Source: Syncephalis fuscata S228 (Eukaryota; Fungi; Zoopagomycota). Taken from it: a stretch of 64,000 bases of DNA. Where the stretch lies: positions 868,001-932,000 of the forward strand of contig JAHLTZ010000002.1 of the NCBI GenBank assembly GCA_025786725.1, written 5' to 3'. Positions 1-64,000 of the stretch are shown here, one piece after another. The number at the start of each line of letters is the position of its first letter. Position 1 is the first letter of the stretch. The position numbers and the translations under genes are program-made. Under the pieces are notes generated by a model. The model searched no databases, was not told where the DNA came from, and saw nothing but the letters and a program-made list of their open reading frames with translations.

Positions 1-2974
1 TTATTATGCAAGTAGAGATAATACAAGTATTATCGACATGGGGCATTTCAAAAACCACGACGAGTAATAGCGATCATGCCTATTTACCTGTATCTATACT
101 TGTATGTAGATAGAAATAAAACCATGACCTATGTGTTCAATTCAGCACATGTTTAGAAAGCCATGTGTGCACCCTGATACACAGCATGCCATTAGATGAT
201 TGATGTCGAGTAAAGCGTGCTAACCAGCAAGTAATTCCTGACACCGCATGAACAAGCATGGCAATGGCCATGGTAATTGCTGTTATCATTGCAGCATGGC
301 TTGTGTATTATGCTATCCAACAACAAAAACAACACCACCAGTAATTATCCTTTTTCTCGACGTAGTCACCACATGTGGAGCAAATAGGCGAATGAGTTGA
401 AGTTGTTGTGGTTAAGGTTTGATAATTGTGCCATATTGTTTCTTTCTCCTTCTTCCTCCTTCTTACTACGACGGTCGTTGTCGTCGTTTATACTATTACT
501 ATTACTATATTGCTAGTTCGTTGATTCGTCATTTAGCAAGAATTTCATTCTTTATATACATAGTAATAACTCACATATACTTTATATTAGTTATTGCTAC
601 TACAGCGACTACGTATTCCTTTCTTTCTCTCTCTCTCTCTCTCTACTCTCTTTCCCTTTCCTCTTCTCTTTATCTATCTATCTATCTATAGTAGTTATAC
701 ACTATACTATCATAGCTTGTGTCTGCCACTATTATTGCTACCGCTCTTCTTTTCATTCTTCTTCTTTTGTTCTTCTACAATACCCCTAACACCACCACCA
801 CTACTACTACCACTACTACTACCATATTACTACTATTTACACTATTGCTATACTACGTTTTAGCAATCAACGCTATACCTATTGTCACTGCTGGTGTAGG
901 ACTAGAAATACACGATTTGTTATTTACAACAACTCTGCTGACCTGCAATTGGCAGCACTTACTTTTATACTCTTCTATATTCGCTCTTTTACAGCAACTC
1001 CGCGTGTGAACTCGTTATCAGCTATTTGGTGAATATTTACCTTTTTTTCTACTTCTTCTTCCTCTTCTTTCTCCACAGCCCCACACTGACACTTCTTCTT
1101 ATCGTTTTATAGTGTGAGTAAGTGTGCGTGCCTGTGCGTAGTTAGTATTGGCGCTATTTACTACGGTTACCTTTTTCTCGTTGATTCTTTCTCTTCTCGA
1201 CTCCCTCTGTGAGTGTGAGTACCAAGTACGAGTGAGTAAACAAGCCAGCTGAACTGTGTGTATGGGTGCACTTGAGAGTAGCCACTTGTTTCTATTCTAT
1301 CAGTGTATCTCTACTATTCACCCACCGCTTATAGTTCTTTCTCGCTTTACACACCTACTTTATATTACGCTTGCGCACTACAATTGCTTTTTTAACTGTT
1401 GCTATAACCATTCAACAACAACAGTCAATCAGTAGCACTACTACCAACAGCAACTACAATAACACTAGTTTCAACAACCATACACTTTATTTCGAGACTG
1501 TGATCTTTTGTTGACGATTGTCACGGCAAACTTGGTAAGTAACTACTATTGAAACCTTCTCTCTTTCTCTCTCTCTAGTTGCGGCGGTCACGTTTTTCTG
1601 TGCATACACTTGTATGCATCAATTGATGGATATATGCGGACATATGGATGATAGTACAATAGGCCGGTGTTTTTACTATGCCTACTTGCTACTATTACAG
1701 CTATCATTGCTGGTTTTTTTAGCCAATACTTGCTCATTAACGTCCCGCCTAACGCCACGCGGCAAAGGCAATACTGGCTTTTCTCATCTTCTTGACTTTG
1801 CTTGCTAGTGTCTAGATAGATTTACACTTGTGCTAGATCTATAGTCATAATTGCTACTTTTCTTTCATCTTAATCGTATCATCTAGTATTTCATCTATAT
1901 AATTGCCATTCGTTTATTACGACTGGGCTTCAACGACGGCTATTGATCAGCGATAACAACAACGACGTTATTGTTTGTGAGTCGATAGTGACCGCCGTGC
2001 TATTCTTCTTCTGTGGCTTGCCAATCCTTTTGTTCTACTTTGTTTTGCTATACACAGTTCTTGCTTTCTATAACGCTTATATTATTGGCGTAGTATTATT
2101 AGTGCAAGCAGTATTGGCTTGTTGTAGGATTGGTTGTTATTAACAGCTAGTAATCAATGTGGGTATTATAGTGACGCGCACAGTTTATGCAACATGCCTT
2201 GTACTGTACATATTTATGTTATACGTATGTATTCTAATATAGATGCTAACCTTTGGATTTTGTAGTTGTTTTTGCCTCTAGCTATATACACTTACAGTGA
2301 CGATCACGTTTCCTCGTCTCATTGATACTTGCGTTTTTTGGTAAGCATTTAGTTATGCTATACTCTTTCGATTGATTAATATTTATATAGGCGCTTTTTA
2401 ATCGCTATTACTCAATAGTTTATTCGATAAGACAACAACAGAAGAAGAATTGATATAGTTTATTTGACGACAATGTAAGCTTTGCAATTGACAGTTATTA
2501 ATTAGATTATTGTTACTAACCAGCCATTCATTTGTTTCACTGTCGATCATTGGACTATGGTCATCTGACGTGTACCATCATTATACTTGCTTTTTTTAGA
2601 AGACTACCCTTTTGTTGCTACTTATTATATTCCTTTTGCTTCTTTGATCCTTCTAGAAACCGTCTGTTATTGTTATTATTTCTATTTCGTCATTCTCTCC
2701 TTTTGACTGAACTTACTGTTTTGCCGTCAATTAATCTACACTCTAGCATTTTGTGCGTCAGTTTGGTTAAGAGAACGAAAGAAGTAAAAGCAATACACTC
2801 GACCGACATATTAACAAAATCCATCGTTATACATCGATTAAGAATAGCTATATACACGGTAAATAGACATAGCTGTTTTAAAAAGCATCTATTAAACAAC
2901 GGTGTAGATACACGCACGCAACTATATATATACACACTCGTGTGCACTACACACATCAATCGCCATTTAAATCG

Positions 2975-5365
2975 ATGGACCCAGCCGGATGCAATGTTTT
3001 GCTTGTCGGCAGCACCTATCTTAACGATAGCGGCTCTGGTCTTTATGTAGCGCGTACTGCATGTCCACACGTTACTTCATATGGTCGTAAATACCTTACA
3101 GGCCCCTGCCATTGTGAACGCTATCGTAGACCGCAGGATCCAGCAGCTGTGCGCGAGGAGAACCGACAAGCACTAGAATTTATCCAGGCACTGTTAGAAA
3201 CGTATTCACACGTTACGGCTGTTACTTGTGGCCAAATTGCTTTATCGAGTTTACATACACAGCATCCAGGCCGTAACACCATTTTACTTATAGATTTGGA
3301 TCATTTTTCCCCTAAAGAGGATGAAATACCTAAACACGATTCGGGCGTAGAACTAGAGGACATGTATGGTCTAGACTTTTTAAAAGTAGTTGCAGATGAA
3401 TTGCAAGCGGGTCAGATTAAGCAAGTCTATCCCATTGTCTGCTCACACAACCCATCTCCTGATCTAATGACTCATTGTCTTAATCTTGGAGCAGCCGACT
3501 ATTTGGTTAAGCCTATTGGATCTGAAGTTGTCAAAACACTATGGCTAAACGTATTACGTCGACTAAGGAAGGATGGCGAATTCCAAGTGCCAGTCAATGC
3601 CATGGAAATGGCTCGTCTACGCCAATATAATGGCGAATTTCTAGAAGAGCGATTGGCAGAGACATTTTCACGAGATGCTACGTAAGTGCATAATCATCAT
3701 CATTATATAGCTATTTATAATCAGATATTAATTATATGTTAATTTAGACTTGCTGAAATGATTGTAAACTATTATACACCACCATTTCGCCGGGTAGATC
3801 CCTTGGACTTTCCACGCTTAGATAACAATGCTTCCCAAGAACGTCAGCAGTTTCTTTATCTCCAACTAAATAGCTGGTCATTTTGTCCACACGATCTTTC
3901 GGACGATGATCTTCTTCGCTGTGTAGAGATTATTTTTACAAAGGTGATGGCCATGGACGGATTGGAAATGATCCATGCAACGCAAGGTAAATAGCCAAAT
4001 AGAATAAGCAATGAATGAAAAGTACTAAATCTAACGTTAAATTGTCTAGATACACTGCATCGTTTCATATTGGCAATTCGCAGTTCATATCATGCCACGA
4101 ATCCATATCATGATTTCTATCATGCTGTTGATGTGCTACAAGCAACCTTTTACATTCTTAATGCACTTGGCATCATTCCCGGCGATAAGAGCAAATCAAC
4201 GCAACTAGGCGAAGCGGGTCAGCGACGACGCACAGCTCTTCAACGCGTATTCCGTTCTAAAGATGTATTTGCGCTTATGGTAGCCAGTCTTGGTCATGAT
4301 GTTGGTCATCCTGGCGTAAATAACTTTTACATGATTAACGCACGTACACCATTGGCCGAGCTATATAACGATCAATCAGTACTTGAAAACTACCATGCCA
4401 CCTCACTATTCCTACTGATGCGCAAACATGGACTGAACTTTTACGATAATGACCAAGGACCAGTATTTAAAGGTAAATATTGAATATTAACTTGCTAATC
4501 TATTTAATTAATAATATTAATCATTTGTAATAGATTTCCGTTCTAGTGTTGTTAATGCCATTCTGGCCACAGATATGGGTACACATTTCGACTATGTCCG
4601 TCAAATCCACGAGCAATCAGATCGAATTGAACAGTTGGCCGATGTTAACACGACTGTTACCGATACTGATCGCCGTTTATTGACGGCGGCCATTATCAAG
4701 TGTGCCGATATTTGTAACGCAACCCGTCCATTTAAAATTGCCCGACAGTGGTGCCATGAATTGTTACGTGAATTCTCAATGCAATCAGAATTGGAAAAGA
4801 AGATGGGCGTGCCCGTATCGATGCCAGTCGATGATTCACCAGTAGCTCAGGCCAAGTCTCAGATTGATTTTATCAGTGCATTGGCCATGCCATTGTTTGC
4901 CGCTGTATCTCAAGTGTTCCCTGAATTGCAATACACGGTAGATCAATTATCTGCCAACAAAACAACCTGGGAAGGTATTCGGGCGGCAGAATTAGCTGCA
5001 CAAACGACAAAAACAATCGCTACAACGGCAGCAGCAGCATCGGCATCGTGTACAAGCCTTGCTACTTCACGTCGAGCCAATGAGCGTCTTCTCGGAGAAG
5101 ATGCGACTGCACATGCTCGTCGTCTATCATTGCCATATCCAGGACTAAAAAGAACAAGAGCCGTTCCAACTCGCAATTGTCCATTAAATCTGAAGTGGCA
5201 CGTCCTCGTCGTCCATTGTCAGGAGACTGTGCCGTACGCACGAGCAATGGCTCTACACCGATGCCCACACCACCTGCCAATGTTGCACGTCGTCTATCAA
5301 GTCGTCTTAGCGTCTGTAGTCAACGACGATATTCGGATGCCGTAGCCGATTACTTGTTCAGCTAG
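2975..5365 (+). CDS. Class I cyclic-nucleotide phosphodiesterase with N-terminal response-regulator receiver (REC) domain, multi-exon
   Basis: PDEase_I motifs YHDFYHAVDV, HDVGHPG, LENYH and IKCADI. REC motifs ILLID, MYGLDFLK and GAADYLVKPI. GT-AG introns near 3682, 3987 and 4473. The C-terminus probably continues into the 5177-5365 frame after a 1-nt deletion at ~5133. Confidence 0.9.
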
Positions 5366-6120
5366 AGATTCTCTTCGTATCATTCATCTATTTGTCATTC
5401 AATTTGTTTGTTTGTTTGTTTGTTTGTTTTTGCACTTGTTTCCCCCTCAGTCATATGATATATTCATATTTCTTTTCCGTGTGTTTTTTCTTTTGGCATT
5501 TTAATTGCGTTTCATTTTCCTTTTCCATCTTTTTGTGTTGTTGTTGTTACTACTGCTACTGCTGCTATTGCTCTTATTGTGGCTATATAAATATTGTTTT
5601 TTAGGTTGTGGTAATATGATTTTATTCATCTATTTAACAACAACACCTATAACATACACATATATACACACACTCTCTCTTTACTACTACTACTACCACT
5701 CTTTTCTAAAGACCACGATCCAAATACAAATAGATAGATATTTTTATCTATCAACACGCATACATATCATCACACGTCATTGAAGAGAAAGTGAGTCCAT
5801 ATTTTTACTCACTTTCTTTTAATCGTCGTATCTGCATGATTCTTTTTCTTTTTCTTCGCTTATTATTTTATATACACATGCGCTCAGTAGTCATGCTATA
5901 GAAACCGTTAAGATAGCAATGACCATAGAAGGAAATAAGCTTCTGGTTTAGCCTACTTTCTATCTTTCTTTCTTATCTGCGTTCTAATCAATAGCTACTC
6001 TTTCTCCTTTTGTATAAATGAAATTCAATAACAATAACAACGAGAATAATTACGATAAATTCACCATTAATGTTATAATACTATAATATGTCTATATAAA
6101 CTACTATTATTATATTATTA

Positions 6121-7454
6121 TTATTTAGTTGATGATGTACGTAGCCAAATATCAACCACTGATCTGGTTGTAACCTTGTTTGTTTGTGTTGATGATGACG
6201 TGTTTTTTGTGTAAGCTGTTGTTAATCGACTTGTAGCTAGTGCATCTAAATCACATAGCACTTTATCTGATGGTGGATCCACTTGTTGAGTTACTATACC
6301 ACGAGAAGTATGTGTTACAGCTTGACTATGACTACCACTACTACCACTGCCAGTACTGCTGCCTTGTGATTTCATTAATCGAGTTGCACACTATGGTGAT
6401 TATATATACATATATATTGATATTAATATAGGACTGTATTAATTAACTATAATGACTGACCAGTTTAACGCCATACCATCCACGTGTTTGAGTTGGACTT
6501 AATTCAACAACTCGGCAATATTCTTTTAAAGCTAGAGCTATTTGACCAGTTGTATAAAGTATCTATTATGAATAAATATAAGTGAAATAATAAATATAGC
6601 ATTTCTAATATACCTCAGCATATTTAAGATGAAATCCTGGATTTTGTGGCTGCATAACAATCACTTCTTCCATACAGAATATAGCTTGAGCATACCTATT
6701 ACCATTTAATCGATGGTTAACTATTAATTAACTATTTAACAAGTAAATAAATAAATAAATACGTACATGCATTCACTTAAATAGAGTTCACACAATTCCA
6801 TCCATCCTTCTTGATCTGAATGGTAAATATCAAGAAATGCGACCAGTGCAGTGATTGCATCTTGTATACGACCCTTTTGCTTTAAAATAGCAATATGTCG
6901 TTTAGCCGCCAACTATTTATAATACATATTAATAAGTATAATGATATGAATATAGATAGAATATTAGTAGACACAGTCCATACTCTACTAATATAATTAA
7001 TAACTAGTACTAACTTACCATATTGGTCTCGTCAGTTTCGAGTAGTGCAGCATATAGATTACTAGCAACTTCGGTATTACCTTTTGCTTCGTGAAGCATA
7101 CCTTCAAGACGCCCGACACGCATTGATCCCGGGAAACGAGCAGTTAATGCATCTAAACACGACTATAGTCCATGATGAACATAAAAAGGCCATTGCGTTC
7201 TATTAGCAATAATATAGTTATATCGACTCTTTGCAACCTACCTGAGCTAGTGACCAGCGCGCTGTATGTAAAGCAGCCACAAACAACTGTTCATAAAAGG
7301 CCCATACTTCATCGCCTAGATGTGAGGTATAGCCGGCAAGCATCAATTGTTCGCCATATTGCACCACAAGGTCAGGTGGTCCGTCACAACGTTGACGATA
7401 TTCGGCAAGAGTAGCCGCCAATTGTCCGTTTGATAAAACCGATGACTGAGTCAT
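6121..7454 (-). CDS. EMC2: ER membrane protein complex subunit 2 (TPR protein), multi-exon
   Basis: Spliced translation gives LGDEVWAFYEQLFVAAL, RFPGSMRVGRLEGMLHEA, KRHIAILK and DQEGWMELCELYL, characteristic of EMC2/TTC35. Confidence 0.88.
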
Positions 7455-8380
7455 AATAGTAGAACAACAAATAGAAACAATCAAAAATAGTAGGACTATT
7501 TAAAGCAGAGAAGAGAAAGAAAAGTTAAATATACAACGATATTAGTAAATAAAGAGGGTAAATTAGTTAACGTAAACACTATTATAACTATTAACAACAA
7601 CACTATTAAACAGCACCAATAGTATTAACTGAATTAAACACTTTATTGATTGGTCTATTATTATCTATTGTCTATATCGGTGGATTGTCTATACGTGATG
7701 CACATAGTCAGTCCATGGTTGTTGTTGTACTCATCTTATGATATGCATGATGGACTGAATATAGCACTTTTGCTTTTACTGCTACACAGCACCTCATCTT
7801 TCTTTTGCTTTTCATTAACAAGCTGAAATTCAGTTCGGCATCGGGTATGTAGGTGTATGTCTATTATCAATACTTTATATATACACTTCCTTTGTTATCT
7901 ATTATACATTTATATATATATTATACATATACATATACATATATTAACCACTATCTAGTATCATTTTTGATTAGTTGTTTAGAGTGACGAACGCGTACAG
8001 TGGTATTCTTTTAGTTAAATACCGTCACTATCGTTTATTCTCTTTCTCTTTCTCTCCGCTCGACCACCGACCATTTCTATATTCGTCCTTCTCTTTCCTT
8101 GACTATTTCTCCTACTCGTTCTCACTCTACTTCAATCTATTGATTCTTATGGTTTATTGTAGGGCCATAGGAGTATTGCTTGGTTAACTGGACTCTTTTA
8201 TCTTTGACTTTGTGTGTGTGTGTGTACACCTTTGGTAGAATACACTTTTACTTTTACTTTTACTACCGACTGTTGATATCCAATTGACGTTAGTAGACAC
8301 GCCAGTGTTACTGCCTATTGACCTACCAATCTACCAATCTACCTATCAATCTATCTATTTACTTACCTATATTCCTATCT

Positions 8381-8382
<2 letters not shown>

Positions 8383-8423
<41 letters not shown>
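8383..8423. repeat. (CTAT)n microsatellite
   Basis: About 10 tandem CTAT units upstream of the kinesin gene. Confidence 0.85.
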
Positions 8424-8565
8424 CTTAAGTGGACGTGGAATTCGTTCATTCATCTCTCTCGCACATCACACGTTTATTTGCATTGATACAGCTAACCGCG
8501 ACGCGTGAAGACGCCTTGTCATCAGGAAGCATAGTCACGCGTACACCACTCTTACTAGCACCATC

Positions 8566-11792
<3,227 letters not shown>

Positions 11793-12069
11793 GAGATTAT
11801 CAAGCTTAAATGAAAGCATTATAATCGAGTCATCATTAGGACGCACATTTATTGGAATTTAGATTTGTAGATGGCATTGTCACTTAAACAGTCTGTCGTT
11901 GTTGTTCAATCGAATACATACATCATCTATCGATGCATTGTTCGATTTATTAAAGAAGTATTTAGCGTAGTCAATCATTTGTGTTACTATTGGTGAATTG
12001 TGTCATAGTTTATTAACAAATCAATAATACATAAAGAGAACAACGAGAATGCAAGTGTTGTAGGCACTG

Positions 12070-12157
12070 GCATGAATGAATCCAATAGACGTGACGCTCG
12101 TCGTTTAAGACGATATAAATGCTTTAGACGCCAGACTATTTTCACTACTCGGTTCAT
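12070..12157 (-). promoter_or_regulatory. Candidate SECIS element in the SelenoH 3' UTR
   Basis: On the minus strand: GUGAA-AAUAG-UC-UGGCGU...GCGUCA-CGU-CUAUU-GGAU. This gives a UGAN/NGAN kink-turn core, a ~13 bp helix II, unpaired AAA, and an apical UCGUC-UUAAAC-GACGA ministem. AUGAA/UUCAU can form helix I. Folded by eye. Confidence 0.7.
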
Positions 12158-12189
12158 CTCTATTCAATCATCGACCTGTTAGCTGTTTA

Positions 12190-12899
12190 TTACTTTGACT
12201 GTTTACTAGCTGCATTGATAACATTGGCAACTAGACTGACAACATGCGCTTCATCAGGAAACTTTTCCTTCCTCGGTGGCCCCTAAACAGCAAATGGGAT
12301 ATGAATTACTAATTATTTAATTGTATTTATTAGACTAGTATTTACCTTTTTGATGCCACTCCAAATGAGTTGGCCATCAGATGAATCCGCTTCCGTAAGA
12401 ACGGTGATTTCAAAGCTTTTTGAACGAGGCTTTGTTGGATTCATTTCAATAATAGCATTGGGAAATTGCGCTACAATCGCCTGAATTTAGTATTATTTGA
12501 TTAATAAATATTAGCGTAGTAATAATAAGGGTCTAGATAGTATACGAACATTGCCCATATTGGTTGCATTTCGGCCGTATACTCGTCAGCTTTTACTAAT
12601 TGCATTATTAGTCTTTTTGTTAGTAAAATGCTAATTAACTTACCAGTGTTCAAACACCACGGTAAAGGGTGGCTATTTACACGTTCGCTGGAAGATGAGT
12701 CAGTAACAGGTGAAATTGCATTACTCGGCGTTGGTTGTGATTCTTCGAGTCTTGCTTTCTTCGTTGGTGCTGCGTCAGTTACAGTACTGGCGCGCTTGGC
12801 TTTTCTCGAAGGTTTTGTCTGTTCAGCAGGTGTGGCATAAGGGCGTTTGCCCAGCCGTGCACTGCGTCGTGTAGACTTGGAAGTCGATTCGGGGGGCAT
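12190..12899 (-). CDS. SELENOH: Selenoprotein H (Rdx/thioredoxin-like fold, CxxU) with in-frame UGA at 12588-12586
   Basis: Exons 12899-12644, 12595-12550, 12480-12346 and 12282-12190 (all GT-AG). They splice to ...FTVVFEHCKS*RVYGRNATNMGNAIVAQFPNAIIEMNPTKPRSKSFEITVL...IWSGIKKGPPRKEKFPDE, closely matching vertebrate SELENOH as I recall it (EHCTSURVYGRNA; NPTKPRRGSFEV; LWTGIKKGPPRKLKFPE). Basic N-terminus. One base is missing at ~12664-12669. Confidence 0.92.
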
Positions 12900-13878
12900 A
12901 TTAGTATAGAAAGAAGAGTAGATAATTATAAGCAAATAAATTTAATGGTTATATTTATATCTACTAAAACGTAGTTTTAATCACCTTAAAAACTATAGTA
13001 GATAAATTACTACTTTGTTTATAAATAGCATAAGTATTAGTTATTGCTAAATATTATTAATTTCATCGTTTATTGAATTGATGTAAAAACGTATACATTG
13101 AGCTGAGTAAATAGATTTGATCTATTTATATAAAAAGGGAGATTTACCAAAATACACCGTTTTTTATTTTAAATTTTAAAATTTAGTTAGTTGTATTTGT
13201 CACAATATATCGTTGGAAGTATTTTAACAAATAAAATACAATTGACATTGCTGTTAACATTGCTACAATTAACTAAACTACGTAAATAATCAGTTTTAAA
13301 TTAAAATTTGTTGCATTTATTATTATTAGTTTTTTCCCATCAGAAATTTTAACTTTGCAGCTTTTATCATTAAACACTATTATAAATACATAATACAGCT
13401 ACTCAAATAATAATAATAATAGCATTACTGAACTATTATAATTGTTAGTATATATTAAATAATAAAATATATACTTAACACTTTTATTTATACACTTCTT
13501 GATTTAACATTTGAAAATGTAGCAACATTATTTGTAATGTATCTAGTAATAAATTTAATAGTATCATTACCATAATTATATGAACAACTATCAAAATGCT
13601 TAAGATTGCATTGAAAAATCTTTACTAGACCAGTTTTCTGCTTTGTGGCAGTCAATATAAATCAACATTTGTTGCTGGAATTGTCTTTATGAAAACAAAT
13701 AATATGCAATCTTTTTGAAACACTATTTTTCGCTTAAAATCACAATTGCCAACAAGTCTAAACTCGTCAACAATAATTCTCGGTTTTTTAATACTGGTAA
13801 ATATAGCCCCAAACAGTTTGTTAGACATTACATATAATGAAAAATACAGCTAGACTATCGCAGTTACTTGTGGCATAC

Positions 13879-14399
13879 TGCGACGATTAGCAACTTAATG
13901 GCTATCGCCTTGTTTATATTTCTATCATTTAATCGTTAGTGACTACTGATTAATTGCTTGCCTTAGTATAACATGAACCTGATGCTATTATAAAATAGTC
14001 AATAACTGATTCTCCTTTTAATTATCAATTACCCCAGTTAAGCTTTTAATAGCCGAATAGCATTTTTAATTAAAGTAGATAAAATAACATATAACCAAAT
14101 ATATAGATATGTTTATTATAATTCCAATAAAGCTAGTTGTTTATAGTAAATACCATTGTTAATGGAACTTGACCTTGTTCATATGACTGATCATGTGCAG
14201 TAAATACTTGTTATTTACTGGTTATGTCTTTGGATAGCTGTTTGTTTATGCTTGTTAGTACTAGTATTTAGTATATTGCTGTTGTGACTATTCACATGTT
14301 ACCATCGGCATGTTGTTTGATTACATGGTGGATGTCATGGATCATCGTATGATAGATAATTATGTGACCATAATACCGTAATTCAATACCGTAACAACA
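13879..14399 (+). mobile_element. Solo-LTR-like repeat, copy 1
   Basis: About 520 bp with TG...CA termini, internal TATAAAA and AATAAA. Direct repeat of copies 2 and 3. Confidence 0.7.
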
Positions 14400-15810
14400 T
14401 CCTGTCATTTTTATTGTCAAGTGAATTAACAGAGGACCGACATTATAACAGTTAAACTGATATCTTATTAGTACAATATCTGATATTAAATACTACAAAT
14501 TTACACATAATATAAACTACATATTTATAGTTGAAAATGGTGCTAATACTACTTTACATTTACTTTAGTTGTATATGCTTTTATGAAACAAATGACCGAC
14601 ATAAATGATTCTGAGTACGCATTTCGATCTAATAGATAATATTTCTTTTCTCTGTTTAATAACTTACAACATATGGAATCATTGTTATGATATGTAACTA
14701 TATTAATCTTATTTTAACCTATAATGCCCTCATGAGTAGCTATTTGTTGACAATATATCCACTATTGTCTATTTCTTGTCGGTTGTTCACCCTCGCCTCA
14801 AATACTACCCTTATACAATTCAAAGCATAACAGCATGTGTGTATTTTGCAGTTTTATTAAATGCTATGTACAATGCTATTGCTTTAATGCGTTACTTTCG
14901 TTTAGCGCTATTGCTCTAGCTGCATCATCAACAGTTGGGTCGTTGATAAACTCAGTCTAACATTGTATGACAATAATAGTTTGCTATAAGCTAAACCAGT
15001 AAGCCTTGAGCTGTTAATTGTTTTCCATTGGTTTCTGCTTTGCTTGTTCTTTACATTCATCTTGCTTAACTTGTCAGAAGTGGTTTCAGAAATGTGGACA
15101 GCACTTAGGTTTTGGATGATTACCGGTTAGTATACATCCACAGCCATTATGCACTCGAATTGCTGGTAATTGGCCAGAGCTTTTTATTGTGTCTAGTCTA
15201 GTGTCTACATATTGTATTGCATATAATTTATGTAATGCAATTTAGTCTACAGCTGAAAAACTGATAAAAGTGATTTGTTGGATGTTCCATTACTCAAAAT
15301 GCCGTGATGCATCACCCTACAAATAGTACTTATTGTATAGTCGATTTCAAATAATTAGGATTAGCCGCCATGTGAATGATGGTAGTTGCACAACATATAG
15401 CATGATATGCTTGAATGTGATGGATTTGTGAATTCGAAACAACGATTACCCCATAGCAATGGGCATAGTGTCAAATGGAATGCATACATGTACTAATTAA
15501 TGCACTTTCTGATTTAAAAATTACAATTGATTTATATATAGCAGTAAAAACTTGTATAAAGTATCAGTTTGATACATTAAACTTGTTTTTTGCATCAACA
15601 TTGTGTGTTATTTTGTATGTATGCAGATATTGAAAGCCAAAGCAGTGGAAGTGACAGCAAAGGCATTATTGCCCCATTTACAAAGCTAAACAATACATTT
15701 GTTTTACGAAATAGTTAAATCGTGTAACAAAAATACAGACTAATATGTTTATTTCTATCACACATGTGCTGGCTTGTTAGCGTCGTCCCATTATTCGTGC
15801 GAGTGACTAG

Positions 15811-15894
15811 CAGGTTGGAGTATAGACTGTTCAGGTTAAAATTGAGACTGGTCAGGTTGAAGTAAAAACCAGGCAGGTCAAAATCAAAACTGGG
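15811..15894 (+). repeat. Degenerate 21-bp tandem repeat x4 (CAGGT-anchored)
   Basis: Units caggttggagtatagactgtt, caggttaaaattgagactggt, caggttgaagtaaaaaccagg and caggtcaaaatcaaaactggg. Confidence 0.75.
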
Positions 15895-16032
15895 AGGCAT
15901 AGTATTATACCCTGAATCTATTGGTACATGTGCATCTCAAACCACTATTTGGATTGTTTTATTGGTTCATATTACACATCAATGGTACATCTCGTATACT
16001 ACAGTATACTAGCATCTCAACATAGCCATAAG

Positions 16033-16040
16033 TATAAATA
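16033..16040 (+). promoter_or_regulatory. TATA box of the secreted peptide gene
   Basis: TATAAATA about 140 bp upstream of the ATG at 16178. Confidence 0.55.
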
Positions 16041-16177
16041 GTTCACAAAATATACACAACTAACTGCAATATTATCATCACATTTTACTTCTTACTAAAC
16101 ACACACTATTATACACTCTATACCAACCACACTCTACTATTTCTTTTATTTGTTTGTCTCAACAAGTCAATATCACC

Positions 16178-16393
16178 ATGAAGCTTTCTATTGCCGTCGT
16201 TTGCACCATTGTCGTAGCTCTTGTGGCCAGTACAGCCATGGTGGATGCTAAACCAGACTTAGTTCGTCGTGGTGCTCAAGAATGCGAGGACTGTGTGCAC
16301 ATATGCGCGAGCGCTAAGGACAGATACGGCAACAGGAACAGTGCAGATTGGTGCAGATCTGAAAGGGGTAATTGCGCGATCCCATGTCGATAA
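16178..16393 (+). CDS. Small secreted cysteine-rich prepropeptide (71 aa; 40-aa mature peptide with 6 Cys)
   Basis: Signal peptide MKLSIAVVCTIVVALVASTAMVDA, short pro-piece ending in VRR (Kex2-type site), then GAQECEDCVHICASAKDRYGNRNSADWCRSERGNCAIPCR. Good start context (cacc ATG a) and a TATA box. Confidence 0.8.
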   Translation: MKLSIAVVCTIVVALVASTAMVDAKPDLVRRGAQECEDCVHICASAKDRYGNRNSADWCRSERGNCAIPCR

Positions 16394-16765
16394 TCGATGG
16401 TTTCAAGACATCAGCATTGGTAGTGCAACCAAATCACTATTCCAATACACTTTAGGTATATATTCGGTGAAATGCAAATTATTGACAACTACGCCGATCA
16501 GTCTATTTATATATCAAGTTTTGGCCAATGCTTTGGCTTATTTAGTCTTTAACCAATGGAAGCATTATTTTATCAGCAAGTTCGCACCTAGTTGTTCCTA
16601 TTCAACTGTGCAAACTTGTAATAATAAACCTATGGTTCCATCCTAACTATATACAATCAAATTACTATATATATAATCATGTTCTATTTGCATCCAATAA
16701 TGAAATGATATTATGCTGGTATTGATATAAGGACAATTGTTGATTTTAACAATCTAGCACTAAGC

Positions 16766-17291
16766 TATGACTACTAACAACTTAATGGCTACCATCTTGT
16801 TTACGCTTATTTCTATCACCTAAGCGTTAGTAATTACTAATTAATTGCTTGCCTTAGTATAACATGAACCTGATGCTATTATAAAATAGTCAATAAATGA
16901 TTCTCCTTTTAATTATCAATTACCCCAGTTAAGCTTTTAATAGCCGAATAGCATTTTTAATTAAAGTAGATAAAATAACATATAACCAAATATATAGATA
17001 TGTTTATTATAATTCCAATAAAGCTAGTTGTTTATAGTAAATACCATTGTTAATGGAACTTGAGCCTTGTTCATATGACTGATCATGTGCCAGTAAATAC
17101 TTGTTATTTACTGGTTATGTCTTTGGATAGCTGTTTGTTTATGCTTGTTAGTACTAGTATTTAGTATATTGCTGTTGTGACTATTCACATGTTACATCGG
17201 CATGTTGTTCGATTACATGATGGATGTCATGGATCATCGTATAGTAGATGATTACATGATCATAATACCGTAATTTGATACTACAACGATA
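16766..17291 (+). mobile_element. Solo-LTR-like repeat, copy 2
   Basis: Near-identical core to copies 1 and 3; termini degenerate (TA...TA). Confidence 0.68.
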
Positions 17292-17528
17292 TTAGACATG
17301 AAGATTTATAATTATGTATATTACAATGTAATATATAGATAGAGAGCGCGTATTATTACACACTATACATATAGTGCAATGTAATAACATTCTACACACA
17401 TATATATGTTACATTAACATTAACAAAATTCGATTGTGCATAAAATTTAAAATATTTTACTACATACATTTATTCAAACAGCACAAGTAATGCGTCATTG
17501 ATACACTCCTGCACTTTCCATGGCGCTT

Positions 17529-18113
17529 TTATTTCTTCTGGAACTTCGTTTGAGCGTCAATCTGGATTTTTTCAATATTACCGCAGGCAATACGAGCACC
17601 AGATGGATCGTAAATGACGAGTGAACGACCAAGAACACTATGTTCGCCATCGCTTAGAGCAATGGTGGGATCTAGATAGGCTATGTTTTCAAACTGCACC
17701 TTTTCAGTGCTCGCAAACTTAATTTTGCCAAATTTGCCACTCATATCGCCTAGCTCACACTTGTTCAGCGTTTCCTTTGTGCACTGGGCTCCTTTCATCT
17801 TGTATGGGTCAAAATGCCCCCCTGTGGCAGCGCAGTCGCCATTCGCTGGTACCGGATTCTCGTGGACATAATAGGTGTATTCACCACATTTAGGAATTTT
17901 GCCGCCCATCGAACCATAAAAGGCTACACCCGCACCCGACTTCCATGGCCTAATGAAAAAGAAAGCTTCAAATTCATTTGCCTTAGCGCTAACATAGGCA
18001 TGCTGGAATGGAGTCATGTCCTCGGTTGTTTCGGCTGGGAGAGCTGTCACGGTCAAGCTGGTGAAAGCAAGTGCAAGCATGCAAGCGTGGAATACATTCT
18101 TGAGGCCCATCAT
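17529..18113 (-). CDS. Secreted Cu/Zn-SOD-fold protein (fungal Cu-only SOD5-like) with substituted metal ligands
   Basis: Signal peptide plus YYVHENPVPANGDCAATGGHFDP, CELGDMSGKFG and VLGRSLVIYDPSGARIACGNI. Intronless. Confidence 0.88.
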   Translation of the reverse strand: MMGLKNVFHACMLALAFTSLTVTALPAETTEDMTPFQHAYVSAKANEFEAFFFIRPWKSGAGVAFYGSMGGKIPKCGEYTYYVHENPVPANGDCAATGGHFDPYKMKGAQCTKETLNKCELGDMSGKFGKIKFASTEKVQFENIAYLDPTIALSDGEHSVLGRSLVIYDPSGARIACGNIEKIQIDAQTKFQKK

Positions 18114-18667
18114 TTTAAATATGCGTGTTGACTGGAAATAGACAGAGGCTATCAATGGAAAATGCAGACAATGGAATATGCAAAATGCTAAAATGTGTTG
18201 CTGTAGAAGCTAGGAGTGCAGATGAAAGGATACTGCGCTAACATCACCGCTAACAAGACCGGATATTTAAGTAAAGTGACGTAGTACACACACGTCACGC
18301 ATGAACAAAGAAATATCGTGTTTATTTTATGTGCTGCTAAGGCCTGGCTTTATTATCTTTGTTTATTTAAAAATAGAATGCACAGCTCATTGTTCAAAAT
18401 TTGTGCATGTCATTTATCACACTAATTTGGTAGAACAATCAACTTACTGAGTAAATCATTGGCTTTCTATTTTCCATTGATAACTAAAGCTGATAATGTT
18501 ACAAAATCATACACTGTTGTAGCAATGCGATAACAGTCAACGAGCTAGCACGTTTGCCTAACTGAAACAGAAAATATATTATAAATAAAATAACAGCGTA
18601 GATTAGAGTGTTGAGGGAGTAAAAATGATAGTATTTAATTAATAATAATGTCAAAGTACTTGTATAT

Positions 18668-19190
18668 TGTAACGACTAGCAACTTAATGGCCACCGCCTT
18701 GTTTATATTTCTATCATTTAATCGTTAGTGACTACTGATTAATTGCTTGCCTTAGTATAACATGAACCTGATGCTATTATAAAATAGTCAATAACTGATT
18801 CTCCTTTTAATTATCAATTACCCCAGTTAAGCTTTTAATAGCCGAATAGCATTTTTAATTAAAGTAGATAAAATAACATATAACCAAATATATAGATATG
18901 TTTATTATAATTCCAATAAAGCTAGTTGTTTATAGTAAATACCATTGTTAATGGAACTTGAGCCTTGTTCATATGACTGATCATGTGCCAGTAAATACTT
19001 GTTATTTACTGGTTATGTCTTTGGATAGCTGTTTGTTTATGATTGTTAGTACTAGTATTTAGTATATTGCTGTTGTGACTATTCACATGTTACCATCGGC
19101 ATGTTGTTCGATTACATGATGGATGTCATGCATCATCGTATAGTAGATGATTACATAGTCATAATACTGTAATTTGGTACTGTAACAACA
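18668..19190 (+). mobile_element. Solo-LTR-like repeat, copy 3
   Basis: TGTAACGAC...GTAACAACA termini; the flanks TATAT/TTTAT resemble a decayed 5-bp target-site duplication. Confidence 0.72.
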
Positions 19191-20327
19191 TTTATTCATT
19201 TAACGGCAATAAAGTGTTTGTAAAATTTTGTCATTCCAGAATTTGCCGATATTTATTAATAAAGAAAATTCAATAATTTTTTTATATTTTATTATGTTCG
19301 CTAAGCACTGCATCATCAAGTATAATAAGTAGCATCTTTTTGCAGTTTTCAGTTTATTAAATATAACTATTTTTATTATCGACGTTAGACTGGGCAATTA
19401 AATTGATATGTGCAATTAATGGGCATAGAAATTAAAGGTATACGTCACCTTTATATTCCTAGTACACGAATGGCATCCTATAATATAAATACGCCTATAA
19501 TTGTCTATTTTAAATTAGCTTATGCATAAATCTGTCTTTAAACGTATCGTGTAACTGTATTTCTATTGTTATGGATTGCAGTTGCATGATTAATCTACGC
19601 AGTAATATATTTTATTGCTACTAATACTTTATTATTGTGATAGACTTGAATTGGGCTATTATAATATTACTTTTGCAATAAACACTGCTATGGTAAACTT
19701 GATACTTGTGCTACACCATTGAAATACTAAATAGTATATGCACTGCACTCTTAATACTTTGACCATATATTTAATACATTAGTGGCATATGAAATAAACA
19801 AATTGTTTAAAAAACTTTCTGACAAAATGTATGACACAAAAATATTGGTTCTTGAAATAAATGTTTGCGTGGCATTTATTTTTGCACTGTCAGTAAAATC
19901 ATCATTGCATTGACTGTGGTCGCTGATTGGCCCATATATCCTTTGTTAGTGCATAGCCAATAGCAATGGCCGACCATTGTGAGCCTAACGCAAGCTATGT
20001 TAATTGCAAAGGTTGCTATCAAAATTGCACCATTAGTATCTTTTCTAATGGAAAACTGAATATTACATTTGTGACTAATTTAGATATACATATAGGCTGT
20101 TTGTGTTTCACTGATTGGACATGATGATAATTGCATATGATGTCAGACAAAGAAGTTGGCATTGCGTTGAAAATCACCTATTTGTTGCATGTGCAACCAT
20201 TAAACCTGTATGTAATGCTAAAATTCAAAGGTCTTCACTGTTAAATACACAGCCGCATGGTAGTTCGTCAACAGTTCACGCTTCGCCTTTCTTTGTCTAT
20301 ATTCGCCACTATTTTGCTCTATTGACC

Positions 20328-22345
20328 ATGTACGCATTTTCGTTAAAATGTACTTGTTTATTAGTCTTTTGGACACTTTTTTGCGCCAATATTGGCAAAG
20401 CAAAGCTTATAGCAAATTTGTACAACAATGCTACAACTGTAGAGTTTCCGACACTCAACTACTTTCTCTATCGGCAGCCCCACTATTTTTACAATGGCGT
20501 AGCTATTGAATGGATGTTTAAAGAAAATAGCACAAACTGTAACTTTGCAACTACCAATAGGATGAAGTCGTCTTTACCCAGCATAAGCGACATCAAAGCA
20601 CGCAATATAACGCTAGCTATTGCCGTAAGAATCGGCATTGCTAATCATTTTGGCTGCCAAACAATTGCCCAGGTAAGTGGTGTACCATCTAATCTTCATC
20701 TATCTATATCTATGCATACCAACATTTGGATAGCTTGGTGCGGCGGTGGAAGCAACGTCAAACGAACTGATACAAGCTGGATATCCGTCGTTTAAGCTTA
20801 TTATAATCAGCTCTGCTAGTAATCATACTACAGATTGGGGCCCCGACACTATGGAATATTATACGAAAAATCCATCAATCATATCTGACGGTCCACCTCC
20901 AATCCCCGTCACGCTGCTAGATCATATTCGAAGTCTAGACTTGGATAATTCCTTACGAATGGCACCTACCTTTGGGTTTACAGCTGAACCAGGTAGGCAA
21001 TAGCAAACAGGCCATTAAAATTATAGTAATACAACATTAAACTTAAGAACCTGGGCCATGGAACAAGGTATTTCTTTCAGTTGAATATATTTCTCGTCAG
21101 TGGATGTACTTTATCATTGTAGGTTAAGCCGGTGATTCAATAAAAATTAACTAAAATTATTTCACCACCTTTAGATCTCAATATCAATAATATACGCATA
21201 TGCTCGTTTACTGCGACTACTACTACTTCGCCGACTAAAGAAAGATATTAGAATAGTTGTATTTTGCATAACATTCGTATACTGTATTAGTAAGTAGTAC
21301 ACTGACTATATCCCAGTGCTTGATTATTAATCAAGAATCCCTCAGCATTGTTATATGTCATCATCATACCATTTAATAATTTTACAGGCAAGTTTCTCGA
21401 TATACTCAACGATACATTATCCAAAGTCCCTTTTGATTTTGTTCTACTATACTGGTATGATATAAGCAGTCGTATTTAACACATACTAATGTTTCCATCA
21501 ATTTACTTAAGGTCTTATGTTGTCAAACCTTTATTTGCACATTGGGTCATTATAGGTTTTCGAACAATCGTCGTACTTGATTTGTTTTCAAACGTTATAT
21601 CTTTTATGCTTCGCCTTCTTGCGCTTTATCAAATGTTTCTAATTGATCCAAAGTACAGCATTGATGTATCTTTAAATCATATCGAAAATCCAAGCAATTA
21701 CATTGACACAACTATATTTGGCGGGCTTTGTAAGTAACAGTAGCATATCATATAATATTGAACACTAAAAAGGCACCAATGTATAGCATTATGGTTTGGA
21801 TGGAGTATTTATCGAATGCGAAAAGATGAAGTAATTCAAAAACAATTTATTAAGGTAATTACGACCAAACTTATTTACTTTTATCGTGGATATTAATATA
21901 GCTACTTCAGTTTACAACCTTTACAATGCTGGCTTTCTTCACATTTCTGTTATCTGAAATAGAGAAAACACAACTTATCAACAATCAATATGTCACGGTT
22001 AAGCGATACGCCACTCACCATATCGTCAGCGACACGGTCTATCTTATCCGAGCACTGATGTTTCTATCGTTCTTTGGCATTATCTGGCCGCGGAAGAAAC
22101 CGAAAACAAGGGCGCGTACACGCACTGACGACATGATTAGTCCATCACTGTACAATGACTGGAGCGAGGAGATAGAAAAGGATAAGATTTCATATAATCA
22201 ACAAGACATGTCCGATCGCTTTAGCAAGTTCGATCAGCTTAGCAAATCCGATAAAAGTACGGCAAGAACATCAGTCAAAATCATTTCGGCACAGTTCAGC
22301 CATTTTGATGCACCCAGCGAATTCAATGAATATATGTATCGTTAA
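20328..22345 (+). CDS. Uncharacterised signal peptide + ectodomain + 7-transmembrane receptor-like protein (paralog A), multi-exon
   Basis: Signal peptide, ~200-aa N-glycosylatable ectodomain, EPGPWN hinge, seven hydrophobic segments after splicing, and a charged C-terminal tail. Homologous to the gene at 43453-45362. Confidence 0.75.
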
Positions 22346-22437
22346 ATAATTATTAAATAATTGTGTTGAATTATATTATACGGGTCATTTGTATTATTCT
22401 TAACAGTTTATAGCTATTCTGCCTAGCGGCAATTTTA

Positions 22438-24253
22438 TTAGTTGTTGTTATTAGCGTTAAAATAAAAAACCACTGCAAATGGCAACAGCACACTGGTGAT
22501 CAATATCATCAACGGCTCAAATAGCGAATGCTCTTTCGATTTGGGCAATTTAGCCAGATCAGTCAGCATTTTGTTTAATCTATTAACAAATGCCGTAAGT
22601 GTAAATTGGCGGCGTACCCAACCGCGCCCCTGTTCGCCTAAAGCGGTTGATGCTTTTTGAGGCAAAGATGACAAATGGCCGCTGCAAACTCGGCCGAATC
22701 CGCTTTACACAAATAGCCGGTCTTGCCGTCAAGTACAGTCTCAGTGGGGCCGCCATCGGCCACTGCCACTACAGGAAGTCGGGCGTACATCGCTTCAACT
22801 GGTACAATGCCAAAATGTTCACCACTTGGGGTATAAAGCAAACAACGAGCCGTTTCCAACAAATAACTACGTTGAATTTCATCAAAGGATGGAAGAAAGA
22901 CTACTTGGGCATCATTTGGTGTTGCCGCCGTGTGATCCCATACTGTATAGGTTGTTAAATGATAATCTGTACTAGCCAACTCATCTAGTTCTTTAAGATA
23001 CTCGACATTCTCAATAACGCGTTTATCATAACCGCCTAGAATAGAATAGCTGTTAGTATACAATTGATAAATTCAATACACTGTTAATATGGACTGACCA
23101 GCAACAATCAATCGCAGTTGCTTGAATTCCTCTTCAGATACAAGTGCATCATCTCTTAGTTTAGCAAATGCTTGAATAGCGAGTGCAATATTCTTCTTTC
23201 GTTCAAACCGATTTACTGATACAATTGTCGTACGTTCACTAGCCATTATAACGATTAAATTAACTACAAATTAATATTACTAAATAGCATACAAATGCCC
23301 AACTTACGTTTTAAGTGGTGCCAATGTAGTAGCCTCTGGATTAATTGGACGGTCGTAGGCATCTAAACGAATGCCTGGATAAAGTACTTGCGGTTTATGT
23401 GATATCCGAGTAAAGGTTTGTTTGAATACACCGGCCGTAAATTGACTATTAACAGCAATACTATCAGCCATACCTATATATCCACACTATTGTAAGTAGC
23501 AAATAGTTGAATTAATATTAATATATACCCGTTGTCACTTCTTCGAATACATCTACCGGCCAACGATATAGTTTCTTAAGTAATCCACGTCGATTTGATA
23601 AAAGTAAATCAGGAAAATGGCAATAGAAGAATACCTAGTCCATAATATCCATTATAACGTCATTTAACACGAATAAACAATACACACACATATATATATA
23701 TATATATACTACTCATTAATCAACTTACCCGTGCACCAGCATATTTGAGAATAGGAATCCAAGCGGAACTTGATCACAAAATACAACATCTGCCTCTCTT
23801 AATGCACCTATGAGCGTGACCACCATAGCAAGGTAAATACCGCGTAGAATGGCACACAGCACCATAAATCGACCAAAAATACTACGCGGTAAAAAGTCGC
23901 CATAAACGTTTACTTCAAGCGTGCCTAAATAACAGCATTCAACATAAATACCAGCTACATTCTTGGTATTCATAACTAGCTAATTACTTACCGTCGCGTG
24001 TCTCTTCAAAACAGTGCGTAACGTCATGATGACTCGTATAGATGGTGACTGTATGGCCAATCGCTTGTAAGCCTACAGCGGCATCGACGACTAGCCGTTC
24101 TGCACCGCCTAAATAGTCGTCATCGCGCACCCACCACCGTAACTATATGTAAGCACATGCGTATTACTACGTCCCATTTCTTACCAATACCAAGATCGGA
24201 TGAAGGATTAGAACGCGCAAAGGAGCGGGATTGGTTGTTTGACTATTCTTCAT
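22438..24253 (-). CDS. ALG2: Alpha-1,3/1,6-mannosyltransferase ALG2, multi-exon (two apparent 1-nt deletions)
   Basis: HPDLGIGGAERLVVDAA, CFEETRDG, FYCHFPDLLL, NRFERKKNIALAI and LYTPSGEHFGIVPVEAM. Frame breaks at ~24198 and ~22674. Confidence 0.93.
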
Positions 24254-24954
24254 TGGATAGTTAGTAGTATAAAGATCATTAATAAGAATAATACTAATAA
24301 GTATGGCTATATGCCTATTATGTAGAATAAAACATTTGTAATGTGCACACATTTATTATAGATCAATGATGGTAACCTAGTCCATGCCCATATGTTTCCA
24401 ATTACACGTGGATCTATTGTTTCAAATAGACAACATAGAGACAAATATAATCTTGTATTCAATATCAATCCACGAAAATTTTAATTTCTGTCTTCTTGTT
24501 ATGAACGTGTACTCAATCCTATGCACACACAAAACTTGATGGCGTACACATGCATACATGTACAGAAAAGAAAACTTGTAGCTGCGTGTCAATGGGAACC
24601 TCGTATGTAAACTACGACGGTTGAGTAGATGAATGAATGAATGATAGATGTGTGCGTGTATGTATGTGTGAGCGATTGATGAATGATAAGGATTGATGGA
24701 TTGAATAAATGAATATGTAAATGAATGTACGAGTGAACAAGTAAATATTCAGTCAAATGATAATAATCGATGTTATTTATGAAATAGTGTGATGACGACA
24801 ACGACGCTCACTTCTACCATTAAACAGCATATGCCTTATCTCGTGTATACAGATAAACCCCCAGCGCACCAGTCGAACCATCAAGGCGGGCTTCGTGAAG
24901 CTATAGAAAGAGACGAGAGGCATGTTGTAAAACGATAGAATACATGAATGCAGA

Positions 24955-24977
24955 ATGTGTGTGTGTGTGTGTGTGTG
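24955..24977. repeat. (TG)n microsatellite
   Basis: About 11 TG units downstream of the Vts1 gene. Confidence 0.85.
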
Positions 24978-25313
24978 ATGGAAATAGAAGAGAAACCAGG
25001 AGAGAGAGATGAATGAACAAATACATAACTGTTAATAATTAGTTATGTAATAGTAAAATTAGAATAGTAGCAATAATGTTAATGATCGTGGCAAATGAAA
25101 ATAAAGAAAAAATATAACGATGGTGATAATGACAGCGTGTAATATACGTAATGAAATCTATGCCTATAATACTATGTGAATACATCATCTAGACAATGAT
25201 ATAAATATAATTGACTAGTGAATACACAAGTATATAGAGAGATTTACACGCATATTATACACGTTCTATTATTCTCCTATGGCCACGTCATTCGTTCATT
25301 GTATCTATTCTTT

Positions 25314-27471
25314 CTAGACTTGAATACCCTTGGATTCTGCCTCTAATAGTACCGTCTCGAATACTTTAAGCATCTTGCGTCGAGCACCTAGTGCGGCCAC
25401 ACCTTTATCCGACAGCTGTTGGTCATCCAATTTAACTAGTTCGCGCCACGTCATCGTTTCAAACAGTGGCGTGTATTTGTGAAGACGCATGCTACGGAAC
25501 CAGGCCGAAATATCTTCCAACACAGCAAAGTCAACTGGTTCTTGTGGCTTTGGTGACTTTTCACCGGCCTCTAAAGCACTTTCAGCGGTCGTGGCGCGTT
25601 TCTTTGCGTCTTTAAGTCCCAATTTGGCACTCTTATTACTTAGCATACGACTAATAGCCGCAGCTTCTTTACTATTAACCTTTGTATCCATCAATCGACC
25701 ATCTGACAATAGACCAGCTGAAAAGTCGCGTAGCATTGTTGACTTTTTCGGATTGGGGTCCCAATGATGCATGGTAACTGGCGTTGGCGTAGTTGGAGTA
25801 GCACCAGAGAATAGACCAGGCGGCAACGCCGGAGAGGCCGCAGCACGTAGACCCATGTTTCTAATTGGATCTGCCGTCAATGGTTCACGATGCATAAATT
25901 TACCGGTTGGTGTACGTGCACTGCCAGGTGGACGAGCAAAGAAGTTGCGTTCTTGGTCGCCACCAGCAGGTGGTGGACCCAATGGTGCACGTGAAGCAAA
26001 TACTTGACCAAATTTCGCACTTTGTGGCCAGTTTTTACCATTGGCCATGTTTGGATTCAATTGATTCGGAGTATTTTGGGCCGGTGTTGCACCTGGACGA
26101 TCCGCTTCAGCAGCTGAACGGGGACGTTCAATTGTTTTTGCCATTTCAGAGAAGGTTGAGAAGGTTGGCGTCAATGGCTGCCATTTACCAGAAGCGGCGG
26201 CGGCAGCAGCAGCAGCAGCGGTAGCTGCATCTAACTCGTGATTATCACCGCCTAAACGGCTGATAGCAGATGGCAAATCGCTATAAGTGGCGCTATCCAG
26301 TCCACCGGTGCGTAGAGCTGGTGAAATGCCATTATGCGACCAGCGCTGCTGCTGTTGCTGGAACGTACCCAATTGCGCAGTTTTTGGACGTACATTATAA
26401 AGAGCCGATGTACGGTTTGACGTCTCTTTGAATGGCTGCGCAGTCATTGGTGCATTTACCGTTGGACGAGTAGGCGACATATAGTCTGGCGATGGTTCTT
26501 CGCCGTACATACGTGCATACTTCTCATTGGTACCGGTGATGGTAAGTTGCGGCTTACCAGGAATACGACGATTGCGATTCTTATTTTATCTGCACCGGCA
26601 TTTCTAGCGGCATTTGCATTTTCACGACGAATAAGTTGCTGTAAAAAGGCGACAAAAAAGCCTTGTTGGACACGCGTGGTATGTTGCAACAAACTGTATA
26701 GTGTGGCGGTACGCTCAGCTTCCGACAACACTTGGAACCATTGCTCGATGGCATTTAGCTCGTCCTTGAAGTTTTGATCTAGACTAGCACGTGCCATCGC
26801 CTCCATGGTCTCTTCATAACTGGCCAGATCGTCGAACCAGCGATCAATAGCCTCAGCTGCAATTATTAATAAAATACAATCAATTGTTAGTAAATATTGC
26901 TGGTATTACATATTACTTCAAATGACCCATCCTATTTGCACTATATGCACCATAGTTGCTGTGTAACAGTATCAACCAAAGAGGCAACCAACTTTATCGG
27001 CATCGGTCATTTCATTCATAGCACACAAATAACTTGTGCCGATCCATCCATACACACACATATATATCCACACACACATACACATACATACGCATACACA
27101 CACACAAATGATCCATCATGCATATACCCACACGACATACAAGTCGTGTGATCATAACTGTCCCAAATACTCATTAATATTCGTACATGCGGTAGCATGC
27201 AAATATCACCATGGCACTTTATAGTTAGTCATCGTCCGCTTACCTTCAGAAGATTTTGGCATATCCTTGGAAATGATTTCTGATACAGGGCGTTGGTGGT
27301 GCACGGCTGAATCCACGGTGGCACCATTGGTCATATGGCTCATATGACTGCCATTAGCACCAGTGTCGGCTTTGCCAATAGTGCTGCATCCTTAACGGCA
27401 GCGGCAACATCGGAGAACGCAAACGTATCCGATACTGGACGCTGCGCAGGCGGCGGTTGAGCTGCAGACAT
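25314..27471 (-). CDS. VTS1: Vts1/Smaug-family RNA-binding SAM-domain protein (two apparent 1-nt deletions)
   Basis: [55 protein letters not shown], and the C-terminal SAM domain [19 protein letters not shown]...[15 protein letters not shown]. Confidence 0.9.
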
Positions 27472-30400
27472 GATATAAATCAATGGTAATCAACGGGATA
27501 AGCTTCTGATTGTGCCGTAGTAAACAATAGTGTACTGCGCAGTCAAAGTAGTTGAGAAAGATACACACGCACGTAACAAATAACCAAGTTTAGCTAGCTG
27601 TAGTGCCAATGGTAATAACAACCGTATGAGGTATAGTAATAGTATGTAGTAAAAGTCTGGATCGCCGGATCACAGAAGGAATGTTGTAGTGCAAATAAAA
27701 ACGACAATCGACGTCGTCTGCAGTGCGTCCAAGGCGGCTAGCGCACGTGCGCGGGCAAGTAGTAAGTAGAAGTAGTAGTAGTAGTAAATAGTAGTAATAC
27801 GAGCGAGCGTGTAAACAACAACAACAAGTCGAAACAATCGAGCAGTAGCAACGGTTGTTTATGCGTAGAAACTGCACAGAATTTAGTAAAGACTATTGCA
27901 AACAATAGCGCGATGATCTGAGCGCGAAAGCACACCAGTATATAAAGATGAGAGCGATGGTATAGGTATGGCTGTGGTGATGGTTGTTTGTTTGTCTGTT
28001 TGTTTGTTATTTGGTAAAGGTAGGAGCGGGCGAACGAAAGAGAATAGCAGGCTGGCTGGCAGGCTGGCCGACGCGCAAGCAATAAGTAGTCGAAACAAAT
28101 GAACGAGAAAGTAGACGAAAGTGCAGAGAAAAGAACACAATAGCAACAACACAGTAGTAACAAAGATGATGTTTTGTAAATAAGTGCGTGTGTGCGTGTG
28201 TGTGTACGTGTGGTGCGTGCAGGATGATGAAAAAGACAGAACAAAACGCAAAGCTGGGCGTTTGCGAAGTGTAAAAGTAAGAAAGAGTGAGAATAAAAGA
28301 GTAGAGAGAGGAATAGGAGAGAGAATATAAGTCTCGATGTAGTGTGTGTGCGTGTGTGTGTGTGTGTGGATGAATAGAAGCTGATTCGTTGGTTAGTTGA
28401 TGAGTTGGTCAAGAAAGGAGAAAGTGATGTGTGGTGTGGGTGTGTGTACTGTTACTAATTATTGGATATGGAAAAAAGGAGTGTATGCTCGATAATGTGA
28501 TGTTGATGGTAGGCTTATCCTGCCATGTGTATTCTACAGTGTGTGTGTTCATCGGTGATACTTTTATGGAGGGAAAATGGAATGACTGTGAGAGAATGAA
28601 CCAGTTAAAGGAGGCCAAGTGAATATCATCAACAGTTCTGGTTGGCTGAGAATAAGAGCCGTGAGAGAGAATATAAATATATTTATTGGTAGTATATGTA
28701 CATATATAGAGAAAGGAGCACTGGTGAATGCATCTATGCCGCGCCATCGCTATTTGGACCATTATCGCGTAAACCCTTAATAGAAATATCCACGCCATCA
28801 TTACAGTCTATATTTTATAGAAATAATAATGACTGGAAATGAAATAGATGCTATTTAAACTTTTACCTTAATTATCTGTTATGTAATTATCCAGGTGAGC
28901 TTTGTTAAAGATGAATAAATCGGTATCCAAGTACAAGGATCAATGATCCATGGTTCATTATGTTAAATAAATACAAGACAATGAACGATAGTTACCAGGG
29001 AAGGCTTTATCTATCCAAAATAAGAAAATAAAGATTACCAAAGGTGAATTAATATGGAGAGAGGCGATGGGGCTGTACAAAGGTTGTTATAGTCAACTGG
29101 TAGGCCTTTATTAAGATTTGAATAAAATATTAATGTAATAGATTGAATTGTACTTGCGTCCCCTGTTTTGAGTGTTCAGAGTAGATTTGTTTCAATTGAG
29201 GTTATACTGTTGTTATGCGTAACATAATAATATTACTTTTTATTAAAACATTGTTAATAAATTGATTTAAATAAACAATGTGACATAATATTTTGATTTC
29301 TTTGAAACATATAAGACCGATTATTGTTAGCCATGTATAAAAAGATTGATCGAATATTAATATATTACAATGAGTTACATTCACTACAATTACAACCATG
29401 TTAGCTATTTTAGCAATGATATCAATAATTAGTTAACTGTTCTATTTGATCATACTAGTGTTGTTGTATTAATATATACATACTATGTACCATTTCATTT
29501 TTAACTTTTAATTTTGATACTTGTTAATTGAGTTAAATAAACTGCATTATTATACAATTTAATTGAATTTATTGGCCATTTATTATAATTTGTGGTTAAA
29601 ATAACTACTTTAATAACATTCAATTTATTGAACATGATGATGGATGATGAGTAACATTAAATATCAAATTGTAATGTTTTGAATACTTTAAAGTAACAAT
29701 ATTTGAATTAATAGTTATTTATTATCATCACATCCATTTATTCTCAGTTTAAGGCTAGGAGGCATAGAGTAAAATAACATCGTGTAATGATAAAATGTAT
29801 TAATAATGACATTATCAACGTTAGTACATTTTATTTGTAGTGTTCCTTTTAAACTTCTCTTACACTTTGATTCACTGTTTTGTAACACAAAGCAGACGGG
29901 TTGGGTCGAGTCAATTTTTCTGGTATTTATTTACCACTCTATCTTGCCTGTATGCGCGTGTATGCGTACTCTTCTCCCATCACTTATCTTCGATTGCTTT
30001 CTTTGATCGCTCCCCTCTACTTTTCTTCTTCTCCGTGTCTCATTGATTGCTTTGAACTGTTACTTACCACTTGGTTGTTAGTAGGAGTAATAGTAATAGT
30101 ACCATTGCAATAGCCATTAGTCACAGATCATTTAGCAAAGACCAAGCGTGGAAGAAGGTGGGTACACAACAAAGCGTTAAGCATATAGAGTGGCGTATAG
30201 AAGTAGAAGCCATACAAGAGATAGACAAATATGGCGCAGTTGCGATCATCTATATAGCAGCTTGCCTATGTTGCCGCTTAATCTTGCCTGTTCACCATTG
30301 CGTATGAATAGACTATCTTGTTATTGCACAGTAATAGATTGGTTTATTTTAGCCAATATACGATCTATGCGTACACAATGACATGTATTGGTTTCCTCTT

Positions 30401-31187
30401 TTTATCTCCTTTTTGAATAGTTATAGTAATTAACAAATCATATAATAGTTTGTTATTAAGATAATTAATATTTAGTTACTGTAATATATTATTACAACAG
30501 CTATTATTGTTACATTAATAAGAATAATAATTGTATTATATGAGCACTGTATTATTACACTATTGTTATTATTGTTATTGTTACTACTGCATGGCTACAT
30601 TTACACTTTGAACTTTTCCTCTTTCTCTCTTTTTTCCCTTTTATTACTCACAACGCACACACAAAACACACACACACACACACAAAAGATAACTTTTTAG
30701 TTGTGCTTGTTCTTTTTCATCTTGGCTCGATTCTATTGAATATACTGGTTAAGAGAATAGTAGCTCTTTTGCTATTTCATATATATATATATATATACTA
30801 CGTATATCTTTATCAATCTTTTATCAGCCTCATTATAGTGTGTTGTTGTTGTTAGTGTGTTGTCACTATCACTATTGCTAGTGCCATTGTCTCTATAGTT
30901 GATTCTATACGCGTGCGTGGACACGAGTGTTTGTATCGTTTGTATCGTTTGTAATTGTGTCGCCTTGTGGACGTAAAACGATTGCCATAACCGCCAAACC
31001 GCCAATTTGGCCCCACTCAAGTCATCGGATTTTCCTCTTTCTCTCTTTCTTTCTCTTTCTTTTCCCTCTCTTTTACTTTTCTTTCTCTTTGGTTTGCTTG
31101 CCTTGAGGGTTTCTTTTACGTGTTGCACGGCCACTTACCAATTCGATATATTATTATTATCATTGTTATACTATCACTAGCATACAG

Positions 31188-32666
<1,479 letters not shown>

Positions 32667-33400
32667 TACGAAAGAAGAGTAAAGCGAGGAGGGTAAGAAG
32701 GATAGTCCCATTGTTGCTCCGCCGGACGATGCCAACCACCACCACCATTTATCCATTCAACAATAGTAACAACAATATACTTAACTTTGACTATTATTAC
32801 TACTATTACTACTACTTAACTACTACTACTACTACTATTACGCCATCACTTGTTCCTTTTCTTTTTCTTAATCGTACACACTTTTATACACGCATTACAT
32901 ACAACACCATTGACATTGACACGACCCGGTGAAGATTTAAAAGATACGCCAATGGCAATGTGTGTGTGTATGTCTACGTTCAGTGTGTTTCTGTGTTTGT
33001 GCGCGTCTATTTTGTGTAAGAGTGCTATTGTTGTTATTGTTGTTGTCATTGTTGTTGTTGTTGTTTTTACGTAGACATACTTCACGTTGAGCATGCTGGG
33101 ATTTGATCAGAAATATATTAACTCTACCTACCTTAAACCAACCACTACCTATTGCTGCACAATAAATTAGTTTGTCGGTAAGTCATTGAGTATTTAAGAT
33201 GTATAGGTTGTTATATATATATGTGTGTGTATGTGTGTTTGTTTACATGTGTGTTTATGTATGCGTATTTATATTTGTGTAAATAGATCCATGTTTTTAT
33301 TCTAGTCATTAGTATAATAGACTCGATAAGAGTGAGTTAAATGAAATAGTGAAATAGTTTATTACGTAAAGATCAATAGCCGATTTATTTAATGGCTGCT

Positions 33401-36400
33401 TTATAATGACGTGTCGAGTTGCATCGAGGCCATATTTGTTTCTAAAGATTGAATACGTTGACGTTCATCGGTTAGATATCGGATTAAATAGGTATTTTCA
33501 TTGCAACTATATACAAATAAAATATTTAATCTATCGTTAGTATTATACTCATTAACATAATATATAAATAATAACTTACGTTTTAGCAAGTGTTTCATGC
33601 ATACGTGCTAAACCTTTTCTTAAAGCACGCATTGTTGGTTGTAATTGGCCGGCATGGTCGCGTAAATAAGTGGCATGTTCGCCAAGAAGTGCCACCGACC
33701 ATACAAGGTGAAAGTGAAGATGGCGCGACTTTTCAAGTTCTTCAGCAATAAACCGTAATAGTCGTTCAAGATATTTCGTAGGTAAAGCGTTGGCCACAAG
33801 TGGTACATCAACAGGTGGTATAGCTTCATAACTGCGCCGCATTAATTCAACGTCATTAAGTCGAATGGACATGGCTAGCGCACGCAACCAAGCACGTTCA
33901 TTCAATGAAACAAGTACAGCATCAGGTGTTAGATCCATATCAAGTTCAATCGGATCGAATTGGCTGGCATCATCAAGTGAAAAGATAACAAGGCCATCGG
34001 TAGCGGCGGCGGCCCAGCAACGGCCAGTTGGGGAGAATCGTACCCACTTTGTACGCATTTCTGGCTTTACTGAACGTACAGATAGGTCGCCTTTTTGAAC
34101 ACCGGGTAAAGCACGGTCACGCAATGTACTTTGACCACGACCACGTCGTTTACTCTCGCGTAGCTCTTCTTCCTCTTCGCTATCGGTCATCGGCGTAGCG
34201 TCAGGTCCGGCCTCGGTAATTCGTTTACTATTAAGCATTTCACGTACACCATCGTAGGAGAAGTTACGTGAAATTTCAAATCGACGTAATAATGCACGAC
34301 TATCAATGTCATAAAGACAAACAAATCGACAATTGCCACCACCTAATAGGCTACGACCATCGGCTGTATAGCAGATACTATTGAAGTAGCGATCGGAATC
34401 ACGATTATTCGTAGCACGTCGATCAACTTGGCGACGGCCCAAGCCAATATCGCGACGTACATCCATCACACCAAGTTGGCGGCCGTGTTCTGAATCCCAA
34501 AAGGTAAGTTCGCCATTAAGTGTTGCTGCCGCAATACGACGACCATCAGGACGATAAGCAATAGCGAGTACTTCGGCCTGGTGCTGGAACACTTCGACTG
34601 CTCTACCTCTACCGAATACATCCCATGTACGAACGCTATGATCCCATGATCCAGAGGCTAGTACGTTATCGACTGGTGAAAACGCCAGTGCACTTACAGG
34701 TCCTTCGTGACCAGCAAGTACATCGAGTAGTCGACCCGTTTGCATAGACCATACAAAGATTTCAAAGGAATCACGTGAACCGGCACAAACAATTTCACCG
34801 CTTGGATCACAAGCTAGACTGGCGAATTGTTTTGGTTCTGGTGTTAAAAAAGTACGGAAATTACGATAACGAGTCATATCATAGGCGCGTACCGTTCCGT
34901 CTAACGAGGCCGATAATACAACTTGACCTTGTTTAACAAACTCAACAGCCGTTACCGCTGCTGTGTGCTCTGAAAATGTAATAAAACAGAATCCAGATGC
35001 AGTATTCCACACTTTAACCTTGCCATCGGCACCGCCGGTCACTACATGTTGTCCATCGGGCGAGAAGGCCAGCGTATCCATGTCATAGTAGTGGCCTTGC
35101 TGTTTCAACACATATGATTCAGATTGCCATTCCCAAACAAGTAGCTGACCAAGTTTAGCCGATCCAAATGCTAGCCACTCGCCAGTATTATTGATGGCAC
35201 AAGTGTCAATACGATGCTGTGAAATACTAAATAATTCAATCCTTTTAATACAATTCGTTGTAATTATACTAGTTATTACCTTAGTGTATGAATGTTATTA
35301 AAATCTGGCATTTCCCAAATACCAAATACACCACTAGCAAATCCTACACATAACAATCCATTACGTGGTTGATATGTGGCACAGATAACACGAGCATAAT
35401 TCTGTTTAAACATGCGACGTTCAACAATCTTCCAGTTACGTGCGTCGGTAATACGAGATGCATCTGCATCGGCCATCTCTGTTTGTGGCTTATTATTGTC
35501 TTCTTCCTCTTCCTCTTCTTCCTCTTCAGTATCTGACTCTGATGTTTTGCGATTATTGTAACGTCTACGTTTTAATTTGCATCGCCATGCAAATAGACTA
35601 GCATCGCGACTAATCGTATAAATCTAATAGGCCATTAATATCACTTAAATAACCTGTTATGTTAAACAATACTTACTGTTTTTTGGTCTTTGGAGAAAAA
35701 AGCATTAACAATAGCTGCTTTATGGCCTGATAATGTAACTGCACCAAAGCCTTCAATCGGATCCAACGAGTAAAGCCGACAGGTCATATCTTTAGACCCA
35801 CTAACAAAGAATCTAATAAATCAAATATTAACAAAACTGCTACTAAATAGTATTAAATAGTATTAGATAGTATTTACCGTGAATCAGGTGACCATTGAAT
35901 TGAAGTAACATCATCCAAATGACCAGGGAAAGTACGATAATGAACAAATGGTGCAAATTCAGGATTCAATCCAGGTGAACGCCACACTTGAATTTGTTTA
36001 CCAATGGTCACTGCAAAGTATCTAATGTTAAATTAGTTAAGTGATTAATTGATCAGTATTATTGCTATTTTTACTATTATTTCTACTATTAAATACTTAC
36101 TTGCCATCCGGACTGAATTGTAAATTACGCACTGGACTTTTAAAGTTAAATTCACTTAGTAGAACACGTCGTTGAAAGTTAACAAGAATAGCTCGACCCG
36201 CTAATTGATATTATCCAGACATTGATAAATACATCTATAACTAGATAGATACCATCTATATCATATTTTAGTACTTACATTGGTCAATGGCTAGTAAAAG
36301 CGCATCGCTAGGTGAAAGTGCAATATGGGCAATATTCTGCTTGGTCTCACAAGGCAATGTATACGATTGATTGCTGTAATACATTATTACCATTAGTTAT

Positions 36401-36648
36401 GTTATTTCTTTATTACCTTTTATTTATTCAACAAAAGTTACAACTTACTTTACAAGATCGAAAACCGACACGCGATTACCAACAGGACTTAGTAGTGTGC
36501 TGCCATCTTTAGTAAACACTAAATTGCCCTCACGATAAACCGTGCCACATAAATTGGCAAACTATAGTGACATGCATTATTATTGTTATTATTAACAAGA
36601 GCATTATAATGATATCAACACGCAAACTACCTTATAGTTTGTCTTCAT
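33401..36648 (-). CDS. PWP2: Periodic tryptophan protein 2 (UTP1), WD40 SSU processome factor
   Basis: MKTNYKFANLCGTVYREGNL, LGQLLVWEWQSESYVLKQQGH, RAYDMTRYRNFRTF, and a Utp12-type C-terminus. Confidence 0.95.
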
Positions 36649-37002
36649 TTCGTCTACGTTTACTTAAGCCGTATAATCGTATAAAAGAATGGAGTAGAGT
36701 GCAAAATACCAAGTAAATTCACAATATGAAAAAAAGAAAAATAAAATAAAAACTCAAATCACTAAGCGATCATTTATTCATTTGCTCACTAAAACAATAG
36801 TAACACCATTTATATTAGTCAATCAATTAATTAATTAGTTGATAAACAACAATAGTTAATCAGCTTTTTTACTATTATTATGATGATGATTATAATTATA
36901 ATTACTATCTAATACACAATACAAACAAATAGAGGATTATATACCAACCCGTACACCGCCGTATCCCGACGAGATTTAATGAAATAAACAAAAAACATGA
37001 AA

Positions 37003-38714
37003 TTATTTAGCACGGAAGAATTCCGCAGCATTGGATAAATGACGACGGATATCCAGTGATTGAACACCTCGATGGCCAGGACGAGTACCATTTGCCGTTG
37101 TTGCTGTTCGCATAGTGGCTGATGTTGATTTACGCGATGTGGGCATATCATCTTTACGCAATGCTCGTTGATTCTCAAATCGTTCTGGTGCCGATGTGAT
37201 AATACATTCAATGGCTTCATAGTCACTCATTGAATATCGCTTCTGATGTTGCCATACGCGTGGCATTTCTGCATCTTGATTACTCATACGCAGTTCATCC
37301 AATCGACGAATACGTGTCATAATACCTTCAATAAACATATCGCGTTGTTTCTGTCCACTCATCGTATATCGTTGGCGAACATAGGCACTAGGTGTACGTT
37401 GTAGGCGTTGGGTTATTCGCGAAATATCGTCCTCTCGTTGTAATTGTGGATTCATCCAATCCTAGTTTATAGTATATTGCATTAGCTATATTCATTACTA
37501 GTATACCAACAACGCTTACCTGGTCTGTCAATCGAGTACGATCCATTTTCTCGACTAAAGCCGTTACGCGTGCCAGCTGCATACGACGGTCGAGTGATTG
37601 GTCAATTGCTACACGTTGATCAACCATTTGATGGCCGCTACGCTCAATAGCATCTGTAAGTTCTACAAGTGCCGATTGGCGTGTAGAACGCAACTCAACC
37701 CGCTGGCTATCCATTCGCTTTGACAAACGAATAATACGTTTTGCCAAATCAACTGCAGCCATTTCTTCTTGTTTATCTGTTGATAGTGTAACACGTTGAT
37801 CGGCAAATGCATCGCCAGTCATTACGGCCAATCGATCAATGTCATTAAGTACTTCGGTAAGTGCTTCAAGCGAATCGGGTGCCAAATGGTCCATTGCCTC
37901 TACGGCTTGTCGATATTGGGGCAGCATATCGGTATCAGAGGTGGCCTGGGCCTCGTAAAATTCGGTAAACAATGAGGCTATTGGTTTAAGCTGATCCGGA
38001 TCAATACTTGAAAGACGTGGATCGGTCTCAGCTATGACAGATGCGGACTTCAATGGAAATCCGTCGGATTTTGGCTGACCAGTTTGATCATGACATTCCG
38101 ATGCAATAGTTGTCGTTTCCGCATCCGACATTTGCTGTGGATGACGTTGAGTGTTACTATTATTAACATGCTGATTATCAGGCTCTACTAATTGAAGAAA
38201 GTCTTCAAGTAAGCTGTTACGGGCTGTATTTTCAGTGTCTGTGCGGAATATCTTGGTCAATACCGCTTCTGAACCAATCGTATCATTCGTATCGGTTCTA
38301 GTTAGCACATCTGGCAGTGCAGGAATTTCTACCATTTCAGATGAACTATCCTCAACAATATTATGACTTGCTATAATTAATCCACTCTCATCTTCATTTA
38401 TATCGTTTAAATTGGATGGCTACATAAGAAATGTAATATAAATGTACGTGTTAATGAATAGAAATAGAGTAAATTTACTAATTGCATCTAAACGCCACTC
38501 TTTCTAGCATATCTCCACACACATCCAATACACTAAGCAATACAGCAATAGCCCTTGGGTCATTGTGTCCCCTTTTTCTATCAGACCCAATATATGTTGC
38601 AAAAAAAGCTGTGCATAGATGGATATGCGTACAGGTACATATCCAATCGTCTATCCACCCATCTACCAAAGTACCGATACTTACCTCAGTGTGATCAACA
38701 GTCGAGGTAGGCAT
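37003..38714 (-). CDS. Uncharacterised helical protein with tandem GoLoco-like (D/N/S)Q(R/D) repeats
   Basis: Long ORFs joined by a GT-AG intron at ~37519-37462. Probable short first exon MPTSTVDHTE at 38714. Repeats FADQRV, RMDSQRV, MVDQRV, RLTDQD, RMSNQDA and RFENQRA. Confidence 0.72.
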
Positions 38715-39616
38715 GATAGAGGTGTATTAATAATAGTAATAATAGCACAAGGTGTTGGTTGGTTGGTTATTGCTTTAGTTGCAAGTCTTGGATGAGAAGT
38801 TAGAATGCCAGCACAAGAAACGTCTTTTCACAGTAGGTATCGAGAGTAATATGAATTGGTATAAAGGATTGGTAACAGACCAGGCTGCAATAAACGAAAG
38901 TGCTAACACAATAAAAAGACAAAGCAACAAAAATGCCCACGCATATACTTGGTCAGTGCAATGTGTTAAAATAAACGCTGGCTAGTTCAAAAATATGAAA
39001 TGAGAAAAGAAAAGTATAGTAACGAGGTGCTATTGTTGTTACTAAACGGAACGGCACTCAAACGCTGATAATAAAAGGTAAACGACACAAAGAGGAATAG
39101 AAAGAAGGACAAAGTGAGCGAGTAACCGAACTATCAATAAGAACAAACGAGAGAGAGAGGAGAGAAGAGAGAGAGGCTGTTGTAGTCAATGATAGACACA
39201 ATGGTGTATCAACTTTGCAGGTCACATGGATTCAATACCACGTGATTATTGAGTGTATTAATCATATTAACAATGAGATAGTTTGAGATGTCATGGTCCT
39301 GTTACACTGGATCAGGTCATTTACTAAGATTTCATATAGCCTATGTCTAATCGTATTTAATAATGACGAAATACTAATAGATAAGGCTTATTTGATCTTT
39401 TGTTCTATTATTTATATACTGTTTATTATTAGATGATTACTTGAATGTAAAATGCGGTATTCTTGTTAGTAAATTAACATTTGTAATCATAAAATGTCTG
39501 TATTTAGTACAAATAATAGATATGACGATTAATAGGATTAGTAAAACAGCATATGTATGTGTATTGAATATAACCATTGGTATAATAAACGTTATATTTA
39601 TTGCTTGTTACTATTC

Positions 39617-41469
39617 TTAAAGAATAGCTGGAAGGATTTTACCATTGCATGGACCAAATCCAATACGGTAATCTTGTCCCTGGCAGTAGCCTGCTAAGTT
39701 GACCTGGTCACCATCTTCAATAAATTTACGAGTTAGTCCACTGCCAACATCGACGTCTTTTTGACCGGTCCAGGATAGTTCTAACATAGAACCAAATGAT
39801 TCTTCCACCTAGCAACACATGGTAAGTTGTCTATATACTCTTGATAATCATTATACTACTTACTGGTCCACTGATGGTGCCACTACCGCACAAATCACCA
39901 GTACGCATGTTACAGCCATTAACCGTGTGATGAACTAGCTGCTGTTTGAATGTCCAGTACATATACTTGAGATTGGATTGGCAAACTGTCTTGGCTTCAC
40001 TATGACCAGCCGCTATAGTTGTATTGACATTATTGTATTTAAATTAGATTAAATAATAAAATATAGCACTTGATACTTGCGTGTAATTTGGACCTCTAGA
40101 TTAATGTCATAGCCACTTGATACACTATCACACAAATATCCCAATGGTTTGGGGTCCTAATAGTAATATAGTATAGTATAGTATAGTATATTATAGTATA
40201 ATATAATTAGATCAATCTAATAAATACTAATTATGATAATTACCTGGACAGGTGGTGAACAACGGAATGGCTCCAATGCATCCATAGTGACTACCCATGC
40301 AGAAATAGTAGTGCCAAAGTTTTTACCCAAGAATGGACCTAATGGAACATACTCCCATGCTTGAATGTCGCGTGCTTATAACAATGAGTAAGTATTATAG
40401 AACACAGTTAATATAGCAGTGTTATTAACTTACCACTCCAGTCATTGAGAAGAACGGCACCAAAGATATGATTATCAGCTTCGTGCATAGTAATTGGCTT
40501 GCCCAATGGATTGCCTGTGCCAACGAGGAATCCCTATAATTCAATTATATACAGATACAGTTACCTATTAGTTGTTTTATTATTGTTTTATCTTTTTAAT
40601 TACCATTTCCAATTCAAAATCAAGACGGGTAGAGGCACCAAACACAGGTGGCTGATCCTTTACCGGGCATCGTTGACCACATGGACGACGTAGTTCAGTG
40701 CCACTGACTACTACCGATGAGGCACGTCCATGATATCCAACGGGTAGATGTGTCCTATTACACACACATATATATATATTAATTAGCTATTGGTTAGTAT
40801 TACAAGTAAACTAGCTTACCAGTTGGGCATCAAAGCATTCTCTTTGCCGCGGAACATGATACCAACATTAGTGGCATGCTCTTTTGATGCATAAAAGTCG
40901 GTGTAGTCGCCAATTTCGACAGGAAGATGCATTTTTACACTAGATAGTGAAATCAATGCTTTTTGGCGGAGTGTTGTATTGTCACGTAGTACTGGCTCGT
41001 CCACCGATAGAATATGTTGCAAGAAACGACGGGTTGCTTGCCATATGGGTTTACCTAGTGACATGAATGCATTAAGAGTAGACTATATGCACATAGCAAT
41101 GTGAATGATTAATGATTATATCACCATCATATTGTTATAACCATTAGTATTCAACTCATTTAGCATTTTTTATTTATTTACCTGAGAAAAAACATGAAGG
41201 GCCTTCTCGCCTAACTCTGGAACGTGCTTTTCAATCAAGCCAGAAGCAGCCAATGCATTCATATCTACAACATAGTCTCCAATGGCCACACCTGGCCGAG
41301 GTGTTGGCTATAAACAATCAGTTAATGTACAATGTTTTATTGGCTACAAATAGACTGCTTGGCCATTAAAGCTTACGTTATGTACAGTGGAAAAGATACC
41401 CCATGGAAGGTTTTGAATAGGAAAGTCAGAGTCGGGTGACACTTGAATAAACGACTGAAGTGAAGCCAT
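39617..41469 (-). CDS. FAH: Fumarylacetoacetase, multi-exon
   Basis: [72 protein letters not shown] and GSMLELSW. Confidence 0.96.
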
Positions 41470-41730
41470 GGCAGCAGTAAATGTTAAAATGTTCAGCAGG
41501 CGTGGGAGTAATATTAGAGCAGTGGCAAATAGAAAGGAAAGGAAAAGGAAAGGAAAATGGGGCAGTGTTCAAATGACGTATTCAAATAAGTCGGTGCACG
41601 TTATGCGTAGTGACGTGCCCACGTGTATTTATAGAAAGAATAGAGTACAAGTGAGGGCTGTATTGATTTAAATAGCTACAATGCAGGTACCAATAAATGA
41701 TTATTCCAATTCTGTTCTATTGTTATTCCA

Positions 41731-43239
41731 ATGTCTATTACTGCCTCTTTAAAACAGCAGTTGCGTGGCTGTATTGCGCCGTTTATTGGTGGACAGTTTT
41801 TAACCAGTGCCGCTCGACCCACCCGTTCCGTAACTAGCCCTATAGATGGCGCTGAGTTGGCCAGTATAGCCCATGCCACCATAGCCGATGTTGATCAAGC
41901 CGTGGACCAAGCACGCAAGGCCATCCATCGAGATGCACCATGGGCCAATTTTACAGGCGCTCATCGTCGTGACGTGCTTCTATCGTTGTCTGATGTAGTA
42001 CGCGATCATCGCGATGAATTTGCCGCGCTAGAATCAGCTAACAGTGGAAAACCACTTGACGATGCGTATCTCGAAATGGATGATGTTATCGAGTGCTTCA
42101 GATGGTATGCTGGGTGTGCCGATCGTCTTCATGGAGTCATGGCTTTGCCAGGAGGCACGAATCCAACGATGCGCCAGTATACGCTACGGCAGCCAGCCGG
42201 CGTCTGTTCCATGGTCGTTAGTTTTAACTATCCATTGATGTTGGCTGCGTGGAAGCTGGCACCAGCACTGGCGTGTGGCAATGCCGTTATATTGAAACCA
42301 GCCATTCAAACGCCATTAAGCAGTTTAAGATTTGCTGAATTAACGGCAAAATTATTACCGCCTGGTGTACTTAATGTATTACCAGGTGGTGCGGATATTG
42401 GCCAAGCATTATCAAATCATGTAAATATTGATCGTTGTAGCTTTACCGGATCTACGGCAGTGGGCCGTGAGATATTGCGTGCATCAGCCGGTAGTAATTT
42501 GAAGCGGTGTACACTTGAATTGGGCGGCAAAGCAGCAATGATTGTTATGCCCGATGCCGATATGAAACGAGCTATTCGTGATGTTTTTGACATGGCATTC
42601 ACCAATACTGGACAAAACTGCTGTGCGGGTACACGTCTTTTAGTACATGCAGATATTTACGATAGCTTTATTGCTCAATTAAAGGCCCATACTGAGGCAG
42701 CACAGCTTGGCGTAGCAAAAGGATGCGTGATGGGTCCGCTAATTGATAGAATACAACGAGATCGTGTTGTTGCTTACATTGAACGTGCCATTGCTGATCA
42801 TGGACAGCAAGGGGAATTGCTATGCGGTGGACCCAATCTATCGAATGTGCAAGCAGCTTCATTGCCAAAGGAATATCTTGGTATACCGCCAACTATTTTC
42901 CATAAAGTACCCGAGGATGCTCCGCTAGCCTGTGAAGAGATCTTTGGGCCAGTGCTGTCTGTGCTAGCACCATTCCATAGCCTTGATGAGGCGATTGATC
43001 GAGCCAATAGAACACCATACGGATTGTCGGCGGCCATTTGGACACGATCACTATCTAGTGCGGATCGAGCAGTTCGCTTATTGAAAGCGGGAACCGTTTG
43101 GGTAAATCATTGCAATACACTGTATCCTTACTTGCCATTTGGCGGCATCGGACAGAGTGGCTTTGGAAAAGATCTTGGCCAAGAGGCACTCGATGAATTC
43201 AGTGATATTAAAACAGCGTCGATGCTGATGGATGAATAA
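41731..43239 (+). CDS. NAD(P)+-dependent aldehyde dehydrogenase, intronless
   Basis: FNYPL, FTGSTAVG, LELGGK (catalytic Glu), GQNCCAG (catalytic Cys), EEIFGPV and PFGG. Confidence 0.95.
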   Translation: MSITASLKQQLRGCIAPFIGGQFLTSAARPTRSVTSPIDGAELASIAHATIADVDQAVDQARKAIHRDAPWANFTGAHRRDVLLSLSDVVRDHRDEFAALESANSGKPLDDAYLEMDDVIECFRWYAGCADRLHGVMALPGGTNPTMRQYTLRQPAGVCSMVVSFNYPLMLAAWKLAPALACGNAVILKPAIQTPLSSLRFAELTAKLLPPGVLNVLPGGADIGQALSNHVNIDRCSFTGSTAVGREILRASAGSNLKRCTLELGGKAAMIVMPDADMKRAIRDVFDMAFTNTGQNCCAGTRLLVHADIYDSFIAQLKAHTEAAQLGVAKGCVMGPLIDRIQRDRVVAYIERAIADHGQQGELLCGGPNLSNVQAASLPKEYLGIPPTIFHKVPEDAPLACEEIFGPVLSVLAPFHSLDEAIDRANRTPYGLSAAIWTRSLSSADRAVRLLKAGTVWVNHCNTLYPYLPFGGIGQSGFGKDLGQEALDEFSDIKTASMLMDE

Positions 43240-43452
43240 ATAATTGGGCTTTTGCAACAATCTAGATTAACATATACATTTATCGTTTTATTGGCTGATA
43301 TTGTGGCTTACAAAGTAATAAATATTAACATAGATGTAATCAATTATAATGTTATTAATCCAATTTTACTATCTATGACATTTTTACTATTTATATATTT
43401 ATATATGCTACTAATTTAAATAATAAAAAGCCAAGTTTAATTAAATATTTTA

Positions 43453-45362
43453 TTAATCAAGTAGCGAGTTTCGGTAAACTCTGGCCATTTTGGTGATGTG
43501 CCTCGTTAATCGACGATACGGGGGATTTTCTTCAACGATGGTTTCGCATCCAATTGTAGTCATGCCGCCAAATGGCATATGATTCTTAACCGTTTTATCA
43601 AGTTTAGGCCAGCGAATGCCAAGTGCCGCTAGAAATACAAGTGCGCGAATGAGGTAGGCTGTGTCGTACATGCCATCGATCGTGGCAAACTGTTGAAGGG
43701 ATGATAGTGTTTCGTTCTTTAAAATTATTATAAACCATATTCCAAATATTAAATAAGTGATACAGCCAAATGCAGAAAAACATGCTAGCTAATGATATAT
43801 AATGTTTAGTGCCTAAATTATATATTTCAGCTGTTGTTTACCTGAATAAAACGAAAATAGCCTTCGGGATGTTTCTTTAGTTTGTGTGCACTACGTCCAA
43901 ACCATATTGCTATTGCACCATATATTGTTATGCGTTTATTCGTTGACACGGTTCAATTACTTACTGAATCCGCCGAAAATAAGAACATCCATAAAGTACG
44001 CCAGATGTATCATATACAATAGCACATATACAAAGTCAACCTTGCTTGCACTCCATAGGTAGCTAGTGTCGTAGGAGGTTAGTCTGCATATGAATAGAGC
44101 AATTTGCATTGCCAAGTCCAAAATAATCATTATTCGAAGAAACAGAATAGATTTTTTTGAAAACATATTTCTTCCAACAATTGACCTAAATAATTATTAG
44201 TACTGCTATTTCTGTTTTTTTTTGCTTATATGTTTAAAGTTGGTTCATTACATACCAGTGCCAAAGTATCAATTCAAAGGGCAGCTTTGATAAAGTGCTA
44301 TAGATTGCACTTTGATTGGAAAAGACTTCAGTCATACTAATTAAATGCATCGAAAATACTAAATTTGAAATTCAATTAATACGTATTAATAAGCGTGTTA
44401 CATTTACATACATATGCAATATACGATAGTAATAATAAATGATAATAAAAGAAGATCTGAATACAGTTTCTTCAGCTTGATCAGCATCAAAGTACGTGCA
44501 CATGCATAGCTAAAAGCTATAAGCAACTGCGAAAATAGAATTAGCAATAGTTATACGATAGCAGAGCTACATACCAGTGAAAAGTATAACCATTTGTAGG
44601 CAATGAAGCCAGAAGATAAAAATAAATCATTCCATTCGCCGGGTTCTATTCAAATGGTCTAATGCTTAGTAAAACTATAATTTGTATTCAAATCCTCAGA
44701 TACCTTGTTCGGCAACATAGTAAATGGCGCTTTGATTGTTGAGCAGTAGATTTTTAATAATCTCACTATTATCAGAATTGATGGTAGTGACAGTCATGGA
44801 TGGAGGTCTAACAGGATCTACAAATACTTGATCCTTAATGTATGAAACCATTTCGGCATCCCATAAACCATGTAAATCGATATAGTCGAGCAAAATCAAA
44901 AGTCGGATAGGCGGGAATCCAGCGTGCGACAATTGCTGCGTCATATTGTTGATGGCTCTAACAGCCTACAAGAAACGTCAATACAGTGCTGCTACTAACA
45001 AACAGACCTACCTGCTCTTTAGTCTCACAATTGGCTTTTTTCATACTATAGTAGTTGAGAATTAAAGCCGAGTCTGGATAAGCAGAAGCTATTTTTGCTT
45101 GTTTCTGGATATTTGGACTGAATGTACGAAAAGGTTTAACGATACAGGCACCGTAAGATGCCTCATTTTCAAACCTTCCAGCAACAGCAATGCCATCATA
45201 TCTATAATATGGCACTCTATCGAGAAAATAGTCTGAGGTAGGATAGGATGTTTCCGTATTGTTATCTCCTATTACGGTAATTTTTGCATTGGCAATATTA
45301 AGCTGAACAAACAAATAAATACATACAATTAATACTAAGCGATTAAAATTGAATTGATACAT
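43453..45362 (-). CDS. Uncharacterised signal peptide + ectodomain + 7-transmembrane receptor-like protein (paralog B), multi-exon
   Basis: Shares YPTSDYFLDR, HAGFPPIRLLI, EPGEWN, IFGGFS-IWFG and DTAYLIRALVFLAALGIRWP with paralog A; matching intron positions. Confidence 0.75.
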
Positions 45363-46665
45363 AGTGTATAATGAAAGAAAATGAAATAATGCAAAAACGG
45401 TTGAAATAGTCAATGGCCTTAATAAAAGAAACCATGCCTTGTATCCGCATGATTAATAACCGGTTTAATCAACCAGTGTGTTCCATGCGTTACGCATTCA
45501 GTGCATTAAGCATATGTTCGGTAGTAAACGATCACATGGCGTTTTGATGCTGAGGGCATTGAACTGTGCAGACATGCGTGCTTTCACATGGATTTTCAAC
45601 ACATGCGCCATTTAAGTTACAGAGACTTTCTGAAATTAAGCACAAACATTCCAACGCTGGTCATTGCAATTGCTTTTGCCACAGCTTAAAGTTTATCAAA
45701 TCAGGATTTGTTAAACTGTAATATGGTTGGTTATTACCTGGATTTGACTCAATGTGAGTGCTGCGCTCTAGGCTTGATACTATTTTTGCCACATTTTCTA
45801 TTTCTACTGGATACACACAGGTAAGTTAAGGCCTCAAAGTTTTTTTATTTTTTAAATATTGTTTTATACATTTGTTAGTATAGAATGCGATACTTTATAA
45901 TATACTGCAACTTTTATGAGCAGCATATATCATGGCACTGTTGCCTCATTCAATCATAAGTCAGTATATGGTGCAATGACGACGCCGCCATTGCGAGAGC
46001 GGTATAATCATTTTATATTTCATAAATCCAATAAATAAACATAGCATTTAGAAAGAATTACTTTATGCTGTGCTTTGAATAAAGGTATGTTGCGTTTAAA
46101 TCCATTTACAAATGCGATTTGTGACTTAGTATCATGCTTTTAAAAGTATTTTAAAAAACATTCGTTTCCTCATTGTTAATAAACCGCTCCCTATTGGAAT
46201 GGCATTTTTAAAGCTGATAAACTATAATTTACATTCGCCTTTCTTTTCAATGACATGACTATTTATAAAATTTATTAATATAGACATTGATAAACAATAG
46301 TATGCTTACTTTTAATATTTATGTAAGCAAACCATACCAGTTTCTTTATAGCGCTGAGATATAGTCATATTTTATATTATATAAAACAATACAAACTTGT
46401 GTTTTCTGCAACTAATCGTAATATACAGGGCATATTTTCATAATATTTTTTTATTTGTTTTAGTTTCTTATACACTATGGAGTAATACTTTTGACATGTT
46501 ATTGTCGTGATTAGACTATTATTACAAAAGATATGACGCATCTAAGGGTTACACAATATAAATATTCAAAATACACTTCTAACATGTGTCCATTATAAGT
46601 AGGAGTATATTATCTATTAATAAACTATTGACTGTAAAAGCCAATAAGGGTTTATTGTTCGTCAA

Positions 46666-47198
46666 TTATTTTTGGTTTGGAATGATAACGCATTGATATC
46701 CATTTTCGAGGGTAAACGTATCGATGAGTTTAGGAGATTTAGTAATCTTGGTTCTTTGCTGTTTTTAGTAATAATTGTTAGTTTCGTATGTCTATTGTTA
46801 TAAAAATACTTGCCAGATAATTTAAATAGAACTCCTCGCGTGTCTTTGTGGGTGGTCGACACCCAACTGTAACTTTAGCTCCCATTAAAAATTCAAATCC
46901 CTTTGGAGCTTGCTTGTTAGCCATAATTGAAGCCATATATTTCATATCATCAGAAGTCATTTCCATGCCGTTAAACCTGATACCGCGTTGGGTGAATGGA
47001 CTAGCTGGATCATTATTTTGATACCCCATGAATGCTGTATGATTAATAGTGTTAGTAAAATAAAACAAATAACTTGAGTAAATACTTACAAAGAAAATCC
47101 ATCGGATCGTCCATGGGCTGACTAACTGCGGGCTGGGTGGCCGATACTAGCATGAGTGCAGTAGCAGTGATAGCAAGAATGGATTTCATCGTAAACAT
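46666..47198 (-). CDS. Small secreted protein of unknown function (3 exons, GC-AG second intron)
   Basis: Signal peptide MFTMKSILAITATALMLVSA and an upstream TATAAATA (~47311-47318). GT-AG intron near 47089. A 55-nt GCAAGT...CTAAC...CAG intron (46813-46759) extends the frame to ...GYQCVIIPNQK*. Confidence 0.72.
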
Positions 47199-49626
47199 GG
47201 CTATGATAAAGTTCAGTTGTTGAGTAAAAGACTGTGCTTTCTAAGAGAATATGCGTAAAGAAAAGGTAGTATGTGATGGTTAGCCAAACAAGTATGCTAA
47301 AAAATGCAGGTATTTATAGTAAAATACACCATATAACAGTCGATGTATTTACTATGGCGTTGAACAAATACAGTATACACATGTCTGAGTTGAAGCTATA
47401 AAAGCAGCTCATGGAAATAAATTGAAATCAGCAACCTCCGTTATTCAAATACGGAGTTTGAAAATATAAATGTTTCAGAGTAGCATTTTACTTCCATGTA
47501 TGTATATACTAGATAGTACAAAATAAGCAAGATGCAATTCAATGCAGTAATGCCATTTTTATGTGACTGTTATCTCAAATACCGATATCAAAAAAATTAT
47601 GCAAAAAACTTTTTTAGATGTTGTGAATCGAGGCTATCTTTTTTGGAGCTATTAATTGATACTCAGATAGAGATGCTGTAGATCTAAACACAGATTCTGA
47701 TAACATGCATTGTGGCTAATTAGAGAGTATGTAACTTTTAAAACAAGACAAATGATTGTGATTATGATAGTTAGTAGTTTTGAGTTGTATCATTTAGTAA
47801 TAGATTATCATTTGATTCAAATATCAGTATATACATAAAGTATGATGCATGAGTTTAGACATTATAGTATTAAGAGTTATAAGCCTTGCTTTAAAAGAAT
47901 AATAAAATTAAATAATGCCGAATTGACGGCTCATTTGATAATATTATACTCTGACACGCAAAAAGATTTTGCTTAAACTAGAAGGCTTAGAATGGCAATG
48001 GCCATGCTTAAGGAAATGGTTTGTTACGGAATTGGTTTGAGTTTACAATTTCAGTTTTATTCCTAAGCTTATTTTTAGTAAAACATTTTGCTTTTGCATT
48101 TTTGCGGTCACCATATACAAATCTTAATGGAAATACTATTTTTACATTCTATAGAATATTCTGTATACTACAAATGTGTTAAATATTAAAATGGCGCATA
48201 ATTGAATATACTAATATAGCCTAAGACTGGTTTACTACATATCAAACTCGATACAGTCAGCTTGTCAGTTTGAGCATTTTGTTTTTTTTTTTGTCAGTTT
48301 TGTAGTCTATTTTGTTCTAGCTAAGCATGCCGATTTAGCCAAATTCCTAACAATTTAACGATTAGATTTGCATATTAGTTCACACAGTAAATCACTGTCC
48401 ATTGGTTGCTTGTTAGGTATTGCAGGTCAATCGGCGTACATAACTATAAATAATAGAATAGCTAGTTTGATGCGCCATACATAATATTTTATTAATAAAA
48501 TATTCATTACCAATTGCATATATTTCATTAGTTGATTTTACTCCAATCCATGTTTTCTACGGTATTCTGATGCTCTTGTAAAACGTGGATGCATTGTGCA
48601 ATAGTTTATAAAGTTGATTGTTTGTACAAAACTACTTTATCATGCTATTTACAGCCTAATATTACCTAACTATTGATGCATGTGTAGGATTGTATGGCTA
48701 ATATATATATATATAACTAGTGTCGATCGTTTGTAAGATTAAGTATACAAATAGTTTATAAAAATAAAGCACAGTAAATACAGAAATCTTTGATAAACAA
48801 TGATATAACTACAAAGCCATATATAATCAGTTTTAATTGATGTGCATTCTAGTGGCGCTGTAATTTCTTACTTTAGATGGCATTATAATAAAATAACCTG
48901 TTTATACGAATACAACTTTAATTCATAAATGTGGTACAGGGGTGAATGCTGGTTATATGGTAGAATTGCAATGGTGATATTACAATTGCTTATTGTAGTC
49001 TATTATCAATCTTAATTTAAATATTTGCTTGCGTAAAAAAGGTGTTATAACATTAAATTATTACGACTACAAAAGCATCATTATAATAGTCATGTAATTC
49101 AATTAATCCCATATATACTTTTATTCAAAATCTGGTACTATTTAAGTTATTGCCATTAAATATACATATTACTAGTAGATATTGATTTTAACATTTTTTG
49201 TATAATGTTGTGTCTAAAATTACTCATTGCTATTAGTGTATTTAATACATACTGTTTTATTTTCTATTTATACTGGATATTTAACTTAAACATCCATCTA
49301 TCTATAATTGAATAAAACTCTTACATAACTTATTGACACCAATAGAGTTGTCACATCGCATAATTTAACTTCTAAAAGTTAATATATGGTGTAATGGCTG
49401 TGGCATCCAAGTGGAAATAATACATTAATAGTAAATCGCTAAACAGTTGTATTTTATTTTTCACTTGCTTCAATAATATTGTTTGACGATTTATTCTTGC
49501 TAAATTCTTTTTCTTAGATTCCAATCTATTTTGTGCGTTTTGAACATATGCTAGCGTGCATAAGGTTTTTGTCTAACACTTTATTCTAGTAATTGACAGC
49601 GTGTACCCGTGCAGTAACTGTGTCGC

Positions 49627-52600
49627 ATGTGGTCGGCGACAAGACAATGTCGCCTGGCGATCCTAGCCAGTACGCATTATGGCGGCAAAGTACAGCGCTT
49701 AGGCTGTAGTCGGTCAACTAAGCTAATGAATGCAGCACGCAATAGCTGCATTAGTCGTTCACTATCAGCTCAGTATTATCATAAAAGCAATGCAGCGGCG
49801 CAAACAACCACTGCGGCATCTACTGCTCCATTAAGCCCTGTAGATATTGGCGCAATGACGGGTATTAGCTTTAAATGATATATTAAAATTAACGTATTAA
49901 CGCGATCAATAGAGCGTAGAATGAACAAACTTGGTGTACAAATGCTAACACCCACCTTATGGACACAGCTATTTGGACGGGAGGGTCGCTTGGCTGAGGA
50001 ATTAGGCGCAGAAGAGCTTGAAATTGCAAAAGCACATTTGCAACAACAAGGCATTTGGGGAAAACTAGGAGAGCCGGTTGAGGATACACCATTTTCATTG
50101 CCATCTCTACATGGTAAAAATATTGAAGAACATATATCTAATATTGGCAGTCAAATGGCACAACCTTATTTACAAATGGCCAAGACATTTGCTGAAAATA
50201 TAAAAATACCAGATCGACCAGATCGATGGCTATTTAATTCAGGCTGGACGCGATATACACCCGATGGACGAGCAGAGCCTGTGCCATGGCCCACCGAAAA
50301 TGTATTGGTATTTGATGTTGAGACATTGCCACGAGAAAGCCCGCATGCAGTGCTGGCCTGTGCTGCCTCCTCGAAGGCATGGTATGGATGGTTATCGCCA
50401 TGGCTAACAAATGAATCCACCTCAAGTGAGCATTTGATTCCAATGGGAGGTGGGCCCGACAAGAAGGAGCGTGTCATCATTGGACATCATGTAGGCTATG
50501 ATCGCGCGCGTGTACTTGATGACTATAACCTACAAGCATCAAACATCGGCTACATAGACACATTGAGTCTGCACGTAGCTGTAAGTGGTCTATGTACACG
50601 ACAACGTTCTGGCTGGTTGAAATTCTCTAAAGCTGTTGATCAAGGTGATTACGAATATTTAAAAGAACACCATGAATCAATGAAGTACTTTGACGTTAGT
50701 TCTGTGAATAGTTTACGTGAAGTAGCACGATTTCATTGTCAAATTGAACTGAAAAAAGAGCTACGCGATATATTTACAGAGGGTGCACTTTATGACGTAC
50801 AATCCAACTTTCAGCATTTAATGCACTATTGCGCACTTGATGTCAAAGCAACACACGGTATTTATTGCGTTGTATTTCCTAAATTTCTAAAGAAATGTCC
50901 ACATCCCGTTGCATTTTTTGGTATGCTGCAAATGGGCAGCTCATTTCTTACCGTTAATGAAGGCTGGCCGCAGTATATTGCTCGATCCGAGTGTACTTAC
51001 CAGCAACGTTCAAAGCGCGTTGAAAGTAAATTAAGAGAGCTGGCACAAACAGCATTGGAAGAAGCAAATCCTTTATTAGATCCTTGGCTGCGCCAACTTG
51101 ATTGGAAAAAAGCCGAGTTGCGTATGACTAAGCCAAAGTATCTTAAAAATGGCAACTATGCGAAAAATGGTGAGCCGCGTCCAGTAGCACGACAATTTAT
51201 GCCTGGATATCCCCAATGGTATCGTGATTTGTGCGATAGAACGACAAAGCTGCCCAAACTAAGTACAAGAGCAAGAATTGCGCCACTGCTTCTTAAGCTG
51301 AAATGGAATGGCTTTCCATTGTATTATAGTCAACTGCATGGATGGACATTTAGAGTGCCACGCGATGCCGATTTCACCACCAAATCTAAGCCATTAAACT
51401 TTCCACGTAAACCACTTGAAGATGGAGTAGCTAATCCTAGTCTAGAAACATCGGATCTTGTAGATCTACTTCCTTCTGATCAGGATCCAGAAGATATCGA
51501 GCTGCTTAATGCCGAATACGAACCTATTCCGGCCGAGGATCTTGACGGCATTTACTATCGAATTCCGCATAAAGATGGCGATGCGGCACGATGCGGTAAT
51601 CCATTGGCTAAAAATTACATTAGTGCATTTGAAGATGGCATACTTACATCCGAGTATCCATTGGCGCGAGAAGCATTAGCAATGAATGCATCATGTTCCT
51701 ACTGGATCAGTGCACGTGAACGAGTTCGTTCTCAGTTTGTAGTTTGGGACGATACAACTGATGCCACAGCTATTAAAAGCAATGTTGAGCATCTTACAGC
51801 AAAGCTAGGCTATGCCAGCGTGGCCAAATTCGATACGGAAGACAGTAGCTCAATCGGATTGGATGAAAAGATACTGACTGTTCCTCAAGTACGGCCTACC
51901 GCCGGTGTTCATTTGGGTGTGCCTTCTCGCGGACCAGGCACAGGCAATGGCATGATTTTGCCACAAATTAATACGATGGGTACAATTACTCGTCGAGCAG
52001 TTGAACCAACTTGGATGACCGCCAGTAATGCAAAGAAGAACCGTATTGGATCGGAACTGAAATCGACCATCCGTGCACCGCCCGGCTATCGAATTATTGG
52101 TGCCGATGTCGACTCGGAAGAACTATGGATCTCTAGTCTAATTGGAGATGCACAATTCGGTGCCCATGGAGCCACGGCATTTGGTTGGATGACGCTACAA
52201 GGCACCAAGTCAGCCGGCACCGATATGCATTCCAAAACAGCGAGTATTCTTGGTATTAATCGTGACCATGCTAAGATATTTAATTATGGACGAATTTATG
52301 GTGCGGGCATTAAGTTTGCCACTCAGTTATTAATGCAATTTAATCCAAATATGGACGAGGAAACGGCACAACGACGATCGTGGGATTTATACGCGGCTAC
52401 CAAAGGTAATAAATGGCACAGCGATACGCCATTTAATCGAGGATTTTGGTTTGGTGGCAGTGAAAGTTACGTATTTAATGCCCTGGAGAGTATTGCCACG
52501 TCAGATGCACCAAAAACGCCAGTTCTAGGCTGTTCAATTACCGATGCGCTTACACCGGAATATACAGAACGACAGGTAAGTTGTTGTGTATCAACATAAG

Positions 52601-53529
52601 TGAATTACTGTATAGTTAATCTATTATAAACTAGTTTATGACATCGCGTGTTAATTGGGTCGTACAATCTTCAGGCGTTGATTATTTACATTTATTAATT
52701 ACATCAATGGCCTATTTAATACGCCGTTATAAAATTAATGCCCGATTCATGTTATCAGTTCATGACGAAATACGATATTTAGTTAAAGAAGAAGATCAAT
52801 ACCGTGCAGCTCTTGCATTACAAATTAGTAATTTATGGACACGGGCACTATTTAGCTACAAACTAAATATTAATGATTTACCTCAAGTAAGTAATTCACT
52901 ATTAATTAGTTGGCTGTTTATTAATTGTTTATTCATTTAAATAGTCGGTAGCATTCTTTTCTTGCGTTGATATAGATCATGTATTGCGCAAAGAAGTCGA
53001 TATGGACTGTGTAACACCGTCCAATCCTGATCCTATTGCTCCAGGAGAGAAAATAACCATTAATGAGCTATTAAAACTAACTAATGGAAAGATTGAGCCA
53101 GATGGAATGGCAACTGAATCAGCATTAAAAGATGTAATTAATCATATACCTCAGTCAAAGCATAGATCGACATCAATGCAAAAACGCGATCAAAACAAAC
53201 AACTTACTTATTTAAAGGCACAACAATGTGAGACAAAACCCATGGTCGTTAAATGTCTTCAAAAAGCAGGTTTATTAAAGAATAACAGTGAAACGAGCCG
53301 AGGAAATACATCTCGAACCACGAGAACTGCTAGAGCTTTAGTAACAGCAGCAGCAACAAAATCAACAGCTAACTATAAATATTCAAAATCTAATAGCACA
53401 GAAGAGGATACAACTATTTTATCAAGCGACGATGTGCCAAAGTTATCACGTTCTCGATTTGCAACACAAAATTCACGTAAATATAAAAATCGACTGGTTT
53501 CATTAGGTGATCGTATTCCCGATATTTAA
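49627..53529 (+). CDS. MIP1: Mitochondrial DNA polymerase gamma
   Basis: Basic mitochondrial presequence; exonuclease motifs VFDVET and [10 protein letters not shown]; polymerase motifs [24 protein letters not shown] and SVHDEIRY. Confidence 0.96.
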
Positions 53530-53831
53530 TAGTACTCTACACTTGCTTTGTATTTTATTAATAAATCATTATAATTTTATACTAATTATTACACATTGGT
53601 ATTACTATTAAATATCAACCATGATTAGTACGCATTATTTAATTATTATTGGACAACAACATCTGCCAATCAGATTAAACCATGTCACTCCGCTATTAGA
53701 CAAGTATCTGAGTAGTTCTATGATAAAGGTTACCCACTACTCTTTCCTATTATCACTATTATTACACCTCCCTTTACTTGCACTCTAGCGTTTATCGTCT
53801 ATTGGCAGTTTGCTTTGACCTTGAGAACTAG

Positions 53832-56654
<2,823 letters not shown>

Positions 56655-56718
56655 CTTTCTTTAATGTGAAAGCGTATATACATATCGTGGTAATAACGAT
56701 AATAAAGGCTGCAGTTTA

Positions 56719-58263
56719 TTATTTAATTTGGCATTCTTGCATTAAATTAGCAGGAATGAGCGATGACAAATGGTCAAGATAGATAGATAAAGGACAGTTT
56801 GGTGTATTACACCAAGGTAGAGTCAAAACACGGCCATTATAAATAATCCGAACAATATACTCGGATGCAGTCGACCTGTTACTATCGTTTAAGTTGGCGT
56901 TAGATTGCCATACTTCGAATAGTAGATTCGACGCCTAATGATTAATTAGTATAAATGATTAATTAATTAACTAAAAATCTTACATAAGGTGGCCAACGTA
57001 AATCTAATTCCCCCAATGAGCCAATAATTCCGTAAATTGTACTATCGTGACCAGAGAACAGTTCGAAAGTTGGCTTAAAGAGGGCTGATGAATCTGACGA
57101 TGTATTAAACGTATCGACTGCCTTAACAATTCGATCACGTAACTCACCAAGAAAGTAGCCAAGCGTTAATCGATTATATTCGGCTGCTTCAGTAGATAGT
57201 CGACCACTACGCAGTATAGCGTATGTTCTACTAACACCATCAAGTAACGCTTCTGCATCTTGATCGGTAACACAGCCATGAACACCATGGCATGGTAATG
57301 CTTTATTATGACAATAACGTGCATAGATTGGATCCATGTATTGCATTAGAAAACGATGATCATTATCATATGGCGATTGATTTGCAGTATTGAGTATTTG
57401 TTCAAGGCGATGACGTAGCGGCTGATACTGATCAATCAGTGCACGATAAGAAGTGGATGTTGTTTGCAAGTGATCAAGTAACGCAGCCGCTCGTGGACAT
57501 TCACGTACGTGGCCCCACATCGTTTCAATAGCTGTTGGGTAGACATTAAAGTTGTTAAAAAGTGAATGGCTTGTATTACGTTTTGTGGCCGGCCATAGTC
57601 CAGCAAGTAATGCAGCAGCCGAAGCTAGTGTACGTTGTGTATCTGAGCTACGAACGTAAAGGGACGCTGAAGATGCCGTTAGCTGATCAGGTAGAACGCC
57701 AAGCCCATCAATATAAATTTCACGTAGGTTTTGACCAAGTGCTTTATGTTGTTCAACGCCTTTACGCGTTAGTTGACCAACAGTACAAGTACCTGATGAC
57801 CAAATAGCTCTAGGATAAGCTTTCGATTCAGGTATAACTATACGTCGTATATAGCCGGTAGTTGACGCGAGCATTAGTGATGCATCCTCATCATTATCGG
57901 GTGTCAACATATGTGTTGCTTCTTGAGCATCAGCACACTGCCAATCAGCCTGTTCGTAAGGCAATATACCTACAACAGGAGCACGATCGCCATGACGTGT
58001 TACTAATTGGATATGTACAAGTTGGGCATTATTCTAGATATTGCTATATTATTAATTGGATTAATATACTAATGTATTAATCTTACTAATGGTTTGTACG
58101 TTGACCAAGTGGGGAAATTGGCTTGACATAACGTATAGTCAATTGAATGATTGCCCCACTGTAAATTGTCAGATATATAAACATATTCTAATTTAAATAG
58201 CGATAATAAAGGCTGCAACAATGGAGTAAACACAGCTAGCAATAATACTGCACTAATCGACAT
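56719..58263 (-). CDS. Histidine acid phosphatase (branch 2), secretory/lysosomal type
   Basis: RHGDR and GHDST catalytic motifs, GQLTRKG, VRSSDTQRT, WPPYASNLLFEVW and a hydrophobic N-terminus. Confidence 0.9.
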
Positions 58264-58431
58264 AACAATCGAATAAGTGTATGTTTGTAGTAAATAAAGC
58301 ATATTGTTCGTATCTTTATCAGCTACGTAGAAGTTGGGTGGTTAAAAGGAAAAGAAGGAAAATGAATAGTTGATAATTGATGTCATTTATTAATGGTGAT
58401 GTCATTGGCGTATCACAAATAATAACAATCA

Positions 58432-59911
58432 TTAATCAATAGTCATTACAATTTTACCACGACTTTGATTACTTTCCATGTAGCGATGTGCATCGGCTAC
58501 TTCACGCCAGGAAAATACACGGTCTACTACATGTTTTAATGTTCCATTTAAAATGTTAGGCAACACATCGGTAGCAAATAGTTCACGTAGTCGGCATTGG
58601 TATTCTGAAGATCGAGAACGGAGTGTCGTGCCTTCCAACTAACATAATCACTAATTAACCGACATTAATTTAAGCTTGTTAACCACTTACTCTTAAGCGT
58701 TTACGAAGTAGTGGAGCAATGTTAAAATCAGCTACTTTGGTGCCTATTGTATGATGGGATTATTATTAGATTTGATAAAACATACGTAATCATTCAAGCA
58801 ACATTACCTGACATAAAGGCCAATAGAACATATCGGCCATCAAGAGCAAGTGATTCAATGTTATCAACCCAGTAATCGGCACCTATCATATCAATGACAA
58901 CATTAACACCTTGGCCATCCGTCCATTCAGAAATCTATTAAATGTATAAGCTAATAAGGAATGGTAGTAATAATGTATCATTAATGTACCTTTGATCTAA
59001 ATGAGTCTGTTTTATAATTAACACCATGAGTGGCACCCAGCTCTTTACAAAATGCTATTTTCTCCTCAGAGCCACAGGTAACAATAATACGGCGCCTAAA
59101 CAGAATATAATAAGCAATAGAATGGCAATGGCTTGGTGGAAATAACATACGCTTTAGCCAATTTAGCTAATTGTATAGCAGCTATACCAACTCCACTTGC
59201 TCCACCGTGAATAAGTATATCTTGACCGGCTTGTAGTCCACCAATAAGATGGAGTGCTTGATAGGCAGTGTACCATACCTATATTATAACAGTTATAGCC
59301 AATAGTTTAGATATAATCATATTAAGGCTTACTTCAGGCATACTTGATGCCTCTTCAAATGATAAAGACTCGGGCATACTAATGGTTGCACCTTCATCAA
59401 TAACACAATACTGTACAGTAATGCAATAATGGTTAATAAGCGATATAGCTTGGCAGTGAATAACAAAACTTACTTCGGCATAGGCACCGCCAGTCATTAA
59501 GCCAAAAACACGATCTCCTGGCTTAAAGCGACTAACTATTCGTTTGTTTGTTTATTTGTTAAAATAAGTACTAGCCATTACTAATGCTGCTGTATCTAAT
59601 TACCTTGAGATCCACATGCTTCAACGATACCGGCCATTTCAACGCCTAGAATAGAACTGGCACCGGGAGGCACGGGATAAAGACCATGTCGTTGCAGTAT
59701 ATCCATACGATTCAGTGCACATGCCTTAACATGCACCAGTAGTTCGTTGTCTTTTGGTGTTGGTTTATCCGTCGAGCCGATAAACAGCTGACTAGCGTCT
59801 CCTATTAATTTATATTGATAGACGTATTCAATACAATAATAATAAATAACAATAATAATAATGCTATTTATTTTATTTATTACCTGGCTCTTTAACAAGA
59901 ACTGCTTCCAT
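58432..59911 (-). CDS. NADPH:quinone oxidoreductase (zeta-crystallin/PIG3-like MDR), multi-exon
   Basis: LNRMDILQRHGLYPVPPGASSILGVEMAG, IHGGASGVGIAAIQLA, GTTLRSRS and AHRYMESNQSRGKIV. Confidence 0.92.
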
Positions 59912-60775
59912 AGTGCTGCTGATAGTAGTAGTTGTGATAGTAGTAGTAGTAAGGAAAGGAATAGAAAAGATGGGGCATTAATTATTAATCAACTAACTGA
60001 GGGTATTTATAGAGTGACGTAGAATTGAGATGTACCTTTCTCAATATCACATATGCCGACTTTTAAAAACTATGTGATTATTTTGTTTATATTAATAAGC
60101 AGGAACTTTAACCCCCGCATTTTTATTTGCCCATTTCACTCCCCTTTTATTAATACTTTAGACACAACTAAACATTCATCCATTACTATTCCATGTGCAC
60201 TGTAACATGTATAATACTGTTATGACTGTATGATTAATTAGATTGTTGTTGATCAGTGTAAGAAAGACGCTGCCATTACCATGTTTTTATTTGATATTGT
60301 GAATAAATGTATAGTATACGTAATGCTAGTATCGACTATCTTGTATATATTAAAAAAATAGGCTATTCTTTATACAAATATTGTATTAATTAGTTAATAG
60401 CAAGATTATCCACAGTTTAAAAATGATTACAAAATACAATATTATTATTAATATAGTAAAATCGTAGAATAAACATTATAGGAATAACTAAGGTAATGCA
60501 TAATTATTGAAACATAATAAATCATTTGTTCAAACGCTACTATTGATAAAACTATATACATGTGTGTGTATGTATGTAAGTGCGTATATCGTTGGTCTAT
60601 TTCAATTGAATTACGTGTCCAATTACTGCTTATTTAAATCAACTGTAGTTAGTACAACAATGCGTGTAATATTTAGTTTATATAAAATAACTTCATACTA
60701 ACATAAATCCGTCACATTGATTAACTTTTACCAATTGTTTACACTCAATAGGCTTGTTTATTACTATAAAATATA

Positions 60776-61508
60776 ATGTACTTCGCACAATCATAACAGT
60801 AGGTGTTGCGTTCTATTTAGTGTATACAGCTATAGCCAGTGAAGATGTAGATATTGCGCTATTGACACCAGCTAATTTTAATAAGGAAAGTCTTGGTCAG
60901 CTCTAAAATATACTGTATTTATTCGTATACAATAGATCGTTGATGGAAGTAAATGTGTTTTTGTAAACTTCTATACTTTATATTGCTTCCATTACAAACT
61001 CCTAGCTTCAGCAAGCCATTTTTATAGAAAAATAACAGTTGCTTTTGCCAGACAAGAAAACATGCATATTTATTTATTGTTTGAAATTATAGATAAAAGT
61101 TAATGATCTATCGTGTAGGTGACTATTGCATCATTGAGTGTTTTACTATGCATTAGTAAAACAGTTTGCTGTGGCATCTAGAAATAAACAATGATCGATT
61201 ATTGAAAAAGCAACAAGATTGATCGAAACTATAGACTTGGAATAAGTATTAAAACTTAAATAGCACGCTATATACTCAACCAATAATTTTATAGTGAGGT
61301 TAGATGTTGTATTAAAGTAATGAACGATATTTACAAAGTGCCAGATTATGCTACGAAATAATTACAACGTATTAGCAACATGCTACATAATGATGCTGCC
61401 GTTGATAATGAGTTCGATTTTTGTACTATTCATCAAAATATTTTTCGCTACTTTAAAGCAAATACAAGAATTGAAGTTGACAAAAAACATGATGGCCTCT
61501 CGTCATAG
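60776..61508 (+). pseudogene. Decayed protein disulfide isomerase (ERp38/TigA-like: thioredoxin + ERp29 C-domain)
   Basis: LTPANFNK-IVDGSKCVFVNFYTLYCFHYKLLA (WCGHC degraded). IKVMNDI...DYATK*LQRISNML...HQNIFRYF with TAA at 61359. Terminal HDGL resembles an eroded HDEL. Broken splice donor (GAAAGT). Confidence 0.75.
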
Positions 61509-61855
61509 CGATAACAACTTATAATAATAGTTATAATGCTGATGAAAACAATCCAACAGCTAATTAGCTCTTATTTGCTCAATGAAATGGCCTAGTTTGC
61601 GCTATTTAAGTTTATATAAAACATAATTCATCATGTTATTAAATACCACACAAAACGACTCAATTTAGATGCATGCATCTGGGCACTTTGTTACTTTTCT
61701 TTTTGCATTCGTTCCTTCAAACTATTTACTACCCATCCATACATTCTTATAGCCTTGCTACGACCAGTGATCTTTCTAAAGCATATAGCTACTTTTGATA
61801 GCAACGCGTTATTATTGCCATAACAAAGTCTATCTGTAATACACTTTAACCGACC

Positions 61856-62627
61856 ATGAGTGACATTGAAGGCTCAGGAGGATTAGATGACGATCTATCT
61901 CTACCAAAAGGTAAATCATATTATAGCTGCAATAACAACTCTATTAAAGACTACGCGCTAACTGCTTCTATATTTTGTATCATTGTTTTTATATTAGCAA
62001 CCGTGCAAAAACTTATCAATGAAATGATGCCGTCAGATATTTCCTGCGCCAAAGAGACACGCGATTTGTTAATTGAATGCTGTGTTGGTAAGAAGAAGAG
62101 CTGTCATAGAGACGGAACAGCTACTGAGCTGCGCTAATACGGTATTTATTAGAGTTTATTCATTTAATTGCCTCAGAAGCAAACGAGATTTGTGAAAAGG
62201 AAGCAAAGAAGACGATTGCACCAGAACATGTTTTATCGGCACTTAAGGTAAGCTTATTGATTGATATAGCACTATTTGTAATCTATTACTGATTGCTGCT
62301 TGTACTATACATCATGTATATAGGCACTTGGATTTGAGACGTATTTAAACGAGGTACAAGAAGCATGCGAGGAACATCGACAGCATCAAAAGGTACATGT
62401 TTATTTTTAACGACAATGACTACGTACTAATACCTAGTTAACTACTAACTACAACATTAATGGTAATAATATAGGTGCGAGAGCGTAAATCTTCTAAATT
62501 GACAAAATCCGGTATGTCCGAAGAAGAGCTATTGAGAATGCAACAGGAACTATTTAGTCAAGCAAGACAACGAATGGAGGCCAACCAGGGCGGTTCATCG
62601 GGAACACAGCCGCCGACATCTGAGTGA
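61856..62627 (+). CDS. NCB2: Negative cofactor 2 beta subunit (Dr1), histone-fold
   Basis: DDDLSLPKATVQKLI, CAKETRDLLIECCVEFIHLIASEANEICEKEAKKTIAPEHV and SEEELLRMQQELF. Confidence 0.95.
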
Positions 62628-62921
62628 CCAAAATGAATGTTAAAAGCACATTATGGTGGCTCTAGTAATAATAGTAGCCCCATTGCTAGCAATAGTATAG
62701 AGTTGCTTTTTGTATTTGAGTATCACGATAACATTGTATTTTGTCTAATACAATTGTATATCGAAATATTAAAATTGATTATTTGAACTATTTGTGTATT
62801 TATATTAACATTTTAATGCCAAGACCATTTCTATCTCCTTTCCACGACTAGTGCTTGTTGTGGCTGTTATTGCTTATCGTTACTACTGCCTTCTAGCACA
62901 CACACTTACTATTCATTTACT

Positions 62922-64000
62922 ATGGCAAATACGACGTTGAATCGCCGCCGCAATCAGTCAGAGGGACTGCAGGAAGAGGAAGACGTGTACGATTTGGACA
63001 ATATCACGCCACAGGTTAACAGCAGCACTTCATTGTCTGTATCTGCTTTTATCGCGCAGATATTCGTCCAGCTAAGCGTGTTATGGCTGGCCCTATGGGC
63101 ACCATTTGGACGCAAGCTACTAGATGATCCGGTTGTGCGTTTGCAAACTGCCATCTTAATACTTGGTATTGTTCGGATCGCTCAATGTGCACTGACAGCG
63201 AAATGTGGCGGCTACGCTGGCTGTTACACGGCTAAAGGAAGACGCGCAGGCAATACGGCCAATAGTTCCACTTCAAGATACCAGGTAAGCAATTTGTGCT
63301 AATAGACTGGCAGTGAAGTATTAATGGCTTTAATACTATTATAACTAGGCATGGATAACCACGGTTGGATTAACGCTGGCTGGCACAGTACTGCTACATA
63401 TTATGGCCATTCTTTTCGGCGCTCAACTTGTTGGGTAAGTTGCAACAGCAAGAATAATTATAGATTACACGGCAATGAACCATAGTCCAGTATAAGCATT
63501 TATTAATACTAAAACACTATGTCAAACATAGTCAATTCTCGCAAACATGGCATGGTGCTTTATTTATATCATTAATGGCCGTAACACCAGTCGCAATCGT
63601 TCTTGGCAATCAATGGTCGGACTGGCTAAGAATATTTGGTGAACATCGGTAGGTTGTTGTTATTACAAGTTATCAATTATAGCATATTTACGGTAATCAA
63701 CCAATATCAATAATGATTGTTTAGACCAGAATACGCACTGGAACGTAGTATTTATTATCCATTAGTATTGACCATTGTAGGTGCATGGATAGGCGGAATA
63801 GTACTTCCATTAGATTGGGATAGACCATGGCAGGTACGAATACAACACTAGCAATAACGATAATATTTATGATCAATCTATAACATACTATATACTTACA
63901 CAAACTATACATATATTGGTTGATTAGGCATGGCCTATTCCATCTGTGGTAGGCGCTACCGGTGGTTATACAGCTGGTCTATTAATCTCTTTACTTATAA
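62922..64000 (+). CDS. GPI11: GPI ethanolamine-phosphate transferase accessory subunit PIG-F (3' end runs off the window)
   Basis: [34 protein letters not shown]; multi-TM. Confidence 0.9.

Follow-up and report, generated by a model that had tools for sequence, protein, structure and literature searches.

A SELENOH gene with an in-frame UGA and the genes of a selenocysteine pathway in the Zoopagales fungus Syncephalis fuscata

We found a gene for selenoprotein H (SELENOH) in Syncephalis fuscata, on the minus strand of the window (the whole stretch of 64 kb that was analysed, to which positions refer unless a contig is named), running from an ATG at 12899 to a TAA at 12192-12190. At a probability of about 0.93, we take the locus to be an intact, single-copy, four-exon SELENOH ortholog with a UGA read as selenocysteine (Sec), that is, a real selenoprotein gene. 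Reading of the in-frame stop codon as Sec is almost certain, judging from the gene, its ortholog in another family of the Zoopagales, and the Sec machinery encoded in the genome.

Results

Gene structure and transcript

The original prediction had joined GAA CAC TG to T AAA AGC TGA CGA GTA TAC by splicing, and we found this junction at the place where it had been put, on the minus strand. The prediction had also let the frame run on for about 87 codons past the UGA; counting to the TAA gave 261 nt, or 87 codons. All three introns have GT-AG boundaries (Table 1), and the assembly contains one copy of the gene. Exon 1 ends inside the Cys codon, after its second base. The N-terminal arm is basic, with K and R making up 20% of its first 75 amino acids.

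Transcript and genomic evidence came from contigs assembled from public runs, one set from RNA (X1) and one from DNA (X2). The X1 contig (depth 786) skipped exactly the three SELENOH introns, so that it represents spliced RNA, and covered exon 1 from 12883 down. The splice joints and the TGA, for which the original prediction had proposed an RNA check, were all carried by this contig, and the TGA was unchanged in both X1 and X2. One low-depth X2 contig was without a base at 12569, and this is contradicted by X1.

The SELENOH RNA contig continued directly into the convergent kinesin gene (window 11098-12281), so that the 3' ends of the two genes may overlap; contigs do not mark transcript ends. 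Elsewhere in the window, positions 17529-18113 on the minus strand hold a Cu/Zn SOD-like ORF with a signal-peptide-like start.

Table 1. Positions of SELENOH features and of the neighbouring gene in the window
Feature	Position	Strand	Description
Exon 1	12644..12899	-	Basic low-complexity N-terminal arm, then first Rdx strand ending VVFEH
Site of dropped assembly base (artefact)	12669..12670	-	X1 and X2 both carry the base
Intron 1	12643-12596	-	48 nt, GTAAGT..TAG; splits the Cys codon; junction in X1
Exon 2	12550..12595	-	46 nt, KS-U-RVYGRNA
In-frame UGA	12586-12588	-	Codon 89, U of the CxxU motif; predicted selenocysteine
Intron 2	12549-12481	-	69 nt, GTTCGT..CAG; junction in X1
Exon 3	12346..12480	-	NPTKPRSKSFEI ... 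WSGIKK; core of Rdx (SelT/W/H) domain
Intron 3	12345-12283	-	63 nt, GTAAAT..TAG; junction in X1
Exon 4, coding part	12190..12282	-	GPPRKEKFP ... TAA at 12192-12190
SECIS-like element, form-2-like	12074..12160	-	45 nt past the stop; transcribed in X1
Kinesin gene	8871..11792	+	Convergent neighbour, partly delimited; syntenic in Thamnocephalis

A missing base in the assembly

As assembled, the SELENOH exons total 530 nt and the ATG at 12899 is out of frame with EHC, a break between the ATG and the CxxU exon that the original prediction had overlooked. X1 showed an additional T behind 12669 at the same depth of 786, and X2 showed an additional base in the same stretch together with substitutions that, by table reading, give synonymous codons for SQPFT. 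With the base restored, the ORF is 531 nt long and encodes 176 amino acids, with Cys86 and the UGA at codon 89. Since the RNA and DNA runs both carry the base, the assembly has a one-base deletion at about 12669, a consensus error. The base was plausibly dropped where two alleles differ. The deletion puts the ORF track into the wrong frame; the original explanation of that frame, read-through of an intron, was correct in part, and the deletion is also responsible.

The presence of the base in the transcript removes three other readings of the broken frame. A fourth intron upstream (12782-12673) was considered as a repair of the frame and excluded, as X1 is continuous across the region. The assembled ATG frame never gets to EHC, and the locus could accordingly be seen as a decaying copy, a pseudogene with a frameshift at 12669 and a stop. 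However, the additional base occurs in RNA and DNA runs in two synonymous versions, and the locus is spliced, single-copy and conserved in Thamnocephalis, so we consider a pseudogene extremely unlikely. The two frames could also be joined by a programmed -1 frameshift. Slippery heptamers follow the pattern X XXY YYZ, which C CCU UUA at 12671-12665 (minus strand) fits in the ATG frame, and a -1 shift there yields the EHC frame. The heptamer is nevertheless in frame only through the missing base, and a transcript with the base needs no shift, which leaves this reading with a negligible probability.

Public protein records

Standard annotation was predicted to miss the gene, and two protein records bear this out. 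KAI9599223.1 (S. fuscata, 177 aa) was 100% identical across exon 3 in a search made with exon 3 alone; it has exon 2 translated in the wrong frame and is without CxxU. The next match to exon 3, RKP07101.1 from Thamnocephalis sphaerospora, skips the CxxU exon 2. In the NCBI taxonomy both species belong to the Zoopagales, S. fuscata in the Piptocephalidaceae and T. sphaerospora in the Sigmoideomycetaceae. The model in KAI9599223.1, with exon 2 in the other frame, is spliced, free of stops and present in the databases. It requires, however, the missing base and an intron-2 donor that is unused in the RNA contig, and its exon-2 residues are without any match in homologs; that it describes a real protein is hardly conceivable.

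Identity and orthologs

The motif EHC|KS-TGA, a CxxU with an in-frame UGA, follows the first beta strand and was found in the spliced RNA. The part encoded by exons 3 and 4 alone matched TIGR02174 (SelT/W/H) with an E value of 8.8e-8 and PF10262 with an E value of 7e-4; both scores were just below the whole-protein cut-offs because the query was without the CxxU part. For the C-terminal domain, a crab protein that bears the name Selenoprotein H gave 45% identity (E 3e-18). C-terminal motifs specific to SelH, as against SelW and SelT, were present together with the basic N-terminal arm, and the Thamnocephalis ortholog carries the UniRef name Selenoprotein H. Homology searches were made with single exons or with proteins from the databases. 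No solved relative of SELENOH was found by sequence. The spliced RNA, TIGR02174 and the Thamnocephalis ortholog agree with the SELENOH signature that the original prediction had recognised, with the UGA on the U of CxxU.

Conservation of the UGA in related species had been proposed as a further check. Thamnocephalis DNA has an exon of 46 nt with KS-TGA-RVYGRSA, flanked by introns at equal positions, including the split Cys codon. Across exon 2 the TGA and 9 of the 14 other whole codons keep their amino acid, which speaks against chance; third positions have changed around a TGA that has not, the pattern that selection for the codon would give. Exon 3 was 64% identical between the two species, and the two SELENOH loci have the convergent kinesin neighbour in common. 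Homolog searches, which were word- and length-limited, gave no fungal SelH other than that of Thamnocephalis.

SELENOH loci of two metagenome eukaryotes (L057 and L059) also have an intron inside the Cys codon and a TGA at the Sec site. The L059 protein was 74% identical over its best segment, and L059 may come from a further early-diverging fungus or from a protist.

Sec machinery in the genome

A full Sec pathway had been predicted for this organism, and tRNA-Sec, SPS, PSTK, SecS, eEFSec and SBP2 were all found in the genome. The tRNA-Sec scored 76.9 bits and has a UCA anticodon; ARAGORN gave no tRNA within the 64-kb window. SecS scored above its profile cut-off, and the best family for PSTK was TIGR03575 (E 1.2e-11 for one exon). 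SPS (contig C235:307.2-308.8k) has an in-frame UGA of its own in KG-U-GCK. eEFSec was located with PF21131; it begins with a SelB-type GTPase and contains domain 4, and among solved structures its best match was human eEFSec. The best selB matches were rejected as eEFSec, being mitochondrial EF-Tu and EF-1alpha.

The L7Ae domain of SBP2 had human SBP2 as its best solved match (7zjw_B, E 3.7e-14), and upstream of it lies a K-rich stretch that, on visual comparison with the motif shown in PMC2673426, is SID-like. The L7Ae domain is like that of human SBP2, and the S. fuscata protein differs in running on, in one open frame, into about 350 amino acids of ankyrin repeats (contig C79:302.5-305k). 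NCBI labels this gene as an ankyrin repeat protein, with a model that appears to be without the upstream K-rich part. The word- and length-limited homolog searches gave no relative of the SBP2-ankyrin fusion, and we found no paper describing it.

Several of these genes matched more than once. Contig C223 has SecS in two places (880.3-881.7k, minus; 888.0-889.4k, plus), oppositely oriented and separated by about 7 kb, and there is another copy on C242. tRNA-Sec (C68 and C132) and eEFSec (C310 and C62) each gave identical matches on two contigs. The paired tRNA-Sec and eEFSec contigs are probably haplotypes that were left uncollapsed, which fits the two synonymous versions of SelH.

Other selenoprotein candidates

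A glutathione peroxidase (GPx) gene has a TGA at the catalytic site (ASK-TGA-GFT) and is the third gene with a UGA at the Sec site, besides SELENOH and SPS. The GPx loci lie at C223:519.3-519.9k and C301:43.1-43.5k. A near-identical copy with Cys (TGC) is without introns 1-3, and it has an altered fourth donor and a 3'UTR hairpin from which 68 nt are lost. Going by these differences, the Cys copy appears to be a partly processed retrocopy in which Sec gave way to Cys and the SECIS was lost.

The MsrA, SelO and SelU homologs contain Cys. A thioredoxin-glutathione reductase (TGR) candidate was rejected as a glutathione-reductase-like gene with no GCUG tail. A C-D-UGA-G-C context was seen on contig C112 at about 830.4k (minus strand), with in-frame stops close upstream and downstream; no selenoprotein family was recognised there. 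The PF10262 profile gave no match in the whole genome, not even SELENOH. The exons are short, which accounts for this blank, and the blanks for deiodinase-like proteins and Sep15/SelM therefore carry no weight.

We considered whether the Sec genes came from a contaminant, such as the host, a bacterium or another eukaryote. S. fuscata is a mycoparasite and is grown on a host fungus, which speaks for such a source. Against it, SelH is on a contig of 996 kb, has short introns and shows synteny to another Zoopagales genome, and SecS, PSTK, GPx, SPS and SBP2 have introns and lie on contigs of 313-979 kb. Contamination is a most improbable source of these genes.

SECIS-like element in the 3'UTR

Using our own structure scan, which allows bulges, we found the UGAN/NGAN quartet, helix II and unpaired adenines all in the 3'UTR of S. 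fuscata SelH. The SECIS-like element consists of helix I, a GUGAA core (12145-12141), a helix II of about 13 bp, GGAU (12083-12080), an unpaired AAA at +15 (counted in nt from the core) and a 5-bp apical helix. Equally stable matches occurred in 0 of 40 shuffled SelH UTRs. The Thamnocephalis SelH hairpin (L033:2717-2790, about 75 nt past the stop) has a CUGAC core, a 12-bp helix II and AAA at +18, and 1 of 40 shuffles gave an equally stable match. The two hairpins have one plan and unrelated sequence. The SPS element, about 55 nt past its stop, is of form 2 and more canonical, with AUGAA, AAA at +13 and a z-score of -3.3.

In a strict scan, the thresholds of which were chosen post hoc with the three elements already known, the SelH element was the sole match in the window, which was cut into 318 pieces of 400 nt so as to cover both strands; one match each came from the SPS UTR and from the Thamnocephalis SelH UTR. 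Folded without constraint, the S. fuscata SelH hairpin had a z-score of -0.38, no better than shuffles. The Rfam model SECIS_1 (RF00031) gave no match at SELENOH or anywhere in the genome. It also missed the canonical-looking SPS element, which shows that the model is insensitive in this genome. An ungapped SECIS scan picked up neither of the S. fuscata elements, and the extra matches to a sequence pattern common to the hairpins of SelH and SPS were at chance level (8 matches, against 4 in the control). The SECIS elements were not alignable in register by MAFFT.

We suggest tentatively, and with considerable doubt, that Zoopagales use an elongated SECIS variant read by an SBP2 with C-terminal ankyrin repeats, together a fungal form of the Sec-recoding apparatus. 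Such a variant would have a non-A base before UGA, a helix II of 12-13 bp, AAA at +15 to +18 and a long apical loop, and the element of GPx would be more divergent.

Discussion

Meaning of the UGA

The UGA might have a meaning other than Sec, with ribosomes stopping at it, to leave an 88-aa basic peptide or a target of nonsense-mediated decay (NMD), or reading it through as Cys or Trp. The SECIS is atypical and is missed by Rfam, and the Sec readout is deduced from nucleic acid rather than from protein. However, the two families have conserved the 87 codons that follow the UGA (64% identity in exon 3), the UGA falls exactly on the Sec site of the family, and the whole Sec pathway has been retained. 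A TGA also serves as the ordinary stop of the GPx gene, so that there is no general change of the code. These observations make a meaning other than Sec very unlikely.

Under the preferred reading, in which the UGA encodes Sec, the spliced mRNA would be translated into a protein of 176 amino acids with a basic arm and, by the fold of its family, a thioredoxin-like Rdx domain carrying C86-K-S-U89. SPS would supply selenophosphate, and PSTK and SecS would convert Ser-tRNA(Sec) into Sec-tRNA(Sec). SBP2 would bind the GA/AG core of the element in the 3'UTR (12074-12160), and eEFSec would bring Sec-tRNA(Sec) to the UGA, which would be recoded as in the eukaryotic route. Human SELENOH is nucleolar and has redox activity (PMC10646972). 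The fungal product would most likely resemble animal SELENOH, as a nuclear or nucleolar thiol-selenol redox protein for peroxide removal or redox sensing, and its basic arm may, as in the family, direct nuclear or nucleolar targeting.

The mRNA may also be subject to NMD. In NMD that depends on the exon junction complex (EJC), the UGA would precede the last junction by more than 50-55 nt and the mRNA would decay when selenium is low. Counted from the UGA, junction 2 comes after 36 nt and junction 3, the last, after 171 nt, and the genome has mago nashi. From this arrangement, selenium-sensitive NMD of SELENOH mRNA is possible.

Comparison with known systems

Mariotti et al. (bioRxiv 10.1101/314781) report Sec in five, later nine, early-diverging fungi from the Harpellales, Gonapodya and Bifiguratus. 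SelenoH is there the best-conserved fungal selenoprotein, found in all Sec fungi but Gonapodya; a SECIS was detected in 5 of 16 fungal selenoprotein genes and none in the other 11; and GPx is not among the seven selenoprotein families listed in the preprint. The S. fuscata gene is like the SelenoH genes of Harpellales and Bifiguratus adelaidae in its family, its UGA at CxxU, its eukaryotic machinery and in having been missed by annotation. S. fuscata differs in belonging to another subphylum (Zoopagomycotina, order Zoopagales) and in living as a mycoparasite, not as an insect-gut symbiont. It also differs from that set in having a SELENOH with a SECIS-like element that is structurally supported across families, and a genome with a Sec-GPx.

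Compared with animal SELENOH (human, arthropod), the basic arm, EHC-x-S-U, NPxKPR..FE and WxGIKKGPPRKxKFP are alike, and the N-terminal arm of S. fuscata is longer than that of the human protein. The SELENOH loci of other eukaryotes that were compared have a TGA at the Sec site, an AUGA core and AA at +10 to +12. The SelH elements of the two Zoopagales species are longer than these: the core is GUGA in S. fuscata and CUGA in Thamnocephalis, the AAA stands at +15 to +18, and the apical loop is long. The form 2 SECIS (PMC2673426) shares with the S. fuscata SelH element the tandem GA/AG quartet, helix II, unpaired adenines, an extra apical helix and the location in the 3'UTR. However, the distance from helix II to AAA and the apical loop are longer in S. 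fuscata, and RF00031 gives no score.

Novelty and significance

The original prediction had proposed a Sec-using fungal lineage. The machinery of S. fuscata and the TGA in two families of Zoopagales uphold this, but the novelty is narrower, as Sec and SelenoH have been on record in fungi since 2018-19 and the new part is the lineage. Amses et al. (2022) count 11 of 137 genomes as Sec-encoding, Zoopagomycota included, with the species shown in a figure only. In the accessible literature we found no published statement of Sec use in Syncephalis, Thamnocephalis or Zoopagales, and the Zoopagales are probably, though not certainly, unrecorded before as Sec users. To a specialist, the new parts would be the elongated SECIS, the GPx with Sec and the fusion of SBP2 to ankyrin repeats.

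The results correct two public protein records, KAI9599223.1 and RKP07101.1. If the Cys GPx is a retrocopy that lost its SECIS, the lost 68 nt would locate a non-canonical GPx SECIS. An elongated SECIS read by the SBP2-ankyrin protein, if true, would explain why the SECIS goes undetected in most fungal selenoprotein genes. A native fungal Sec system would also be a candidate for transfer to yeast, a use that Mariotti et al. (bioRxiv 10.1101/314781) suggest. With a candidate SECIS that is found across families on a fungal selenoprotein mRNA, the form that fungi use is now directly testable.

With S. fuscata and Thamnocephalis, a second subphylum of Zoopagomycota joins the short list of Sec-encoding fungi. 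The Sec trait of the Zoopagales is most simply explained by vertical inheritance from the fungal ancestor and retention in at least two families. Its presence in two Zoopagales families moves the inferred losses further back and raises their number, and shows that Sec use in fungi has no tie to insect-gut or aquatic life.
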